Notes: generated by a model not told the origin, from the sequence alone. A DNA stretch of 64,000 nucleotides from a virus (IMGVR_UViG_3300005330_000015:32001-96000); one strand, 5' to 3'; positions 1 to 64,000 are shown, numbered from the stretch's first letter. A program made the numbers and translations.

Positions 1-98
1 CTTGGCACCACTCGCCGCGACCTCCTCCTTTCCGTCTCGGTGTCCGGGCTGGTGATGGCCGACCACGGCGGGATCGCCGAGCCCGGTTGGCAGGACCG

Positions 99-281
99 AT
101 GAGCCGCCTTCCCCGCGGCGGCGAGGCCGCCGGAAAGGTCACGATCCGGGTGACCGCTGCCGAGCGCACCGACTGGAAGCGAGCAGCAGACAAGTTCGGG
201 CACCCGACGATCAGCGCCGCGGTCGTCGCGGTGATGAATGCGTGGGCGCGGCGGGTGCTGCTAGGAGGCAAGGGACGATGA
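99..281 (+). CDS. small ribbon-helix-helix-like DNA-binding protein
   Basis: AGGA RBS, ATG at 99; KVTIRVTAAERTDWKRAA...TISAAV strand-helix-helix pattern; ATGA overlap with next gene. Confidence 0.55.
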   Translation: MSRLPRGGEAAGKVTIRVTAAERTDWKRAADKFGHPTISAAVVAVMNAWARRVLLGGKGR

Positions 282-538
282 ACTCCGACCAGTCAGAAGC
301 GAATGCGCTGCGCGCCGTGAAGCGCGAGCGCCGCGAGCTGCGCGCCCACCTGCGCAACCTGACCTCAGTAGTCACGCGTGCGCTCGCGGATATCGACGCC
401 GAGATGCGGACCCCGTCGACCGCTGATCGTGGCAAGCGAATCGCGCAGATCTGCAATAGGCTGCAGCTCGCCAACGATATGGCCAAGCGGTTCGGGCTGT
501 CGCGGCGTCGGCCGGCGAAGCCGAGGGGATCGCGATGA
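278..538 (+). CDS. hypothetical helical protein
   Basis: ATGA overlaps at both ends. Confidence 0.65.
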   Translation: MNSDQSEANALRAVKRERRELRAHLRNLTSVVTRALADIDAEMRTPSTADRGKRIAQICNRLQLANDMAKRFGLSRRRPAKPRGSR

Positions 539-873
539 AGACGGCGTCCAAGTACGAGCGAGGCGATCGCGTGGTCAGCATCGCTAGCTGGAGCCGCCGG
601 ACGGCAGGTACCGTTTCGCGCGCTGGACGCGGCGTATCCGTAATGGTCCGCTGGGACGGCGGAAATAATGACGAGCGCGTTTTTCTGAACAACATCCGCA
701 TTGAGACACCTGATGATGTCGCCAAGCGCGAGCACGAAGCAGCGTTGCGCGCGAAGACGCCCGCCGAGATGCGCCAGGCAGCCGATGACCTCAGCGCGCT
801 CGCGGACTGGTTTGAAGCGCGACCCGCGGTGGTTGTTGTCGCGCTGGAGTGCGGACTGGGAGCGCTGCCGTGA
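535..873 (+). CDS. hypothetical SH3/KOW-like protein (paralog of 62050-62457)
   Basis: YERGDRV...VMVRWD N-terminus; C-terminal DDLSALADWFEARP resembles DELQSIRSWWLSRP of 62050-62457. Confidence 0.65.
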   Translation: MKTASKYERGDRVVSIASWSRRTAGTVSRAGRGVSVMVRWDGGNNDERVFLNNIRIETPDDVAKREHEAALRAKTPAEMRQAADDLSALADWFEARPAVVVVALECGLGALP

Positions 874-1466
874 CCGACGATCGCGAAACGGCACGGCTAC
901 GCGCCCTTGTCGAGCGCCCGGTGCGCTGCACGTTTTGGGGCAGCTCGTACGTCATCACCCCGCGGTTGATCGCCGAGAGGTTCGGAGACGGCAAGTGCCT
1001 CTTGTGCGTGGAGCCGATGGCAACGCGGCCAAACTACTTCGTGGTCCGTGTCGACTCCATGCTCAGATACCCAGGCGATCCGTGGCCGGATAACTCGCAG
1101 GTCTCGTTCATTGAACGTGTGATGTGCGCCGCCGAAGAGGAGTACGGCTACCATGGCGACGAGGATGAACGCGACAGCGACGGCAACGAGACGCGCGACT
1201 TCCCGGTTACCAACTGGGGCATAGGATGCGCGTGGGGGACACCATTCCCTGTCGCTGAATGGAAACCGGCGCCGCCGCTCGTGCTGTGGCATAGACGCGA
1301 CGCATCGTCCGGTCGATGGCACCTGCCCAGCCAAGGCGACACCAGCCGAGAGCTGCGCCGGCCGAGCGGTTCACGTCTGAACAAGCACGGCGAAGCGCTA
1401 CCACCCGAGAGCACGCGGTGCGTGATGTGCTCGCGCGCAGCGTGGCGCGTATGGAGGATCCCGTGA
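870..1466 (+). CDS. hypothetical protein
   Basis: GTGA overlap start, chained ORF. Confidence 0.6.
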   Translation: MTDDRETARLRALVERPVRCTFWGSSYVITPRLIAERFGDGKCLLCVEPMATRPNYFVVRVDSMLRYPGDPWPDNSQVSFIERVMCAAEEEYGYHGDEDERDSDGNETRDFPVTNWGIGCAWGTPFPVAEWKPAPPLVLWHRRDASSGRWHLPSQGDTSRELRRPSGSRLNKHGEALPPESTRCVMCSRAAWRVWRIP

Positions 1467-1615
1467 TGACCGCCATGACCGCACGCGACCTGCGAGCTCT
1501 GGCGCAGCTGATCGACGCCGGCCGCGTGGTCGTGGTGCGGCACGAGAACCTGCTGGGCGTGCTCAGGCCGGAGATCGACGCTCGCAACAAGGCGCAAGGA
1601 GGCAAGGAACGATGA
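1463..1615 (+). CDS. hypothetical small protein
   Basis: GGAGG RBS, overlaps at both ends. Confidence 0.5.
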   Translation: MMTAMTARDLRALAQLIDAGRVVVVRHENLLGVLRPEIDARNKAQGGKER

Positions 1616-1863
1616 GCGACGACAGAAATAAAGTTTCCCGCTTCAACCTGCAACCGACAGCGAGCTTTCCGGAGATCGCCCCGCAGCGCGAGGAGTACAC
1701 CAACGACCGCGCATACGATCGAGCCTGCGTCGAGTACGCGAACGAGTGGCGAGCAACGTACGTCTGCGCCGGGTGTCCCGATGTCGCATGCCCGCAGTGC
1801 GGAGCTGAAGGTGTACCGATCGACGATGTTGTGGACGAGAAGCGATGGAGCGAGCAGTGGTGA
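1612..1863 (+). CDS. hypothetical Zn-ribbon protein
   Basis: CAGC...CPQCG; RBS and ATGA overlap. Confidence 0.55.
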   Translation: MSDDRNKVSRFNLQPTASFPEIAPQREEYTNDRAYDRACVEYANEWRATYVCAGCPDVACPQCGAEGVPIDDVVDEKRWSEQW

Positions 1864-2279
1864 CCGCACACCTGACCGACCACGAGATCAACTGGTGCTA
1901 CACGCTGCCGGACGATCGCATCGCAGCGCTTCCGCTCGTGAGCACCCACGACGAACCGCAAGTCGCTCCGCAGGAGTACGAGTGCGGCTGCGTAACTATA
2001 ACGCGGATCACCGATTGCGACTACCGGCGCGGAGAGCGACCGTTCGAGATGCGGCTCGCCAAAGCCTGCGGGACCGGAGCGTGCGAGCTTGCCCAGAACC
2101 GCGCGGAAGGTGTCCCGCAAGTGTCCTCGGTTCACCTCCCACCTGCGCAGCATCCGAAGATTCACAAATGATTTCCAGAGGAGCCACCCAGATTTGAACT
2201 TGGTAATGGTGGTCACGCGCCGAAGTCGTGGGATAGCAATCCGTGGGTGTTTGCGATCACTTTTCGGAGGATCCAATGA
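1860..2279 (+). pseudogene. chimeric ORF with in-frame TGA; C-terminus of the phage ASCH-like SWDxNPWV family
   Basis: same frame continues past TGA 2169-2171 into SWDSNPWVFAITFRRIQ and ends at the ATGA overlap 2276-2279. Confidence 0.5.
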
Positions 2280-2665
2280 AGCCAGTCGATCAAAGCACTT
2301 TTGGTTTTCCCGGCGGAAACTGCTTCTCAGCGTGCGTAGCGTCGATGCTAGAAATCCCGCTTGCCGACGTTCCATATTTCATGGCCGATGACCGATGGTT
2401 CGAGAAATTCAAGCGCTGGCTTGAGCAGCGGGGATTCTGGGCGGTGTGCTTCAAGCTCGACGGCGACTGGCTGCCTGATGGGTTACACATCCTGTCCGGA
2501 AAGAGCCCGCGCGATCCAGAAAACCCAGATGCACTGCACAGCGTGGTGGCGCGCGGAAACGCAATCGTCCACGACCCACATCCGAGCCGGTCCGGTCTGT
2601 TATCGCGCGATGACGTCGTGCTGCTGATCCCGCACGACCCAGCGCAGATCGGAGCACGGTCATGA
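2276..2665 (+). CDS. putative papain-fold (C39-like) cysteine peptidase
   Basis: GNCFSACVASML (Cys), HSVV (His), HDPHP (Asp) in C39-like order. Confidence 0.55.
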   Translation: MKPVDQSTFGFPGGNCFSACVASMLEIPLADVPYFMADDRWFEKFKRWLEQRGFWAVCFKLDGDWLPDGLHILSGKSPRDPENPDALHSVVARGNAIVHDPHPSRSGLLSRDDVVLLIPHDPAQIGARS

Positions 2666-2773
2666 CCATCGCCCGCTCAACGTCACGCCTTCCACATGTA
2701 CAGCGTATTCCTCGAACTTTGTCCGTCACACGCACTGCCACATCCGACATTCTTGAAGCAAAGGAACCCCTAT

Positions 2774-3103
2774 ATGAGCAATCACAGCAGCGATTCAGAC
2801 CCGGCGCCAGATCCGCTCCTCCACAAGATGCTGGAGGATATCGGCCAACCTATCGGAAAAACAGGCCAGTATCCGCGCGGTCGGCTGACGCCCACCGATG
2901 AAGGCGGGATCCGGATGGCGGTCGGCTCCAGGGACGGCGTTGTCGTGCTGGACTTCGGAACGCCGGTCGCCTGGCTCGGTCTTCCACCGAGCGAGGCACG
3001 CCAGCTCGCTGCATCGTTGATGAAGCACGCCGATACGATCGACGGCGGCGACCCGACCATCTTCGAGACCATGGCGCGTGCGCGGCGAGGCAAAGGACGA
3101 TGA
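2774..3103 (+). CDS. conserved phage hypothetical protein
   Basis: AAGGA RBS; YPRGRLTPTDEGGIRMAVG...LDFGTPVAWLGL motif. Confidence 0.65.
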   Translation: MSNHSSDSDPAPDPLLHKMLEDIGQPIGKTGQYPRGRLTPTDEGGIRMAVGSRDGVVVLDFGTPVAWLGLPPSEARQLAASLMKHADTIDGGDPTIFETMARARRGKGR

Positions 3104-3336
3104 CCAGACCGGTCACAGTGGATACCGGAGGCCCGGATGATGTGTTTCCCGGCGCGAGCCTAACGTGGCTTCACATGCCGCGCGGAGGCTACGGCTACAC
3201 GATACCGGTTGATGCCAAGGTGATATCACATAGTCGCAGCCCACGTACGTTCGTGACAATTGAGGTCACCACACGGCGAGGCGACAAGGTGCGGCGCCGT
3301 GTCGATGCAAACAACCTGCGCTGGAGAAGCCGATGA
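3100..3336 (+). CDS. hypothetical SH3-like protein
   Basis: PRGGYGY motif, beta-rich; chained. Confidence 0.6.
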   Translation: MTRPVTVDTGGPDDVFPGASLTWLHMPRGGYGYTIPVDAKVISHSRSPRTFVTIEVTTRRGDKVRRRVDANNLRWRSR

Positions 3337-3653
3337 AAGATGACCTGACCTCTGCCATGTGGCATGTGCTGGTCTGTATCTCCCAAGGCGCGAGCGGCAT
3401 CGACGTGCGCGGCGGGATCTCTAGCACGACTAGGACGCTGGAGCGCCGTGGTCTGATTCACGCGCCGGGACGGTGGCTGCGCTTCGAGCTGACCGAGCGC
3501 GGTAAGGACCTGATCGGTGGGAAGACGCTGACCCCGGTTCGGTTCGTCAAGCTGGCCGTGCCCGTCACGTCGGCGCTCGGCAAGGCGCTCGCGGCGAACG
3601 ACAGGGCTGAGCGGAAATCCGCGGCGGAAGCGCGCGGCATGAAAGGACGATGA
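3333..3653 (+). CDS. winged-helix protein
   Basis: TTRTLERRGLI...FELTERG wHTH signature. Confidence 0.6.
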   Translation: MKDDLTSAMWHVLVCISQGASGIDVRGGISSTTRTLERRGLIHAPGRWLRFELTERGKDLIGGKTLTPVRFVKLAVPVTSALGKALAANDRAERKSAAEARGMKGR

Positions 3654-3856
3654 TGAGCCCAGAAACCGAACTTGCCATTGCGTTCATCGCTGGGGCTGCG
3701 TGGGCTAGCCATAGACCTCGGTCCCACGACGAGATGCGCTCGTTCTCCGACGAGTACGCGCGGGTACATGTCGCCAAAGCGATCGAGCGTGGGGTCACCA
3801 TCACGGTGACGTCGTACCTAGCCGAGGTCGACGACATCCTGCAGAGCAAACGATGA
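3650..3856 (+). CDS. hypothetical protein
   Basis: RBS and ATGA overlaps. Confidence 0.55.
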   Translation: MMSPETELAIAFIAGAAWASHRPRSHDEMRSFSDEYARVHVAKAIERGVTITVTSYLAEVDDILQSKR

Positions 3857-4584
3857 ACGACACGCCCATCCTCATCTGCCGCCACTGCGGAGACTCTTTT
3901 CACGGGCCCGTGCGCGATTGCCCGTCGCCTGACGCCGGCCGCGAGCCGTACAAGGACTCCGGGCGCGGAGGCCACAGGTTCGACCCGCCGGCTACTGAGC
4001 CGCGCGCGCCGATGTCGCCGGATCGCCTACAGGAAATCCGCGCGATGGCAGCGCTGGGCCATCCCGCGACGGCCAACACGCTCGCCGGCATCACCCCGAG
4101 CACGCTCGGAAGCGCGCTGACTGAACTGCTCGCCGAGTACGACGCACTGGAGGCCGAGCGCAAACGGCTAGGGCGCTGCATTCTCGAGGACGCTGCCGTG
4201 GACGGCGTAAAGGTGTTCTCGCGCGAGCAGATCGATCGGATCATGGGCGCAGAACAGGCGCAGGTTGCCGCACCAACCGCCGAAGCCATGAAGTGCATCG
4301 CGTGGTGCCCCGAAGATGGCGATGAGAGCACGGCTCGCGAGTACGTCGGAACGACGCCCGGCGAAGTAGCCGAGCAGCACGCAGAGCTCGTGTACTACGA
4401 GCAGGGCACGCAGCGCGAGTGCTACGAGGTCCGCGTGCGAGCCACCAAGGCTGACCTGGTGCGCGAGTGGGATGTCGTCGTCGACGTGCAGATCGAGGTG
4501 TCGTTCTCTGGCGAGTTTGTCTTTCCGCGCTCGACGAGCGCGAAGTCGGTTGAGCCGTCGCAGCAAACGGAGCCAGCGCCATGA
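3853..4584 (+). CDS. hypothetical multi-segment protein
   Basis: 243-aa chained ORF. Confidence 0.6.
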   Translation: MNDTPILICRHCGDSFHGPVRDCPSPDAGREPYKDSGRGGHRFDPPATEPRAPMSPDRLQEIRAMAALGHPATANTLAGITPSTLGSALTELLAEYDALEAERKRLGRCILEDAAVDGVKVFSREQIDRIMGAEQAQVAAPTAEAMKCIAWCPEDGDESTAREYVGTTPGEVAEQHAELVYYEQGTQRECYEVRVRATKADLVREWDVVVDVQIEVSFSGEFVFPRSTSAKSVEPSQQTEPAP

Positions 4585-5075
4585 GCAAGACCATCGCCAC
4601 TGTTGGGATCTTCCTGACCGAAGATGAGCGCCGCCACCTGACTAACCTGTGCAACGAACTCGAGGCGAGCGAGGAAGCCGCGCTGCGGTGCAACGAGGGG
4701 GAAGAAGCGCAGACCAGGGCAGCGGAGCAGGCTGCGCTCCGCAAGCTGATGCTCTTGCCGGCCAAGGACTCCGATGTTGAAGCCGGGGATGCTGACCGCG
4801 AACCTGGCATCCTCGGCGCCTGCCAGGACCTCCACATGTTGGCCACCGTCAGCGCTGACGGCATGCCGGATAGTGATAGCCTTCGACTGGAGGTCTATCT
4901 GCAGCGAAGGCTTGACGGGTGGGCGAAACACGCGCCGATCACGGCGCTGCACGGGATCTACGATGAGACGATCCGCATGCTGGTCACGGTGACGCTCGCC
5001 GAATGGCGAGCATGCCCATGGCATCCGCGGGCGTCGAGAGCTATCCCGGCGGCGCTAGGAGAGAACCGACCGTGA
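4581..5075 (+). CDS. hypothetical protein
   Basis: chained ORF with RBS. Confidence 0.6.
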   Translation: MSKTIATVGIFLTEDERRHLTNLCNELEASEEAALRCNEGEEAQTRAAEQAALRKLMLLPAKDSDVEAGDADREPGILGACQDLHMLATVSADGMPDSDSLRLEVYLQRRLDGWAKHAPITALHGIYDETIRMLVTVTLAEWRACPWHPRASRAIPAALGENRP

Positions 5076-5308
5076 CCTTCTGCACCGAGAACACGCTCGT
5101 CCTGTTCAACTTCTCGTCCGACGATGAGACGTTCCGATCGCAACTGCTATCGGCAATTATCGCTGGCAAGTGCCCTGACTTTGAACGCTCATTTGGCGGC
5201 AGCGGCAGAAGCTACGCGGCGCTGTGGAAGCCAGAACACGCTGACGCGGTGCGCGCATGGGCGCAATCGGTTGGGGCGCTCGCCGGGCGCCCCAAGGAGC
5301 TGACGTGA
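5072..5308 (+). CDS. hypothetical protein
   Basis: AGGAG RBS, GTGA overlap. Confidence 0.55.
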   Translation: MTFCTENTLVLFNFSSDDETFRSQLLSAIIAGKCPDFERSFGGSGRSYAALWKPEHADAVRAWAQSVGALAGRPKELT

Positions 5309-5544
5309 GAGACGTTGCAAAGTCGTGGTCACAGCTCGAAGCCATCGCTCATCGCAGTGACCTAACCCTGCTTTGCTCCCCCGGCGGTGTCTCAATCTGC
5401 GATGGCATCTACTCGCTTCTCACCATCACAAGTGGAACCGACGACACCATCGCAGACGCCGATCTGGATGCGGTTATCCGTGTTGCGCTTGAGCCGGCGC
5501 TCGTTCGGTTGTCGTCGATCATCACCAGGTACGACAACCGATGA
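5305..5544 (+). CDS. hypothetical protein
   Basis: AAGGAG RBS, GTGA overlap. Confidence 0.5.
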   Translation: MRDVAKSWSQLEAIAHRSDLTLLCSPGGVSICDGIYSLLTITSGTDDTIADADLDAVIRVALEPALVRLSSIITRYDNR

Positions 5545-5780
5545 GCTCCGCGTTCCACCGCGCGGTAGCGCTCGACACCCGCATCAGCGTGGCGCTCTCC
5601 GAGCTGAGCGTCGGGATGCGGATCGATCCGCGGCTGGCCGCGCGGCTCGGCATCGACGCCGAGCTCGACCAGGTCGTGGCGACGCTTCGGCGTCACCTCG
5701 ACACGATCAGGGCCGAGCTGAACCGCATGACCGACGACCCGTATCCGCAGCAACCAGGCGAGAAAGGACCGACGACATGA
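5541..5780 (+). CDS. hypothetical protein
   Basis: ATGA overlaps. Confidence 0.55.
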   Translation: MSSAFHRAVALDTRISVALSELSVGMRIDPRLAARLGIDAELDQVVATLRRHLDTIRAELNRMTDDPYPQQPGEKGPTT

Positions 5781-6037
5781 GCGCGAAGCTCCGCACCCCA
5801 TGGCAAACGAAACGTTTACGCCGCCCGGCGGCATCCGTTACCGTTCTCATACTCGAGGAGCACGCCGGTAAATGGCGCCCGGTGGTCGAGCGCCACTCGA
5901 ACTGCCGCGGTACCGACCCGCACGATGGATGCGTGGTGATGCAGCGCTTCGTCGGTCCGGATGCCGCGTCGCGAAGCGAAGCAGAACGTTGGGCGCGCAG
6001 CGCAGAGGTCACGACCAAACCGAGGACCGTGCAATGA
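5777..6037 (+). CDS. hypothetical protein
   Basis: RBS, ATGA overlaps. Confidence 0.5.
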   Translation: MSAKLRTPWQTKRLRRPAASVTVLILEEHAGKWRPVVERHSNCRGTDPHDGCVVMQRFVGPDAASRSEAERWARSAEVTTKPRTVQ

Positions 6038-6303
6038 GCTCATCCAGCAAGCGAGGACCGCTCAGCAACCCCCGCCACCGGCGCAACGTCGCCACCGAGG
6101 CGTGCGATTTCTGCGGCGCCAAGGCTGGCAATCCATGCCGACGGCTACGGCTGCAATGGAACTTCGCCATCGGTAGCTACAAGCCGGTGATCGGCAGCCG
6201 GGTGCGCAAGGTCATAAGCAGCCGTGCGCACCGCTGGACTCAGGTCAGTAGTGACCAATCGTTGAAGCTCAGCAATAACTGCGGCATCAACGTGGTGCGC
6301 TAG
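6034..6303 (+). CDS. small Zn-finger protein (CxxCGAxAGxPC type)
   Basis: CDFCGAKAGNPC...H; overlaps convergent HEAT gene. Confidence 0.5.
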   Translation: MSSSSKRGPLSNPRHRRNVATEACDFCGAKAGNPCRRLRLQWNFAIGSYKPVIGSRVRKVISSRAHRWTQVSSDQSLKLSNNCGINVVR

Positions 6304-6534
6304 TCCATAGATAGCGCCTTCGCGGACGACTGGATCTGGGTGCTGTAGCAATCCGAGAAGGATCGGCATGACTTCCTTGGAGTCGCTGATACGACCGGCG
6401 ATTTCGGCAGCAAAAGTCAAATCCGAAATAGGTATCCCAGGTGAAAGCATCAGCCGTAGTAGCTGATTTGGATGCTCAAGAGCCAGATACTCTAATATTT
6501 CCTCGCAGAGCTGCCCATGGGTCTCTTCGTTCAT
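6145..6534 (-). CDS. HEAT-repeat protein
   Basis: LLQHPDPVVREGAIYGL and DLSPAVRTAAYDL HEAT motifs; AGGAG RBS. Confidence 0.75.
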   Translation of the reverse strand: MNEETHGQLCEEILEYLALEHPNQLLRLMLSPGIPISDLTFAAEIAGRISDSKEVMPILLGLLQHPDPVVREGAIYGLAHHVDAAVIAELQRLVTTDLSPAVRTAAYDLAHPAADHRLVATDGEVPLQP

Positions 6535-6542
6535 TGTGGCTC

Positions 6543-7169
6543 CTAGTTCTTGTCAGCATCGTCGATCGCGCTCTCCAGCTCCTCGTCAGGCACGTTCACT
6601 CCTAACGGTGCCTCGAGCTCCTTAAATACGCCGCGCTCCTCGGCCTCGGCAAGGAGCTCCATGCCCTTCAGGAAGGCTGCCAGAATATCAGGCGGCAGCA
6701 CGGTTTCGAGCTTCGCAAGCACGAGGTCAACCTTGAGCTCGACGTCGATGCCGATGGAGCCGGTGTGCGTGACCTTGAGCTCGCGAGGCGCCGCTGCTCC
6801 GGTTAGGCGCGCGATCTCCTTGCTAGCTTGGATCACGCGTCCACGAAGCGCGGCGGTGCCCTGGTAGTCCTTGTTCTTTGCCGCATCGCGCGCCAGCTCC
6901 TCGGTCTGGTCGGCCACACGAGCCAGCCGGATCGCCTCCTGCTCACGCACGGCAACCAGGTCGGTGAACTCTAGCCCAATGAGCTTGCGTGCCGCAGCGA
7001 TGTCCTGCTGGGCCGTCGAGAAGTGCACCCCGAACCGGTTGACGATGGCCCTCTCCGTCTTCGAGTAGGTCCACTTGCGAAGGCACTTGGCCGCGAACTC
7101 GATTCTCGCCGGATCACGGGTTAGCCGATTACCCTTGGCACTGAGGACAGTTACGCGCTTTGACGCCAT
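6543..7169 (-). CDS. terminase small subunit-like protein
   Basis: N-terminal HTH (FGVHFSTAQQDI), two long helices, IARLTGAAAPRELKVTHTG like the AKLLGLDAP TerS pattern. Confidence 0.5.
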   Translation of the reverse strand: MASKRVTVLSAKGNRLTRDPARIEFAAKCLRKWTYSKTERAIVNRFGVHFSTAQQDIAAARKLIGLEFTDLVAVREQEAIRLARVADQTEELARDAAKNKDYQGTAALRGRVIQASKEIARLTGAAAPRELKVTHTGSIGIDVELKVDLVLAKLETVLPPDILAAFLKGMELLAEAEERGVFKELEAPLGVNVPDEELESAIDDADKN

Positions 7170-7172
7170 ACG

Positions 7173-7448
7173 TCACCGGTCATGTCCGGAGCATCGATCC
7201 CGCATGTCGCGGATCATGGCTTCGAAAATCGAAGCATATACCTCTGCCGGATCGTTCACTGAGACATGATGGCACATCTGCTTGACGCTGTCACCTCGCT
7301 CGTGCGGACCAGGTTGCTCGTGTATGACACGCGGGAGTAGACGCAGGTCTAGGCCAAGCAGGTCACGTTGGTAGCCTGCCAGCCCAGTCGGGCGTCCTCG
7401 CGATGCGCATCGCTCGTAACCGTGCCGAATACGTTCGGGTAACGTCAT
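7173..7448 (-). CDS. hypothetical protein
   Basis: GGAGGT RBS before ATG 7448. Confidence 0.45.
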   Translation of the reverse strand: MTLPERIRHGYERCASRGRPTGLAGYQRDLLGLDLRLLPRVIHEQPGPHERGDSVKQMCHHVSVNDPAEVYASIFEAMIRDMRDRCSGHDR

Positions 7449-7464
7449 AACCTCCCACATTCGT

Positions 7465-7521
7465 AGTGTCGACGTCGGTGTCGACGTTACCGACGACAAC
7501 TCGTGCACATGATGAGCACAT
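7465..7521 (-). repeat. 57-bp intergenic repeat copy 1 (putative promoter/operator)
   Basis: 53/57 identical to 12053-12109. Confidence 0.85.
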
Positions 7522-7547
7522 CTTGTGCTCACGAGCCACTGCAGCGT

Positions 7548-7820
7548 TCAGTTGGCCTTGCGCGCTCGCCTGGTCGCTTCCTGCTCGATTGCCGCCCTAT
7601 GCTCCTCGCTCATCCACAGGTTAGGTACGCACCAGGGATCCGCTCCGGACTCTCTGATCTTGGCCATCGCCCACTCGATGTACCGTTGACGTTCAACCAC
7701 AGGTAGCTCGTTGAACATCTGATCGCGGAACACCACGAACCAGACCGCGTTCCAGTTATCGCCATGCTCGATCGCGCTGTGGATGCGCGCGGTGAGTTCC
7801 TTGATATCGTCAGCGGTCAT
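7548..7820 (-). CDS. hypothetical protein
   Basis: RBS, ATGA overlap. Confidence 0.6.
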   Translation of the reverse strand: MTADDIKELTARIHSAIEHGDNWNAVWFVVFRDQMFNELPVVERQRYIEWAMAKIRESGADPWCVPNLWMSEEHRAAIEQEATRRARKAN

Positions 7821-8486
7821 GGCCTGACTCCGTGCTCTCGGATCCAGCGTTGCACATCATCCGCCACCTGCAGATACTCGGCACTCGGTGACATGTCACG
7901 TTCCTGGCCCGGCATATAGGCGGCCCAGATCCGGTCACGCAGCGCCTTGGGAAGCCTCCCCCAGTGTAGACGACATCCCCACATCGCAGGCGGAACCTGC
8001 GTTTCACAGCCCGGCCAGTGACAGTGATGCGCCCGCGTTTGGCGCTATCGCTTGACGTAGGCACGCTTTTCCGAGGTCGGCACGTGGACCACGGCCGCCT
8101 TGGTCTCAGCGCCAAGGCCGGAACCGTGCCGCGCGCGGACAGCCGCGAGCCGTTCAGCCGCCGCTCCGGGCACCGGAGAGCCGGGGTCGCGCACCGAAAG
8201 CATCTCCATAAACTCGCGCAACGTGGCGCGGTCACCGTCATGCGTTACCGAACGAAGCAACGCCTCGTTCTCGGCGCTCAGCTGTGGTCTCACGCCTTGC
8301 AGCCAAGCCACCGAGCAACCGAACGTGACCGCCATCACCTGGAGCTGTTCCTCGTTTCGGTGTCACCGTGCCATGCTCGATGCCGGTCACCCATTCGACG
8401 GTTACACCTAGCAAGCGCGCCGCTTGACCTCGACTCAGACCTGCTTGTTCGCGCGTCCATCGAACACGATCGCCGGACGCCGTCAT
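7817..8486 (-). pseudogene. XRE-HTH protein fused to an HxCHWPGC Zn-binding domain; frameshift at ~8355 and in-frame TAG at 8045-8047
   Basis: HTH continues as PNEEQLQVMAVTFGCSVAWL if one A is removed; after TAG the frame continues RQTRAHHCHWPGC...CRLHW to the ATGA overlap at 7817. Confidence 0.65.
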
Positions 8487-8779
8487 GGCTTCCACCTGAT
8501 GACCATCGTGAATTCATCCGGATCTGACGGCGTGCATTCAGATCCGCAAAATCCTCGCTCCCACTGGAAGCTAATATCGGTCGTGCCAAGTAGCACGGTC
8601 AACGCCGCAAGCTTGTCGTATGTCAGTGACGCAGCCGACTCGCCGTGCATCTCTACGTACGCATCATCATTAGGTCCGTCTTCATTGTCACGCGCCACGA
8701 TTGCCACGGCGTTGAACCGTATGCCAACAGCGCGCAGCGCTCCGATTACCCTCTCCTCGACGTTTGACTGCCTGCTCAT
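8483..8779 (-). CDS. hypothetical protein
   Basis: chained overlaps. Confidence 0.6.
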   Translation of the reverse strand: MSRQSNVEERVIGALRAVGIRFNAVAIVARDNEDGPNDDAYVEMHGESAASLTYDKLAALTVLLGTTDISFQWERGFCGSECTPSDPDEFTMVIRWKP

Positions 8780-9054
8780 GGCTTCAACTTCCCCAACGCT
8801 GCGCGATGCGCCGCCCTCGTTGCCCGTGCCGCCTCGAGCAACGGCATGAAACTATCGTCGACCAGCCCATCACAGCGCGGCTTCCATTGCTCAAAGGCAA
8901 TTAACGCCTCATCGGCGGCCACAGCCGTGCGCGCCACCTCAAGCAGTATAGGCACCCAATACGACGGCCAGAGCTCCGCGTTGGCCTCGGCGTACTCGAT
9001 TCCATGTCGCGGGTTCACAGCTTGCTCTACAGGACGATGGGCGTCGCCAATCAC
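8776..9054 (-). CDS. hypothetical protein
   Basis: AAGGAGG RBS, overlaps. Confidence 0.6.
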   Translation of the reverse strand: MIGDAHRPVEQAVNPRHGIEYAEANAELWPSYWVPILLEVARTAVAADEALIAFEQWKPRCDGLVDDSFMPLLEAARATRAAHRAALGKLKP

Positions 9055-9449
9055 GGTGCCTCCTTTTGCAAATCCTCATCGATACCGTTCACGATGGTCA
9101 CGCAGTCACGATGATCGAGATCGCCAGGCTCCACCATCTTGCGAACATGCATCAGTCGATCGCGCAGCATCTCCCGAAGCTCGTGACTCGTCTTACCGCC
9201 GGGCCTAACAAGTTCGACGTAGGCACGCTCGAACGGCGGCACTAGACCGACGAGTTCGACCTTTACGTAGTTCTTGGCTTGCTTCGCGTCAGCCAAGCCC
9301 AGAAGTGTCTGCGCCATCGCATGCACCGTGTCATCTACGGCCCGCGCGTGCTCGACCAGCGCGATCGTCTCCGCATCGACGCCAGCCTCAACAAGGGCAT
9401 CGCTTACGACCTGCCATTGCAGGACGCGCTTAGCATCGCGAAGGCTCAT
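9051..9449 (-). CDS. hypothetical protein
   Basis: chained overlaps. Confidence 0.6.
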   Translation of the reverse strand: MSLRDAKRVLQWQVVSDALVEAGVDAETIALVEHARAVDDTVHAMAQTLLGLADAKQAKNYVKVELVGLVPPFERAYVELVRPGGKTSHELREMLRDRLMHVRKMVEPGDLDHRDCVTIVNGIDEDLQKEAP

Positions 9450-9808
9450 CGCGTCATCCTTGCCCAGATCTCATGTAGCTGGCACTCGTTGAGGACAATA
9501 CCGCGAGGCCACCAGTTATCGCCCTCACTATGGTGAAACTCCTCGTCGCTCGGGTGAGGATCCGGCGCGATGCTGAACGCTGGCAACCCAGATCCGCCAT
9601 CGAGCATGACAAACACGCTGTGAATCAACCCCTCCATGCGCCACCGTATCTCCCCAACCCGCCTGATCTCGGACGCGAACTCCGGCATCGTCAGGTCGGT
9701 GGTGCACCAGTAGTTGACCAACGATCGTACGTAGCCTAGCACGCACGAACGCATCTCCTCGACAGTCATCGCGCGCGGTTCATCGTTCGCTTCGATCTCG
9801 TCACTCAT
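9446..9808 (-). CDS. conserved phage hypothetical protein
   Basis: SVFVMLDGGSGLPAF...PDPHPSD motif; chained. Confidence 0.6.
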   Translation of the reverse strand: MSDEIEANDEPRAMTVEEMRSCVLGYVRSLVNYWCTTDLTMPEFASEIRRVGEIRWRMEGLIHSVFVMLDGGSGLPAFSIAPDPHPSDEEFHHSEGDNWWPRGIVLNECQLHEIWARMTR

Positions 9809-10275
9809 TCAGCAAGCATCGCATGCAGAAATGACGACGTCAACGCCTGGATTCCAGGCTCCTTGCTTTCGCGCGGCCCGGCGACGTTCACCGTGACGAC
9901 CTCATAGCTCTCCAGCCAGTCCAGCAGGCTCCGCCGTGCCTGATTAGTTGCCACGCCCAGGTGCTCGACGCGATACGGCTTACGAAGGCGTTGGCACAAC
10001 TCATAGGTGAGCTTGGTCCCGCCAGACAGCCGCTTGTTCCATACCATGATCAGCGTCGCATCGGAGGTGCAGATGTTCGCCTCGGTGCGTGCAGGCCATC
10101 CAGCAATCGTGCACTCGACCATGCCGGCGCGGAACCACTCCGGGATGACACCGTCCTCCGCGCGCCAACCCTTTGGTGCCGTGCCACCACGTTCCAGCTT
10201 CAACGCATGGGCCGCGAGTAGTCCGCCACGATCCACGCCCGTCTGACCGCCCGAGATGATGCGGCGAAGGATCAC
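9805..10275 (-). CDS. SLOG-superfamily putative molybdenum-carrier protein
   Basis: IISGGQTGVDRGGL, RTEANICTSDATL, GGTKLT, NVAGPRESK motifs. Confidence 0.88.
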   Translation of the reverse strand: MILRRIISGGQTGVDRGGLLAAHALKLERGGTAPKGWRAEDGVIPEWFRAGMVECTIAGWPARTEANICTSDATLIMVWNKRLSGGTKLTYELCQRLRKPYRVEHLGVATNQARRSLLDWLESYEVVTVNVAGPRESKEPGIQALTSSFLHAMLAE

Positions 10276-10982
10276 GGCTCACCTGCCATCCTTATACACG
10301 TCGCGCCAGCAACCTCCGACCAATCCCACATCATCCAGCATCGCTTGCCTCCGCATGCCGCCCACCACGTGTCACCTTGCGAGGTCCGGCCCACCGCTGC
10401 GAGCTGTCGCGTCCCATCACGCATCTCGAGCTCGTACAGGCCCGGCCGAATATCGACGAGCGGAGGCCCGGTCATCGCTACGCTGAACGCGGAATCTCCG
10501 GATGGCTCAACAACACTGTCGGCCCCACGATTTGGGTCGCCAGGCCGAACGACCTCGCGCAGGGCATCGCCAAGTAGCGCCACTTGCTTTGCCGCGATGT
10601 CCGCGCCGTCACCCATGTCGCGCACCATGTCCGCGATGAGGTGAGCTGTCTGCACCGTGCGCCTATGGACCGTTCCGAGCACGAAGGTTTTCCACGCGCT
10701 CCAGGGCATCTGCAGGCCTCTGTGCGCGATGATGCATCGTTCATCGACCGCATCAGCCCGACCATTGCACGCCGGCACACCAGCCGCCTTGCAAGCATCA
10801 AAGACTGCGTCATCGAGGGCCACTGCAAGCGTCTGCGCATGGTCGTGGTGGCGCTCAAGCTCTACCTCATCGACGACACGAACACTCGCAATATCCGCTC
10901 GAACCGCCGCCTGTGCCGAACGTGCACGCAGAAGGACACCCGCCGCTACGACGAGCACAATCACAGATATCGCCAACATCAC
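10272..10982 (-). CDS. hypothetical protein with N-terminal TM helix
   Basis: hydrophobic N-terminus; chained. Confidence 0.55.
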   Translation of the reverse strand: MMLAISVIVLVVAAGVLLRARSAQAAVRADIASVRVVDEVELERHHDHAQTLAVALDDAVFDACKAAGVPACNGRADAVDERCIIAHRGLQMPWSAWKTFVLGTVHRRTVQTAHLIADMVRDMGDGADIAAKQVALLGDALREVVRPGDPNRGADSVVEPSGDSAFSVAMTGPPLVDIRPGLYELEMRDGTRQLAAVGRTSQGDTWWAACGGKRCWMMWDWSEVAGATCIRMAGEP

Positions 10983-11167
10983 TCGCCACCTACTGTGCGA
11001 TCCATCGCAGCTCGCACTTTCTCGTGCATTGCCGCGCTTTCGGCCTTGCTAGCCTCGAACGACGAGCGTCGTCTGACATCACTCACAATCCGGTTCTGCT
11101 CGCGAATCGCATCGACAAGGACCCAGGCCAGCGCGCCGATCGCCCATAGAACGATCGCCGCGCTCAT
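10979..11167 (-). CDS. small membrane protein
   Basis: MSAAIVLWAIGALAWVLV; ATGA overlap. Confidence 0.5.
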   Translation of the reverse strand: MSAAIVLWAIGALAWVLVDAIREQNRIVSDVRRRSSFEASKAESAAMHEKVRAAMDRTVGGE

Positions 11168-11406
11168 CGCTGCCCTGCCATTCGCCGTTCGATCGCGACG
11201 CGCAGGCGCCGGCACTCGCCATTTTCGATCACTCCACGCGCACGCGCATCATCGAGGATGTCAATCAAACGAATAGCGACGGCGACCGGAAACGGCTCGC
11301 ACGTCTGGGCTCGCGGTCTCGGCGCACCGCAGTGATAGACCACAGCACGACCCGGCTCGACCGTGCGAGCATCATGCTCAACAACATCGTTGTATTTACG
11401 GTTCAC
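11164..11406 (-). CDS. hypothetical protein
   Basis: chained overlaps. Confidence 0.5.
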   Translation of the reverse strand: MNRKYNDVVEHDARTVEPGRAVVYHCGAPRPRAQTCEPFPVAVAIRLIDILDDARARGVIENGECRRLRVAIERRMAGQR

Positions 11407-12029
11407 TCATCCTCATCTCTCCGGCCTCGCTTGGCCGGCTTGAGTCGTTGTACCACGTCACCGATGTGCCGCGCCGCCCTTTCGCCCTGATTCGCCGTCG
11501 CCGCCTTCACTCGCGCCCGCTCCTCGCGATCCCAATCCTTCGACAGGGGATCGTCGAGCAACCGAACGCCGGCCTTGAAGGCTCGCAAGCACTCGTCGGT
11601 CCATTGGAAGTCCTGCTTGTTAAGCTCGCTATGCGGTTGCTGGCCGCGCTTCATTTGGCCGCGGTAGCGGACGCGACCGTCCGGATCAATCCAGGTCGCT
11701 GCCGCAATGCGGGCAGCCTTCTCGGTATCCGTGATTTCAGGAGGGAGATTGAGCTTGGCCAGTTCGGCCCGCTCAATAGCGCACTTCCGGCACGGCTTAT
11801 AGCGCTCACGTGGCGCACCACAGCGCTTGCAACGGGCGCCGCCCTCGCGCCGACCAAATCGCTTACGCCGTCGCGCTATTGAGGCCCGCTGGCGCGCTTT
11901 ACACGCTGCGTCATGGCGCTCACATCGAGCCGACCCCTCAAGCAATGGGGCATCGCACCCCGACTCCAAGCACTTCTGCGCAAGCTTACGGTTCAGGTAC
12001 TCGTTTGCGTCCACCTTGATGGCCAGCAT
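11403..12029 (-). CDS. Cys-rich Zn-binding hypothetical protein
   Basis: CLESGC..CERH, CKRCG..CRKC. Confidence 0.6.
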   Translation of the reverse strand: MLAIKVDANEYLNRKLAQKCLESGCDAPLLEGSARCERHDAACKARQRASIARRRKRFGRREGGARCKRCGAPRERYKPCRKCAIERAELAKLNLPPEITDTEKAARIAAATWIDPDGRVRYRGQMKRGQQPHSELNKQDFQWTDECLRAFKAGVRLLDDPLSKDWDREERARVKAATANQGERAARHIGDVVQRLKPAKRGRRDEDE

Positions 12030-12052
12030 CGCCCGAAACAGCCATGATATCC

Positions 12053-12109
12053 AGTGTCGACGTCGGTGTCGACGTTATCGACGACAACTTGGGCACATCA
12101 TGAGCACAT
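12053..12109 (-). repeat. 57-bp intergenic repeat copy 2 (putative promoter/operator)
   Basis: 53/57 identical to 7465-7521; TCGACA-N17-TATCAT on - strand. Confidence 0.85.
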
Positions 12110-13068
12110 TACCTGCCCGGTGGTCTCTCCCGTGCTCGCTTCGCCTTGGCCCACTTCGGCACCGGTGGAGGGTCACGTTGGGGCGGGCTCCGTGCGCCGT
12201 TTGACGCCACATACATCGCGTTACTCGGCTCAACGGCAACAACCCTGACGGTCTCTTCTCGTCCTTGAACATACGAGCGTAGCAAGTCGCCTTCGCAATA
12301 CGGCGTCGAATGTGACCATATACCACGACCACCAACGACGTCACCATCGCGATCGAGTTGCACGTCACCCCAATCGCGATCCCGCTCACCCCACGCACGC
12401 CACGCAAGCAAACGCACGAGTGGATCGCTATCGATGCCACCGCGTTGTTTCAAGGCGTAGCGCTCTCCGTACATCCGGCGTCCGCATGTGCCCAACGCAA
12501 GCCTGATGTTGCGGTTGGCTGGCACGCTGTCGAACTCACCGACATCGAAGATTTTGCTCGCTGGACGGCTCATCCATAGCTCGCACCTGACAAGCATGTC
12601 GGTGTCGCCCTGCGTCAACGACCGCCCATCTGCGTTCTCGTCTCCGAACCAGGTGCCCGGCCGCGCTACCTCGCGCACAGCCGCTCGTTCCTCGTCCGTC
12701 CGTGCTAGCACCAGGACCTCATCCACCAGCATCGCCTCCAGCCGAGCGCGGACCTCGGGTTGCTCCGAGCCCCACTGCTCGCGGTGGTCTTCGAGCACAA
12801 TACGGGTCGCGAGAATGTCGCTCAGATCGACATCGACGGCGAGCAGTGGCCTCGACAGATTCGCGTCATCAACGATGATTATCTCTGCACGATTACTAGA
12901 GAGCTGAGCCGATGGGTGCTGGTAAAATTCTAGACGTTGTCCATGCCATACCCATGGCGGCGCCCACGACACACGACTGTCGAGTACGTCCCGAACCCAC
13001 GTGCGACATCCTTCGCAGTCGAGGTGTTCCAGCGCTTCGTCATCGGGGTGCGCGCACGTTTTGCTCAC
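12109..13068 (-). CDS. hypothetical protein
   Basis: 319-aa ORF preceded by TTGTAC-N17-TATGTT-N5-GTG. Confidence 0.65.
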   Translation of the reverse strand: MSKTCAHPDDEALEHLDCEGCRTWVRDVLDSRVSWAPPWVWHGQRLEFYQHPSAQLSSNRAEIIIVDDANLSRPLLAVDVDLSDILATRIVLEDHREQWGSEQPEVRARLEAMLVDEVLVLARTDEERAAVREVARPGTWFGDENADGRSLTQGDTDMLVRCELWMSRPASKIFDVGEFDSVPANRNIRLALGTCGRRMYGERYALKQRGGIDSDPLVRLLAWRAWGERDRDWGDVQLDRDGDVVGGRGIWSHSTPYCEGDLLRSYVQGREETVRVVAVEPSNAMYVASNGARSPPQRDPPPVPKWAKAKRARERPPGR

Positions 13069-13073
13069 ACCCT

Positions 13074-13102
13074 AACATAGCGCGTTGACGCAGTCAGTAC
13101 AA
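13074..13102 (-). promoter_or_regulatory. sigma70-type leaderless promoter with TGAC-N3-GTCA operator
   Basis: TTGTAC-tgactgcgtcaacgcgc-TATGTT 5 nt before GTG 13068. Confidence 0.5.
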
Positions 13103-13104
13103 GC

Positions 13105-13526
13105 CTAGGCCGTCGGAGGGGACGCGGCCGGCGTATTTGCCGCGATCGCAGATGCAAGCGCGGTCGCGCTAGTCGCAAGCGCAGTACGGATTCCATCGAC
13201 CCGCACGCGAACAAGGCGCCGCCCCAACGGTCCATCTCGGTGCGGCCGTGATCGGCCGTGTCACGATCCTTTGGACTCGACCGCGTGAGATGCCCGGGTT
13301 CCCCGGGTCGACCGTTAGGGACAGCAGAAAGTTCCCCTCTTACCGCCCGGTCGTCGCTGCAGCGGGCCGGGTTGACGGTCTCTACGGGCTCCGTTCGCGT
13401 TGCCGGTTTACAGCCGGTCTTCGAACGATGCCGAGGGGCGTAGACGTTGCCCTTACGGGCCAAGATGTGCCGGTCGGCTTATGCCGGATTTTCGGGTGTG
13501 GACTTCTTATCCACAGACGACCGTTC
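13105..13526 (-). ncRNA. candidate large structured non-coding RNA
   Basis: ~420-nt gap in a tightly packed operon with many nested inverted repeats; GNRA-type GTAA loops on the - strand. Confidence 0.5.
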
Positions 13527-13722
13527 ATAGGTAGCCTTGTACCGCAGCGCAGATGTCAAGCGCAAGCTCCATGCGATACCCACGTAGAGCCACGAGAACG
13601 AATGCGTCTGCCAAGTTAAGCGACCCCATCGGTGCGCACGCCTTCCGCAGCGCGACGTCGAATATGATCTCGCTAAGGCGGTTAAGCCCAGCGAGGTGGT
13701 GATGCGCTTCACCAATGGTCAC
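13525..13722 (-). CDS. hypothetical protein
   Basis: GGAGG RBS, GTGA overlap. Confidence 0.5.
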   Translation of the reverse strand: MTIGEAHHHLAGLNRLSEIIFDVALRKACAPMGSLNLADAFVLVALRGYRMELALDICAAVQGYL

Positions 13723-14006
13723 CGGCGCAGCCTCCCCATCACCGTAGGCGGCACCGCCTTGCGAGCGAGCGCATGAGCCTCCCATGCCGCGCCGTCTATC
13801 CAGTGTGAGAATGGTCGCAATCCTGGATCGGCGTCGCCATTGATTCCGGCATCGAACGATGACAGACAGGCGCCATGCTCGAGCTGATGCCGGACGAGCG
13901 CGCATTGCTGCGCAGTGAGCCGCGGCCTACGCCGCGGGATCCCGACACCTGCATCGGTTACCTCGATGAGATCTTCATAGATGGCGTAGAGCTGCGGGTT
14001 GTTCAT
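13719..14006 (-). CDS. hypothetical protein
   Basis: ATGA overlap. Confidence 0.5.
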   Translation of the reverse strand: MNNPQLYAIYEDLIEVTDAGVGIPRRRPRLTAQQCALVRHQLEHGACLSSFDAGINGDADPGLRPFSHWIDGAAWEAHALARKAVPPTVMGRLRR

Positions 14007-14272
14007 CGTGTCATCGCCATGGCAAGAGTTGCACGCGCCAACATGCGAACGGCCCGATCGTATCGGTGGTGGCCAAGCGGAAACGACTCCGGCGTCTGCG
14101 TCCATCCAGCAGTGATGCGCCACGCGAGCCACTCTGCCTGCGCGTCGATCTCATCGTCTGGCAGACCCTCCAGCGAACCAGTGAGGGAGCCGTGGAGCGT
14201 TTCGCAGACACCGAGCACGCTACGCGCAAAGCGATCGTCCGACGTGAACGTTATAGGCGCTCCATCGCTCAT
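14003..14272 (-). CDS. hypothetical protein
   Basis: chained overlaps. Confidence 0.55.
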   Translation of the reverse strand: MSDGAPITFTSDDRFARSVLGVCETLHGSLTGSLEGLPDDEIDAQAEWLAWRITAGWTQTPESFPLGHHRYDRAVRMLARATLAMAMTR

Positions 14273-15315
14273 TTGAGCTTAGACTCTTCAGCAGAGATGA
14301 GACGCTTCTCTTCTTCGGAAGGCTCACCTCCGGTCTCGGGCTTGGCGCCCTTCAGGTCAGCCTTGAGCCCAGCAACGCCCTTGCCGTTACCCACTCCAGT
14401 GCGCTGCGTCGGCTTATCGGTCGGCTTGCCAGCCTCGCGCTCCGCCATGGCTTCCTTGAGCGCATCGGCCCATGACGTCTCTCCATCACGAATCGCTGCA
14501 TAGAGCCCGCGCAGATCATCGAGCTCGGCGGGGCTGAGCGTGTCTGTGCTGTGCCCGAGCCACTCGGCAAGCGCCGCAGGCTTCACACCAATATTGGCGA
14601 ACGCATCAAACAGCTTGTTGCGCGCTGCTGCCGGGTCAGCCGCATCAGCGTTTCTGCTTACCTCCTTACAGAGCTTCTTAGCCTCGTCCTGCAGGTGCCC
14701 TGGGATGATGCGCAAGATGCCGGTTCGGCTCGCCTTGCTAATCTCAGCGTTCTGCTTCGTGCGCACGTCATCATCGGAGGCTTCAACGATGAACACACGA
14801 TCTCCATACGAGTTAGTCCGCTCACCGAGCGGCGTCTGGCCACGCTTGAGCTGCTTGCGCTCGACCGTCTTATTCACGGTGATGTCCGTCTTCCACGTGC
14901 TATTTCGCTCGAAATCGATGACGCGAACGCGGATGCATCGCACCCTGTCATCGTCGTATACGGTCTCGCTAGACGCCTCCATATTACCCATGCACCGCAT
15001 GGCGACTTCAGCAAACCGGATCGAAAGCCCTTCAATCTTCTTGTCTCCGCGCGGCAAGCTATAGATCGCCACCGCAGCGAAACCAGGCCGCTTGCACTCG
15101 GCAATGAGGTCTTGTCGAACCTGATCAAGATTGCGCGGGAAGCGCTTTGCCATGATGCACGCAGCTTGCACCTCAGCCTGGCTCTTGGCCACCATGGCCT
15201 CAACCACGCCATTTTGCGTCGCGATACTCGTGCCACCGAAATCCTGCCGCACGACTTGGTTGTCAGCGCGCGGCACAGTGAGCGCGCCCACCGGTTCTTG
15301 ATCATAACCTTCCAT
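14269..15315 (-). CDS. putative single-strand annealing protein (partner of YqaJ exonuclease)
   Basis: AKRFPRN...YSLPRGDKKIEGLSIRFAE...GN family, directly downstream of exonuclease; function inferred from synteny. Confidence 0.6.
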   Translation of the reverse strand: MEGYDQEPVGALTVPRADNQVVRQDFGGTSIATQNGVVEAMVAKSQAEVQAACIMAKRFPRNLDQVRQDLIAECKRPGFAAVAIYSLPRGDKKIEGLSIRFAEVAMRCMGNMEASSETVYDDDRVRCIRVRVIDFERNSTWKTDITVNKTVERKQLKRGQTPLGERTNSYGDRVFIVEASDDDVRTKQNAEISKASRTGILRIIPGHLQDEAKKLCKEVSRNADAADPAAARNKLFDAFANIGVKPAALAEWLGHSTDTLSPAELDDLRGLYAAIRDGETSWADALKEAMAEREAGKPTDKPTQRTGVGNGKGVAGLKADLKGAKPETGGEPSEEEKRLISAEESKLK

Positions 15316-16420
15316 CTGCTTTGCCTTCCTGTTTCTTGGTAGCGTTCCATGCGTACGGCCACCGCATCGGGCGATCACCGTCAATTTGCGACGAATACGC
15401 CGCATCGGTACGTGCAGCGATTTCCTCGAGCGTGATGTTCATCCCTTCGATAAGCAGGAGCATTTCGGCGCGCTCAAGGCCGCCGGCAAGCGCTTTCCGA
15501 ACCTCGTCACCACGCGCGGACAGCATCAGCCTAGCATCGGTCCGCGCATCATTGGCGATCCCAACGTAGTCGACCACCGTGCTAGGTTTGTTTCGCTTCC
15601 AGGTTAGCTTGAGCTGCTTGCCGTCGTCGCCACGCCATGTGAGTCCAGCGTTGTCGCCGATGCGAAGCTTGAGCGCTTGCCCGAGCTTCGCCAACTCGGT
15701 TTCGAGAGTCGCCGCATCGGAGCGCATAGACCGTCCGCGCTGGATCATAGCGAGCAGTTCGCGATCGTCGTCGATGTCGATGAGCACGTCGCCATTGGTC
15801 TTGTGTCGTGACGTGAGCCACGTATCGAAGCTATCTGAGCCATCAGGCTCCGGGATCGCGCCGCCACGCACATTGTCCACGAGAAAGCGATGACATCGCT
15901 CTTTGAGCATGCCGATAGCTTCCTCGTCTCGCTCGATAACGTAGTCGCGCGGCTGGTTATCGATGAAAGCGACCACATCCCACCAGCGCAGCCCGGTCAC
16001 AGCAAGGCACCACATAGCCTGTGTCAGAACATACACCGGAATATCGTCCGTGCCTGGCTCGCCGTACTTGTGAGCTAGACGAACGGTGTGACACTTTATC
16101 TCGAGCCCTCGCTCCGGGCTCGACATTCGCCACCCTACTCCATCGGGTGAGCACAGCATCCACTCGTCAACCGGATGAGAAAGTGTGCCAGGGATCTCCA
16201 CTCGTAGCCCGGTTCGCTCCTCGTAGTCGGCGCGGATCACGGGCTCCAGAAGCGTTCCCCACTTGGTGCGCGAGTTGCCGCTGAACGAAGGGGCATCGCC
16301 GCGTTTCTCGCGCCACACGTCGATGATCGAGCGATCGGGATGCTTACCGACGATCGCGGCGACCTCGGATGCCGACACACCGATTCGGCGCTGCATAAGC
16401 TGGTCAGGCGTGAGGCTCAC
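15302..16420 (-). CDS. YqaJ-like viral recombinase exonuclease
   Basis: RRIGVSASEVAAI, WGTLLEP, SPDG, LEIKC, Q-WCL motifs; GTGA start at 16420. Confidence 0.92.
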   Translation of the reverse strand: MSLTPDQLMQRRIGVSASEVAAIVGKHPDRSIIDVWREKRGDAPSFSGNSRTKWGTLLEPVIRADYEERTGLRVEIPGTLSHPVDEWMLCSPDGVGWRMSSPERGLEIKCHTVRLAHKYGEPGTDDIPVYVLTQAMWCLAVTGLRWWDVVAFIDNQPRDYVIERDEEAIGMLKERCHRFLVDNVRGGAIPEPDGSDSFDTWLTSRHKTNGDVLIDIDDDRELLAMIQRGRSMRSDAATLETELAKLGQALKLRIGDNAGLTWRGDDGKQLKLTWKRNKPSTVVDYVGIANDARTDARLMLSARGDEVRKALAGGLERAEMLLLIEGMNITLEEIAARTDAAYSSQIDGDRPMRWPYAWNATKKQEGKADGRL

Positions 16421-16611
16421 GTCGTCGGCTCCAGCTTCCGCATCGGGCACGTCGGATACTGCGCATCGCTTCGTATCCAGCAGATCGCGCGAGCCCACTC
16501 TGGATTGAACATCCTAGAGGCACCGCAATTGGACTCAAACGTAGCAAGCTCAAGAAACCAGCGCTCGAGATCGTAGCCAGTGCACTTCGGACGTCCGCAT
16601 GTGCAGATCAT
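16417..16611 (-). CDS. hypothetical Cys-rich protein
   Basis: chained overlaps. Confidence 0.5.
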   Translation of the reverse strand: MICTCGRPKCTGYDLERWFLELATFESNCGASRMFNPEWARAICWIRSDAQYPTCPMRKLEPTT

Positions 16612-16988
16612 ATCGTACGCCTCTGGTAGCACGCTCGGCACTCACCGAGCCTACGAAAGCACTCGCATGTCGCCCTAGCTACACGTTCCTCGGAGAGATC
16701 GCGCTCTGCTGCCATGCACGCATCAACCTGCTTGTACATCTCCACGACCAGCGCGAGATATCGCGCACCAAGGTCACGCAAAGCCTCATCCGTGACCGGC
16801 TTTCCCTTCGCGACGCGACCGGCGACATGCACCGCGATCAGATCTTCTGGATCGCTGACCCGTCCGCTGTGCGCCGAGATTCGATACAGCGCGACGAGCG
16901 CCTCGCCCTCGACATCGCCGACCAATGCAGCATCCACGATAGCCCGCGCCTCGGCGTGGCGCCTCTTCTGTGCTTCGGTCGCCTTCAT
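16608..16988 (-). CDS. hypothetical protein
   Basis: GAGG RBS, ATGA overlaps. Confidence 0.55.
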   Translation of the reverse strand: MKATEAQKRRHAEARAIVDAALVGDVEGEALVALYRISAHSGRVSDPEDLIAVHVAGRVAKGKPVTDEALRDLGARYLALVVEMYKQVDACMAAERDLSEERVARATCECFRRLGECRACYQRRTI

Positions 16989-17221
16989 CGCTTCACCTCG
17001 CATAGCTGGATGTACGCGACCACGTCTTCCTTGCTGATGCATTCCACGTAGCGCAGCCAGAGTGGAGCTCCATGCGAACGCTCCTCCCAGGTGTCATCGT
17101 CATCGTAGCGCGTCTTGAAATCCGCGATCTCCGCATCGGCGGCCTCGCGTGAGGCGCAGACAACGACGTGAATCCCGAACCTCCGGTCGCGCTCGATCAC
17201 GGCGTAGACCAGATCCATCAC
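16985..17221 (-). CDS. hypothetical protein
   Basis: AGGAG RBS, overlaps. Confidence 0.6.
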   Translation of the reverse strand: MMDLVYAVIERDRRFGIHVVVCASREAADAEIADFKTRYDDDDTWEERSHGAPLWLRYVECISKEDVVAYIQLCEVKR

Positions 17222-17382
17222 GCGTCTCCTTCCTTAGCGCCGTCGATGACACGCGTCATGAGGTTAAGCAGATGCGCGTACGCCGCTTGCGGAGAGCCCA
17301 CGCGCGACTCCAGGTGCAATGCCGCCATTAGCGCAGCCGCGCGATCGTCTGCGAGACACGCCTTGCAGCGTGGCTCTCTCAT
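17218..17382 (-). CDS. hypothetical small protein
   Basis: overlaps at both ends. Confidence 0.45.
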   Translation of the reverse strand: MREPRCKACLADDRAAALMAALHLESRVGSPQAAYAHLLNLMTRVIDGAKEGDA

Positions 17383-17921
17383 TGCGCGGCCCCGTTCGCG
17401 ATCAGCGACAGCCGGTGGAACTCGGCGATATCGTACGACAGCCACGCCGGACGAAACGCGTCGGGCATGCGCTCGTCCCGCAGCGGGTTGGCAACGTACA
17501 GCCACACGCGGGCTACGAACCCGCACTCGACGATGTGCTTTGAGCACTGGGCGCATGCGGGACCGTCGCACGCGACCACGCCGCCATCGGGTGCGAGCTC
17601 GACGTGCAGCAGATCGTACGGCCCGGGCGGGTGATGCCGGGCGATGTATCCGCGCGCTTCGTCGATCGCACGCATCTCGGCGTGGATACTGCGTAGACCG
17701 CACGTGCCCTGAATGATGTGCGTTTCCTGCTGTACCGCGCGTCGTCGACATAGTTCAGGTCCTGGGCACGAGAACCCGGTCGGCGGCCCGTTGAACCCGC
17801 CACCTCGGTGCGCTCCGTTCGCCGGATCCCACAGCACAACGCCGCGCTTCGATCTGCACGGTGACCGCCGAGCCAGTTCGAGCGCCGTGTCGATCAAGTA
17901 CTGGTCTGGAGCAGTTATCAC
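17379..17921 (-). CDS. deoxycytidylate (dCMP) deaminase family protein
   Basis: ARRSPC..KRG, GFNGPP, HAEMRAI, PACAQC Zn-deaminase motifs. Confidence 0.85.
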   Translation of the reverse strand: MITAPDQYLIDTALELARRSPCRSKRGVVLWDPANGAHRGGGFNGPPTGFSCPGPELCRRRAVQQETHIIQGTCGLRSIHAEMRAIDEARGYIARHHPPGPYDLLHVELAPDGGVVACDGPACAQCSKHIVECGFVARVWLYVANPLRDERMPDAFRPAWLSYDIAEFHRLSLIANGAAQ

Positions 17922-18229
17922 GAGACCTCCCCGAGCCGCGCGAACCACTCGCGAGACGATGCGAACGTCATCCGTTCGCCGCCGTCATGCATGTTCAGCA
18001 GCTTGGCGTAGTGCGACTGAAGCTTCAGGCTCTCATCCAACGAGGAGACGTCGCAAAGACCGGCTAGAACAACGTCGAGATCATCCAACGCCTTCTTCGC
18101 GTGCTCGTCGTGCCTGCGAAGCGTCGCTCGGCCAGCGTCCTTATCGTACGCAAGCTCACCCTGTACGCGCGCATCAGCGTACCGCCGAACCAGCGCCGAG
18201 ATCTTGTTCTTGGTGGCATCGCTGATCAC
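17918..18229 (-). CDS. hypothetical protein
   Basis: LQSHYAKLLNMHDGGERMTF motif; chained. Confidence 0.6.
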   Translation of the reverse strand: MISDATKNKISALVRRYADARVQGELAYDKDAGRATLRRHDEHAKKALDDLDVVLAGLCDVSSLDESLKLQSHYAKLLNMHDGGERMTFASSREWFARLGEVS

Positions 18230-18453
18230 GATGGAGGCTCCGCTTCAAGCGTTGACGGGTCCTCATACTTAGTGAGCGCGATAGCCAGCGACTCGACGGC
18301 GACGCGCAAAACCTGCTGCGAGTGCCGCGTATCTTCGGCGAGCATGACCAGCATTCCCACACCGATCGCCACTGCATCGGCGATGTCTTCGCTCATTGCC
18401 AGCGCAAGCTCTTTGAGCTTGGCGGCGCGGCGCTCGTCATCCGCCGCGCTCAC
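18226..18453 (-). CDS. hypothetical protein
   Basis: GTGA overlaps. Confidence 0.5.
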   Translation of the reverse strand: MSAADDERRAAKLKELALAMSEDIADAVAIGVGMLVMLAEDTRHSQQVLRVAVESLAIALTKYEDPSTLEAEPPS

Positions 18454-18514
18454 AAACGCTTCTCCGGTACATCCGGCCTTGTACCGGAGGAATCGTTGGT
18501 CTCATCTTGCATAG

Positions 18515-18602
18515 GCTCCCCTTATCTCCCAGATCGTGCGCCGACGTCAACAGATATGTGCGCCGTTGACACGCTTAGCGTTGTCATGCCAAGATAACAT
18601 CG
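18515..18602. promoter_or_regulatory. divergent promoter/operator region between left and right arms
   Basis: strand switch; TTGACA at 18566 (+), TTGACG at 18550 (-); imperfect palindrome TGACACGCTTAGCGTTGTCA. Confidence 0.6.
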
Positions 18603-18842
18603 ATGACGAACGATCTCCAGCTGCCCAAGAGAATGGCCGCGTGGCGGGCGCACCTCGGGATGACCCTCCAGCAGGTCGCCGATGCCTCCGGACTTTCCAA
18701 GCAAACGCTAAGTTACGTCGAACTTGGCGATCAGGACGACCTCGGGATCTGCAAGGTCAACGCGGTCTGCACGCGCGCCTTCAAGGTTGACCTGGTCACT
18801 TTCCTTGGTCCGATCCCGGGATATTCGAGGTCGCGCCAGTGA
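18603..18842 (+). CDS. XRE/Cro-family HTH regulator
   Basis: RAHLGMTLQQVADASGLSKQTLSYVELG. Confidence 0.88.
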   Translation: MTNDLQLPKRMAAWRAHLGMTLQQVADASGLSKQTLSYVELGDQDDLGICKVNAVCTRAFKVDLVTFLGPIPGYSRSRQ

Positions 18843-19144
18843 GCGACCTCGGACCGCAGACGGTGACGCTAGAACACGATGAGCGCAACCTCCACATCCA
18901 CCTCCGCGGCGTCTATGGCGACGACGGCGAGAACGAGGGCGTACTTTCCGTTAGAGCTCACCTCAACGAGGGGCCGAACTACCCAGAGCGCGGGCTGATC
19001 ATCATCGGCTCACCGTCGGCTAGCCAGCTCATCGAGGGATACATTCCTGATCTTAGCGGCTTTTCGTGCGGCATCGTTGGCGCGGAACTCCTGATCGAAG
19101 CTCTACAAAACGCTGTCGACCTTCTCAAGAAGGAGCGATCGTGA
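18839..19144 (+). CDS. hypothetical protein
   Basis: chained overlaps. Confidence 0.55.
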   Translation: MSDLGPQTVTLEHDERNLHIHLRGVYGDDGENEGVLSVRAHLNEGPNYPERGLIIIGSPSASQLIEGYIPDLSGFSCGIVGAELLIEALQNAVDLLKKERS

Positions 19145-19377
19145 CGCGAGAGTTTCCACAAGACCAAGCGCTTGAACTCTTGGAAGACGCCAAGGAGATC
19201 GCCTCGCAGCCGTGGCGCCATGGTCGGCGCGTCAGGTTTGTCTTCGAGTTCGAAGGCGAGCACTGGGCGTCCTGGGTGGACGTCCATCACTCCGATGGTC
19301 TGAGTCTATATGGCCCAATGCATGCAACCAAGGTGCGTCAGGTCGAACGCGTCATAAAGATCTGGGAAGACGCCTAA
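19141..19377 (+). CDS. hypothetical protein
   Basis: AAGGAG RBS, GTGA overlap. Confidence 0.6.
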   Translation: MTREFPQDQALELLEDAKEIASQPWRHGRRVRFVFEFEGEHWASWVDVHHSDGLSLYGPMHATKVRQVERVIKIWEDA

Positions 19378-19590
19378 TGACCGACTACTACGTAACCGTA
19401 TGCTTGTCCTGTCGATGCGCTTCGTGTTGGCACGGCATCTTCCTGTGCCCAGCTAGTCGGACCGCCGGGACTATCGACGTCTTAGCTTCCGTGCTTCAAA
19501 CGCGAGAACTCTTGCTACTTCTCGGTGAGGGCTCTACTTGATATGTGCGGCGTCGTAAAGTATTCGACCGGTACAGTGAGGCACGCATGA
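19377..19590 (+). pseudogene. Cys-rich small protein, frameshifted near 19497
   Basis: TVCLSCRCASCWHG...AGT then +1 frame KRENSCYFS...RHA ending at ATGA overlap 19587. Confidence 0.45.
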
Positions 19591-19904
19591 CGCTTACGAT
19601 GTTCGTCTGCAACGACATGGAAGCGGCGTGGGTCGCGTCCATCTGCGCGCAGCAAGAACGCGAAATGGAGCAGTGGGAGCGCGATGAAGACCGCGACCAC
19701 GAGGAACAACTTGCTCACGAGGCTGTGCTCGAAGACGAGATCGAGACCTGGCCGTGGTACGCCGATGCTCCGCTTCACGAGGAGCGGCCGGAGATCATCG
19801 TCGATGCCGACTTAGTAGGGCTTCCCGTCGCGACATCTGACGAATATCTCGACGACGAGATGCCGGTTGCCGAGCTCGAAGCTGAGCTGCTCGAGGACGT
19901 GTGA
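19587..19904 (+). CDS. acidic hypothetical protein
   Basis: E/D-rich ORF, GTGA overlap. Confidence 0.55.
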   Translation: MTLTMFVCNDMEAAWVASICAQQEREMEQWERDEDRDHEEQLAHEAVLEDEIETWPWYADAPLHEERPEIIVDADLVGLPVATSDEYLDDEMPVAELEAELLEDV

Positions 19905-20326
19905 CGCCAGAAGAGCAGAACGTGGCGTATCCGATCATGGACTCGATCGCGTTGACACTGGGTCGCTACGTCTTCCGGCCTGCTACCGAGCATGCACTAC
20001 AAGCCCAGGTCGCGGACATCCTCACTCATGATCTCGCGACCAATAACCTGACAATCACGCGCGAAGTAGCAACCCCAGGCGGGCGTTACGACATCCTCGT
20101 TACGATCGACACCGGTAGAGCTCCGCTTAACATCGTGCTCGAGCTCAAGCTGTCCGCGTCGGCGCCTGCCGTCGAGCGCCAAGCGTCGCGGTACGCCGCA
20201 TCTACCGACGTCTCCGCCGTAATGGTCGTTACCACTTCACAGCGGCTCGCCAACGAGCTTCGGCGCGCCGGCTCCGACCAGCTCGGCGACAAGCCATTCG
20301 TGGTTTTTGCCTTGAGATCGTTCTGA
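19901..20326 (+). CDS. PD-(D/E)XK nuclease
   Basis: EHALQ..., GRYDIL...VLELK...QASRY. Confidence 0.7.
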   Translation: MTPEEQNVAYPIMDSIALTLGRYVFRPATEHALQAQVADILTHDLATNNLTITREVATPGGRYDILVTIDTGRAPLNIVLELKLSASAPAVERQASRYAASTDVSAVMVVTTSQRLANELRRAGSDQLGDKPFVVFALRSF

Positions 20327-22065
20327 TGTCAGCCGGAACGATCACCATCGAAGGCGGTATGTTTCGCGTCACGTGCGCGCCTCACGTCGCCATTAAGCTC
20401 CAACGCGTCTTCGCGGGATCGCACCGCATCGGGGCTGGCAAGTTCGCCGTCAAGGCGACGGCTGCCGCTGCTCACGAACTCGAGTGGTTCCGGAAACGCT
20501 ACCCGCTCGACGTCGATTCGTCTGTCATGCGCGACTACCACAACCTCGTGGCGCATGAGGAGCGCCGGCAAGCAACAATCGCAGAGGTCGGACGCGAAGG
20601 CTACGAGCCGCGACAGTTCGTGCTTGCTGAGCCGGCCCGGGAGTACCAGCGCGTGGCAGCCGACCTCGCTCTCAGAACTCGAGGGCTCCTAGTCGCGGAT
20701 GATGTTGGAACTGGAAAGACCTACACCGCGATCTGTACATTGACAGACGCCGGATCACTGCCCGCAGTTATAGTCACAATGACTCACCTGCCAGGCCAGT
20801 GGAAAGCGCAGCTCAATCGGTTCGCGCCCGCGCTGCGTGTCCACATCATCAAGACGGGGCAGGCGTACCGATTCGACAAGCCGCGCTTCGAGCTTGTCGA
20901 CGGCAAGCGCCGTAAGGTTTCCTATGTACCTGATGTAGTGATCTTGAACTACCACAAGCTCGTCGGTTGGTGCGATCAGCTGGCTGGCTTCGTTCGGTCT
21001 ATCGTGTTTGACGAGGTACAAGAATTGCGTCACGACGGAACTAATAAGTACAACGCCGCAAAGGCGCTAGCGGACGCCTGCGATCTACGCATCGCATTAT
21101 CCGCGACGCCTGTGTATAACCTGGGCGACGAGATCTGGCCGATCCTCAACGTAGTTGCACCGGACATCCTCGGTGGGAAGGAAGAATTTCTTCGCGAATG
21201 GTGCGTCGTCGACGGCCAGAAACACCGCGTGCGCGAGCCGGCCGCGCTTGGTACCTATCTTCGATCGACTGGCGTGATGATTCGCAGGACGCGCAAGGAG
21301 GTCGGCCGCGAACTTCCCGGACTTACCGTCGTCCGTCTACCAGTCGAGGTCGATCCTGGTCGCATCAACGAGGCCGTTCGATCAGTCGCCGAGCTGGCTA
21401 GCCGCGTGCTCGCGCGCACCGGCACCAACTTCGAGCTCATGAAGTGGTCCGGCGAGATCGACTGGCGCATGCGGCAGGCAACCGGCATCGGCAAGGCCGC
21501 TGCGGTCGTTGACCACGTCAGGTTGCTAGTTGAGGCTGGTGAGCGCGTCCTGCTTGGAGGGTGGCATCACGAAGTGTATTCGCTCTGGTGCTCGGCGTTC
21601 GATCGTCATGGGGTGACGTGGGCGAAGTACACAGGCGAGGAATCCGACGCAGATAAGACCGAGAGCGTGCGGCGCTTCTTGGCCGGCGATGCCTCTGTGT
21701 TGATCATGTCCCTGCGCTCTGGTGCAGGTCTCGACGGTCTACAGTCGGTATGCCACACCGTGGTGATTGGAGAGCTCGACTGGTCACCTAAGGTACACGA
21801 GCAGTTCATCGGACGCCCGTACAGGGACGGCCAGACCGAGACTGTGACCGCCTACTACTGCGTCGCCGATGAGGGCTCCGATCCCGTCATCGCTGATGTG
21901 CTCGGTATCAAGGACGCGCAATCGACCGGCATCGTCGATCCGGATGCCGCTGCGGCTCCGATGCTTGCTGGTTCGCAGACCGACACCATCCGCAAGCTGG
22001 CCGCTGACGTGCTGGCTCGTGCCGGGATCTCGCACCACACGCAGCCACTGGAGCTTGTTTTGTGA
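20326..22065 (+). CDS. SNF2-family helicase/translocase
   Basis: LVADDVGTGKT, DEVQ, LSATP, MIRR, GAGLDGL, QFIGRPYRDGQ. Confidence 0.93.
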   Translation: MSAGTITIEGGMFRVTCAPHVAIKLQRVFAGSHRIGAGKFAVKATAAAAHELEWFRKRYPLDVDSSVMRDYHNLVAHEERRQATIAEVGREGYEPRQFVLAEPAREYQRVAADLALRTRGLLVADDVGTGKTYTAICTLTDAGSLPAVIVTMTHLPGQWKAQLNRFAPALRVHIIKTGQAYRFDKPRFELVDGKRRKVSYVPDVVILNYHKLVGWCDQLAGFVRSIVFDEVQELRHDGTNKYNAAKALADACDLRIALSATPVYNLGDEIWPILNVVAPDILGGKEEFLREWCVVDGQKHRVREPAALGTYLRSTGVMIRRTRKEVGRELPGLTVVRLPVEVDPGRINEAVRSVAELASRVLARTGTNFELMKWSGEIDWRMRQATGIGKAAAVVDHVRLLVEAGERVLLGGWHHEVYSLWCSAFDRHGVTWAKYTGEESDADKTESVRRFLAGDASVLIMSLRSGAGLDGLQSVCHTVVIGELDWSPKVHEQFIGRPYRDGQTETVTAYYCVADEGSDPVIADVLGIKDAQSTGIVDPDAAAAPMLAGSQTDTIRKLAADVLARAGISHHTQPLELVL

Positions 22066-22478
22066 AGTGCATCAAGTGCGGCTACGACGCTAATCAGTTC
22101 GTGACCGCGTCATGGTCGTTCGTGCTCGAACGCGAGCCCAAGTCACTCAACGCGCGCGTCGTAAACGTGGGCGCGAGCCGCTGGCGCTACGCAAAGGACC
22201 GCGACGCGTGGTCATGGCTCATCCGCGCGGCTCGACTTGAGCAACGGATCCCGCCGGCTCACGGCAAGCGCCGCATGACGTTGACGCGCATCTACGCGAA
22301 CGGTCAACGCGCAATCGATAAGGACAATCTTTCTGGTGGGATGAAAGGTTTGGTCGATGCGATCGTGCGCGAAAGGCTCATCCACGACGACGGCCCGGCT
22401 TGGCTTGAGCTCCATCACGCGCAGGAGCCAGGAGCCATCCGCTCGGTTCGCGTACTTATCGAAGATCTATCGCCATAG
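22062..22478 (+). CDS. RusA-like Holliday junction resolvase
   Basis: PKSLN, IDKDNL...KGLVDAI...IHDD. Confidence 0.7.
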   Translation: MKCIKCGYDANQFVTASWSFVLEREPKSLNARVVNVGASRWRYAKDRDAWSWLIRAARLEQRIPPAHGKRRMTLTRIYANGQRAIDKDNLSGGMKGLVDAIVRERLIHDDGPAWLELHHAQEPGAIRSVRVLIEDLSP

Positions 22479-22763
22479 ACGGCCCACGATGCCTGATCAC
22501 CACCGCCGATGCCTCGCCAATCCGGATTCGCAACACCGTCGACGATCACCGGAGGTCGTGCGTGGGCGCGCGATCATGCTGGATCTCGGGAGCACGGTCG
22601 TGCAAGATATAAAAATCCAGCAGGCAGCAGGCCCACTGGATCCATCTTCCCGGCGCGGAGATGAGGGCGCACCAGAGATGTCCATCCATACCACATCCCT
22701 AAGACAGTTGACACCCCAGGCACGCACGATGTGTGCCGTTGACACCGGCAGCGAGGGCTCTCC

Positions 22764-23237
22764 ATGAGCGCTCAGCCCAGACGCTTGAGCTTCAAGCAAC
22801 CCGATCCCCCATCGGTTCTGCGACGTGTCGAGGTACAGGTTAGACCACCTCCAGCGCCGGCCAAGAAGATCGCGACCAACGCGAATCAAAGCACAGCGTT
22901 CGAGCCTAAGAACTGCTGCATGCAATGGCAGCGGCAGCTCAAGGAGCAGAAGAAGGTTCGCAAGGCGCGCGAGGCCGAGAAGCGGGCGCGCAAAAAGCAG
23001 GCTGCACGCGAGGCCAGGGACGAAGTACTTTCTCGGCTGCCGCATGGCTCACACTACGAAACGAGCTACGACGCGGCGAGCAAGACATGGAGCGGAGTAC
23101 TCGTCACGACGGTACGCGATGAGCGCGCGACGTTTTCAGCTACGCACACCGGCCTATTCAAGCTCTTGGCCAAGCTCGACGGGATGTATCGCGACGCGGT
23201 CGGGGCAGTTGCAACTACGACGGCGGACGTCACGTAA
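22764..23237 (+). CDS. hypothetical basic protein
   Basis: ORF abutting HNH gene. Confidence 0.55.
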   Translation: MSAQPRRLSFKQPDPPSVLRRVEVQVRPPPAPAKKIATNANQSTAFEPKNCCMQWQRQLKEQKKVRKAREAEKRARKKQAAREARDEVLSRLPHGSHYETSYDAASKTWSGVLVTTVRDERATFSATHTGLFKLLAKLDGMYRDAVGAVATTTADVT

Positions 23238-24018
23238 ATGGCGCGCAAACGCAAGAGCCTTCCGGTTTCGCTCCGGTTCGAAGTTTTCAAGCGCGACTCA
23301 TTCACTTGCCAATACTGCGGACGGCGTGCGCCTGATGTCGTGCTTGAGCTCGAGCACATCAACCCAGTCAGCAAGGGTGGTAGCGACGAGCTCCTGAATC
23401 TCATAACGTCGTGCTGGCAGTGCAATAGTGGCAAGGGCGATCGCCTACTCTCCGATGATGCCGTATTGGTTAGACAGCACGCGCAACTAGCCGAGTTGCA
23501 AGAACGGCGAGCCCAGCTTGATATGCTTCTGAAATGGCGAGATGGCAACGCTGACCTCGTCTCACAGCAGGTCGAAGCATTTTGCGAGCAATGGAAGAAG
23601 GTCGTTCCAGGATGGACCATCAATGAGTCCGGGAAGCCCGATGTCGTTCGTCTCATCAAGAAGCATGGCATCGCTCGCGTTCTCGAGGCACTCGATGGAG
23701 CTGCGGCATACAAACTCCGGCTGTCATCGGGCGTAATAGACGCCGACGTCGTCGAGGGCATTTTTGGCCTCGTATTCATCATGGCTGAGCCCGACGACGT
23801 TCAGAGACTATACCGACTACGCGCACGCATCCGCCGAACCTGGAATTACGTACACGATGGGATCTGCATCACCTTACTCCGCCGCGTGCTCGTCGCTGGC
23901 GTCAGCATTGCTCAGATCGAGAGCGAATGCTCTCGCATGATGGCCGAGCGCAGCACGAGCTTTCGCTGGTGGCAGACGCAGATAGAAATATGGCTCGCCG
24001 ACCTCGCCGAGGGGCAAC

Positions 24019-24026
<8 letters not shown>
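23238..24026 (+). CDS. HNH endonuclease domain protein
   Basis: LRFEVFKRDSFTCQYCG...EHINPVSKGG...NLITSCWQCNSGK. Confidence 0.9.
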
Positions 24027-25148
<1,122 letters not shown>

Positions 25149-25152
<4 letters not shown>

Positions 25153-25724
25153 CGCCAAGCGAACGAAAGAAAATCCAAGCCGTCTTGATGGCTGCTTTCC
25201 CAAACTCGCCGTTTACCGACGAGCTTTGGGAGCGCGTCATCGGCGATCTCGACTACACGCTCGTCGGCGCGGCCATCGACCGGCATGTTGCGACCAACAA
25301 GTGGCCGCCGACGCCGGCGGAGATTCGCGAAGCTGCACTTGCGTTGGTAATCGGCGAGACGCGAGCTGGAGGATCGGCGTGGGGCGATGCCGTTAAGGCG
25401 ATCAAGCGTTACGGATATATGCGAACGCCTGGCGTTGACTTCACGTTCGATGATCCACTGGTCGCAGAAACTGTGTCGGCCATGGTGTGGCTCGATCTCT
25501 GCTCGTCAGAAAACCAGGTCGCCGATCGCGCGCGGTTTACCGAGCTCTACGACCACCTCGCCGCGACACGACGACGATCGCAGCTCAGCGAGGGACTACC
25601 GGCCGTCAAGGAACTCCGTGCTGCGCAGGCCCGGCAATCTCTCTCTACCGGCAAGGCGATATCATTCGCCGAGGTCTCAGCGAACTTGATGAAACGCATA
25701 TCCGGCCCCGGCGGTGAGCCGTGA
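25149..25724 (+). CDS. replicative helicase loader/inhibitor (G39P-like)
   Basis: AAFP...LW...DLDY...AAIDRHVATNKWPPTPAEIRE; AW..V.KAIKRYG. Confidence 0.78.
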
Positions 25725-26044
25725 CGCGTGACTTGACCGAGTTCATGCACGCCGAGCTCGCGCGCAACGCTGGCATCGTGCTCGATGCACCTATCAACGA
25801 GCTGGCCCATCATGTCGTGCATGAAGAGTTGGAGCTTCCGGTTGACCGAGATCTCGTGAGGAAGATCCTTCGCGCGCAAGGCGCACCCGATGACGACCTA
25901 GAATGGTTGACAATGTCATGTCCGAGCCTGCAGGATGCCGAAATGTATCGACCTCCCCCGCGCTATGCATGGTGCATCGAATGTAACGGCGTTCAGCCCT
26001 CGGACGTCAATGGGTGTATTCCATGTATGAGCTCGGTAGAATGA
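25721..26044 (+). CDS. hypothetical protein
   Basis: chained; C-terminal CxxC..CxxC. Confidence 0.55.
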   Translation: MTRDLTEFMHAELARNAGIVLDAPINELAHHVVHEELELPVDRDLVRKILRAQGAPDDDLEWLTMSCPSLQDAEMYRPPPRYAWCIECNGVQPSDVNGCIPCMSSVE

Positions 26045-26183
26045 GCAAGCTTGACGACATCATGGCGTCGCGCGATCTCCGCACGTACGAGACGTTCGAG
26101 CTCACCGGAGAGCAATTCGAGGCTCGACTTGAGGCCGTTATGATCGCGCTCTCCGAGCTCGAGGGCGAGCCGAGGTTGCCGCG

Positions 26184-26462
26184 ATGACACGACGCTCGCT
26201 CGTCACGTCGAGTCGCGAGACCGCTGCGCGCGCGGTCGTTGTTCGTCTCAACCCAAAGCGCAGATCGCTTGGGACGGCGCCGCCCGTCTACGTGACCGAC
26301 GGCATCGAGATCCCGAAGCGTAAGCGCCGCATACTCCTGGATATCTGTCCGGATACACTGACGGTTCTGCTTCGATGCGTGCGAGGAGAGCTCGATAATG
26401 CAAGTGCCGACGGAGAATTGGTCGAGCGCCTCTTGATTAAGGCGCTTGAGGGCTCGCGATGA
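26184..26462 (+). CDS. hypothetical protein
   Basis: chained overlaps. Confidence 0.5.
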   Translation: MTRRSLVTSSRETAARAVVVRLNPKRRSLGTAPPVYVTDGIEIPKRKRRILLDICPDTLTVLLRCVRGELDNASADGELVERLLIKALEGSR

Positions 26463-26613
26463 GCCGGTTCCTTCCAGCTGACCCGTTTTATCGATCGCTA
26501 GCCGAGGCTGAATCGCGGGAACGCATCGAGCGGCTTGTCGCATTGGACCGCGAGCGGTACGCGCGACAGATGGCAGCGAGGCCACTACCGGTGATGAGGA
26601 CGATGGACGATGA
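26459..26613 (+). pseudogene. small helical protein, probable -1 frameshift near 26567
   Basis: shifted frame DGSEATTGDEDDGR ends at ATGA overlap 26610. Confidence 0.35.
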
Positions 26614-26909
26614 ACCGCTTCCAATCCTTCTGGTGGTATCAGGTTCGCAGCTGGCGTCGGCTGTTCGCGATCCGACGCAAGACCGTCGTGCTCCACGCGC
26701 CGATCGAATCTAGCCACCCATCCTCGCTATGCCTCTGCCTCGGCTTCGCGCCGAACCACCAGGCGGCGATCAACATCGACCATCAACCGGAATGCCCATG
26801 GCTCTCCGCGATGTGCAAGAGCTGCGGCGGTACTGGTTGGTGTCACCATTGTAGCGGTGATGGCTGCGAACCTAGAGGCCAACAGGCCGTGCCCATTCTA
26901 GCGGATTAG
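26610..26909 (+). CDS. protein with CxxCxGxG zinc-finger repeats
   Basis: CKSCGGTGWCHHCSGDG. Confidence 0.55.
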   Translation: MNRFQSFWWYQVRSWRRLFAIRRKTVVLHAPIESSHPSSLCLCLGFAPNHQAAINIDHQPECPWLSAMCKSCGGTGWCHHCSGDGCEPRGQQAVPILAD

Positions 26910-26911
26910 TA

Positions 26912-27589
26912 ATGAAGACATATTACGACGACGGGATCGCTAAGATCTACCTCGGTGACTGCGCCGAGATCGCACCAACGCTCGGCCACTTTGACCTGCT
27001 CTGCACGGACCCGCCGTATGGGATCGGGGCTACCCGCAAGGCAGCGAACCGCGGGCGAGTCCGCAAGGGGGTTGGGGTTGTCGCGTTCAATTACGAGCCA
27101 TCCGAGTGGGATGACGCTCCGCCAAGCGACGCGCTTCTAGCTGACCTTCGATCGCACGCAACACGGCAATGCATTTTCGGCGGAAATTACTTCGCTCTAC
27201 CGCCGTCCAGTTGCTGGCTAGTTTGGGACAAGGAGAACGGTGTCAGCGATTTCGCCGACGCTGAGCTTGCTTGGACTAATTACGACGCGGCCGTACGGCT
27301 AAAGCGACACCGCTGGTCTGGCTATTTACAGGCCGATATGGCTCGTAAGGAGGAGCGTGTCCATCCCACCCAGAAACCGCTTGCCGTGATGTCTTGGGTG
27401 ATCGGACTGTGCCCGGAGAAGCCGTCATCCGTGTTCGATCCGTTCATGGGCTCGGGCACTACTTTACGTGCTTGCAAAGACCTCGGGATCCGGTGCGTTG
27501 GCATCGAACGCGAGGAGAAGTACTGCGAGATCGCAGCGCGTCGACTCGGACAGTGCGTTTTGTCATTCGATGGTGCAGTGCTAAAGTGA
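26912..27589 (+). CDS. DNA N4-cytosine/N6-adenine methyltransferase (beta class)
   Basis: TDPPYG, HPTQKP, FDPFMGSGTT, GIE. Confidence 0.93.
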   Translation: MKTYYDDGIAKIYLGDCAEIAPTLGHFDLLCTDPPYGIGATRKAANRGRVRKGVGVVAFNYEPSEWDDAPPSDALLADLRSHATRQCIFGGNYFALPPSSCWLVWDKENGVSDFADAELAWTNYDAAVRLKRHRWSGYLQADMARKEERVHPTQKPLAVMSWVIGLCPEKPSSVFDPFMGSGTTLRACKDLGIRCVGIEREEKYCEIAARRLGQCVLSFDGAVLK

Positions 27590-27849
27590 CAACGTTAGAT
27601 CTCGAGATTCGGTGGAGTAAGCGCGAACGTGCACTACTTTACGCTGGCTGCAAGGCGACCGGCGGCATGCTCTCGCATTTTCTTGAAGGCGTGAAGCTCA
27701 TCGATGCGTACGGCTTGCGCGATGGCCTGGCTGCAAAGCTGCATTATAAGAACGCTAGCGACGAGCGCACGCTTGCACAGGAACTTGACGCGCGCGGTTA
27801 CGACCTGACCACGTTACGTTTTTCGATCCGCAAGAAAGTTACGCCATGA
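27586..27849 (+). CDS. hypothetical protein
   Basis: ELDARGYDLTTLRFSI motif; chained. Confidence 0.6.
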   Translation: MTTLDLEIRWSKRERALLYAGCKATGGMLSHFLEGVKLIDAYGLRDGLAAKLHYKNASDERTLAQELDARGYDLTTLRFSIRKKVTP

Positions 27850-28184
27850 CGAACATCCAGTTGGATCTCGAAGACCTCGAACGCAAGGCACGTGCTGCAT
27901 TTACTGGGCCATGGACCGCTGCAAACTCGAATCCATCGGATTACTGCGCAGTCCTCTACGACGACAACACCGGAGATATGTACGAAGTATGCGACGATTG
28001 CACGCCAGTGACCGCGTCGCACATCGCGGCGAATAGTCCGCCGGTGACGCTTGCGCTCATCGCACGCATTCGCCGCCTCGAAGAGGAGCTCGCTCGCGCC
28101 GCTGGCATCGCTCGGGCGCATGGCGAGAACGCGTACGCCGAGGACTTCATGCACGTCGCACAGGATCGCGAGATTTTACCGTGA
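27846..28184 (+). CDS. Ead/Ea22-like protein
   Basis: LDLEDLERKARAAFTGPW...HIAANSPPVTLALIARIRRLE. Confidence 0.75.
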   Translation: MTNIQLDLEDLERKARAAFTGPWTAANSNPSDYCAVLYDDNTGDMYEVCDDCTPVTASHIAANSPPVTLALIARIRRLEEELARAAGIARAHGENAYAEDFMHVAQDREILP

Positions 28185-28459
28185 CTAATTACTCAAGCCT
28201 TTCGCTAGTCGCTGACAACATATTCATCGTCAACGAACAATGTCTCTGCCGTCGCACCTCCGAATGGTGCGGCGAGTGTTTTGATGGCGAGCGTGCAGGC
28301 GGATATGTCGACCTCAATCCCGTTCTTCACGGCATCGCGACCACCGCAGCTCTCGTGCTCGCGTTTCGCCTTGGTGACGCGTACGGATGGGACATGGCCA
28401 ACGACGAAGACCAGACCACCGATGCGTGGCGACCGAACTCAGAAGGGCGAGCGATATGA
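28181..28459 (+). CDS. hypothetical protein
   Basis: chained overlaps. Confidence 0.5.
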   Translation: MTNYSSLSLVADNIFIVNEQCLCRRTSEWCGECFDGERAGGYVDLNPVLHGIATTAALVLAFRLGDAYGWDMANDEDQTTDAWRPNSEGRAI

Positions 28460-28697
28460 CGCTAGCCACTTGCGAGCACTGCAATTGCCGAGGCCGGCGC
28501 GCTCTAACGGCTCTTGAGCAGACAGCGTTAGACGCCGTGCGGCTGACGTGGAGGACGACCGCGGATGTATTGCGGGCGATCCCTGGTAGAACCGTCCACG
28601 TGGAACAGCACTTCTTAACCGCTTGACCGACCTCCAACGGCTGGGCCTGATCCAGCGAGCGACCGACAACAAAGAACACCTCTGGAGACGAATATGA
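28456..28697 (+). pseudogene. Zn-knuckle + winged-helix protein, -1 frameshift near 28596
   Basis: shifted frame TALLNRLTDLQRLGLIQR...LWRRI ends at ATGA overlap 28694. Confidence 0.6.
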
Positions 28698-29875
28698 AGC
28701 AACCAGCCGCCATCGTAGAAGACCAGCGCGACCATCACGCCCGCACAGTGCGCGCCGCCCAGCGTTCCCTGACCGCATCGCAACAGCAGGAAGCCAAGGC
28801 ATCGGAGCAGCACAACAAGGCCCGCGAGAGCCTCGACGACGCACGGCAGAAGACCGCGCATGCGCGCATGGAGCTTGGCCGAGCGCTCGCCGCTGCGAGG
28901 AAGATGTTCCCTCGCTCTGGCGTCAACGCGAAGGGCTGGACCGAGTTCCTGGCCGAGATCGGCATGGATCCCGACGTGGCCGACGTGGCGATGAAGTACG
29001 CCGCGCACATCGACGACGACCCGGCTTTCTCCGGTACATCCGAGGATGCACCGGAAGAACGACGCCTACCCACGCTGCGCGAAGCCGGCCTCGACTCGCG
29101 ACCACGTGCTAGCGAACGTACGCGCGAAGACAAGCGCGACGACCAGGACGAGGAGAAGCCCGAACGCTCGACGACGGCCGCGACATCACGCGCTATACCG
29201 ATGTCCGAGACCGAGCTACTAGACGCGCTGTCCATCGCCACACCACAAATCCGTGCGCGCGTCATCCGCGCTACAAAAATCAAGATGCTTGATGACGGCG
29301 ACAAGAAACGCGACGGCTGGTGCACGAGCGACAAGTGGGCACAAGCCATTGGGCCTATCGACCTCGATCCGTTCTGCGGCCCTTACTCGATGATCGCTGC
29401 GGCGATCAAGTGCATGCGCGAGAATGACGGTGACGGGTTCGGTGGTGGGCAGCCTGGCATGATCCCCGGCTCGTACCTCGTCGGCACGAGCCTTGGCTGC
29501 GAGGCCGAGCGCGGCTTGGCCACCAAGGAGACCTTGGTCTTCTTGCGCCCACCGAGCAACCTGGTGCTCGATGCTGTCGCGCATTACGGCCATACCCGGT
29601 TCGTCGCCGTGCTTCCCTGGGCGCCCTATGCCGAGTGGTTCGAGCGCCTATGGCCGCTCTGCGAGGTCGTGTGCCATCCGCTCGAGCGCATTGGGTTAAT
29701 GCCGCCGCCTGACGTGTCGGATCCCGAGTTTCACGATCCGCACCCCCACGCGCTGTTCTACCGGCGCGCGTCGGATGTGACCGACGCGGTGCGAGAGCTC
29801 TGCATCGTCATCACCGTGGACCATGGACGTTCCGATCCGACGAGGATGCAGCAGACGTTGCGACTCGTGAAGTAG
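28694..29875 (+). CDS. DUF3102-like N-terminus fused to degenerate phage-Dam-type N6-adenine MTase domain
   Basis: LGRALAAAR...GWTEFL; DGWCT...IDLDPFC; catalytic position reads RPPS rather than (N/D)PPY. Confidence 0.65.
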   Translation: MKQPAAIVEDQRDHHARTVRAAQRSLTASQQQEAKASEQHNKARESLDDARQKTAHARMELGRALAAARKMFPRSGVNAKGWTEFLAEIGMDPDVADVAMKYAAHIDDDPAFSGTSEDAPEERRLPTLREAGLDSRPRASERTREDKRDDQDEEKPERSTTAATSRAIPMSETELLDALSIATPQIRARVIRATKIKMLDDGDKKRDGWCTSDKWAQAIGPIDLDPFCGPYSMIAAAIKCMRENDGDGFGGGQPGMIPGSYLVGTSLGCEAERGLATKETLVFLRPPSNLVLDAVAHYGHTRFVAVLPWAPYAEWFERLWPLCEVVCHPLERIGLMPPPDVSDPEFHDPHPHALFYRRASDVTDAVRELCIVITVDHGRSDPTRMQQTLRLVK

Positions 29876-29888
29876 GCGACGAATTGCG

Positions 29889-29916
29889 TTGACACCGTCA
29901 ACGCGTGCGATATGAT
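29889..29916 (+). promoter_or_regulatory. sigma70-type promoter with TTGAC-N3-GTCAA palindrome
   Basis: TTGACA-N16-TATGAT; TTGACACCGTCAA. Confidence 0.7.
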
Positions 29917-29925
29917 AGGTGCGTC

Positions 29926-30681
29926 ATGAATAAACGCGAGTTTATTGCGAGGCTGCGGTGGTTTGCCTATAACCAGGGTGGCGGGCTCGAAGACGAATAT
30001 GGGCATCCAGACTACGCGCCATCACGAGGCGAGACAACTCTCGCCGCAATGTTCGCGACGTGGCTCGATGGATCCGTTCCGGACGGGGATGACTACCGAC
30101 AGTGGGTGCTCGACGTTCCGAAGTACGTCGTTGAGGCATACGCCGACTTCTCCGCCGATCCAAAATTGGAAGCCGAGCGGCTCGCTTACCGCACGGAGAC
30201 GGGGTGTGATATCCCGGATCTCGTCGATGCGCACGCGGGTGGCCTCCATCGCACGCTGGTCGCGCACAGCGTATGCCGACTGCTTCCGCTGCTCGCTAAG
30301 GCACCCTGGCTCAAAGCCATGCTGGAGTCGACGCTGGGCGCACAGATGGCGGTGATCGACCACGCGTGGCGCCGCTTCGTGCGTGTCGCCTATCGCAAGT
30401 TGATGCCGCGCATCAAGGCCGAGCGCCACCACGGCAACGCCGGCATGTTCGGCACCACCAAACTGATGACCTTCGACTGCGCCGGCCGCGTGATGTTCAC
30501 ATTTCAGCGAGACTCGGGTCAGATCACTTACGTCGCCGACGCGAGTGACATGTATGGTAACCGCTCGGGGCCGAACGCACCGGGCGCGCCGTATGCAGAA
30601 TGCGTCGCGATGATCGAGGACGTCATTGCTCACTGGGACATCGACAAGCTGCAGCCCAGCGACGCCGTGGAGATCGGATGA
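29926..30681 (+). CDS. hypothetical protein
   Basis: long ORF after promoter. Confidence 0.7.
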   Translation: MNKREFIARLRWFAYNQGGGLEDEYGHPDYAPSRGETTLAAMFATWLDGSVPDGDDYRQWVLDVPKYVVEAYADFSADPKLEAERLAYRTETGCDIPDLVDAHAGGLHRTLVAHSVCRLLPLLAKAPWLKAMLESTLGAQMAVIDHAWRRFVRVAYRKLMPRIKAERHHGNAGMFGTTKLMTFDCAGRVMFTFQRDSGQITYVADASDMYGNRSGPNAPGAPYAECVAMIEDVIAHWDIDKLQPSDAVEIG

Positions 30682-30730
30682 TCATCGCTATCACGTCAAC
30701 GTCTGCTGTGTCGAGCACTGAGGAAGCGCC

Positions 30731-30943
30731 ATGACAACCAAGATCAAGCTCACCGACCCAAAGCAGCTCGATTGGGAAGCTGCGCAGAATGCAGCTTCCG
30801 AGATTGTGAAGATCTGCCAGAACGCCGGGTTCACCGCGCCAGAAGATCTTGAAGTTCATCATGGCCATGTCGTCCGCGTGTGCGAACAGTTGAACACGAT
30901 CGTGGCCGCGCTCTGCCTCCAAGGCCCGGGTAGTGCTCCGTGA
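30731..30943 (+). CDS. hypothetical protein
   Basis: GAGGA RBS. Confidence 0.55.
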   Translation: MTTKIKLTDPKQLDWEAAQNAASEIVKICQNAGFTAPEDLEVHHGHVVRVCEQLNTIVAALCLQGPGSAP

Positions 30944-30987
30944 CCAGTCGACTTAGCGCGCACAAGAAAAGAAGGCCGGAGAAATAA

Positions 30988-32091
30988 ATGAACATCGACC
31001 TCGATAAGATCGAAGCTTACGCGCGTAGCGCAGACGGCACAGGCGACCCAGCCTTGCTCGCGCTCGTGCGTGACGTGCGAGCTGGCGATGCTTCCGCAAA
31101 GCTCACGCTCGAGCATCGGCTTGCGGTGATGCACCTGTCCGGCGACGGCGTACTGCTAGCTACACATCCGATCCGCGAGCGCGCGCTAGCGTATGCTGAA
31201 CGCGAAGGCGTGGCGCAAAGCATGGACCGTCGCATCCGCGAAGCTTACGTTGCCGGCGCAAAGGAGACTACGGTGGAGCTTGGTGCTCGTACGCGCGAGC
31301 TCGAGGAAGTAACTACCAAGCGCGATGAGCTCGCTTTGCAGAATTCGGCCCTCATGGGAGAGGTCGCAAGAGCGTTGGATCGAATCGAGCAATCCGATCG
31401 TAGTTGGCGCGAAGCCGACGCCCAGTGTGAACGCCTTGCCGCTGAGAAGCTTTCTCTGACCTCGCAGCTTGCGGCGACGCGGAGCATGCATAGCGGACGG
31501 GAAGTGGAGGATCTTCGTCGGCAGCTACATGCGCTTCTCGCTATCAATGCGAAGCTAGAGGCCGACGCCGCGCAGCGCATACGGATGAGCCCAACAACTG
31601 ACGAGATCGCCACGCTACGGGAACGCAACGCCGAGCTGGAATCAGACCTCGCGAAGCTGAGCGCGCACACAAACGACGTCAGCGGTCGCCTCGTTGCAAT
31701 GACTGACGTCGCAGCGAAGTCCTCTACCGAGGCGAGCGCGGCCCTCGAGAGAGAGGGGCGCACCAACGCCGCACTCCGCGAGGCCTATGCTCGAATCGAG
31801 TGGCTCATCGGCGACGCCATAAACCATGACCGAACGCCTAGACGTGTTGCGACGCCTATCGCGAGCGGTATGGCGCCAGATCAGATCGCCGACCGTATTC
31901 GCATAGCACGTAAGGGACCCACGTGGAATGGACTCGAGCACCCGTTCGCCGTGGCCCTTGTGGCGCTGGCCGATCTCGTGATCGATGCGATGGTGTGCGA
32001 CGAACGGCTCATTCGGTTTGCTTGGCGTGCGAGAAATGATCCTAGCGAAGCAAGTTACTGGGTTTCTCTCTGCAAGGCGGTCGAGCCATGA
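30988..32091 (+). CDS. coiled-coil protein
   Basis: long heptad-rich region; GGAG RBS. Confidence 0.65.
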   Translation: MNIDLDKIEAYARSADGTGDPALLALVRDVRAGDASAKLTLEHRLAVMHLSGDGVLLATHPIRERALAYAEREGVAQSMDRRIREAYVAGAKETTVELGARTRELEEVTTKRDELALQNSALMGEVARALDRIEQSDRSWREADAQCERLAAEKLSLTSQLAATRSMHSGREVEDLRRQLHALLAINAKLEADAAQRIRMSPTTDEIATLRERNAELESDLAKLSAHTNDVSGRLVAMTDVAAKSSTEASAALEREGRTNAALREAYARIEWLIGDAINHDRTPRRVATPIASGMAPDQIADRIRIARKGPTWNGLEHPFAVALVALADLVIDAMVCDERLIRFAWRARNDPSEASYWVSLCKAVEP

Positions 32092-32474
32092 CGACAAATA
32101 TCGGCATGGCCGTCTGCTCGTGCTCATGGCTCGGTATGATCGCTGCATCTGCGAACTGTCCAGGGTGCGGCGCTAGCCATAATTCGCGCATTGACAAGGG
32201 TAGGTACGACGCTCTTGAGGCTGTGACCGCGGATCCGCGGGCGCGCATCGAGAAGATGAGGCGCATTAGGATGGTCGAGCTAGAGCTCATCCGCACGCAC
32301 GGTAAACAACGTCCAAGCAAAGGCCAGCGCTCTAAGCCGACAGGTCGAACGATCACCATAACCGAGCGAGGGGTGATGGCACGCGATTCGTACCGCCGTA
32401 TGCTGAGCGATGCGCTGAAACGAACGTACGTCGCCGAGGCGGCGGCCCGCCATGCCAACATCGACGCGCCATGA
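32088..32474 (+). CDS. hypothetical Zn-ribbon/wHTH protein
   Basis: CSC...CPGCG; ITITERG. Confidence 0.55.
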   Translation: MTTNIGMAVCSCSWLGMIAASANCPGCGASHNSRIDKGRYDALEAVTADPRARIEKMRRIRMVELELIRTHGKQRPSKGQRSKPTGRTITITERGVMARDSYRRMLSDALKRTYVAEAAARHANIDAP

Positions 32475-32884
32475 ACGACGACACCAAGACTCCCGTAACA
32501 GTCGGCGGGCGAACGGTACGTGCAACGCTGCCGTATGTGTCGCCACCGTACAAGTTCGCGATGATCGGCGATGCTCAGGCGATCGCTATCGCGGATGACA
32601 TACTCGCGAATCCTCTGGTGCCACTTGAGCTGCGCCAGCTTTGTGAATGGGCTAAGCGCCGTGCGGATGTGCCTAAACCGTTACCGACCGGCGTACGAGT
32701 TGCGCAGCTCGGCGATCCCAAGCCGGCCATCTCCGACCTTGAGCTTCGCGACAAGGCGCGTGCCGCGGCCGGCCTGCCGTTATGTGGGCGCGCAAACGAG
32801 CCTGACGAACCGGATGAGCGATCGACATGGCGCGACCTCGATGCCGACGATCTTACGGTCGTCGCTGATATGGATAATGTATGA
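32471..32884 (+). CDS. hypothetical protein
   Basis: chained overlaps. Confidence 0.5.
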   Translation: MNDDTKTPVTVGGRTVRATLPYVSPPYKFAMIGDAQAIAIADDILANPLVPLELRQLCEWAKRRADVPKPLPTGVRVAQLGDPKPAISDLELRDKARAAAGLPLCGRANEPDEPDERSTWRDLDADDLTVVADMDNV

Positions 32885-33399
32885 GGCTCGCCGATATCGA
32901 GATGTTTCCGCGTCATCACTACGAGGTTGACGTGGCGTGGACCGAACTCGAGTGGACAATCGCGCATCACGTCGACGACGCGCGGCTGGACTTGTCGCCC
33001 GACTTCCAGCGCGGCCACGTCTGGACGATGGAACAACGGACCGCGTACGTCGAATATATCCTGCGCGGCGGCGAGGGAGGCAAGCTCCTCTCGTTCAACC
33101 GTAGCGGTTGGCTCGGCAACGGACCCGACGGTCCTTACCAGATCATTGATGGTCTGCAGCGGCTCACGACGGCTCGCATGTTCCTGCGAGATGAGATTCC
33201 AGCGTTCGGCCATGTGCGCAGCGAATTCGTTGACAATCTGCGAATGTACGCGGGGTTCAAGTGGCGCGTTTACGAGCTACCCACGCGCGCTGACGTTCTA
33301 CGCTATTACCTCGCCATGAACGCAGGGGGTACGCCACATCCGGCATCGGAGATCGAACGCGTGCGCGCGTTGTTGCTTCAAGAGGCGACGAGGCGATGA
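32881..33399 (+). CDS. stand-alone DUF262 (ParB-like, GmrS-type) domain protein
   Basis: PDFQRGHVW, IIDGLQRLTT, MNAGGTP. Confidence 0.88.
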   Translation: MRLADIEMFPRHHYEVDVAWTELEWTIAHHVDDARLDLSPDFQRGHVWTMEQRTAYVEYILRGGEGGKLLSFNRSGWLGNGPDGPYQIIDGLQRLTTARMFLRDEIPAFGHVRSEFVDNLRMYAGFKWRVYELPTRADVLRYYLAMNAGGTPHPASEIERVRALLLQEATRR

Positions 33400-33596
33400 G
33401 TCGAAGATCAAAGTGGGACCACGTGCGCGCTCTAGAGCGCCGTGCCACGTATCTGCGTGACACGGCGATCCCGCTCGGCGAAAAACAAGGTAACACTACG
33501 CTCTCATTCATGCGACGAAAACTGTCTGCGCTCGAATGGGCGATCTCGCACCTGACCGATGCACTGCTGCGGCTCGTAGAGGATAAACGATGTTGA
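33396..33596 (+). CDS. hypothetical protein
   Basis: chained overlaps. Confidence 0.55.
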   Translation: MSRRSKWDHVRALERRATYLRDTAIPLGEKQGNTTLSFMRRKLSALEWAISHLTDALLRLVEDKRC

Positions 33597-34213
33597 TCGA
33601 TAAACGCGAACGACGCACCACTGTCGAGCTTTCCGACGGTCGCACCGTTGCGCCGATGACGGAGCGCGGTAAGTGGTTGCTGCGGTTCTCGCTCGCGGAC
33701 GTTGAGTGCGCCAATGCTGAGTGGCGTTGCAACTGTGGACCGGCGGCACTTGCTGCGATATGTGGGCTAACGCTCGACGAGGTGCGTGCGCTGTTTGGGC
33801 CAAACTGGCCAGGGTATACGAACCCGACGGCGATGTTTGCTGCACTACGCGCATCGGGCGCGACACACCACGAACTTAGACGCACTAGCGCTAGTGAGCA
33901 ACTATGGCCACACTGGGGCTTGTGCCGCATTCAGTGGGATGGGCCATGGATGGCCCGGAACGTACCAGCTGTAGCGCGGTATCAGCGCACGCACTGGGTC
34001 GGCGTCTCTCGGCTGATCCTGCAAGACGGTACAGTGAGCGCGCCGAATGTCTGCATCTGGGATGTTAATCAACTAGGACCGCCGCTCAATGGTGATGGGT
34101 GGGCTCCGCTCGCGTGGTGGAGGTCTCGAGTTGTTCCGCGCCTCACGTCTGAGGTTCGTCGCGCCACCGGCGGATGGCACATCACGCACGCGATCGAGGT
34201 CGAGCGCACATGA
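33590..34213 (+). CDS. putative papain-fold (C39-like) cysteine peptidase
   Basis: NCGPAALAAI (Cys), THWVGV (His), IWDVN (Asp). Confidence 0.55.
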   Translation: MLIDKRERRTTVELSDGRTVAPMTERGKWLLRFSLADVECANAEWRCNCGPAALAAICGLTLDEVRALFGPNWPGYTNPTAMFAALRASGATHHELRRTSASEQLWPHWGLCRIQWDGPWMARNVPAVARYQRTHWVGVSRLILQDGTVSAPNVCIWDVNQLGPPLNGDGWAPLAWWRSRVVPRLTSEVRRATGGWHITHAIEVERT

Positions 34214-34473
34214 CCGAGACGATGCACGCAGAGTTTCGTGTCTTCGCTTCGTATTATGACCGCCTGCGATTCTGGCTGCATGGCGTGCGATACAGTAGTA
34301 TATTAACACAGCTTGCTAATGGCAACATCGAGGTGGCGTGCACCTGCGGAGGCGGCGCAGTGTTCGAATGGCTAGACGATAGGTCGGTCGTTGTCACATC
34401 TTCGTGTCGTCGGTGGACGCGGCTCGGAGAGCTACAGCGCGCAACTATTCCGCGCGCGAGGGCTAGCCGATGA
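34210..34473 (+). CDS. hypothetical protein
   Basis: chained overlaps. Confidence 0.5.
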   Translation: MTETMHAEFRVFASYYDRLRFWLHGVRYSSILTQLANGNIEVACTCGGGAVFEWLDDRSVVVTSSCRRWTRLGELQRATIPRARASR

Positions 34474-34829
34474 CGAAGGTCTATACCGCGCGCGTCACCT
34501 ACGCCGGTCCCGACCGGCTTGACGTTACGCGCATGAGCGCCGGACCAGAAGGTCTAGCATTCGCTCCGTCGTGGTCGATCCTGCGCCCGATGCTGCAGCG
34601 GAGGCGCGAAGACTACGTGACCGAGGCCGAATGGCTGGCGTACGCCGACGCGTACACCGCCGAGATGCGCGACTCGTATCGTGGTCAACGCGCGCGATGG
34701 GATGCGCTACTCGAGCGCGACGAGGTCACGCTGGTCTGCTACTGCATGGACGCGCGACACTGTCATCGGACGGTGCTAGCAGAGATCCTCACTAAGCTCG
34801 GCACGACGTCATGTGGAGAACGTGCATGA
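34470..34829 (+). CDS. DUF488 family protein
   Basis: FAPSWSIL...Y...YTAEM...VTLVCYC....CHRTVLA. Confidence 0.82.
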   Translation: MTKVYTARVTYAGPDRLDVTRMSAGPEGLAFAPSWSILRPMLQRRREDYVTEAEWLAYADAYTAEMRDSYRGQRARWDALLERDEVTLVCYCMDARHCHRTVLAEILTKLGTTSCGERA

Positions 34830-35038
34830 TGGCTGGCTGCTACGACCTGCGGCTAGAATGCGATGGTGAAGGTTGCGCGGCTGGAGCTTACGGCATGCGG
34901 GCAACCGGAGAGTGGAACCTCGAGCTTGGATCGGCCTGCCGAAAGGCCGCGCGCCGCGCCGGGTGGCGTTGGGACAAGGCTACCGGCATGTGTCGGTGTC
35001 CGAGTTGCGTGGCGCGTAATGCGAAGATCGTCACATGA
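34826..35038 (+). CDS. small Zn-finger protein
   Basis: CDGEGC...GW...CPSC. Confidence 0.6.
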   Translation: MMAGCYDLRLECDGEGCAAGAYGMRATGEWNLELGSACRKAARRAGWRWDKATGMCRCPSCVARNAKIVT

Positions 35039-35271
35039 TCGACCAGCGGCAAACTAGGATCGACCGGAGCCGCCGCCGCGCCATGGTCTGGATGCTACGC
35101 ACGGCCGGCGCAACGTATGCGGACATCTCGCGCGGCATGGGGATCTCGCGAAGCCGTGCTGCCGTGCTCGCGAAGGGCTACGAACGGCGCATCGCGTGGC
35201 GCGAGGTCGACGCTCGGAACTGGAACGAGCCGTGGGCTCGCCGATTGCGAGCCGCCCGTGCGATTCCATGA
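35035..35271 (+). CDS. HTH protein (sigma region-4-like)
   Basis: GATYADISRGMGISRSRA. Confidence 0.65.
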   Translation: MIDQRQTRIDRSRRRAMVWMLRTAGATYADISRGMGISRSRAAVLAKGYERRIAWREVDARNWNEPWARRLRAARAIP

Positions 35272-35786
35272 CGCTCCTTCCATGTTACCGCGCGACGTGC
35301 GATGCGCCCGGTTGCGAGGCCAGCGTGTTCTTTGCCGCGAACCGTACCCAGGCTTGTCGGAGCGAACTTCTCAGACTCGGCTGGCTCATCCTGCCGTGGC
35401 GTGTCCGCGCTGATTCGCCTGGTGCATCGCGACGCTCGTATCTGTGTCCGGAGCATCACGACGTTCGGCCGGCTGGCTGGCGTGATGAACGAGCGCGAGT
35501 GATCGTGCGACTAGCGAAGGAACGCAGGACGCGCCCGCTCAACCTTGATAACGTCGATGCTCCTACGCGACATATCGACTCCGCGCGCCGATCCGCGATG
35601 CTGTGGATGCTGGTCGAGGCCAACGGTACACAGCTGGCCGTGGCGCGCGCCGCCGGCATGACGCGACAATGGGTGAACCACGACGTCATCCGGTACGAGA
35701 CGATTTTGGAGCGTCGTCATGCTAGCGCCGAAGGTTGGCAAGAGCCATGGGCTAAGCGCCTGCGGGTAGCTGGTGCCATCAAGTGA
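35268..35786 (+). CDS. Zn-finger + HTH fusion (duplicate of the two preceding genes)
   Basis: CDAPGC...GW...CPEH then RRSAMLWML...EPWAKRLRVAGAI. Confidence 0.65.
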   Translation: MTLLPCYRATCDAPGCEASVFFAANRTQACRSELLRLGWLILPWRVRADSPGASRRSYLCPEHHDVRPAGWRDERARVIVRLAKERRTRPLNLDNVDAPTRHIDSARRSAMLWMLVEANGTQLAVARAAGMTRQWVNHDVIRYETILERRHASAEGWQEPWAKRLRVAGAIK

Positions 35787-35819
35787 CAGCACCGCCTAGG
35801 TGGCGCGAGCGCTATGCAC

Positions 35820-35848
35820 TTGACACCGTCAAACTTCGTGGCTACAGT
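35820..35848 (+). promoter_or_regulatory. leaderless sigma70-type promoter
   Basis: TTGACA-N17-TACAGT-N7-ATG with TTGACACCGTCAA palindrome. Confidence 0.8.
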
Positions 35849-35855
35849 TGTGGAC

Positions 35856-36155
35856 ATGACAATCGTGAACCTAGTCAACGATGACACCGTCATGACTGAC
35901 GAGCATCTAACTCTCGTGCTCGCAAGGTTCGACGTGATGGAGCGCCTTCGCGAGCCGGATCATAAACGTGTAATTTCAGATAGTTTGGCTGAGTTATATT
36001 ACGCTGCGCCTCATGCATCGCCGCAGACGGTACGAAAGCTGATCGAACGTGGATGGTTGAAACGCCCCGCAGCCGGGCAGGTAATTTTGACTACAGTCGG
36101 CCGCGCCCGTATCCACTCTGCCATTAACACCCGCGCGATAGGTAGTGCTAGGTGA
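35856..36155 (+). CDS. winged-helix protein with AINxRA-type tail
   Basis: TVRKLIERGWL...LTTVGRARIHSAINTRA. Confidence 0.6.
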   Translation: MTIVNLVNDDTVMTDEHLTLVLARFDVMERLREPDHKRVISDSLAELYYAAPHASPQTVRKLIERGWLKRPAAGQVILTTVGRARIHSAINTRAIGSAR

Positions 36156-36295
36156 GCCGTCGTCGGCGCGTAACCCATTCCATGGCCGGCCGTACCGGAG
36201 GCTCATGGTACGGTGGCCGCAATGGGCGCAAGATCGAGGCGCGTACTCGCATCGCAGCCGCCATCAACGCCCGCGCGAAGGAAGCGAAATCGTGA
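36152..36295 (+). CDS. small protein carrying the ARxRIAAAINARAK tail
   Basis: GTGA overlaps; 22-bp identity to 45045 and 49991. Confidence 0.55.
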   Translation: MSRRRRVTHSMAGRTGGSWYGGRNGRKIEARTRIAAAINARAKEAKS

Positions 36296-36492
36296 CGCGA
36301 ACGTACGTTCTATTCCGCTCCTCGTTCCGCTACGAATCAGCGCCCAATATCTCACACGAGACTATTGACGGTGTGCGCACACTTTGTGGCCGGCTGGTAT
36401 CCGACGCTGAAACGGTCGAACCAGACGGCAACAATCTCGATCCCGACTGCCGAATCTGTTACCGCGCGACGAAGCGCACGGGTGCAAAATGA
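36292..36492 (+). CDS. small Zn-binding protein
   Basis: H...TLCG...CRIC. Confidence 0.55.
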   Translation: MTRTYVLFRSSFRYESAPNISHETIDGVRTLCGRLVSDAETVEPDGNNLDPDCRICYRATKRTGAK

Positions 36493-36686
36493 ACGACGAA
36501 GATCGAGTCCGCCTTGCAGTAGCCGGCGCTTCGCGCATGATTGGGCCAGTCGAGCGACAACGCTGTGCCCAACACCCGAAGCGTTGGGTTGCCTACCGAT
36601 GGACGTGGCACCACGACGCGGGAATCACCGGTGGTGATATCACCGTCGTGCGCCCATGCGTCGCTTGCAACGAGGAGGCCGAGTAG
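36489..36686 (+). CDS. hypothetical protein
   Basis: ATGA overlap. Confidence 0.5.
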   Translation: MNDEDRVRLAVAGASRMIGPVERQRCAQHPKRWVAYRWTWHHDAGITGGDITVVRPCVACNEEAE

Positions 36687-36688
36687 CC

Positions 36689-36871
36689 ATGATAAAACGT
36701 CGCAAGATAACCGGCCTCGCGCAACCTCGCGGGGCCGAGCCGAAGACTGACGAGATCAAGATGCGCGCGACCTCCGCGCTCAAGGCAAGCATCGAGGCCG
36801 AGGCTACTAATCGTCGGATGACCGTGAGCGCGTGGCTCACGTGGTTGATCGAGCGCGAGCTATCGCTCTAG
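36689..36871 (+). CDS. ribbon-helix-helix DNA-binding protein
   Basis: EIKMRATSALKASIEAEA...MTVSAWLTWLIERE. Confidence 0.65.
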   Translation: MIKRRKITGLAQPRGAEPKTDEIKMRATSALKASIEAEATNRRMTVSAWLTWLIERELSL

Positions 36872-37728
36872 GTGACGTCACGCCATCGCGGAAACCCGTG
36901 CCTGAGCATCGCGGCGACGCTTGCGGGACCGCATACGCCGTCAACTACGAGCGGGCGGAACGTGTTTCCTGCTTTCGCATCGAGCGCGTTTAGCCGCCCC
37001 TGGCGCTGCTTGCCCAGCTCGAGATCTTGCCCGGCGTCGAAGTCGAGCGGCTCCGATCCGGCGAGCTCAAGCAGGCGGAATAGCTCGTCGCCGGGGTCAC
37101 CGCGCCCACGTCGGCCGGTCTGATCGCGATGCCCAAGCACCCCAGCAATATCTGCGCCGGGCGACTGGACTCCGGCGACCTCGAGCCTGCGCATCGGCTG
37201 ACCGTTGTACGCGCGCCGGTGCTGAAACGGGATCGGGAACAACCCCGCGCCGGGTCGGCCACTCATTGTGATCGCGGCGATCAATGTGACCGTCGCTTCG
37301 AGCGTGGCCTGATAGATCGCGCCGTATGGTGTCGTACACATCTCAATCCCAATGCTGGTAGGATTGATCGCCTGCGCATGGTAGGTCTCGACGCGTGCGA
37401 GGTCAGCGGCGCAGTACACGACGCCGTCAAAGTCGACGACGATGTGCGCAGCGCTGGAAATGTGCTCACCGCCTCCACGGTCGCGACCGCGCCACATATC
37501 GAGGATGTCGAGCGCGTGACCGGCCGGGCCGGCACCTGCGATCACTGGCTGAGGCCATAATCCACCCGTTGTATGCGCGATCACCATCCGAACCCAGGTC
37601 GTCGGCCGTTGCCGGTAATCCTCTGGGCCTAGCTGGCATCGCTCTGGGCCGCCATGCGAGACGGGCGGCTCGACCTTTAGGCCGGCGATCGGTACCAGCA
37701 TGCCGTTAACGAGTAAACCGCCACTCAT
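36868..37728 (-). CDS. endolysin, N-acetylmuramoyl-L-alanine amidase (Amidase_2) with C-terminal PG-binding motif
   Basis: IAHTT, AAHIVVDFDG, YHA..IN..SIGIE, LGHRD, DPG; LVVDGVCGP. Confidence 0.88.
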   Translation of the reverse strand: MSGGLLVNGMLVPIAGLKVEPPVSHGGPERCQLGPEDYRQRPTTWVRMVIAHTTGGLWPQPVIAGAGPAGHALDILDMWRGRDRGGGEHISSAAHIVVDFDGVVYCAADLARVETYHAQAINPTSIGIEMCTTPYGAIYQATLEATVTLIAAITMSGRPGAGLFPIPFQHRRAYNGQPMRRLEVAGVQSPGADIAGVLGHRDQTGRRGRGDPGDELFRLLELAGSEPLDFDAGQDLELGKQRQGRLNALDAKAGNTFRPLVVDGVCGPASVAAMLRHGFPRWRDVT

Positions 37729-38195
37729 TGCGGATCCTCCAGCACGACATCGGTGTATCGCTTCTCGATCGGGGTTCCTTCGCTAGTCGACCATGAGCCG
37801 GCGCCGCCGACCGCGTACCCACATGAGGGGCACGGTCCCGAGAACCAGTGGTGACCGGCGCCGCAAGCCACGTACGGTTCAGACTGCCAGGCGTGATGAC
37901 ACTTCGGACAGGTCGCCTTGCCGACCGTGCGCATGACCGTGCCCGATGGTCGCGTCGTGAAACCGCCGATGTTGTTGATCGAGGTCTCCTCGCGGACCTT
38001 CCAGAACATGAACGGCAGATTATCGTGTCCACCGTCTGTGCCTTCGCCTTTGAGCACACGCGAGCATCCCCACGCGCGAAACGTCTGCGCTAGCCCATGG
38101 TCGAGCGGGTAAGCCATGCCAGCACCGCACTTGCAGCGCACGGTCGCTGCGTAGAGTAGCTCCTTGTCAGTGAGCACGGGTAGTTCGGCGCTCAT
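37725..38195 (-). CDS. multi-Zn-ribbon protein
   Basis: GGAG RBS; CKCGAG, CPKC, CPSCG. Confidence 0.6.
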   Translation of the reverse strand: MSAELPVLTDKELLYAATVRCKCGAGMAYPLDHGLAQTFRAWGCSRVLKGEGTDGGHDNLPFMFWKVREETSINNIGGFTTRPSGTVMRTVGKATCPKCHHAWQSEPYVACGAGHHWFSGPCPSCGYAVGGAGSWSTSEGTPIEKRYTDVVLEDPQ

Positions 38196-38278
38196 CGCTC
38201 CCACATCCTGGCTATACAGACTAGTAGAAGTACAATGATAGCGCCGAGCACTCCGGCGAAGATCCATCCGGCATTCAC
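38192..38278 (-). CDS. 28-aa single-TM peptide (not in ORF track)
   Basis: MNAGWIFAGVLGAIIVLLLVCIARMWER with GTGA and ATGA overlaps. Confidence 0.55.
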   Translation of the reverse strand: MNAGWIFAGVLGAIIVLLLVCIARMWER

Positions 38279-38460
38279 GGTCTTGTCCTATACGCGTGTT
38301 GCGTGATCTTACGAGTCGATATAGTGGCCCGCCTTGCCATGATGGACGCGGCAAGCGCGTCATCCTCTGGTCTGACATTAGGTAGACCCGATATTAGTGA
38401 GCGTCCATACAAATACCATATAACGAGTTCATTATGGATGACTTGGCATCGTTCGCTCAT
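38275..38460 (-). CDS. hypothetical protein
   Basis: chained overlaps. Confidence 0.45.
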   Translation of the reverse strand: MSERCQVIHNELVIWYLYGRSLISGLPNVRPEDDALAASIMARRATISTRKITQHAYRTRP

Positions 38461-38690
38461 GGCTTGACCTCACGTAGGAGCTGCGCGACTCGCCTCGCGA
38501 TGCGTTCCACGTCATCATCGGCTAGCTTCGTCTGGACCGGCACAAGAGGCACGTAAGTCGGAGGCGCGTACGTCGGTTGGTACCCAGGCCATGGGTTGAA
38601 CGGGCCGATGATGCATGCCGTGGTAATTGCGCCACCACAAGTGTTACCGAATGCCGCCGGTTGATTGCCTGGGCTCGACCAGTCCATCAC
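38457..38690 (-). CDS. hypothetical protein
   Basis: chained overlaps. Confidence 0.5.
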   Translation of the reverse strand: MMDWSSPGNQPAAFGNTCGGAITTACIIGPFNPWPGYQPTYAPPTYVPLVPVQTKLADDDVERIARRVAQLLREVKP

Positions 38691-39379
38691 ATCACCACCT
38701 GGGTTCCGCTCGCATCGTGCACGCTCGTCACGAACGCGGCATCAGGTTTCACCTGTGCCCACGCCTTGAGCACAGCTGCTGGGTCGGCCACTAGCGGCGC
38801 GGACTGCGGGGAGCCAGCCGGCGCCGCCGTCGGATGGATGATCGCGGCAACCGCCTCGCTCGCGGCGCACCAAAGCGTTACCCCGAGGTCGGTCAGCAGC
38901 GACGCCTTCGAGGTCGCCGCCTTCAGCGGTGCAAGGTCGATCGCCTTGCCATCCGCGCTCACGCCATTGAGCGCGACCTGCGTCGCAAGCGGGGTGAGAA
39001 GGGTAACACCTTGCCGGCGCTCGCTTGAGGTGCAGTCCCACGCGATGCGTCCCGCGGTCTTGACGGCCGGCGACGAGCACGCGGTAGTGTGCGCAGCCAT
39101 GAGTATCACGAGCACTAGCGGCGCCGCGGTCTTCACCAGCGTCCGGCTGACCGTGTAGCCGAGCGCCCCGAGGATGCTCGCGGCCATGCCGGCGATGGCA
39201 AGCGCGGTGTTGTTCGTCAGCGCGCCCGAAGCGAACAGGGCCGAGAGCGCGATCGCTGCGATCTTGAGCCAGAATTCGGAGGTCTGCCAGCCCGGCTTGA
39301 CTGGAACGGGCGCGAATGTGGTCACGATGTCCTCGTGAGCGATTGACGTTGTCGGCTGAACGGTTTCGTCTTGTGTCAT
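38687..39379 (-). CDS. holin-like membrane protein with lipoprotein-like C-terminal domain
   Basis: KPGWQTSEFWL, two TM helices, third hydrophobic stretch ending TTAC; heads lysis operon. Confidence 0.6.
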   Translation of the reverse strand: MTQDETVQPTTSIAHEDIVTTFAPVPVKPGWQTSEFWLKIAAIALSALFASGALTNNTALAIAGMAASILGALGYTVSRTLVKTAAPLVLVILMAAHTTACSSPAVKTAGRIAWDCTSSERRQGVTLLTPLATQVALNGVSADGKAIDLAPLKAATSKASLLTDLGVTLWCAASEAVAAIIHPTAAPAGSPQSAPLVADPAAVLKAWAQVKPDAAFVTSVHDASGTQVVM

Positions 39380-39448
39380 GCCATAACCATCGCCGATCGC
39401 TAGCGTTCGGGGCGAAACTTAGGCATGACTGCACGCGTCAATGTCGCG

Positions 39449-39468
39449 GCTACCCCATCGCTACCCCA
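39449..39468 (+). repeat. GCTACCCCATCGCTACCCCA tandem box, copy 1
   Basis: identical to 60960-60979; variant at 46308-46325. Confidence 0.8.
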
Positions 39469-39476
39469 TGAACGCG

Positions 39477-39504
39477 TTGACGTTTCGTAAACATGATGTA
39501 CAGT
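39477..39504 (+). promoter_or_regulatory. leaderless sigma70-type promoter
   Basis: TTGACG-N16-TACAGT-N6-ATG. Confidence 0.8.
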
Positions 39505-39510
39505 ATAAAC

Positions 39511-39840
39511 ATGAGCAAGACGAACATGACCGACACGGACCGCATCATCCTCGCCGCTGCCCTCACGGGCGAAGGTGATTTCTATGCCACGCGCCGCGCG
39601 CTGGCGCGGTTCTGCACCGAGGCACTTGCCTCATGCGCGGCGATCATCGAGGTGCCAGCGAAGTTCGCGAGCGAAGCGCCCACGTGGCGCACGCTAACGC
39701 GCGATGAGGCGCTGTTCCGCCTTTGCGGGTGGACGAGCTGGTGCAGTGTCCTTCGTGACGTGGAGCGCTTCGAGCGCGCGCGTCTTGCCGCGATTGCGGC
39801 GATGCCAGAGGCGCTCGAGCGGCTTGGAGCGGCGCTGTGA
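39511..39840 (+). CDS. hypothetical early protein
   Basis: ATG at predicted +1. Confidence 0.65.
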   Translation: MSKTNMTDTDRIILAAALTGEGDFYATRRALARFCTEALASCAAIIEVPAKFASEAPTWRTLTRDEALFRLCGWTSWCSVLRDVERFERARLAAIAAMPEALERLGAAL

Positions 39841-39859
39841 TTGTCCGCGGAGTACAGCC

Positions 39860-40285
39860 GTGAGCGCGGTCCGCTTCGTGGCCATCCTAGCACAACGTGA
39901 CCGCTACGATGCATGGTGGTGCGCCGTGGCGCTTGAAGCGCTGGTACCGCGTCATGGGCGCGCGTGGCGAGCTGTGTGCTGCATCTGCGTAGATAGCCTG
40001 GAATGTTCGGGCGTGGATGTGTACGCGCACCGCGTCAACCTCGAAACCGGTCATGATACCGGGTGCTGCTCGTTCTGTGGTGCTTGCGGTCGCGATGTGC
40101 TGGTCGCGTCTGTGCCCGATGAAGTGTTCGCGGCCCCGCCTGCGGGCTTCCGGAAAAGCCGTTGCCGTTACGCAGACCATGGCGGGATACTTTCGCAACT
40201 ACTCGATCTTGCGCGGCAATCAATGACACTCGCTGCGCCGGTCGATTCCGTGTTGACAACGTCAATTTACGATGTACAGTTATAA
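39860..40285 (+). CDS. Cys-rich hypothetical protein
   Basis: CCIC, CSFCGAC; 3-prime end overlaps next promoter, so end uncertain. Confidence 0.45.
   Translation: MSAVRFVAILAQRDRYDAWWCAVALEALVPRHGRAWRAVCCICVDSLECSGVDVYAHRVNLETGHDTGCCSFCGACGRDVLVASVPDEVFAAPPAGFRKSRCRYADHGGILSQLLDLARQSMTLAAPVDSVLTTSIYDVQL
40253..40280 (+). promoter_or_regulatory. leaderless sigma70-type promoter
   Basis: TTGACA-N16-TACAGT-N7-ATG; TTGACAACGTCAA palindrome. Confidence 0.85.
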
Positions 40286-40287
40286 CC

Positions 40288-40503
40288 ATGACGAACACGA
40301 ACACCGCATGGCGCTTTCAGACCACCGACGAATCGGCCATCCACATCGGAGGCCCGACTGACGCTCGCGGCCTGCGCCTCCGCGCCGAATGCGGCTATGG
40401 CTGGGTGCACATGGGGACTGACGGTTGGTTGCAGATTAGCGTGGCGATCCGCAAGGTCGAACTTGAGGAGCGCATCACGGCACTTTTGGAGGTGATTTCG
40501 TGA
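40288..40503 (+). CDS. hypothetical early protein
   Basis: ATG at predicted +1. Confidence 0.6.
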   Translation: MTNTNTAWRFQTTDESAIHIGGPTDARGLRLRAECGYGWVHMGTDGWLQISVAIRKVELEERITALLEVIS

Positions 40504-40961
40504 CGAACGTGAACACCGATTGGGTCCTCTGTCTGGCATGGAGCCTTGGCCACGCGATCCTAACCGCGCTGGTTGGCCACGCTGCGGTCAACTCGTCGGT
40601 CACCTATGACGCCATCCTGCTCGATCTCGGATGCTCCAAGCCGGGCCGCTGGGTCGGACGTTGCAAGACTTGTCGCACGGCACACCGCGTTGATGGCGCG
40701 GTCGCACGTGGACGCAGCCGCGGTCACTATGACGATGTCGTGGTGTCAGGTACACGTTGCTATCGCACTGCTCTGAGCGGACCGAACGCGCTGTTCATCC
40801 CGTGCTGTGGCACGCGCGTTAAGCTCGAGCGTATCTACGATAGTTCTAAGCCAGGCAAGCCGCGCCATGAGTGCAACGCGAAGTGCATGACATCGACTGG
40901 GCCCTCCTGCGAATGCAAATGCAAGGGCGCAAATCATGGCGGTTCAGCGGTGGTGGCGTGA
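40500..40961 (+). CDS. Cys-rich phage protein
   Basis: CNAKCMTSTGPSCECKCKGANHG motif; GGAGG RBS. Confidence 0.7.
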   Translation: MTNVNTDWVLCLAWSLGHAILTALVGHAAVNSSVTYDAILLDLGCSKPGRWVGRCKTCRTAHRVDGAVARGRSRGHYDDVVVSGTRCYRTALSGPNALFIPCCGTRVKLERIYDSSKPGKPRHECNAKCMTSTGPSCECKCKGANHGGSAVVA

Positions 40962-41437
40962 TGCCGTTCGTGGCTGGCGGATGCTGGGAGGACAGGCCAC
41001 GTGTCGGATGCGATCGCTGCGTCAGCACGTGCTGGGACGGTCCGATTGGGGCGCACATGAAGTCGTGTGGTTGCCCATGCTTAGCAGCTGGATGTAAGCA
41101 TGCGGCGTCATGGGATATTCAAGATCGCGCCACGCAGGGACAGCGATTCATCCGTCAACTCCGCGAATATCACGGGTGCGTCGTGGTGCCGCGGACACGC
41201 GCGCACTTTCGTTGGATCGCCCGTTGGTGGGAGATTGAGGCATCGCGCGGCTACGAATCATCAGAGCGATCTCGCGAGTATGCAGCAAACTATCGTTGGC
41301 TCGTGGAGCTAATGGACGCAGGGCACCAGATCACCGCCGATGCTCACGGCGTTTACGTCGACGGCGAGCTGGCAAGCGCGTACGTCGATCGCGGGAGACG
41401 TGCTGCGAAGCGCGCTGCACGCCAATCCGCATGCTAA
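40958..41437 (+). CDS. hypothetical protein
   Basis: GTGA overlap; start uncertain. Confidence 0.5.
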   Translation: MMPFVAGGCWEDRPRVGCDRCVSTCWDGPIGAHMKSCGCPCLAAGCKHAASWDIQDRATQGQRFIRQLREYHGCVVVPRTRAHFRWIARWWEIEASRGYESSERSREYAANYRWLVELMDAGHQITADAHGVYVDGELASAYVDRGRRAAKRAARQSAC

Positions 41438-41673
41438 CCATCCGCACCGTCATGCCAGCGCGTCGTCCGCCGGCCCCGATGCTTCCGGTTTGGCACCGTC
41501 CACGTGACGCGCACGGCCGGTTTCTTCCCGTGCCGCGCGCTGGCACGCCCATCCAGCGCGTCCGGGCCAAACGGGCAGCGGCTGGTAGGTGCCAGCAGTG
41601 CGGCAAGGAACGCCCATGCTCGAGCTGCGGCCGGCGCACGAGCGAATGGCGAGCCAGGAAGGCGCGAGCATGA
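41431..41673 (+). CDS. basic Zn-ribbon protein
   Basis: RDAHGRF, CQQCG..PCSSC. Confidence 0.5.
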   Translation: MLTIRTVMPARRPPAPMLPVWHRPRDAHGRFLPVPRAGTPIQRVRAKRAAAGRCQQCGKERPCSSCGRRTSEWRARKARA

Positions 41674-41859
41674 TCGAGCGGTACATCGAGATCACGTGCG
41701 ACGTCTGCGGCGAGCCCGTTTTGGTCCGAGGCCGACATGCCCATGCGCGAGTTCAAGCGCATCGGGATCCCAGGCTGGCGCCACTATAAGGACAAGAGCA
41801 TGTGCGTAGCTTGCGTAAGATCAGGTAAACGCTGGGAAGATGCGACGTTACACGGGTAG
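41670..41859 (+). pseudogene. small Zn-finger protein, +1 frameshift at T4 41719-41722
   Basis: ITCDVCGEP joins VWSEAD...GW...CVAC when one T is removed. Confidence 0.6.
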
Positions 41860-41871
41860 ACAGATTGCCAG

Positions 41872-41900
41872 TTGACAACGTCAACAACACGATGTACAGT
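41872..41900 (+). promoter_or_regulatory. leaderless sigma70-type promoter
   Basis: TTGACA-N17-TACAGT-N7-ATG; TTGACAACGTCAA palindrome. Confidence 0.85.
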
Positions 41901-41907
41901 TATACTC

Positions 41908-42120
41908 ATGAACAAGACGAACCACTTCTCATCGAAGGACTTCAGCCGTACGATCGTTGCCGCGCTGAACAAGCGCGGCATCAGGTTCATCGGTAGCACC
42001 TGGGTTCCGGGTGTTGATGGTTCGTTCGCGAACGGCGAGCGTGCTTACCAGCTTGACGACAACGGAACGCATCGCCTCCGCTCGTACGCAGAAGTCCGCG
42101 AGATGGGAGGTGCGTCGTGA
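41908..42120 (+). CDS. hypothetical early protein
   Basis: ATG at predicted +1. Confidence 0.65.
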   Translation: MNKTNHFSSKDFSRTIVAALNKRGIRFIGSTWVPGVDGSFANGERAYQLDDNGTHRLRSYAEVREMGGAS

Positions 42121-43556
42121 ACACCACTAAGATCGAAGGATTCCCGGCAAGTCGGCTCGAAGCCGCGCGTGACGCGCTATCCAAGTCGTATGCGCGGCTC
42201 GCGCGAGCCGCAGCCAAGACTGGCCAGGCGGCACCAGCCGCGCCGTCGCTTCGCGTCGTGTCTCAGCGCGTCACGTCACTCTGCTCAGAGTGCCACGGCA
42301 CGACCAATGGCTTCGCTGGCGGACGCTGCATGTCGCCATTATGTGGAGGATTTATCGCGTCTTACCAGGTCGTCGATCTCGAGCTCGTTGCTGAACGTCC
42401 AGCGCTCGCAGGCTGGGAGTTCCTGGCGGTGGTCGAGCCGCTCCAGGGCGGCAACCTGATCCGGCAGGTGCCCGGCGCGACAATCGCAGAGGGTGAGCTC
42501 GCGCCGTGGGCTGATTCGAGCACGACAGGAATGACCTGCGACCACTGCAAGTCAGCACGGCACCGCAAGGAGGTCTTCATCGTGCGCGCCGATGGAAGCG
42601 ACTCATCCGTGTCGGCCGGCACCCACAAGCAGGTCGGCCGGAACTGCCTGGAGTCGTTTCTGGGCGGCAAGAGCGCGGCCCACATCATCGCGATGCTCGG
42701 CTGGCCCGATGTGGTGCGTGAGGCCGGAAGTGACGAGGAGGGCGGTGGAGGCGGCTACGGTCATGGCGAGGTCGTGCACGACCCGATCAAGTTCCTGTCG
42801 TGGGTGGCGGGTGTCATTCGCGAGGACGGCTGGCTGTCTCGCTCCGCCGCGCGCGATGATGCGGATGACTTCGGCACCCGCCCAATGCGCCGCCCCACTG
42901 CGGACCAGGCGCTTTACCTGGTCACGAAGCCGTTTGGCGCGTCGGACACGTGGGCCAAGGAGCGCGCTCGATGCGAGCCGACCGCTGCCGAGGTCGAGCG
43001 AGCTACCGCTGCCCTCGAGTGGGCGCGCTCGCTCGAGGGCAGCAGCGACTATGAACGCAACCTCGCGCTTGTGGCGCGTCAGGAAGCGATGAGCCCCAAG
43101 CACGCTGGCATCCTCGCCAGCGCAATCCCAGGCCACACCAGGGCCCTTGGACGCGAAATGGAGCGCCGCCAGCGCGCGGTACGCAACGCGGCGCAGCCGA
43201 GCCAGCATGTTGGCGAGGTCAAGGCGCGGCTCGGGTTTGACCTTCTGGTCGAGCGCGTCATTGAGACGTCCACGGAGTGGGGCCCGCTCCACATCATCGT
43301 GATGCGCGACGAGAACAACAACCTGCTGGTCTGGAAGACCGGCGCCGCCAGCGCGAATCCCGGAGACCGAATCCGGCTCAAGGGCACGATCAAGCGCCAC
43401 ACCGAGTTCAATGGCGAGAAGCAGACCGAGTTGACGCGTTGCGACGTCGTGGAGCTCGTGCTTGCGCACCCGAACAATGACTTCGCGGTGACGCCCAACG
43501 CGCCGCCCAGCGTCAAGCCGGTTCGCGCCAAGCGCGCCGCCACGGTGTCAGCGTGA
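42117..43556 (+). CDS. conserved phage protein with Zn motif and C-terminal OB-fold-like domain
   Basis: CDHC..RHRK, QVGRNCL..FLG, SQHVG...LKGTIKRH..FNGEKQT.LTRC; GGAGG RBS. Confidence 0.75.
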   Translation: MNTTKIEGFPASRLEAARDALSKSYARLARAAAKTGQAAPAAPSLRVVSQRVTSLCSECHGTTNGFAGGRCMSPLCGGFIASYQVVDLELVAERPALAGWEFLAVVEPLQGGNLIRQVPGATIAEGELAPWADSSTTGMTCDHCKSARHRKEVFIVRADGSDSSVSAGTHKQVGRNCLESFLGGKSAAHIIAMLGWPDVVREAGSDEEGGGGGYGHGEVVHDPIKFLSWVAGVIREDGWLSRSAARDDADDFGTRPMRRPTADQALYLVTKPFGASDTWAKERARCEPTAAEVERATAALEWARSLEGSSDYERNLALVARQEAMSPKHAGILASAIPGHTRALGREMERRQRAVRNAAQPSQHVGEVKARLGFDLLVERVIETSTEWGPLHIIVMRDENNNLLVWKTGAASANPGDRIRLKGTIKRHTEFNGEKQTELTRCDVVELVLAHPNNDFAVTPNAPPSVKPVRAKRAATVSA

Positions 43557-43759
43557 CCGCCTCAAACGCGATCGCCTGGATGCAGTTCGCCGGTTATCAT
43601 GGCGACACCGCTGCGTTTGCGCGCCTACTCGTAGACCGTGAAGTCGGCGATCTGGTCGCGGATGACGCATGGATCCAAGGCGTGCGCTTGCGCCAATCCG
43701 GAGCGGGATGTGGTTGCGCTGACTGCGTCAACAGGCGATCGATGTCGATTCCTCGTTGA
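43553..43759 (+). CDS. hypothetical protein
   Basis: AGYHGD motif, CGCADC. Confidence 0.6.
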   Translation: MTASNAIAWMQFAGYHGDTAAFARLLVDREVGDLVADDAWIQGVRLRQSGAGCGCADCVNRRSMSIPR

Positions 43760-43783
43760 CAATGCCACAACACGATGTACAGT
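43756..43783 (+). promoter_or_regulatory. leaderless sigma70-type promoter
   Basis: TTGACA-N16-TACAGT-N6-ATG. Confidence 0.85.
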
Positions 43784-43789
43784 AAAAAC

Positions 43790-44155
43790 ATGACGAACGA
43801 GATGAGCACTGAGATCGAATCACTGCGCACCTTCGCTCTAGCCCATAGCGAGGTCGAGTTCGCGCACCTCTGCACATCCGCGCTCCACCAGAGCGATGAG
43901 ACGTGGGGCATTGCGCGCTCGGATGCGGCGCAGGTAACCGGTCATATCATCGGATGTGACTGCACGGAGTGCTCCCTGATTAGGGAAGAGTCTGTGTTTG
44001 CGCGTGATTCGTGGGCGGTCGAACGTGTCGCTATCGTAATCTCGGAAGTAAATCACACCACGAAGGCTTACCGAGATGAGGTCAAACTGAGCTTCATCCG
44101 CGCCACTGACACCACGCGCCCGGACGGCGCGGTTGCGCGCTCGTTCACGCTCTAA
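43790..44155 (+). CDS. early protein, divergent member of the TDEQI helical family
   Basis: EIESLRTFALAHSEVEFAHLCTSAL. Confidence 0.6.
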   Translation: MTNEMSTEIESLRTFALAHSEVEFAHLCTSALHQSDETWGIARSDAAQVTGHIIGCDCTECSLIREESVFARDSWAVERVAIVISEVNHTTKAYRDEVKLSFIRATDTTRPDGAVARSFTL

Positions 44156-44170
44156 CCCGAGGAGATCGCC

Positions 44171-44467
44171 ATGGCTATCCCTATCGACCGCACGCCAGGA
44201 TCGCTCAAGCCACGCGCCATCGCCGCGCTGTGCTCGCTACGCACGGGCCCAAAAACGACCGTGCAGATCGGGCACGCTATCGGCGATTCGAGCGTCGGCT
44301 CGACCCGCGACCTCATGGGCAACCTGCGCGATATGGATCTCGTCGCGCAAGTGCCCGGCGACGCACGCTGGTACCTCACCCACGACGGAATCGGATGGCT
44401 CCAGAGTAACGGCCTCGATGCTGTACGCGAGGCCCGGCTGTGGGTGGCGCAGGAGCGTGCGTCGTGA
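44171..44467 (+). CDS. winged-helix protein
   Basis: GGAG RBS; LMGNLRDMDLV...WYLTHDG. Confidence 0.65.
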   Translation: MAIPIDRTPGSLKPRAIAALCSLRTGPKTTVQIGHAIGDSSVGSTRDLMGNLRDMDLVAQVPGDARWYLTHDGIGWLQSNGLDAVREARLWVAQERAS

Positions 44468-44658
44468 GCCGCGCCGTGGTCACCGCCGATAACCTGACCA
44501 ACGCACAGATCGACGAGTTTCGCGAGTCGCTACCACGTGGTCATTACGCGCTGCAGTGGACCATCGATGCGGTCGTCGATCCACCGGGAAACCGCCGCAA
44601 CAACGCGCGACGCGAAGTCGCCGCGCTCATCAACGCCCGCAACATGGCGAAGCCATGA
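44464..44658 (+). CDS. TDEQI/AINAR family protein
   Basis: VTADNLTNAQI...ARREVAALINAR. Confidence 0.65.
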   Translation: MSRAVVTADNLTNAQIDEFRESLPRGHYALQWTIDAVVDPPGNRRNNARREVAALINARNMAKP

Positions 44659-45077
44659 GCACGCCTGCGGTCACCGGGAAGACGATAACCGACGAACAGA
44701 TCCGCGCCGAGCGACGGAGGGATCCTTCTCTGCTCGACCTTCTCATGGTCGCGATCCATAGCACGGATCCAGAGTTCCGTTCTGGTGCCCGTCAGGAGTT
44801 CGCCGACGCCATCAACGCCAGGAGTGATATGATGAGCGAAACCACCGTCACCGCGGACAATCTGACCAACAAGCAGATCCGAGCGCTGCAGGCTCAGATA
44901 TCTGGCCGCGTGTTCCCGGCAGCCGGCATGGCGCACACCGAGTTGTCCAACCTGTGGCACGACACCGAGACCGCGCTATGCGAGCCGGATCTTGAGACGA
45001 GCACCATTCAACAGCGCCTCGCTGCCCGCGCCCGCGTCGCCGCCGCCATCAACGCCCGCGCGAAGGCGGTGCGGTGA
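44655..45077 (+). CDS. tandem two-unit TDEQI/AINAR family protein
   Basis: unit 1 TGKTITDEQIR...ADAINAR; unit 2 (own AGGAG RBS, ATG 44829) TADNLTNKQIR...AAAINARAK. Confidence 0.7.
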   Translation: MSTPAVTGKTITDEQIRAERRRDPSLLDLLMVAIHSTDPEFRSGARQEFADAINARSDMMSETTVTADNLTNKQIRALQAQISGRVFPAAGMAHTELSNLWHDTETALCEPDLETSTIQQRLAARARVAAAINARAKAVR

Positions 45078-45079
45078 TG
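45045..45079 (+). repeat. 35-bp perfect direct repeat, left copy
   Basis: GCCATCAACGCCCGCGCGAAGGCGGTGCGGTGATG identical to 49991-50025. Confidence 0.9.
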
Positions 45080-45259
45080 AAACGCATCACCATAACTGGC
45101 AGGCGAGCGATCGACTCCGGCCGTCCGTTGTTCGTCAAGTCATTCGACGGATGGGTTCCGGCGCTGCCCGGAACACGAGAACGTGCGGCATGCATGCCGC
45201 GCCACGCGCTATGGATTTACGGGATCGAAGGTTCCGCCCGCGCGAAGGGTGGGAAGTAG
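45074..45259 (+). CDS. hypothetical protein
   Basis: chained overlap. Confidence 0.5.
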   Translation: MMKRITITGRRAIDSGRPLFVKSFDGWVPALPGTRERAACMPRHALWIYGIEGSARAKGGK

Positions 45260-45261
45260 CC

Positions 45262-45498
45262 GTGGCTGCTGCAAGACAGTCGGTATTGCTGGCGGGTGAC
45301 ATCGTGGTGCTGTGCCCGCATTGCGAGGCAGAACAGCCGTCGCCTGGTGACGACTCGGGCCGATGGCTGACGCAGGAGGTTGCTGATCATCAAGGCAAGC
45401 GCTCTTGCGTCGCGTGCAATGAGTCGTATTCGCTGGTGTTGCACGCCAATGTCGGGACCGAGCATGTGACCGTCCCACGCGCCAAGGAGACCAAGTAG
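45262..45498 (+). CDS. Zn-ribbon protein
   Basis: CPHC...CVAC. Confidence 0.55.
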   Translation: MAAARQSVLLAGDIVVLCPHCEAEQPSPGDDSGRWLTQEVADHQGKRSCVACNESYSLVLHANVGTEHVTVPRAKETK

Positions 45499-45500
45499 CC

Positions 45501-45737
45501 ATGCCAACGAAACCGCTGATCAGCGACGAAGAGACCAAACTCGAGCGGGCCATCGGCGTCATGAAAACAGGCTGGTGTCCTTGGCCGTACCTTGGAGCAA
45601 CCGCTCCTGGTGACACTGGCCTAGATTACAAATCGGAATGCCGGTGTGGAAAGCGCGTCTGCGTCACCGCGCGCGGACTACTTTCCCACCATAAGATGCT
45701 GCGGCAGGTCTCGAAGGACGAGGTTCGTCGTGGGTGA
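45501..45737 (+). CDS. small Zn-binding protein
   Basis: AAGGAG RBS; C...CRCG...HH. Confidence 0.55.
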   Translation: MPTKPLISDEETKLERAIGVMKTGWCPWPYLGATAPGDTGLDYKSECRCGKRVCVTARGLLSHHKMLRQVSKDEVRRG

Positions 45738-45984
45738 CCATAGGAAGTCGTCCGAAGCCGAGCTCACCGCCGAGCAGATCGAGCATATCGCCGTGAGGGC
45801 AGCGGAGCTCGGCGATCCGATCGTCGAGGGCGCCTGCGATCGGGCACTCTCGCATCCTGAGGCACAACTCGGGACGATGACCTTCGAGCGTGTCGTGCGC
45901 GACATAGCGCGCAACGAGATCGTCTACGCCGAGTGGCTCGAAGACGCCGAAGTCACCCGTTGCTACCGTAAGAGGACACCATGA
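45730..45984 (+). CDS. TDEQI family protein
   Basis: LTAEQIEHIAVRAAELGDPIVEGACDRAL. Confidence 0.55.
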   Translation: MGDHRKSSEAELTAEQIEHIAVRAAELGDPIVEGACDRALSHPEAQLGTMTFERVVRDIARNEIVYAEWLEDAEVTRCYRKRTP

Positions 45985-46304
45985 CGATGACATACCAGCA
46001 GGCCGCCGACTTCCTCGGCATCAAGGTCGAGACTCTGCGCTCGATGGTGAGCGCCGGAACGGTTCCGTATACGAGGCGAGGCCCGCACGAAGTAACGTTC
46101 AACTCTAAGAAATTGCAGAAATGGTGCGACGGACGTCCCGGGCATCGTCCCTACGTCCGTGGTGCGGCGCAGGACCGGCGATTCCAATTGCGTATGACAG
46201 ATGATGAGTGGAGCGCCATCGAAGGCGCCACCATCGCGAAAGGAAAGGCGATAGGACCCTGGATCATTCAGCAAGCAGTGAAGGCAGCGAACCGCGAGCG
46301 CTGA
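45981..46304 (+). CDS. excisionase-like HTH fused to RHH-like domain
   Basis: MTYQQAADFLGIKVETLRSMVSAGTVP; FQLRMTDDEW. Confidence 0.75.
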   Translation: MTMTYQQAADFLGIKVETLRSMVSAGTVPYTRRGPHEVTFNSKKLQKWCDGRPGHRPYVRGAAQDRRFQLRMTDDEWSAIEGATIAKGKAIGPWIIQQAVKAANRER

Positions 46305-46360
46305 CCACTACCCACCGCTACCCCAAGGCGGCGCATGGACGACGTATAAAGGACAACGAG

Positions 46361-46930
46361 ATGAAGACAATGATCGCCGCAACCTCGGACATCGTGCTAA
46401 CCGACCTGGTTCACGACCACATCGACGCGTTTGCCGCGCCTGACGGTGAATGGCGGGCATCTGCTCGTCTCGTGTTCATCCACCGCGTGTGGGATGCGAT
46501 GGTCGCATCCGGGTCGTGCGCACACGTGCCATGCATGGCCACGGCGGCCGACCGAGCTCCGCTATTTCAGCGGCAGCGCACGCCTGAGCTCGCCGACTTC
46601 AAAGCCTGGCTCGTGTCCGCGCTCAAATACACCGACGCGTCAGGCCGGCCACTGGTCGTGCTTTTGCGCGGCAGTGAAGCGGACCAGCGCCACTGCGACC
46701 TTGATGCGCTTAGCGCCAGCTGGACGCAGATTGCCGGTGAACAGGACGCGTACTTTATCGTGGACCGCCGCGCCGACCCCAAGGCGTACGAGCCTGCGCC
46801 GCGTAAGACCACCGTCATCAATCCCGTAGCGCTTAGGGCCTACCGCGCCATGGAGGCAGGCGAGCGCGAGCGCGACGCGAGCGCTGGCCTGACCGCAGCG
46901 AGGCACGCCGACATCCCGGAGGCGCCATGA
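46361..46930 (+). CDS. hypothetical protein
   Basis: AAGGA RBS; VFIHRVW...FKAWL motif. Confidence 0.65.
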   Translation: MKTMIAATSDIVLTDLVHDHIDAFAAPDGEWRASARLVFIHRVWDAMVASGSCAHVPCMATAADRAPLFQRQRTPELADFKAWLVSALKYTDASGRPLVVLLRGSEADQRHCDLDALSASWTQIAGEQDAYFIVDRRADPKAYEPAPRKTTVINPVALRAYRAMEAGERERDASAGLTAARHADIPEAP

Positions 46931-47148
46931 TCTCCGCCATCATCCGCGAGCAGGCTGCGTGGATGTGCCAGGTGGCGGCCAGCAACTATGGCCCGACGTT
47001 CTGGGAGACCCGCCAGATGACGGGTCGCGGTTCCTATAACCTGGCCTGCGCCGCGGTAGTCCAAACATTGACTGACCATCCTGAGTATCATTGGCGAGAG
47101 ACTCACGCAGAAGCGGAGGCGCTTCTCAAGACAGGATGGGAGCCATGA
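46927..47148 (+). CDS. hypothetical protein
   Basis: AEAEALLKTGWEP; GGAGG RBS. Confidence 0.6.
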   Translation: MISAIIREQAAWMCQVAASNYGPTFWETRQMTGRGSYNLACAAVVQTLTDHPEYHWRETHAEAEALLKTGWEP

Positions 47149-47363
47149 AGCCCGCGCGCAGGATCGAGGAGCTCACCGAGGCGATCATGAATAATGACCA
47201 TCACAAGGAATGCACCTACTTCGCACCGCATTGGTTCGCTGGACGCTGGCTAGATTGGCATCGCGAGACTGGGTGTAGCCTCGACGATAGTAGGCCGCGC
47301 ACGCCGGACGGCGCCAAGCAGATCGCCGATGGAGTCGCACTGGGTAATAAGGTGCACCTATGA
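47145..47363 (+). CDS. hypothetical protein
   Basis: chained overlaps. Confidence 0.55.
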   Translation: MKPARRIEELTEAIMNNDHHKECTYFAPHWFAGRWLDWHRETGCSLDDSRPRTPDGAKQIADGVALGNKVHL

Positions 47364-47725
47364 GTCTCGATCTTTCACTTATCGGAGCTCCAGCTGAAGA
47401 GCCATGCACTTGCCAATGCGGGCACAAGCATATGCGCATTGATCGACCGGTGCTGTTCGACGTCAACATCACGCACAACCTGAACGAGATGGCCAGCGAG
47501 GCAGGGCTATATCAAGCGATGTGGCGAAGCCATGGTGCGCGAGCCGGCGATCTGGTATCAGCACTCGTTGAGGGGGTTGCGATGCTTAAGCGCGAGCCAA
47601 ACCGCTTCCAGGCGATCAGCCCGAAGAACGGGCGCGACGACTATGATGGCCTCCTGCGAACGGCCCTAGCCTTCCTGCAAGCATGCCGTGATAACCCAGA
47701 TGCCACCGTGGAGGCTTGCAGATGA
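47360..47725 (+). CDS. conserved phage hypothetical protein
   Basis: NITHNL.EMA.EAG...P.RF....P.NG...Y motif. Confidence 0.7.
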   Translation: MSLDLSLIGAPAEEPCTCQCGHKHMRIDRPVLFDVNITHNLNEMASEAGLYQAMWRSHGARAGDLVSALVEGVAMLKREPNRFQAISPKNGRDDYDGLLRTALAFLQACRDNPDATVEACR

Positions 47726-48015
47726 CCGACGCACAACAAGTCAGACACATGCTCGACGTGCGCATTCGTCTTGCTCGAGCACTAGCTCGCGCGCAGGAGC
47801 ATCGCGACGAGCGTCAGCCACTCGGCTGGGTCGCATACGAGCGCGCAGTGATGCTACGCCTCGTAAACGAAGAGCGCGGCATGCAGATGCCTGTCACACT
47901 GGCGGATATCGAGCGCGTCGAAGGTTGGGCGCTAGGACATAGCGACTATAGTTCGAAGTTCGCGCTCTACTGCGCGGAGCTCGCGGTCTATGGACCAAGC
48001 GAAAGGGCGCCGTGA
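47722..48015 (+). CDS. conserved phage hypothetical protein
   Basis: ALGHSDYSSKFALYCAELA motif. Confidence 0.65.
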   Translation: MTDAQQVRHMLDVRIRLARALARAQEHRDERQPLGWVAYERAVMLRLVNEERGMQMPVTLADIERVEGWALGHSDYSSKFALYCAELAVYGPSERAP

Positions 48016-48335
48016 TGATTAGATGCACATGCCCGGCCGGATTCGTTCCGCGCGACCTCTCTGAGCTGTGCCCATGGTGCCAGCGTCTTCGCCTCGGCAA
48101 CGCCCGCATCGAGGCGACGCTGGCTAATCTCGGCGCAGACCATCGACCACGCGCGGGTTGGGATGCAAGTGTGCTTGCCGTCGCTAGCCGGCGATCCGCC
48201 CGCCAGCATATCACCGTGGCTATCGTGTGCGCGGTGGCTATCGTAGCACTCTGCGCTCTCGCATGGTGGCAAACAGCACATCGCCAACGACCTCTGCGGC
48301 TCGACATCAAGGTCGAGTATCCGGTGGAACGATGA
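48012..48335 (+). CDS. membrane protein
   Basis: one TM helix; chained. Confidence 0.5.
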   Translation: MMIRCTCPAGFVPRDLSELCPWCQRLRLGNARIEATLANLGADHRPRAGWDASVLAVASRRSARQHITVAIVCAVAIVALCALAWWQTAHRQRPLRLDIKVEYPVER

Positions 48336-48636
48336 AGCTCGGCGATATCGTAATCGTCACGCTTGGCCCAAAACAAGGCAAGCCGCACGTCGTGGTTGGC
48401 GGCCCCGCTAACGGTCGCGTGTCGTTGTGCTACTTTGGCTCTCAGCGATGGTATTTCCTGCCGACGACGTCATGCCGGTCGAAGACACGAAGGACGTACG
48501 CCGATGCAAGCGGGCGCTGCTGGCTGTGAAGCCTAGCCCTGACGGATGGAAGCGCATCGACGTTGGCCGGTACGGCTGCGATCATCCGCCTGTCGTCGTT
48601 GGTCACGTTGACGTGCCGTGGTCGTGGGACGTTTGA
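48332..48636 (+). pseudogene. KOW/SH3-like protein, -1 frameshift at ~48455
   Basis: MKLGDIVIV...QRWYF joins PADDVMPVED with one base added. Confidence 0.55.
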
Positions 48637-48641
48637 GTTCT

Positions 48642-48714
48642 CAACGACTGCGCCAATGTGGCGCGATTTTTGACGCTATCTACCACGTAGAAACGCCATC
48701 TTACGTGGGCACGC
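48642..48714 (+). promoter_or_regulatory. conserved upstream element, copy 1
   Basis: aligns with 58913-58984; GCGCCA-N3-TGGCGC palindrome, TTGACG, CTTACG. Confidence 0.7.
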
Positions 48715-48734
48715 GACGAGCATAAGAGGAGACT

Positions 48735-49580
48735 ATGTCCAGCTTCGCGATCTCACCCTTCACCATGCCAGCTGCTCTTGCCGCGGCTGACGCCATTCTT
48801 AGCGATCCGACGTGGATCGCCAACACCGTCAATCCGGCGCAGGTTGCGTGGCTCGAGTCGTTTCGTCGCCGTGCCACGTTGGCCTTAACGATGCCGGAGA
48901 TCCACCATAACGCCACGTTCGATCCTGCGCAGCATGTCGCATGGCTCAAGGCCGAGGGCTGGGACGCACAAATCACCGGCGGTACCCCGCGAGACATCTT
49001 CCTTGCTGCAACCCTGAACATCGTCGCGAAGTGGAGCGAAGTCGGGCGCGCATATAAGGACGGGATAGTCGATCGCGCCATCGTTAAGGTCGGCGCGTGC
49101 ACGTCTGCGCAGCGGGGTGCCGAGCATCCGGTCGTCGAGGTGGAGACGCAGCACCTAGGCTTCACGTTTTGCTTTCAGCAGACCAATGCTGCTCCCTCGA
49201 GCCCGGATCACCTCGCTGCGATAGCCTATGATATTGCGACGAGGTCAGCCAACGAATCTGTCAGACTCGACGTGCCGATGGTCGATCTGCAAACACGTGA
49301 CGACGCCGCGTACATGATCGGGCTACGTTCGGGTCCGAACATCGTAACTCAAGCCGCCGAGCAGTTCCGCTTCGAACTCAACGAGGTCGGAGGTCGAGCA
49401 AGCGCGGCTTCCGAGATCGCGGTGACTAGGAGCATGGGCCCGCGCACGATCAAGATCAACGGCCCGTTCATCGTTGCCGTGAACCGTAACGGAGCGCCGA
49501 AGGATACTGACAAGGTGGTGTTCGCGGCCTTCTGCGACCGAGATTCGTGGCGAGCGCCCGCGGCAGGGAGGATCGTATGA
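48735..49580 (+). CDS. minimal serpin-like protease inhibitor
   Basis: AISPFTMPAALA (s6B/hB), IFLAATLNIVAKW (s3A), VRLDVPMVDL (s2C/s6A), FELNEVGGRASAASEIAVTRSM (hinge/RCL), IKINGPFIVAV (s1C/s4B); GAGGAG RBS. Confidence 0.72.
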   Translation: MSSFAISPFTMPAALAAADAILSDPTWIANTVNPAQVAWLESFRRRATLALTMPEIHHNATFDPAQHVAWLKAEGWDAQITGGTPRDIFLAATLNIVAKWSEVGRAYKDGIVDRAIVKVGACTSAQRGAEHPVVEVETQHLGFTFCFQQTNAAPSSPDHLAAIAYDIATRSANESVRLDVPMVDLQTRDDAAYMIGLRSGPNIVTQAAEQFRFELNEVGGRASAASEIAVTRSMGPRTIKINGPFIVAVNRNGAPKDTDKVVFAAFCDRDSWRAPAAGRIV

Positions 49581-50023
49581 CGACAGCGATCGAAGCTGCC
49601 ATGGTGCGACTACGCGCGCTGCAGGCGCGTTTGGCCGGTGCCCCCGAGTACACTGCGGAGCGCGCGGCCGCACGCTGCCCAGACGGCCCGCAGCGCGAGC
49701 ATCGAAACGCCTACCAGGCGGGCGCCCTAGAGCAGATCTGCCGGTCGTCGGCCGACGAGATCGCGTCGGTCATCCGCCAGATGGAGGACGGAGCTGTCCA
49801 GCGCCCGGCGACCGCGGAGACCCTGACCGATGAACAGATCAGGGACGCACGGTCCTCGTTCCGGGATGAAATCGAGGTCCTGATCGGCCTGGTCAAGGAC
49901 TGCGACGAGATGTTGGTGTTTCAAAAACGCCAGGATGTCGGACTACCGCAAACATTGCGCTGCGATGGGGCCCGCGAGCGTATCGCCGCTGCCATCAACG
50001 CCCGCGCGAAGGCGGTGCGGTGA
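49577..50023 (+). CDS. TDEQI/AINAR family protein with N-terminal extension
   Basis: TAETLTDEQIR...ARERIAAAINARAKAVR. Confidence 0.7.
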   Translation: MTTAIEAAMVRLRALQARLAGAPEYTAERAAARCPDGPQREHRNAYQAGALEQICRSSADEIASVIRQMEDGAVQRPATAETLTDEQIRDARSSFRDEIEVLIGLVKDCDEMLVFQKRQDVGLPQTLRCDGARERIAAAINARAKAVR

Positions 50024-50025
50024 TG
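49991..50025 (+). repeat. 35-bp perfect direct repeat, right copy
   Basis: identical to 45045-45079. Confidence 0.9.
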
Positions 50026-50196
50026 GCGCGTTTGCTGTGCGCCTGCAAGGCGTACTCGGTGACTCACCTGATCGGGCGAGGTAACTGCGGCATGGGTCGA
50101 TGCGCGCGGTGTCAGTGGTCGATCGACCAGTGCGTTTGCAAGTCGCCAGCGCCAGAGGAATCGAAGGCAGCCACGGCGAAAGCAGGTGCGCAATGA
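50023..50196 (+). CDS. small Cys-rich protein
   Basis: TGATG and ATGA overlaps. Confidence 0.45.
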   Translation: MARLLCACKAYSVTHLIGRGNCGMGRCARCQWSIDQCVCKSPAPEESKAATAKAGAQ

Positions 50197-51209
50197 AGGA
50201 CATGGGCCGCATCATCGACGAGATCCAGAGCGACATCAACGCGCGGGCGACCTGCGGTGCATGCATGGGGCGCGATAATCAGGGGATTTCCGGACCGTGC
50301 CCGGCGCATCGAAGCGCGCAAGGCTCGGATCAAGAGTGCGGGGCGTCCCGCTACCCGCTTCCGGAGCCGCTCGCGATCGACGACCTACTCGAGCTCGCCG
50401 ACTGTGCCAAGGCGCTACCGGATGCGGTTGAATCGCAGCTTACCGGACGTGAGGCGTTCCAGCTCGGCGAGGGCATCGAGGTCCTCGCGAGCGAGCTCGA
50501 GGAGGAGCGCCGGCAGCGGGCAGCGGAGCAGGCGGCGCACGCGCAGGTCACGCGCGATACCACGGACCAGATCGCACGGCTGTGCTCTCTGGTCGACGAT
50601 CTCAGCTTCGAGCTGCGGCATCGTCGGGAGGAGGTCGGCGATCTTGAGCTCCGAATCACCTCGGCCAATGACCAGGCGGAGCTAGACATCGCACGGATCG
50701 CCGACCTCACAGACAGGTTGGTCGCTGACCAGCAAGCCACGGCCATGGCGACGCTCAATGCGACGGAACGCGTGCGGCTAACCATGCGAGTTGAGGCGGA
50801 CGCTCAGCACGAGCGCGACGTCGCCGATCTGATCGCCGCCGAGCACGCCAAAGTAGCCGCCGAGAGGCGCGCCAGCGAGGCCGAGCGCGCTGTCGCCGAG
50901 TTCGAACGTTTGCGACCGGTACAGACATCGACCAAAGCGAGCGCGCTGGGGTCTGTATCCAAGCTGTTACCGCAGCAGACCGATGCCACCGCTGCCGGTG
51001 CAACCTGTTACCTCGCAGGGGTAACCATAGACGAGTTATTCACGCTGCACCAGCAAGCGCGCGAGAGCGGTGGCGAACGCGCGTGGTCGTGGATCGTCAA
51101 CGGGTACTACGACGCTAAGGCGGCAGCGGAACGTGAGCAAGAATGCGCCGATGATGCTGAGCAACGCCGTCTTGGCGAGCTTCGCGCAGACCTGGAGATC
51201 GACGCGTGA
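50193..51209 (+). CDS. coiled-coil protein
   Basis: long heptad region; ATGA start. Confidence 0.65.
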   Translation: MKDMGRIIDEIQSDINARATCGACMGRDNQGISGPCPAHRSAQGSDQECGASRYPLPEPLAIDDLLELADCAKALPDAVESQLTGREAFQLGEGIEVLASELEEERRQRAAEQAAHAQVTRDTTDQIARLCSLVDDLSFELRHRREEVGDLELRITSANDQAELDIARIADLTDRLVADQQATAMATLNATERVRLTMRVEADAQHERDVADLIAAEHAKVAAERRASEAERAVAEFERLRPVQTSTKASALGSVSKLLPQQTDATAAGATCYLAGVTIDELFTLHQQARESGGERAWSWIVNGYYDAKAAAEREQECADDAEQRRLGELRADLEIDA

Positions 51210-51354
51210 CCGCACCAGAGAATCTTGACTCGATCGTCGCGCGTGCGTCACGGGTCGGCAACGGCTTCGCCTACGCTTCGATTATCTTGCGACGCACATC
51301 GCCACCGCTGGTCATCGTGCACACGCTCTGTCCAGTTCGAACGTGGTGTCCTCG

Positions 51355-51561
51355 ATGAGCGATAGCGCAGACGTTAAGCGAACGACCGTGGCCGCCGAAC
51401 AGCTGAGGATCGCCATCGATTTATTACAGCAAGCAGAGCACGCGCTAGCGGTTACCATCGGCGCTCAGCGCGCCGCTGAAGCGGTAGGCGAGGCTCTGCA
51501 GAGCGCACGCATCGCGGCAGAACGCACAGCGATCGTGCAGCGAGCGCAGGCTCGCCGATGA
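51355..51561 (+). CDS. hypothetical helical protein
   Basis: ATGA overlaps. Confidence 0.5.
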   Translation: MSDSADVKRTTVAAEQLRIAIDLLQQAEHALAVTIGAQRAAEAVGEALQSARIAAERTAIVQRAQARR

Positions 51562-51737
51562 GCGCGGTGCCATGCACATGCGAAGGAGCCATCTGCGGCA
51601 CGGCTGGCGACAAGGTGCTTATCAGGCGGTATAAATGCTCTGGATGCAAGCGCAAAGTCCCGTGGTGCTTCGGGGCTGCGGACGATGCGCCGAATCTCTG
51701 TGACGACTGCTGGGGCGAGCTGCATCGCAAAGGTTGA
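51558..51737 (+). CDS. small Zn-finger protein
   Basis: CSGC..VPWCFG..D...CDDCW. Confidence 0.55.
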   Translation: MSAVPCTCEGAICGTAGDKVLIRRYKCSGCKRKVPWCFGAADDAPNLCDDCWGELHRKG

Positions 51738-51773
51738 CGCATGCTGAGCGCTCGCTATATATCGAGCTCGAGC

Positions 51774-54700
51774 TCACAGGGTCGGCGTCACCACGATCTG
51801 CAGGTTCGTGCCGTCCGGGAACGTCTGCGTCGCGCCGGACCCGTCGACCGCTGTGAAGTATCCGGCATACGTCCCGGGCACGTCGAGGTCGTGCGTTCCC
51901 CATGCGTACGTGAGGTTGCCAACCTCGTCTCCGATAGCCGGCCCAGTGATGCGCGTCGATCCCTGGACCATCAAGAACGCCACGCCGCCTGGGAACTCCT
52001 CAGGGAAGTTGATGCGGCGTGCGGCATTGAACGCGTTGGCTTCGAGTGGGCGATGGGTTGCACCTTGGCGGAAGGGCTCTGGCACGAGGTCTCCTGGGGC
52101 AGGGAGGATGATTACCGTGGCTGCGGTCGAGATGACCCGCACGCGGATCGGAAGCGGTAGCGGGGCGGCTGTGAAGCGCCCGAGCTCGTCCCATGATGGT
52201 GACCAGACTGTGTCGGTCACTGACCATGTGCCGCTCGACCATGAGACTTCGTCATCGGGTAGTCCAGCCGGCGGCGGAGGCGGCGGTGTCGGAACCTCGT
52301 CATCGATTGAGCCGGTCGCCTGCCCTATCGAAACCGACCAGTTGACCGCGAACGTCCACGCGACGTCATCGAGCACTTGAGCCGGGAACTCGTCGATGGG
52401 CGCCTGGGCAACGGGCTGATCGGTGACGCGAGCGAGCTGCCATGCAAACGTCGGCTCATCATCGCCAGGCGCGGGAATGGCGGTGGGAGATTCAGCGTCC
52501 GCTAACGCAGAGAGTAGCGTCGGGACAGGCAATGACATTACTTGAGCGGTGGATGTTTCGTCCGGCGCCGCTTGTGCCGCAAGCTCAATGTCTTGCGCGA
52601 TGCTAGCCGAGCTGGTAGCCGACACGAGCTGCAATTCCGCAGTGGAGTTCGCGTCGTCAGAAGCAGAAACGAGTGCTACCAAATCGGTATCCGATACGCT
52701 AGCCGCCACGGTAGCGGCGACGGTAAGCGTCGCTGAGCCATTGCTCTCGTCGTCGAGTGCTGAATGCGTTGGGAGTTCTTCCTGACTCGCAGATGTCGTG
52801 CTGTCGGTCGCGGGTGCTGTGAACAGTATCGGAGCCTGGTCCGCATCGAACTCCAAGGTCACTATCTCATCGTTGGCTGCGGTCGTCGCAAAGATCGGCG
52901 GTTGCGCGAACATCACGACCGGTGCGTAAGGCTCAGCATCGAGTGCCGAACCGGTGCCGCTTGGATCTTCAAACGCGACCGTGACGAGCTGTGCTCCCTC
53001 ATTGGTCGGCGAGGACGTCCAGACCTCGGCAAACGTACCCGGGTTGGCGAACCGGAACGCAACCATATGCTGGATGTATCCATTTACCGTCAGCGATAGC
53101 GGCGCGGTCGCATTGGCGATCAACGTAAGACCGCCAGCCGGCGTCGCTGCATCGGGTGAACCGGCCGCCACCACCGTTCCGTTGCCGTACCAGAACGACA
53201 AGATCAGACAACGCTTCGTCGTCGTAATGGGCGCGGCCGTGACGGTGCCGCCGGACGGTGAGGCTCGCTCGACATGGGAGAACGCATGCGGTGCGCCGAC
53301 CACGACACCGCGGAGTTCGATCCATGCGGCTGATAGCTCGTCGCCGGCCCCGCTTGATCCACCGAACTGCGCCGAGATGGTGTAGTTGGTTTTAGCGTTG
53401 CTCGCGGTCGTGCGTCGCCATACGCCAGCGAACGAGGCCGTGAAGCTCGCGTAGGCGTTGTTGGTGATGACCGAGAACGTGCCGCCATCGTTGTCGGTAG
53501 GATCGATCGCGCCGCCTGGGGTCTGCGACTGATTCCCACGCATGACCGTCGCGATGATCTGTGAGCCGGCGATCGTGTCGGTACCCGAGACAGGCCCCAC
53601 CACGTACCAGGTCACACCACCATCGGTCTGCGTGGAGCCCAGCGTTGTTGCATTAGGCCCGGTGCCAGAGCTAGAGCTCGTGCCGCCGCTCGCGCATTGG
53701 TAGAGAATGCCGCCGTTCTTGACGCGGTTGATGCCGCCGGCCGTGGGGTCCACGACGTAGGCCGTGCTCTGCGCCCACGACGGGATCGGCGCTACGGTGG
53801 TCAGTGTCCCACTCTGGGGCGGCGCCTCGAAAGAGCGCTGGACGTCGCTGGCGCCGCCTACCGCGGCGGAAACGGCGGCGATAGGTAGCTCATCTACCGG
53901 TGCCGTGAGCGGCAATTGTGCGAGATTGAAGCGTAGCGCGACGTCTAACCACGGCGTGTCGTCCATCGTGATTGGAGGGATCGATCCGTTAGGCTCGTCA
54001 CTCTCGCCGAATGCCGCGATAGCTACGGTCGATGGCGCCACAAGCGCAAGCATCGTCGCGGGCTCGTCATCTTGCGTAGCTATTGGTCCGGTACTGGGTA
54101 GCGTATCGGGTAAGTCACCGACCGCGATCCATGTCAGCGGCGCCTCAAGCGAGGAGGATCGCTGGTCATCGTCAACGACGCTTGCAACGCCGCTTGGAAG
54201 CGTGTCGTGTGCTTCGTTCGAAGCCCACGCCGAGCTCGACCAGCCGAGAGATGCGTTCGCCTGATCGTCATCAACGATCGACGCAGATAGCGCGATAGGT
54301 AGCTCGTCGCAGAACTGGAACACTATCCCACTGGTAGGTGAAGCCATCCACCCGACAAAGGAGTCAACGTCATCCCTGATCGTCGCCGCCGCGATCGGGA
54401 TCTCCTCCTGCGCAGGCGTTGCGATCAGCAGCGGGGCCGGCGCAGAAAGTCCTCCGACCATCGACACTGCGTCGTCAGGAGAACCAACCTCTGGCAGTGA
54501 CGCCAGCACGAGCGTGATCTGCGCCTGCTTCGTGCTTGCGCCGAAGCTCGACGTTCCGCTTCGTGAACCACCCGCCGTCGCATAACCCGCACGACCGCCA
54601 CAGAACGATGCGCCGTTGCCGGTCGAGCCATGCCACCCGTTATCGAGCTGGCCAGTTGGATTCGCGGAGCCCGCGAACGTCCACGCGTTGAACGCGCTGT

Positions 54701-55199
54701 CGTCGTTGGCGCTCGCTACGCATGTTATGAGCGTGCAGCCGTTCAGCGTCGGCGTGACAGCTGGCGGTGCGATCGTTGTCGTGGCCGTGGTGACAACCGC
54801 GGTCGCAAGCAGATGGATGGGGTTACCTGTGTTCCGACAGCCACGATACGTGTTGATATGCAGCGTCTGGATCGTGCCGCCCCACGTGCTTGCAGCAGCT
54901 ACCACCGGCGCCGGATCGGTCGCCGTCGTCGAACCGATCAAGCGCTTCACGAAGATGGTGATCGCGCAATCGTTCGCACCGCTCACGCCACCATTAGTGG
55001 TAGCGCTCGCGGTATTGCCGTGCACATCCGTAGCGAGCACGAACCCATTGGGCGTACTGAGCGTCGGCACGCCGCCGTCGGTCGCGATGAATAACAAGGC
55101 GACGTCGTCAGCTTGCCACGCCGTCGGCATGAACACCGTCGTAGGACCGGCGCCCTGCTGATCGAACGTTGATTCGTCTTGAAAATCGGGGTTCGCCAT
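51774..55199 (-). CDS. large virion fibre/appendage protein with acidic repeats, carbohydrate-binding-like module and C-terminal BppU-like domain
   Basis: T/S/G/A-rich beta domains; WAQSTAY...LYQCASGGTS...DGGVTW; C-terminal RQGAT...LTYAW...DLDVPGTY...QTFP. Confidence 0.7.
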   Translation of the reverse strand: MANPDFQDESTFDQQGAGPTTVFMPTAWQADDVALLFIATDGGVPTLSTPNGFVLATDVHGNTASATTNGGVSGANDCAITIFVKRLIGSTTATDPAPVVAAASTWGGTIQTLHINTYRGCRNTGNPIHLLATAVVTTATTTIAPPAVTPTLNGCTLITCVASANDDSAFNAWTFAGSANPTGQLDNGWHGSTGNGASFCGGRAGYATAGGSRSGTSSFGASTKQAQITLVLASLPEVGSPDDAVSMVGGLSAPAPLLIATPAQEEIPIAAATIRDDVDSFVGWMASPTSGIVFQFCDELPIALSASIVDDDQANASLGWSSSAWASNEAHDTLPSGVASVVDDDQRSSSLEAPLTWIAVGDLPDTLPSTGPIATQDDEPATMLALVAPSTVAIAAFGESDEPNGSIPPITMDDTPWLDVALRFNLAQLPLTAPVDELPIAAVSAAVGGASDVQRSFEAPPQSGTLTTVAPIPSWAQSTAYVVDPTAGGINRVKNGGILYQCASGGTSSSSGTGPNATTLGSTQTDGGVTWYVVGPVSGTDTIAGSQIIATVMRGNQSQTPGGAIDPTDNDGGTFSVITNNAYASFTASFAGVWRRTTASNAKTNYTISAQFGGSSGAGDELSAAWIELRGVVVGAPHAFSHVERASPSGGTVTAAPITTTKRCLILSFWYGNGTVVAAGSPDAATPAGGLTLIANATAPLSLTVNGYIQHMVAFRFANPGTFAEVWTSSPTNEGAQLVTVAFEDPSGTGSALDAEPYAPVVMFAQPPIFATTAANDEIVTLEFDADQAPILFTAPATDSTTSASQEELPTHSALDDESNGSATLTVAATVAASVSDTDLVALVSASDDANSTAELQLVSATSSASIAQDIELAAQAAPDETSTAQVMSLPVPTLLSALADAESPTAIPAPGDDEPTFAWQLARVTDQPVAQAPIDEFPAQVLDDVAWTFAVNWSVSIGQATGSIDDEVPTPPPPPPAGLPDDEVSWSSGTWSVTDTVWSPSWDELGRFTAAPLPLPIRVRVISTAATVIILPAPGDLVPEPFRQGATHRPLEANAFNAARRINFPEEFPGGVAFLMVQGSTRITGPAIGDEVGNLTYAWGTHDLDVPGTYAGYFTAVDGSGATQTFPDGTNLQIVVTPTL

Positions 55200-55221
55200 G
55201 GGCACGCCCCAGCGTCAGCGG

Positions 55222-55701
55222 TTATAGCTCGCGGTGGTTCGCCGAGAACTCGAACACAAGCGACGCCGCGGCACCGACGTCGAATACGTCGATGGAACCG
55301 GCGTTACCCGCGGCCAGGCTGACCATCTGGTCGTAGTCGTTCGTCCACCACGTGCCGCCGCTCGACACGCCGCCACCCATGATGGGACCGGCGTTGGTGC
55401 GCGTAGTGCCGGCCGTGGGACGGCTACCGCTGGTGATGGTCGCGGACGGCTGGCCCGCATCGGCCGCGACCGAGGACAGCGATGTGCCCGCGGTGGACGC
55501 AGTGCCGAACTTTGCCGAGCGGAGCTTGATCGCGGACAGCGTGGTCTGCGCCGCGTTCGAGCCGATAAGCGAAAGCCCATTAAGGTACACGCTGCGGGTG
55601 GAACCTGGCTTGAGGAAGAATGTGTCGGTTTCGGTGTTGGCGCTCGCATTGGTCGTGAGCGTGCCTGGTGTCGCAAGCTGGTCGGTGTAGATGAAAGGCA
55701 T
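55222..55701 (-). CDS. putative virion structural protein
   Basis: AAGGAG RBS; T/S/G/A-rich beta protein. Confidence 0.6.
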   Translation of the reverse strand: MPFIYTDQLATPGTLTTNASANTETDTFFLKPGSTRSVYLNGLSLIGSNAAQTTLSAIKLRSAKFGTASTAGTSLSSVAADAGQPSATITSGSRPTAGTTRTNAGPIMGGGVSSGGTWWTNDYDQMVSLAAGNAGSIDVFDVGAAASLVFEFSANHREL

Positions 55702-55712
55702 GGTAGTGCTCC

Positions 55713-55943
55713 TTACTGAACCCAGAAGTGGCCATCGATGGACCGGTGCGCGGCTTCCGTTGCCTCCTTGGGCATCGGGACGCCGAACTCGATCGCGCCG
55801 GAATGCTCGCCGAGCTCGTTCAGCGCGTAGACTGCAAGTCCTTGGACTTCGCCGGTCTCTGGGTGAACCTCGGTGATCTGGGCACGACGGACCTTGCCGC
55901 CGTGCGCGTAGCTGACCTGTGCGCCGTGCTTGTGTTTCGCCAT
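55713..55943 (-). CDS. small SH3-like protein
   Basis: first gene of virion island. Confidence 0.55.
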   Translation of the reverse strand: MAKHKHGAQVSYAHGGKVRRAQITEVHPETGEVQGLAVYALNELGEHSGAIEFGVPMPKEATEAAHRSIDGHFWVQ

Positions 55944-56072
55944 GCCCAACGGTCGCGCTGCGGCCCAGGTGGGGCGAAAGCTGCGCGTTTACATGTGCGG
56001 GCGGCGCGACGACGATGTATGATCACGTCAACGCATGGCCGACCATAAGTAGCGACGTGCTACTGTGGCTCG

Positions 56073-56741
56073 ATGAGCGAACCGCGGGCGTCCGATGGCC
56101 CAACCGACCCTATGACCAACGTTGGCATGCCGTGGCTACCGGATGAATCAGACGCCGAGGCGCACGGTCCTCATCCGAGGATCCGATATCACCCGCGAAC
56201 CGCATCAACTGCGACGACGACCGAAACGGAGACCTTCTATATAAAGGCTAGCAACGTGCGCTCGTGGAGCGACGGCCAACGACGCGGATCGCACGGCCCG
56301 CTCTCCGACTCGGTGACCAACCGCTATGGGCGTCGAGGTCGAGTTCCGTTCGCTGACATGTGTCGATGGTGGCCGTCATCGGACGGCATCCGCCCGATCC
56401 GTCTAGTCAACCGGCGCCGCATGCCGCCGCACGAGCTCGCGACTTTGGCCATGCTCTACGACGACCACGCCGGCAAGCACAACCGCCACAGTTCGCAGCG
56501 GTGGATGCGTCGCTTCGCCGAGGTGGCCGCGGTGGCTGGTGACGCGCTCGAGATGGGCGACCGCCCGCTCGCGATCCGCGTGCTGTGCGAGGTTGTGCCG
56601 CTTGAGGAAGCGATCAAGCTAACGCGCGAGACCGTTTGGGCGACCGGAACATGGACGTCTACCGTAGGTCGCGATTATGTCGTCGGTGGACGAGGGCAGT
56701 TGCATCTTGTTGCCGCGAGGCTGATAGATCGTGGCGCATAG
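56073..56741 (+). CDS. hypothetical protein
   Basis: TACTGT-N6-ATG leaderless start. Confidence 0.55.
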   Translation: MSEPRASDGPTDPMTNVGMPWLPDESDAEAHGPHPRIRYHPRTASTATTTETETFYIKASNVRSWSDGQRRGSHGPLSDSVTNRYGRRGRVPFADMCRWWPSSDGIRPIRLVNRRRMPPHELATLAMLYDDHAGKHNRHSSQRWMRRFAEVAAVAGDALEMGDRPLAIRVLCEVVPLEEAIKLTRETVWATGTWTSTVGRDYVVGGRGQLHLVAARLIDRGA

Positions 56742-56790
56742 GCGACGCTGATGCTACCGGATCGCTGCGTGACCGTGTATGATCCTGTCA

Positions 56791-57147
56791 ATGAGCTATG
56801 AGGCTAGGCCGCCGCGCGATCCTGTTCGACTAGAACCCTGTGAACCAGGGCCCCGGATCGTCATCCCGCTTCGCGACCATGAGGAATGGTGGCTCAGCAT
56901 AGAGCAGGCCACCCAGCTTCGTGACGCTCTCGATGCCGCGCTGACCGGAACGAGCCAAGGAGTCGCGACATCATCGCGCTACCAGGCCGCATGCGCGATG
57001 ATCACGCGCGCAACGTACGAGCTATCTAGCCGTGCCTCTTCTGCGAGATGGCAAGGATGGACGATAGAGGAACGGCAAGCGCTCGCTGACGCCGCATCGA
57101 TAGGTCAGGCGAGAGAACTGGCCGGCGACCCATGGAGCGACGCATGA
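56791..57147 (+). CDS. hypothetical protein
   Basis: TATGAT-N7-ATG leaderless start. Confidence 0.55.
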   Translation: MSYEARPPRDPVRLEPCEPGPRIVIPLRDHEEWWLSIEQATQLRDALDAALTGTSQGVATSSRYQAACAMITRATYELSSRASSARWQGWTIEERQALADAASIGQARELAGDPWSDA

Positions 57148-57593
57148 CGCGGTGCACTGGTCACTGCTGCAAGGCGTTCTGCTTACCGTTTTCGCCACAA
57201 GCGTTACGCGCACGCCTTGACGAAGACCGTGCCGGCGAGAAAGCACGTGGGGAAGTCGATGGTTCGTCAGGTTTGTGGGACGAGGAGCAGATCTACGCGA
57301 TGATCGTCTACCTCGGAGAGTTCACACCGCTTGAGGCCATGACGAAGTTCTGTACCCGCGTACCCGACGGCAACGAGGAGCCCAGCGGGCACTATTATAC
57401 GTGCAATAACCTAGCAGCAGACGGCAACTGCTCGATCTACGAGGCGCGGCCACATATGTGTCGCGACTATCCGTACGGCGAGCCTTGTCGCTATCAGAAG
57501 TGCACAGCGGAGCACCGAGGCGAACATTTCGAGCAGTCGAAGAAGCGGCGTCTTTCGCTGTTCATCGGAGACAAGGTGCCATCAGATGGCTGA
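57144..57593 (+). CDS. YkgJ-family (CxxCxxCC) Zn/Fe-S cluster protein
   Basis: CTGHCC...CNNL...CSIYEARPHMCRDYP. Confidence 0.8.
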   Translation: MTRCTGHCCKAFCLPFSPQALRARLDEDRAGEKARGEVDGSSGLWDEEQIYAMIVYLGEFTPLEAMTKFCTRVPDGNEEPSGHYYTCNNLAADGNCSIYEARPHMCRDYPYGEPCRYQKCTAEHRGEHFEQSKKRRLSLFIGDKVPSDG

Positions 57594-58431
57594 CGCGGCG
57601 ACCGGCATACAAGCCCGGCCGATCGTAAAATGGGCCGGCGGGAAGACCAAGCTCCTGCCCGAACTACTCGCGCGCATGCCTGATAAGTTCGGGCGCTACT
57701 ACGAGCCGTTTGCGGGAGGCGCAGCGCTGTTCTTGCGAGTGGCACCGAAACGCGCCGTGCTAGGCGATGCCAACGCTGATTTGATCGCGTGCTACCGCAC
57801 CATCGGCACTGATTGCGACGCCGTGCTTGACCTGCTTCGGTGGCACGCGGTTCGTCATGCACGCGACCACTATTTGGACATCCGGCGCGCATGGAACACG
57901 GATTCAATCAAGGGATGGCATCCTCCGGCTCGCGCTGCAGCACTCATCTACTTGCTGAAGACCAACTTCAATGGGCTCTGGCGCGTCAACCGGGCCGGAA
58001 AGTTCAATGTGGGCTGGGGCAAGCATAAGCGCTATACGCCTGACGTCGATGGACTGCGCGCCGCGTCCGCCGCGCTTGCTCGCGCCACCTTGCGGACCGG
58101 CGATTACCGCGCCACCGTGGCCGATGCGCGCCGCGGTGACTTCGTCTATTTTGATCCGCCGTACGACCGGACGTTCACGGGCTACACCGCAAGATCGTTC
58201 GGCCCCGAACAACAGCGCGAGCTCGCCGAGACACTACGGAAGCTCGTCGCGCGCGGCTGTAGTGTCATGCTGTCGAACAGCGATACGAAGCTGATCCGGT
58301 CGCTTTATAAGGGGCTCCGGATCTACCGCGTGAAGTGCCCGCGCGCGATCAACTCTAACGGCGCCGGCCGTGGCGAGGTCAACGAGGTTATCATCACCGG
58401 TGGCTACGAACCGCCAAGGAGAAAGCGATGA
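57586..58431 (+). CDS. dam: DNA adenine methylase (Dam/D12 class)
   Basis: KWAGGK, YYEPFAGGAA, FNGLWRVN..GKFN, YFDPPY, MLSNS. Confidence 0.93.
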   Translation: MADAATGIQARPIVKWAGGKTKLLPELLARMPDKFGRYYEPFAGGAALFLRVAPKRAVLGDANADLIACYRTIGTDCDAVLDLLRWHAVRHARDHYLDIRRAWNTDSIKGWHPPARAAALIYLLKTNFNGLWRVNRAGKFNVGWGKHKRYTPDVDGLRAASAALARATLRTGDYRATVADARRGDFVYFDPPYDRTFTGYTARSFGPEQQRELAETLRKLVARGCSVMLSNSDTKLIRSLYKGLRIYRVKCPRAINSNGAGRGEVNEVIITGGYEPPRRKR

Positions 58432-58907
58432 GCGAGTACGATGAGCGCAACCAGGACCACGTCTCCGCACTGGCGATTGCGCTCGGTGTCGGCCCGCTAC
58501 GATACGAGACGCACAAGCTCGGCGGATTGGGCTTCGTGGACTACCTCGTGTGCAGTACAACGGATGGCTACGAGTTAACAGTCGCGACGCTGTCGCCAGA
58601 CTCGCCCGTGTATAGCCACGATTTCAGGCGCTACGATCTTGGGATGCTCACGGCGCAGGTCTCGCGTGCCCTTCTTGGGCGACTCGCGGACTTGGCGCCA
58701 AGTGGCGCCGATGGATCCAGCGCACCGGTGTCTCCCTTGCATGCTGAGGTTGAACGTCTCCGGGCCGGGATCCGGCAGTGCGCAGCCACGCTCGTGCAAT
58801 GGGCCGTTACGTCAGGTGGTCACACCCCATCGGCGATCGTGGCTGGGAAGCTCAGGCAGCTCGTAGGGGATGAGCCTCCTCCCTCTATCGAGAGTGAGCC
58901 CGTTTGA
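58428..58907 (+). CDS. hypothetical protein
   Basis: AAGGAG RBS, ATGA overlap. Confidence 0.55.
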   Translation: MSEYDERNQDHVSALAIALGVGPLRYETHKLGGLGFVDYLVCSTTDGYELTVATLSPDSPVYSHDFRRYDLGMLTAQVSRALLGRLADLAPSGADGSSAPVSPLHAEVERLRAGIRQCAATLVQWAVTSGGHTPSAIVAGKLRQLVGDEPPPSIESEPV

Positions 58908-58912
58908 AAATG

Positions 58913-58984
58913 CAACCACTGCGCCAACGTAGCGCACCATTGACGCCATCAACCGCATAAAAACATTAACTTACGATGGCACGC
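58913..58984 (+). promoter_or_regulatory. conserved upstream element, copy 2
   Basis: aligns with 48642-48714. Confidence 0.7.
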
Positions 58985-59086
58985 CGCAAGCGGTCATCGT
59001 GGTGGATGACAACGTTAGCGCTCGAGAACAGCACGGACCATCGGAACGCCGCGATGGCCTGGACGGCCCCGCGACCAAGGAACCAC

Positions 59087-59803
59087 ATGTTTACCACCGC
59101 CGAATACCGCACACACTGGATCGACGCCTTGGGTCGCTGCTATGCGCAGCACTACCCATTTACCTACACCTACGACGCGCAACTGCGCCCGGTCGTTAAC
59201 CTCGACGAGGTAGCCGCCTGGCTCGCGCTCGCTCAGAGCCCGGAGATGCGGCGGCTCGCATTCCCGTCAGAGGGTTCCCGCGCGTTCTACGTCGGCCAGT
59301 TCCTGCGCGCCGATCTCCACGAGACCGAGCGAGAGCGGCTGGCGCCCCTGATCGCGGCAGAGCTAACCGACGATGTGCCGAGCTATACGATGCATGGCGG
59401 TCGCGACTGGCGCACCCCGTTCGTGACTATGCGCGAACAATGGCCGCTGCCTGCGCTCGGCGGACCTGCCGAGATCCGAAACCTCACCCCGCACGCAATC
59501 GTCATCGGTGAGATCACGATCCAACCGTCCGGCATTATCGCGCGCGCCATCGAAGAGAGCACATCGGCCGAGTCCATCATGACGCTATCCGGTCGGTCCG
59601 TGCCGACCACGACGACGCGCTACACCGACGTCGTAGACCTGCCTGCACCGCAGCCCGGCGTCTACCTCGTGGTGTCGATGATGGTACCTCCGGTCGCCGC
59701 CGCGCGTGGGCGTTGGACGGGCGACCTCCTGATCCCTGGGCAGCAGATGAGAGATAGCGCGGGCCACGTCATTGGATGCCGCAGCCTCAACAGGGTTGCA
59801 TGA
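59087..59803 (+). CDS. two-domain protein with C-terminal NLTPH-type conserved phage domain
   Basis: AAGGA RBS; NLTPH...LPAPQPGVYLVVS...DLLIPG...RD..G.VIGCRSL. Confidence 0.7.
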   Translation: MFTTAEYRTHWIDALGRCYAQHYPFTYTYDAQLRPVVNLDEVAAWLALAQSPEMRRLAFPSEGSRAFYVGQFLRADLHETERERLAPLIAAELTDDVPSYTMHGGRDWRTPFVTMREQWPLPALGGPAEIRNLTPHAIVIGEITIQPSGIIARAIEESTSAESIMTLSGRSVPTTTTRYTDVVDLPAPQPGVYLVVSMMVPPVAAARGRWTGDLLIPGQQMRDSAGHVIGCRSLNRVA

Positions 59804-60157
59804 TTACAGTCCAACGCCGCGCGCGAACCGTGACAGAGGGCTATTGACATCCGAGAGCTCCGTGAGCTGTTCGGCCTCAGTGAGCACGCGCCCATAGTCC
59901 TCGCACATCGCCTCGGCCGCCTTGAGCGAGATGGCTTCTTCTGGCACAAGGCAAAGTCCGACCTGTTCGCCGTACTTCGGTGCGCAGCCCTCGCAAATAT
60001 AGCCCACATAGCCCGAGCGCCGGCCCGGCTCGTCGCGGAACCCGAACTGCTTAGCGCACGTGACGCAGAACAGCGGGATCATCCATCGCCCTTCCCTGAA
60101 CACGCGCCCGCGAACCTCGCGCGTCGTGCAGATTGGCAAGATCTCGGGACCCGGCAT
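59804..60157 (-). CDS. Zn-ribbon protein
   Basis: FCVTC...ICEGC; TACCAT-N7-ATG. Confidence 0.6.
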   Translation of the reverse strand: MPGPEILPICTTREVRGRVFREGRWMIPLFCVTCAKQFGFRDEPGRRSGYVGYICEGCAPKYGEQVGLCLVPEEAISLKAAEAMCEDYGRVLTEAEQLTELSDVNSPLSRFARGVGL

Positions 60158-60180
60158 GGCGCTCATGGTACCGTAGATGC

Positions 60181-60957
60181 ATGGTGGATGGAACAACGAT
60201 TACCGACGCACAGATCAACCGCGTGAAGACATGGGCGATCGCGAACAGCGATACGCTCGTCGAGACGTGGTGCAATGTCGCCCTCGATCCCAACGCTGAT
60301 CCCGGCCTGCGCAACAAGGATCGCACCAAAGTGGCCGCGAAATACAACGACCTCTGGCCCGATCCACAGGATACGATCACCTCGACGTCGACCTGGGTGT
60401 GCCCCGACGGTGTCACACAGATCGCGGTCGAATGCTTCGGCCGCGGCGGTGATGGCGGGTCCTCGCTCAGCGCGGCCGGTGGTGGCGGAGGCGGTGGTGG
60501 GGCATATGCACGGCTCAACGCGCTCGCGGTTACGCCCTTCGCTAGCTACACCGTGACTGTGCCGAGCTCGGCCGGCTCGGATACGTGGTTCGGCTCGCCG
60601 AGCACCGTGCTCGCGAAGTGCGGAGCGAACGGTGGAAACGCTGCCCTGCTAGCTACGCCCGGTGTAAGCGGTGCCGGCGGCAACGCCGCCCACTGCATCG
60701 GCGATGTCACCTGGTCTGGTGGCGACGGCAGCGCGGGCACACTGCTCGCCGTAGGCGCGGGCGGCGGCGGAGCTGGCGAGGATGGCGATGGTGGCGACGC
60801 GAGCGGTACGACGGCGGGCACAGCTGGCCCGTTCGGAGGTGGTGCCGGCGCGTCATCCGGCGCAGGTACGATCAATGGTGGTGGCGGTGGCGCCGCTACT
60901 CTCATCGCCGGGACTCCAGGCGCCGGTGCGCGTGGCGTCGTGATGCTCTACTACTAA
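60181..60957 (+). CDS. glycine-rich virion-type protein with N-terminal TDEQI-like helical domain
   Basis: TWVCPDGVTQIAVECFGRGGDGG...GGGGAY...GARGVVML; TACCGT-N6-ATG. Confidence 0.7.
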   Translation: MVDGTTITDAQINRVKTWAIANSDTLVETWCNVALDPNADPGLRNKDRTKVAAKYNDLWPDPQDTITSTSTWVCPDGVTQIAVECFGRGGDGGSSLSAAGGGGGGGGAYARLNALAVTPFASYTVTVPSSAGSDTWFGSPSTVLAKCGANGGNAALLATPGVSGAGGNAAHCIGDVTWSGGDGSAGTLLAVGAGGGGAGEDGDGGDASGTTAGTAGPFGGGAGASSGAGTINGGGGGAATLIAGTPGAGARGVVMLYY

Positions 60958-60959
60958 CC

Positions 60960-60979
60960 GCTACCCCATCGCTACCCCA
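60960..60979 (+). repeat. GCTACCCCATCGCTACCCCA tandem box, copy 2
   Basis: identical to 39449-39468. Confidence 0.8.
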
Positions 60980-61021
60980 CCCGTACCCGATGACCGGGCG
61001 GGGAGTGGGTAGATTGATGGC

Positions 61022-61222
61022 ATGAACGCGATCCCGAACGTCACCCGGAACGCTGCCGACACCCTCCGAATGGCCCGTGAGCTCGACGTTCCCGGCGTGC
61101 TGGTCCGCCGCGGTCGCAAGTACGAGACCCGCACCTATCCGGTGCGCCTCGAGAGCGGCGCGCTCATGCAGGACCTGATCATCGCCCTGCCGGCCGAGCA
61201 CTACACGGGGTGCCGCCGGTGA
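61022..61222 (+). CDS. hypothetical early protein
   Basis: TAGATT-N6-ATG. Confidence 0.55.
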   Translation: MNAIPNVTRNAADTLRMARELDVPGVLVRRGRKYETRTYPVRLESGALMQDLIIALPAEHYTGCRR

Positions 61223-61513
61223 TGTCGCCCGACACCAAGCCCGGCTTCTACTACGTCTCGGTCATCGACAAGTCGAGCGGCCGGCGCGCTAGTTAGGGGC
61301 CCCTGGGTGAACAACCACCGCGGGGCGCTCGCCGCCGTCTATGCGGTCCGGTCCGAGGCTGACCGGCACGATCCGCGCGCGGTCTGGTACGCGTTCGGCA
61401 CGTGCCGCAGCGACGCCGACCTCGGCCCTGGAGCGCTCGGCGGTCCTATCGTAGTGCTGCGCTCCGGGCACGCCTATGCGGCGACCGCGCATCGACGCAT
61501 CGAGATTGTATGA
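61222..61513 (+). pseudogene. conserved phage protein, frameshift at ~61287
   Basis: PDTKPGFYYVSVID..GRR joins LVRGPWVNNH..AL...DPRAVWYAFGT in another frame. Confidence 0.6.
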
Positions 61514-61665
61514 ACTTAGCCGAGCGTCTCGCGATCTACCTGGAGGTCGCCGCCAAGCTCCGCGCCACAGGCGAGCGCGGTTCCGAGATCGCGGCGCTGC
61601 TGGTCGAGCAGCTGGCCTACGAACTTGCTACGGCAGGACTCCTGGTCCTGGCCGCTCCGGACTAA
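61510..61665 (+). CDS. hypothetical small protein
   Basis: ATGA overlap. Confidence 0.5.
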   Translation: MNLAERLAIYLEVAAKLRATGERGSEIAALLVEQLAYELATAGLLVLAAPD

Positions 61666-61703
61666 GCGGATCCGAGATCTTGGTTACGTCGTACGATTTA
61701 TCA

Positions 61704-61731
61704 TTGACACCGTCAACGCATGATGTACAGT
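61704..61731 (+). promoter_or_regulatory. leaderless sigma70-type promoter
   Basis: TTGACA-N16-TACAGT-N6-ATG; TTGACACCGTCAA palindrome. Confidence 0.85.
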
Positions 61732-61737
61732 AGGCAC

Positions 61738-61962
61738 ATGAACGGAACGCAAACGGTTGCCCTCGGTAGTCAGACATTCACGGTCGTCTCCGCTTCGTCC
61801 AATATCATCGAGCTTGCGGGCAAGCGCGGCGGTCGGTCGTCGATGACGCGCAATCTCAAGCATCCTTCGATGTGGGGACACATCGTTATGGCAGGCTACC
61901 GCGCAACCACCACTTGGTACGTTCGTAACGACGACGGAACCTTTACCAAGACGCAGTTCTAA
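61738..61962 (+). CDS. hypothetical early protein
   Basis: ATG at predicted +1; LAGKRGG motif. Confidence 0.65.
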   Translation: MNGTQTVALGSQTFTVVSASSNIIELAGKRGGRSSMTRNLKHPSMWGHIVMAGYRATTTWYVRNDDGTFTKTQF

Positions 61963-62049
61963 GATGGCCACGACCAGCACCAAGCGCGCCGGGTTCAACC
62001 CGACCACGGCAACCAAGCCGTATAGCCAGATCGGGCGTTTGAGACTTCC

Positions 62050-62457
62050 ATGAAGGAAACACCAGAGTTCAAAGTCGGCGACCGCGTTAAGCAACTTTCT
62101 GGTGACAAATGGCACCGACGTTGGGTTAACGGCCTAGTGACCGACGTTAGCCGCAAAGGGACGCTGAGCGTTAAGTTCGACGACGTCTCCGACGTCCAGC
62201 AGATCCGGCGAGGCAAGTACGGGTACGCGTGTCAGAAACTCTCAAAAAACGAGAAATCGGTCCTGGATTGGCTGAGGCAGAAGCCCAAAACGAAATTTGC
62301 TCGGCTAGAGAAGCCGTGGGGCCACGATGAGTTTGACAAGGTGTCAACTTCAATCGCACTGAGCCCAGACAATATCAGCTCGCTTATCGATGAACTCCAA
62401 TCGATCCGTAGCTGGTGGCTGAGTCGTCCTCGTGAACTAGCAGAGCACGACGAATAG
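62050..62457 (+). CDS. SH3/KOW-like protein (paralog of 535-873)
   Basis: FKVGDRV...SVKFD; DELQSIRSWWLSRP. Confidence 0.65.
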   Translation: MKETPEFKVGDRVKQLSGDKWHRRWVNGLVTDVSRKGTLSVKFDDVSDVQQIRRGKYGYACQKLSKNEKSVLDWLRQKPKTKFARLEKPWGHDEFDKVSTSIALSPDNISSLIDELQSIRSWWLSRPRELAEHDE

Positions 62458-62775
62458 ATGTATAAGCGATGAGCCGCCGGCCCCGAGCAGGCTCAGTTGC
62501 CAAGCCGGTCACCGTGGCGCTGTGCTGAACGCGCATGCCTCCGGCCTGATGCGGCGCCGCCGCCGGTGATCCTCCGGTACATCAGCGCCGTGTACCGGAG
62601 AAAGCCGATCGCCGATGCTGCACAACGCGCGCGACAGGAAGCGGCCAAGGCTGTGGCCGGCCCCAGATCGGGGCCGCTTATAGCCCGCAGCGCGGGCATA
62701 GGGCGTCACGATCGCTCTCGTCAGTGGCCCAACCTGCGCCGCAGCCGGAGCAGTCTCTCCTGACGATCGGAAGCA

Positions 62776-63213
62776 TCACGCGCCGGGAATGCTACCGGCG
62801 ACCACGAGAGAATCGTAAAGGAACGCGACCTTCGACTTGTCCTTGGGGTTCCCGCTGAGGGCCTTGACGCAGATGTTGTTCGCCAGCGCGAGCGCTTCCT
62901 CCTGGTCCTGCAAGGCGGTCTGCTGGTCCGCCTGCGCAGCCGTCACCTGGTCGGGCGTGCTATCCGGGCTGTCGATGATCGCCTGATCGGCGTCGATCTG
63001 CGTCTGGTCCGCATCGGCGCGGGCCTGCTCGAACGCCTGGACCTGAAGGATTTGTGCTTGGGTGATGGTGGCGCCAGTGACGCCTGGGTCGTCTGCCATG
63101 GCGACAACATGCTCCACTTGCTGAGCCGGGTCGACAGACCGTGCCGCGGCGTGATTCAACGTGGTGATGGCCATGGTTGCGACGATGAAGATGGGGAGAA
63201 CGACGTGTTTCAT
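62776..63213 (-). CDS. secreted Q/A/D-rich protein
   Basis: signal peptide MKHVVLPIFIVATMAI...AAA; TACCGT-N7-ATG. Confidence 0.6.
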   Translation of the reverse strand: MKHVVLPIFIVATMAITTLNHAAARSVDPAQQVEHVVAMADDPGVTGATITQAQILQVQAFEQARADADQTQIDADQAIIDSPDSTPDQVTAAQADQQTALQDQEEALALANNICVKALSGNPKDKSKVAFLYDSLVVAGSIPGA

Positions 63214-63233
63214 GGCTGGCACGGTAGCATAGT

Positions 63234-63806
63234 TTGCTGTTCGACCCGACACGCGATCTCAGTGATTATCGCACCGTGATCGACCAGCAACCGCCTGCCG
63301 TCTACTTGCGCGGAGAACCCACACCAGAGGAAGCCACGCTGGCACAGCTGTGCGGTTTGCACGCCGGCTCCCAGGTCCCCTTCTGGATGTTTGCCCGTGT
63401 CGCAGAAAGGACCCACTCGGTTTCGATCTGGGCCGGCACGCGTCGTGCGATCGAACGCAAGCTGCGGCGTTGGTTGATCGCTGGTGCAGCATTCGCGGCG
63501 ACGAACCTTGGCGGAGCGATTATCTTCGTCATGCACCGAGCCGAAGACAATGGAGCCGCACGAGAGCACGTCGCTCAGCTAGAGCGCGGGATCGAGCGCT
63601 ACCGCCAAGAGGCGGAGGCTCGCATCAGCGAACTGCGCGAGGACGTGCGCGATCTAAGGCGCGAGCTGCGCAAGGTGACAGGCGCCGATGCTGTCATACC
63701 CGGGGATAGTGCTGAGCCGTTCACCAGAAGTCTCATTCCGGACAAATATTCATCGATTTCCACACTAGGTCAGCGAGGATTGACGTGCGCTATGATTCCG
63801 AAGTGA
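63234..63806 (+). CDS. membrane protein with coiled coil
   Basis: one TM then heptads; start uncertain. Confidence 0.55.
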   Translation: MLFDPTRDLSDYRTVIDQQPPAVYLRGEPTPEEATLAQLCGLHAGSQVPFWMFARVAERTHSVSIWAGTRRAIERKLRRWLIAGAAFAATNLGGAIIFVMHRAEDNGAAREHVAQLERGIERYRQEAEARISELREDVRDLRRELRKVTGADAVIPGDSAEPFTRSLIPDKYSSISTLGQRGLTCAMIPK

Positions 63807-64000
63807 TTATTCAGTATCAACTGCGGCGTCTGCGGCTGGTTCCGGGCCGGCCTGAAGCGACGTAGAACAGTGACCGAATGAACAGAATTTGCACATGTTT
63901 GTTGGCACTTGAAATGGGTTGCACTCTTGATTGCTCACGCATAGATTGAAGCACGTCACTGTCTTCGGCGTGTCTTCTGTGCTGGTGACGCAACCAGCGA

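Follow-up and report, generated by a model that had tools for sequence, protein, structure and literature searches.

A phage gene for a 281-residue protein

The DNA analysed, referred to here as the window, is a stretch of 64,000 nucleotides corresponding to bases 32001–96000 of a 119,072-bp IMG/VR virus record that is rated 100% complete. The initial annotation placed an open reading frame (ORF) for a 281-aa protein at 48735–49580 on the plus strand, with a strong ribosome-binding site in front of it. The former was borne out by ORF calling and translation, and a Shine–Dalgarno sequence was indeed present upstream of the ATG. The gene and its flanking elements are as follows.

48649–48672, plus strand: terminator-like hairpin (48649–48665) and T-run closing the upstream gene, from a consensus scan
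48683–48708, plus strand: inverted repeat CCACGTA-N12-TACGTGG with 7-bp arms in the 98-bp gap; a single copy in the window, with 0 expected in shuffled sequence
48724–48731, plus strand: Shine–Dalgarno sequence AAGAGGAG, read from the sequence, ending 3 nt 5′ of the ATG
48735–49580, plus strand: gene of the serpin-fold protein (P0001), 281 aa, stop included, from ORF calling and translation
49577–50023, plus strand: downstream ORF of 148 aa, whose ATG overlaps the stop of the serpin gene (ATGA) and which shares its frame with a GTG start at 49547

Upstream of the ATG there are three in-frame codons and then a stop, so that the whole open frame amounts to 284 aa, and the N-terminus is conserved in the homologues, whose start positions agree with it. 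Its shortness is thus real rather than due to a mis-called start, and a longer N-terminus is impossible. The intergenic gap 5′ of the gene is 98 bp long. The terminator-like hairpin is weak evidence, one such site being about what is expected in shuffled sequence, and the inverted repeat is a possible operator. The proposal that the gene has its own upstream element is confirmed in part, by the hairpin and the unique inverted repeat; a consensus scan of the gap found no sigma-70-like promoter. The overlap of stop and start codons suggests that the downstream 148-aa ORF is possibly translationally coupled to the serpin gene; no homologue of this ORF was found next to the serpin gene in other related loci. 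The window is GC-rich and contains many spurious overlapping ORFs.

The serpin gene is one of a series of small ORFs on the same strand, among which there are no structural genes and one ORF for an excisionase/HTH-like protein. Genes nearby encode a RecE-like exonuclease, an SNF2 helicase, a DnaD-like loader, an amidase, a Dam-type methylase and a tail-fibre-related protein. In a search of sequencing runs the DNA of the phage was found in rhizosphere metagenomes, probably including the sample from which the record derives, and no RNA run was listed with it.

Relationship to the serpin superfamily

The protein was annotated as a serpin on the basis of five motifs, and all of them were found in the 281-aa translation in the order given: AISPFTMPAALA (residues 5–16), IFLAATLNIVAKW (88–100), VRLDVPMVDL (175–184), FELNEVGGRASAASEIAVTRSM (213–234) and IKINGPFIVAV (239–249). 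When the single sequence was compared with the Pfam Serpin profile (PF00079), the match had an E-value of 0.004 and a score of 16.9 bits, which falls below the gathering score of 27 bits. It aligned residues 200–252 with profile positions 302–356, a region made up of s5A, hinge, loop and s4B. The best PDB sequence match of the single sequence was PAI-1 (E 0.013).

A word-indexed search returned 82 relatives of similar length with identities down to 38%, none of which carries a Pfam assignment, and an exhaustive HMMER search retrieved 381 cluster representatives at E<=0.001, mostly of 270–300 aa. Two alignments were made from the relatives, one of the close family (A1, 74 sequences) and one of the wide family (A2, 128 diverse members). 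PF00079 was matched at E<1 by 62 of the 74 close homologues, and a distant family member reached the gathering score with 27.8 bits. Against the PDB, the A2 family profile matched 119 distinct solved serpin sequences at E<0.01, the best again being PAI-1 (7.6e-11). The serpin profile match that the initial annotation had named as a check was thus obtained with the family profile, though the single sequence stays below the Pfam threshold. At the level of sequence profiles, homology to the serpin superfamily is established.

The family has no name in Pfam, NCBIfam, PHROGs or PADLOC. A search of PHROGs gave an insignificant match only (E 0.16), and ten family members matched neither NCBIfam nor the defence models of PADLOC. 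In the ESM Atlas the neighbours were unnamed clusters from Bacteroidota, Myxococcota, Planctomycetota and Uroviricota, and in two of these neighbour clusters Pfam Serpin was called on just 17–21% of the members. Literature searches on phage serpins, anti-defence serpins and phage-encoded serpin inhibitors yielded incidental mentions and no paper describing a bacteriophage serpin.

Predicted fold and missing elements

AlphaFold2 produced confident models with both alignments (model 1 from A1, pLDDT 88.3 and pTM 0.77; model 2 from A2, pLDDT 90.7 and pTM 0.87). When model 1 was compared with the PDB using Foldseek, the top 50 chains listed were all serpins, with E-values of about 1e-9 and a probability of 1.00. 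VIA-align superposed model 1 on serpins with a Z of 14.4 and an rmsd of 3.0 A over 217 residues, and model 2 with a Z of 16.5 and an rmsd of 3.2 A over 246 residues; the serpin alignments of the two models together span 217–250 residues. The structural check proposed at the outset therefore gave the expected answer, and the predicted fold is the three-beta-sheet serpin fold with its central sheet A. The parts of the protein that matter below, with the positions of their codons, are these.

48747–48800, plus strand: residues 5–22, strand s6B and helix B (AISPFTMPAALAAADAIL), with which the chain begins; from the AlphaFold2 models and the conserved N-terminus
48954–48995, plus strand: residues 74–87, a 14-residue linker without helix or strand, from DSSP of both AlphaFold2 models
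48996–49034, plus strand: residues 88–100, strand s3A ending in Trp100; a strand (88/89–100) in both models
49338–49379, plus strand: residues 202–215, strand s5A running into the hinge; from the AlphaFold2 models and a HMMER alignment to s5A of PAI-1
49383–49430, plus strand: residues 217–232, P side of the loop from Glu217 to Arg232 (EVGGRASAASEIAVTR), of constant 16-residue length
49431–49448, plus strand: residues 233–238 (SMGPRT), hypervariable P′ segment with indels, entropy 2.13
49449–49469, plus strand: residues 239–245 (IKINGPF), candidate strand s1C and the GPF entering s4B; a strand at 237–240 in model 2

The first residue of both models falls on antitrypsin position 47 and the chain begins at strand s6B (AISPF), which means that helix A is absent. 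The N-terminal part continues in both models with helix B (10–22), a long helix (34–51), s2A (56–61) and helix E (64–73). The single helix at 34–51 occupies the place of hC and hD in serpins, so that one helix probably stands in for two. Serpins carry s1A and helix F where the irregular linker of residues 74–87 stands here, and both elements are accordingly missing from the predicted structure, an assignment made from aligned ranges and from the succession of helices and strands. The full canonical helix set hA–hI was thus not found in the predicted models. In total, ~90 canonical core residues between s6B and P1 have no counterpart, residues 1–233 of the model aligning to 221 of 312 target residues. 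Trp100 at the end of s3A, which we take to sit at the position of the serpin breach Trp, is invariant in the 74 sequences and at least 90% conserved in the 128.

The reactive-centre loop

The sequence from the hinge onward reads E217-V-G-G-R-A-S-A-A-S-E-I-A-V-T-R232-S233-M234-G-P-R-T-I-K-I-N-G-P244-F. From the hinge Glu to the PF motif it aligned to PAI-1 without a gap, which places Ser233-Met234 on the Arg-Met scissile bond of PAI-1, while Arg232 is the sixteenth residue counted from hinge Glu217. Both of the cleavage sites that had been put forward from counting alone, Ser-Met and Arg-Ser, thus fall where a serpin P1-P1′ bond could lie.

The hinge is among the most conserved segments, with an entropy of 0.46 against a mean of 1.32 for the protein. 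Within the wide family P15 is Gly in 98%, P14 is Ala or Gly, P12 is Ala and P9 is Ala in 82%, and the conservation of P9 Ala holds although this residue would face outward in an inserted strand. The 281-aa protein itself has Gly at P14 and Arg at P13, which are atypical, yet small or outward-facing. A hinge of small residues is the pattern of inhibitory serpins, and small uncharged residues from P15 to P9 together with a P side of 16–17 residues counted from P17 Glu were found here.

The initial annotation had also suggested looking for hypervariability in the loop, and the outcome was serpin-like. The stretch from Glu217 to Arg232 is 16 residues long in 73 of 74 close relatives and in 124 of 128 of the wide family. 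Arg232 is retained in 72 of the 74 members of the phage clade and in 87 of the 128 of the wide family, where the column contains R, C, V, E, K, S, T or L; judged from the alignment, this variation is as expected of a specificity residue. Residues 233–238 had the highest entropy of the segments scored, and the distance from Arg232 to Pro244 ranges over 10–14 residues in the close family and 10–17 in the wide family. Beyond this, residues 239–243 are conserved with a strand-like pattern, and G243, P244 and F245 are invariant in the 74 sequences. Working inhibitory serpins are expected to combine a P side of constant length with a specificity residue that varies and a P′ side that is free to change; part of this conservation pattern would also fit a permanently inserted strand.

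The two models differ in the loop. In model 1 residues 219–232 are placed with confidence (pLDDT about 92) as an inserted strand that forms a hairpin with s5A, and residues 233–244 are a poorly defined return. Model 1 is predicted in a latent or cleaved-like state, and for this reason cleaved serpins lead its fold matches. In model 2, the better model, residues 224–233 are disordered (pLDDT<50) and strand is seen just at 219–222, while residues 237–240 form a strand in the s1C position and the C-terminus follows, both with high confidence; here the predicted state is native-like with the loop exposed. Evidently the sequence is compatible with both loop states as modelled, between which AlphaFold cannot tell which one is populated, and such compatibility is a requirement of the serpin mechanism. 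The loop-inserted prediction from A1 and the loop-exposed prediction from A2 are at most suggestive of a stressed-to-relaxed transition.

Distribution and host

Relatives were found as stand-alone genes on viral contigs of 26–461 kb, most of them >100 kb. The close relatives lie on viral or phage-like contigs of 37–461 kb (118, 37, 65, 461, 152 and 202 kb), surrounded by small genes much as in the window and sharing no conserved neighbour. A scan with a sub-alignment of the wide family (A3) detected a distant clade on IMG/VR contigs of 26, 152, 304, 435 and 447 kb, with R, C or L at the P1 equivalent. When all ORFs of five related loci were compared with the window by BLAST, no conserved neighbour of the serpin gene was found. 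One of the loci, L005, shares the RecE-like, phrog_3657 and amidase genes with the phage in a different arrangement.

Some members are chromosomal in bacteria, one of them flanked by DnaJ-domain and RuvC genes on a contig of 840 kb, and a tandem pair of family members was present in a Haliangiales MAG. Two distant bacterial members have an ORF of 406–407 aa upstream of them. Among 301 Myxococcota genomes the profile mostly matched full-length serpins, through their C-terminal part only, and the short family was present in one genome. A copy with 64% identity was found in a Xanthobacteraceae MAG, on a contig that also bears homologues of the recombination and lysis genes of the phage, which hints at Xanthobacteraceae as the host family.

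Comparison of three family members with 50,697 GenBank phage records by tblastn gave no match. Among the BFVD viral structures, the serpins of eukaryotic viruses (poxviruses, giant viruses, baculoviruses and iridoviruses) matched, and the first phage rows had a probability of 0.03 or less. The PDB entry 9hbk, labelled a ‘superinfection exclusion protein’, was considered as a phage lead and dropped, as it occurs in papers on the poxvirus entry-fusion complex; the entry is presumably the poxvirus K2/SPI-3 serpin.

Comparison with known serpins

With PAI-1 and the other inhibitory serpins of PF00079 the protein shares the three-sheet fold, the order s6B-hB ... s3A ... s5A-hinge-loop-s1C-s4B-s5B, a hinge of the form E-x-G-small-x-A-x-A-A, the GPF/PF motif entering s4B and the gapless hinge-to-PF spacing of PAI-1. 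It differs from them in length (281 aa against about 370–400 aa), in lacking helix A and s1A/helix F, and in its P14 Gly, and unlike typical inhibitory serpins it is phage-encoded and predicted to be cytoplasmic.

The initial annotation called the protein CrmA-like. CrmA (SPI-2, PDB 1f0c/1c8o) is likewise a virus-encoded, shortened serpin and matched the predicted fold with a Z of 13.8–13.9. CrmA has a 16-residue P side, retains helix F and is a cross-class inhibitor of caspase-family cysteine proteases, the activity on which the proposed analogy is built. With 341 aa it exceeds the phage protein by 60 residues, its P1 is Asp where the phage protein would have Arg232 or Ser233 and hence lacks the P1 of caspase-type inhibitors, and its host is an animal cell. 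It is also no closer than other serpins, with 8–10% identity and a place among dozens of equal fold matches. The analogy thus stands in so far as both are viral and shortened and possibly share a 16-residue P side, and does not extend to the P1 residue or to any special relationship. A review calls CrmA one of the smallest serpins (PMC5889911). The description of the 281-aa protein as a phage-encoded minimal serpin agrees with its homology and predicted fold, with its origin in a virus record, and with its being smaller than CrmA and without helices A and F.

Among prokaryotic serpins, thermopin (1mtp), tengpin (2pef), miropin (5nct) and chloropin (8gxv) matched the fold with Z of 14–15 and share a bacterial origin with the wider family; their chains in the solved structures have ~320–370 residues against 281 here. 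In these serpins the helix set is complete, and most of them are secreted or lie on the cell surface. A functional precedent for a serpin with Arg at P1 acting on a clan CD protease is provided by AtSerpin1, which is described, in the work cited by PMC2064784, as an intracellular suicide inhibitor of the Arg/Lys-specific metacaspase AtMC9 (metacaspase 9). AtSerpin1 is a full-length plant serpin, and a corresponding target pairing for the phage protein is hypothetical.

Candidate target proteases

No signal peptide was found in the 281-aa protein and its N-terminus is part of the predicted fold, so that the protein should act in the cytoplasm. The phage genome had no match to Trypsin_2, Peptidase_C14 or Peptidase_S8. 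As the phage itself is without a trypsin-like, caspase-family or subtilisin-like protease by these profiles, the target probably belongs to the host. An Arg-specific enzyme, either trypsin-like or of the caspase/metacaspase-like clan CD, is suggested by the near-invariant Arg at P1 or P2 in the phage clade.

Bacterial immunity contains enzymes of this kind. [quoted passage not shown] Near the putative P1 the loop reads A-V-T-R-S/G. Peptidase_C14 was found in 43 of 61 Xanthobacteraceae genomes. The Peptidase_C14 copy of the MAG that holds the 64%-identical homologue was considered as the target and dropped, because it carries a signal peptide and is thus not cytoplasmic. No protease gene was linked to the serpin gene at any locus examined.

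Discussion

These data establish the homology, the predicted fold, the anatomy and conservation of the loop and the phage setting; inhibition, cleavage site, target class and a role in counter-defence are inferred from them. The reading that we favour, to which we give slightly less than an even chance, is that the protein acts in the cytoplasm and uses its loop to trap an Arg-specific protease of the host, plausibly one that serves in defence; a counter-defence role taken alone is distinctly less probable. The truncated serpin has lost helix A and s1A/helix F but retains the core of three sheets, a hinge of the inhibitory type and a reactive-centre loop. The loop, when exposed, would be attacked by a host protease either at Arg232-Ser233, which gives a P side of 16 residues, or at Ser233-Met234, and its insertion into sheet A, where it becomes strand s4A, would then trap the acyl intermediate. 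As a stand-alone accessory gene of large phages it may in this way disable a protease with which the host would otherwise cut the infection short. This appears the most likely role for a gene of that kind in a phage that has no such protease of its own.

Several observations argue for a trap. The hinge keeps the small-residue inhibitory pattern, with a fixed P side and a variable P′ side, the putative P1 Arg232 is near-invariant in the phage clade and varied in the wide family, and AlphaFold2 gives both an inserted and an exposed loop. In addition, the family occurs as single genes among small phage ORFs, and candidate Arg-specific targets exist in bacterial immunity. Against this, helix F and s1A are missing and P14 is Gly/Ala rather than Thr/Ser. 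Helix F adds to the metastability of serpins and helps to control how the loop inserts, and PAI-1 from which it was deleted reportedly behaved as a substrate. Furthermore, one AlphaFold2 run has the uncleaved chain already in a loop-inserted, latent-like form, which would be inactive; a strand of constant length with small inward-facing residues is also expected of a permanent s4A member of the sheet; the family matched none of the PADLOC defence models; and the only caspase-family protease examined in the candidate host MAG carries a signal peptide.

The same missing elements and the same confident inserted strand in the uncleaved chain of the A1 model, together with P14 Gly/Ala, are what a serpin-fold protein without inhibitory activity would show. 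Such a protein, lacking helices A and F, would fold into the six-stranded inserted form or relax to it fast, and would serve a binding, scaffolding or chaperone-like role. Ovalbumin, HSP47 and the hormone-binding serpins are serpins that serve such other purposes. We regard this as unlikely, though it is the strongest of the competitors, and non-inhibitory serpins are an established group (PMC5889911). What speaks against it is that the hinge retains the small residues of inhibitory serpins, among them the P9 Ala that faces outward, that residues 239–243 show strand-like conservation, being a floppy linker in the inserted model and s1C in the better one, and that column 232 varies like a specificity residue and is followed by a hypervariable stretch.

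An inhibitory serpin could also be directed against a non-immune target. This might be a housekeeping or stress protease by which the host breaks down phage proteins, or one encoded by a competing phage or mobile element. Such a reading shares the structural evidence for a trap, family members are also found in bacterial chromosomes outside an obvious phage context, and phages do inhibit housekeeping proteases, as T4 PinA does with Lon. However, the chief housekeeping proteases of the cytoplasm, Lon, ClpP, HslV and FtsH, have gated chambers that are closed to the loop of a folded 31-kDa serpin, prohead proteases act inside procapsids, and the loci examined offer no linked protease gene, which makes this possibility rather improbable in our view. 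Less probable still is a decoy substrate or sensor, in which the Arg loop would be cut and would compete with real substrates or trigger a downstream event, with no stable acyl-enzyme complex. The association of helix F loss with substrate-like behaviour in PAI-1 and the exposed, disordered loop of the better model would suit it, but a simple decoy needs neither an Ala-rich conserved hinge nor an exactly fixed P-side length, and a stoichiometric decoy would be a poor defence against a promiscuous protease. That the resemblance to serpins arises from chance or from the composition of a high-GC ORF, as the below-threshold Pfam match of the single sequence and the many spurious overlapping ORFs of the GC-rich window might have suggested, can be dismissed as having a negligible chance given 82 near-length homologues down to 38% identity, 381 cluster representatives, a profile E-value of 7.6e-11 and two confident models with Z of 14–16.5 to serpins.

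As judged from profiles and predicted structures, the 281-aa protein belongs to an undescribed branch of the serpin superfamily whose architecture is reduced. The branch is found in large phages and some bacteria, and its biological setting is new. A bolder proposal, which we put forward with considerable doubt, is that it would be the founding example of a new class of serpins, the smallest at about 280 aa and devoid of helices A and F, and a working conformational trap by which large and jumbo phages disarm Arg-specific abortive-infection proteases, for example the caspase-like effectors of type IV Thoeris or type III CRISPR, or trypsin-/caspase-like gasdermin activators. It would then be a prokaryotic counterpart of poxvirus CrmA.

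Should the protein turn out not to be inhibitory, the family would still be a widespread, undescribed serpin-fold branch in large phages and bacteria. If it is inhibitory, the serpin trap can work without helices F and A, which would bear on the long-running question of which elements create serpin metastability and would offer a minimal scaffold for study and engineering. Bacterial immunity executed by proteases, be they caspase-like, CHAT-type or trypsin-like effectors, would then be countered by the protein family that poxviruses use against caspases, and the parallel between virus–host arms races would extend across domains of life.

Gene neighbourhood of the phage serpin

The surroundings of the serpin gene were examined in the window, where the ORF directly 3′ of it and a large convergent ORF occur along with phage genes for replication, recombination and lysis, a methyltransferase gene among them.

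49577-50023, +, ORF directly downstream of the serpin gene
51774-55205, −, 1143-aa ORF in convergent orientation to the serpin block
14269-16498, −, RecE-like exonuclease and its phrog_3657 partner
20326-22065, +, SNF2-family helicase
24019-25152, +, DnaD-like helicase loader
36868-37728, −, Amidase_2 endolysin
57586-58431, +, D12-class N6-adenine methyltransferase

The ATG of the downstream ORF shares bases with the serpin stop codon (ATGA), suggesting that the two reading frames may be translationally coupled. No counterpart of this ORF was found adjoining serpin homologues in other loci. The 1143-aa ORF had no match in Pfam or PHROG and is rich in Ala/Thr/Ser/Asp repeats; it may be a tail fibre or another surface protein.

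Caspase-family proteins, considered as candidate serpin targets, were sought in the possible host family. Peptidase_C14 domains occurred in 43 of the 61 sampled Xanthobacteraceae genomes (G002, G303-G362), with up to 38 matches in a single genome, and the one protein examined, over 800 aa long, carried an N-terminal signal or transmembrane segment.

Short serpins on phage-like contigs and in bacteria

Short serpin genes recurred on very large phage-like contigs, namely L007/L008 (152 and 461 kb), L011 (202 kb) and L036, L039 and L040 (304-447 kb), lying there within long same-strand arrays of small hypothetical genes. Architecture varied within the family. Seven members of 359-377 aa (P0118, P0128, P0172, P0196, P0197, P0219 and P0226) shared a conserved N-terminal extension of ~90 residues with the pattern ERY..K..H.GP.R......V.EW and no Pfam match. 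The extensions seen in other members, 130-300 residues long, were unrelated, and signal peptides occurred in a few.

A bacterial chromosome was the setting of one tandem pair, found in a Haliangiales MAG.

L006 5932-7808, tandem pair of short serpin-like genes, on a contig of 588,833 bp

The pair adjoins an aldehyde ferredoxin oxidoreductase gene, with an IS200-like transposase nearby. Three ORFs of 328-371 aa come after the pair; of these, two had no Pfam match and the third had only a sub-threshold Pfam match to collagen repeats. For two distant bacterial members, P0163 and P0107, a same-strand ORF of 406-407 aa was present upstream, separated from the serpin-like gene by 17 bp in one case and about 185 bp in the other. 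These ORFs matched no Pfam family, and they may represent a conserved partner of the short serpin in bacterial loci.
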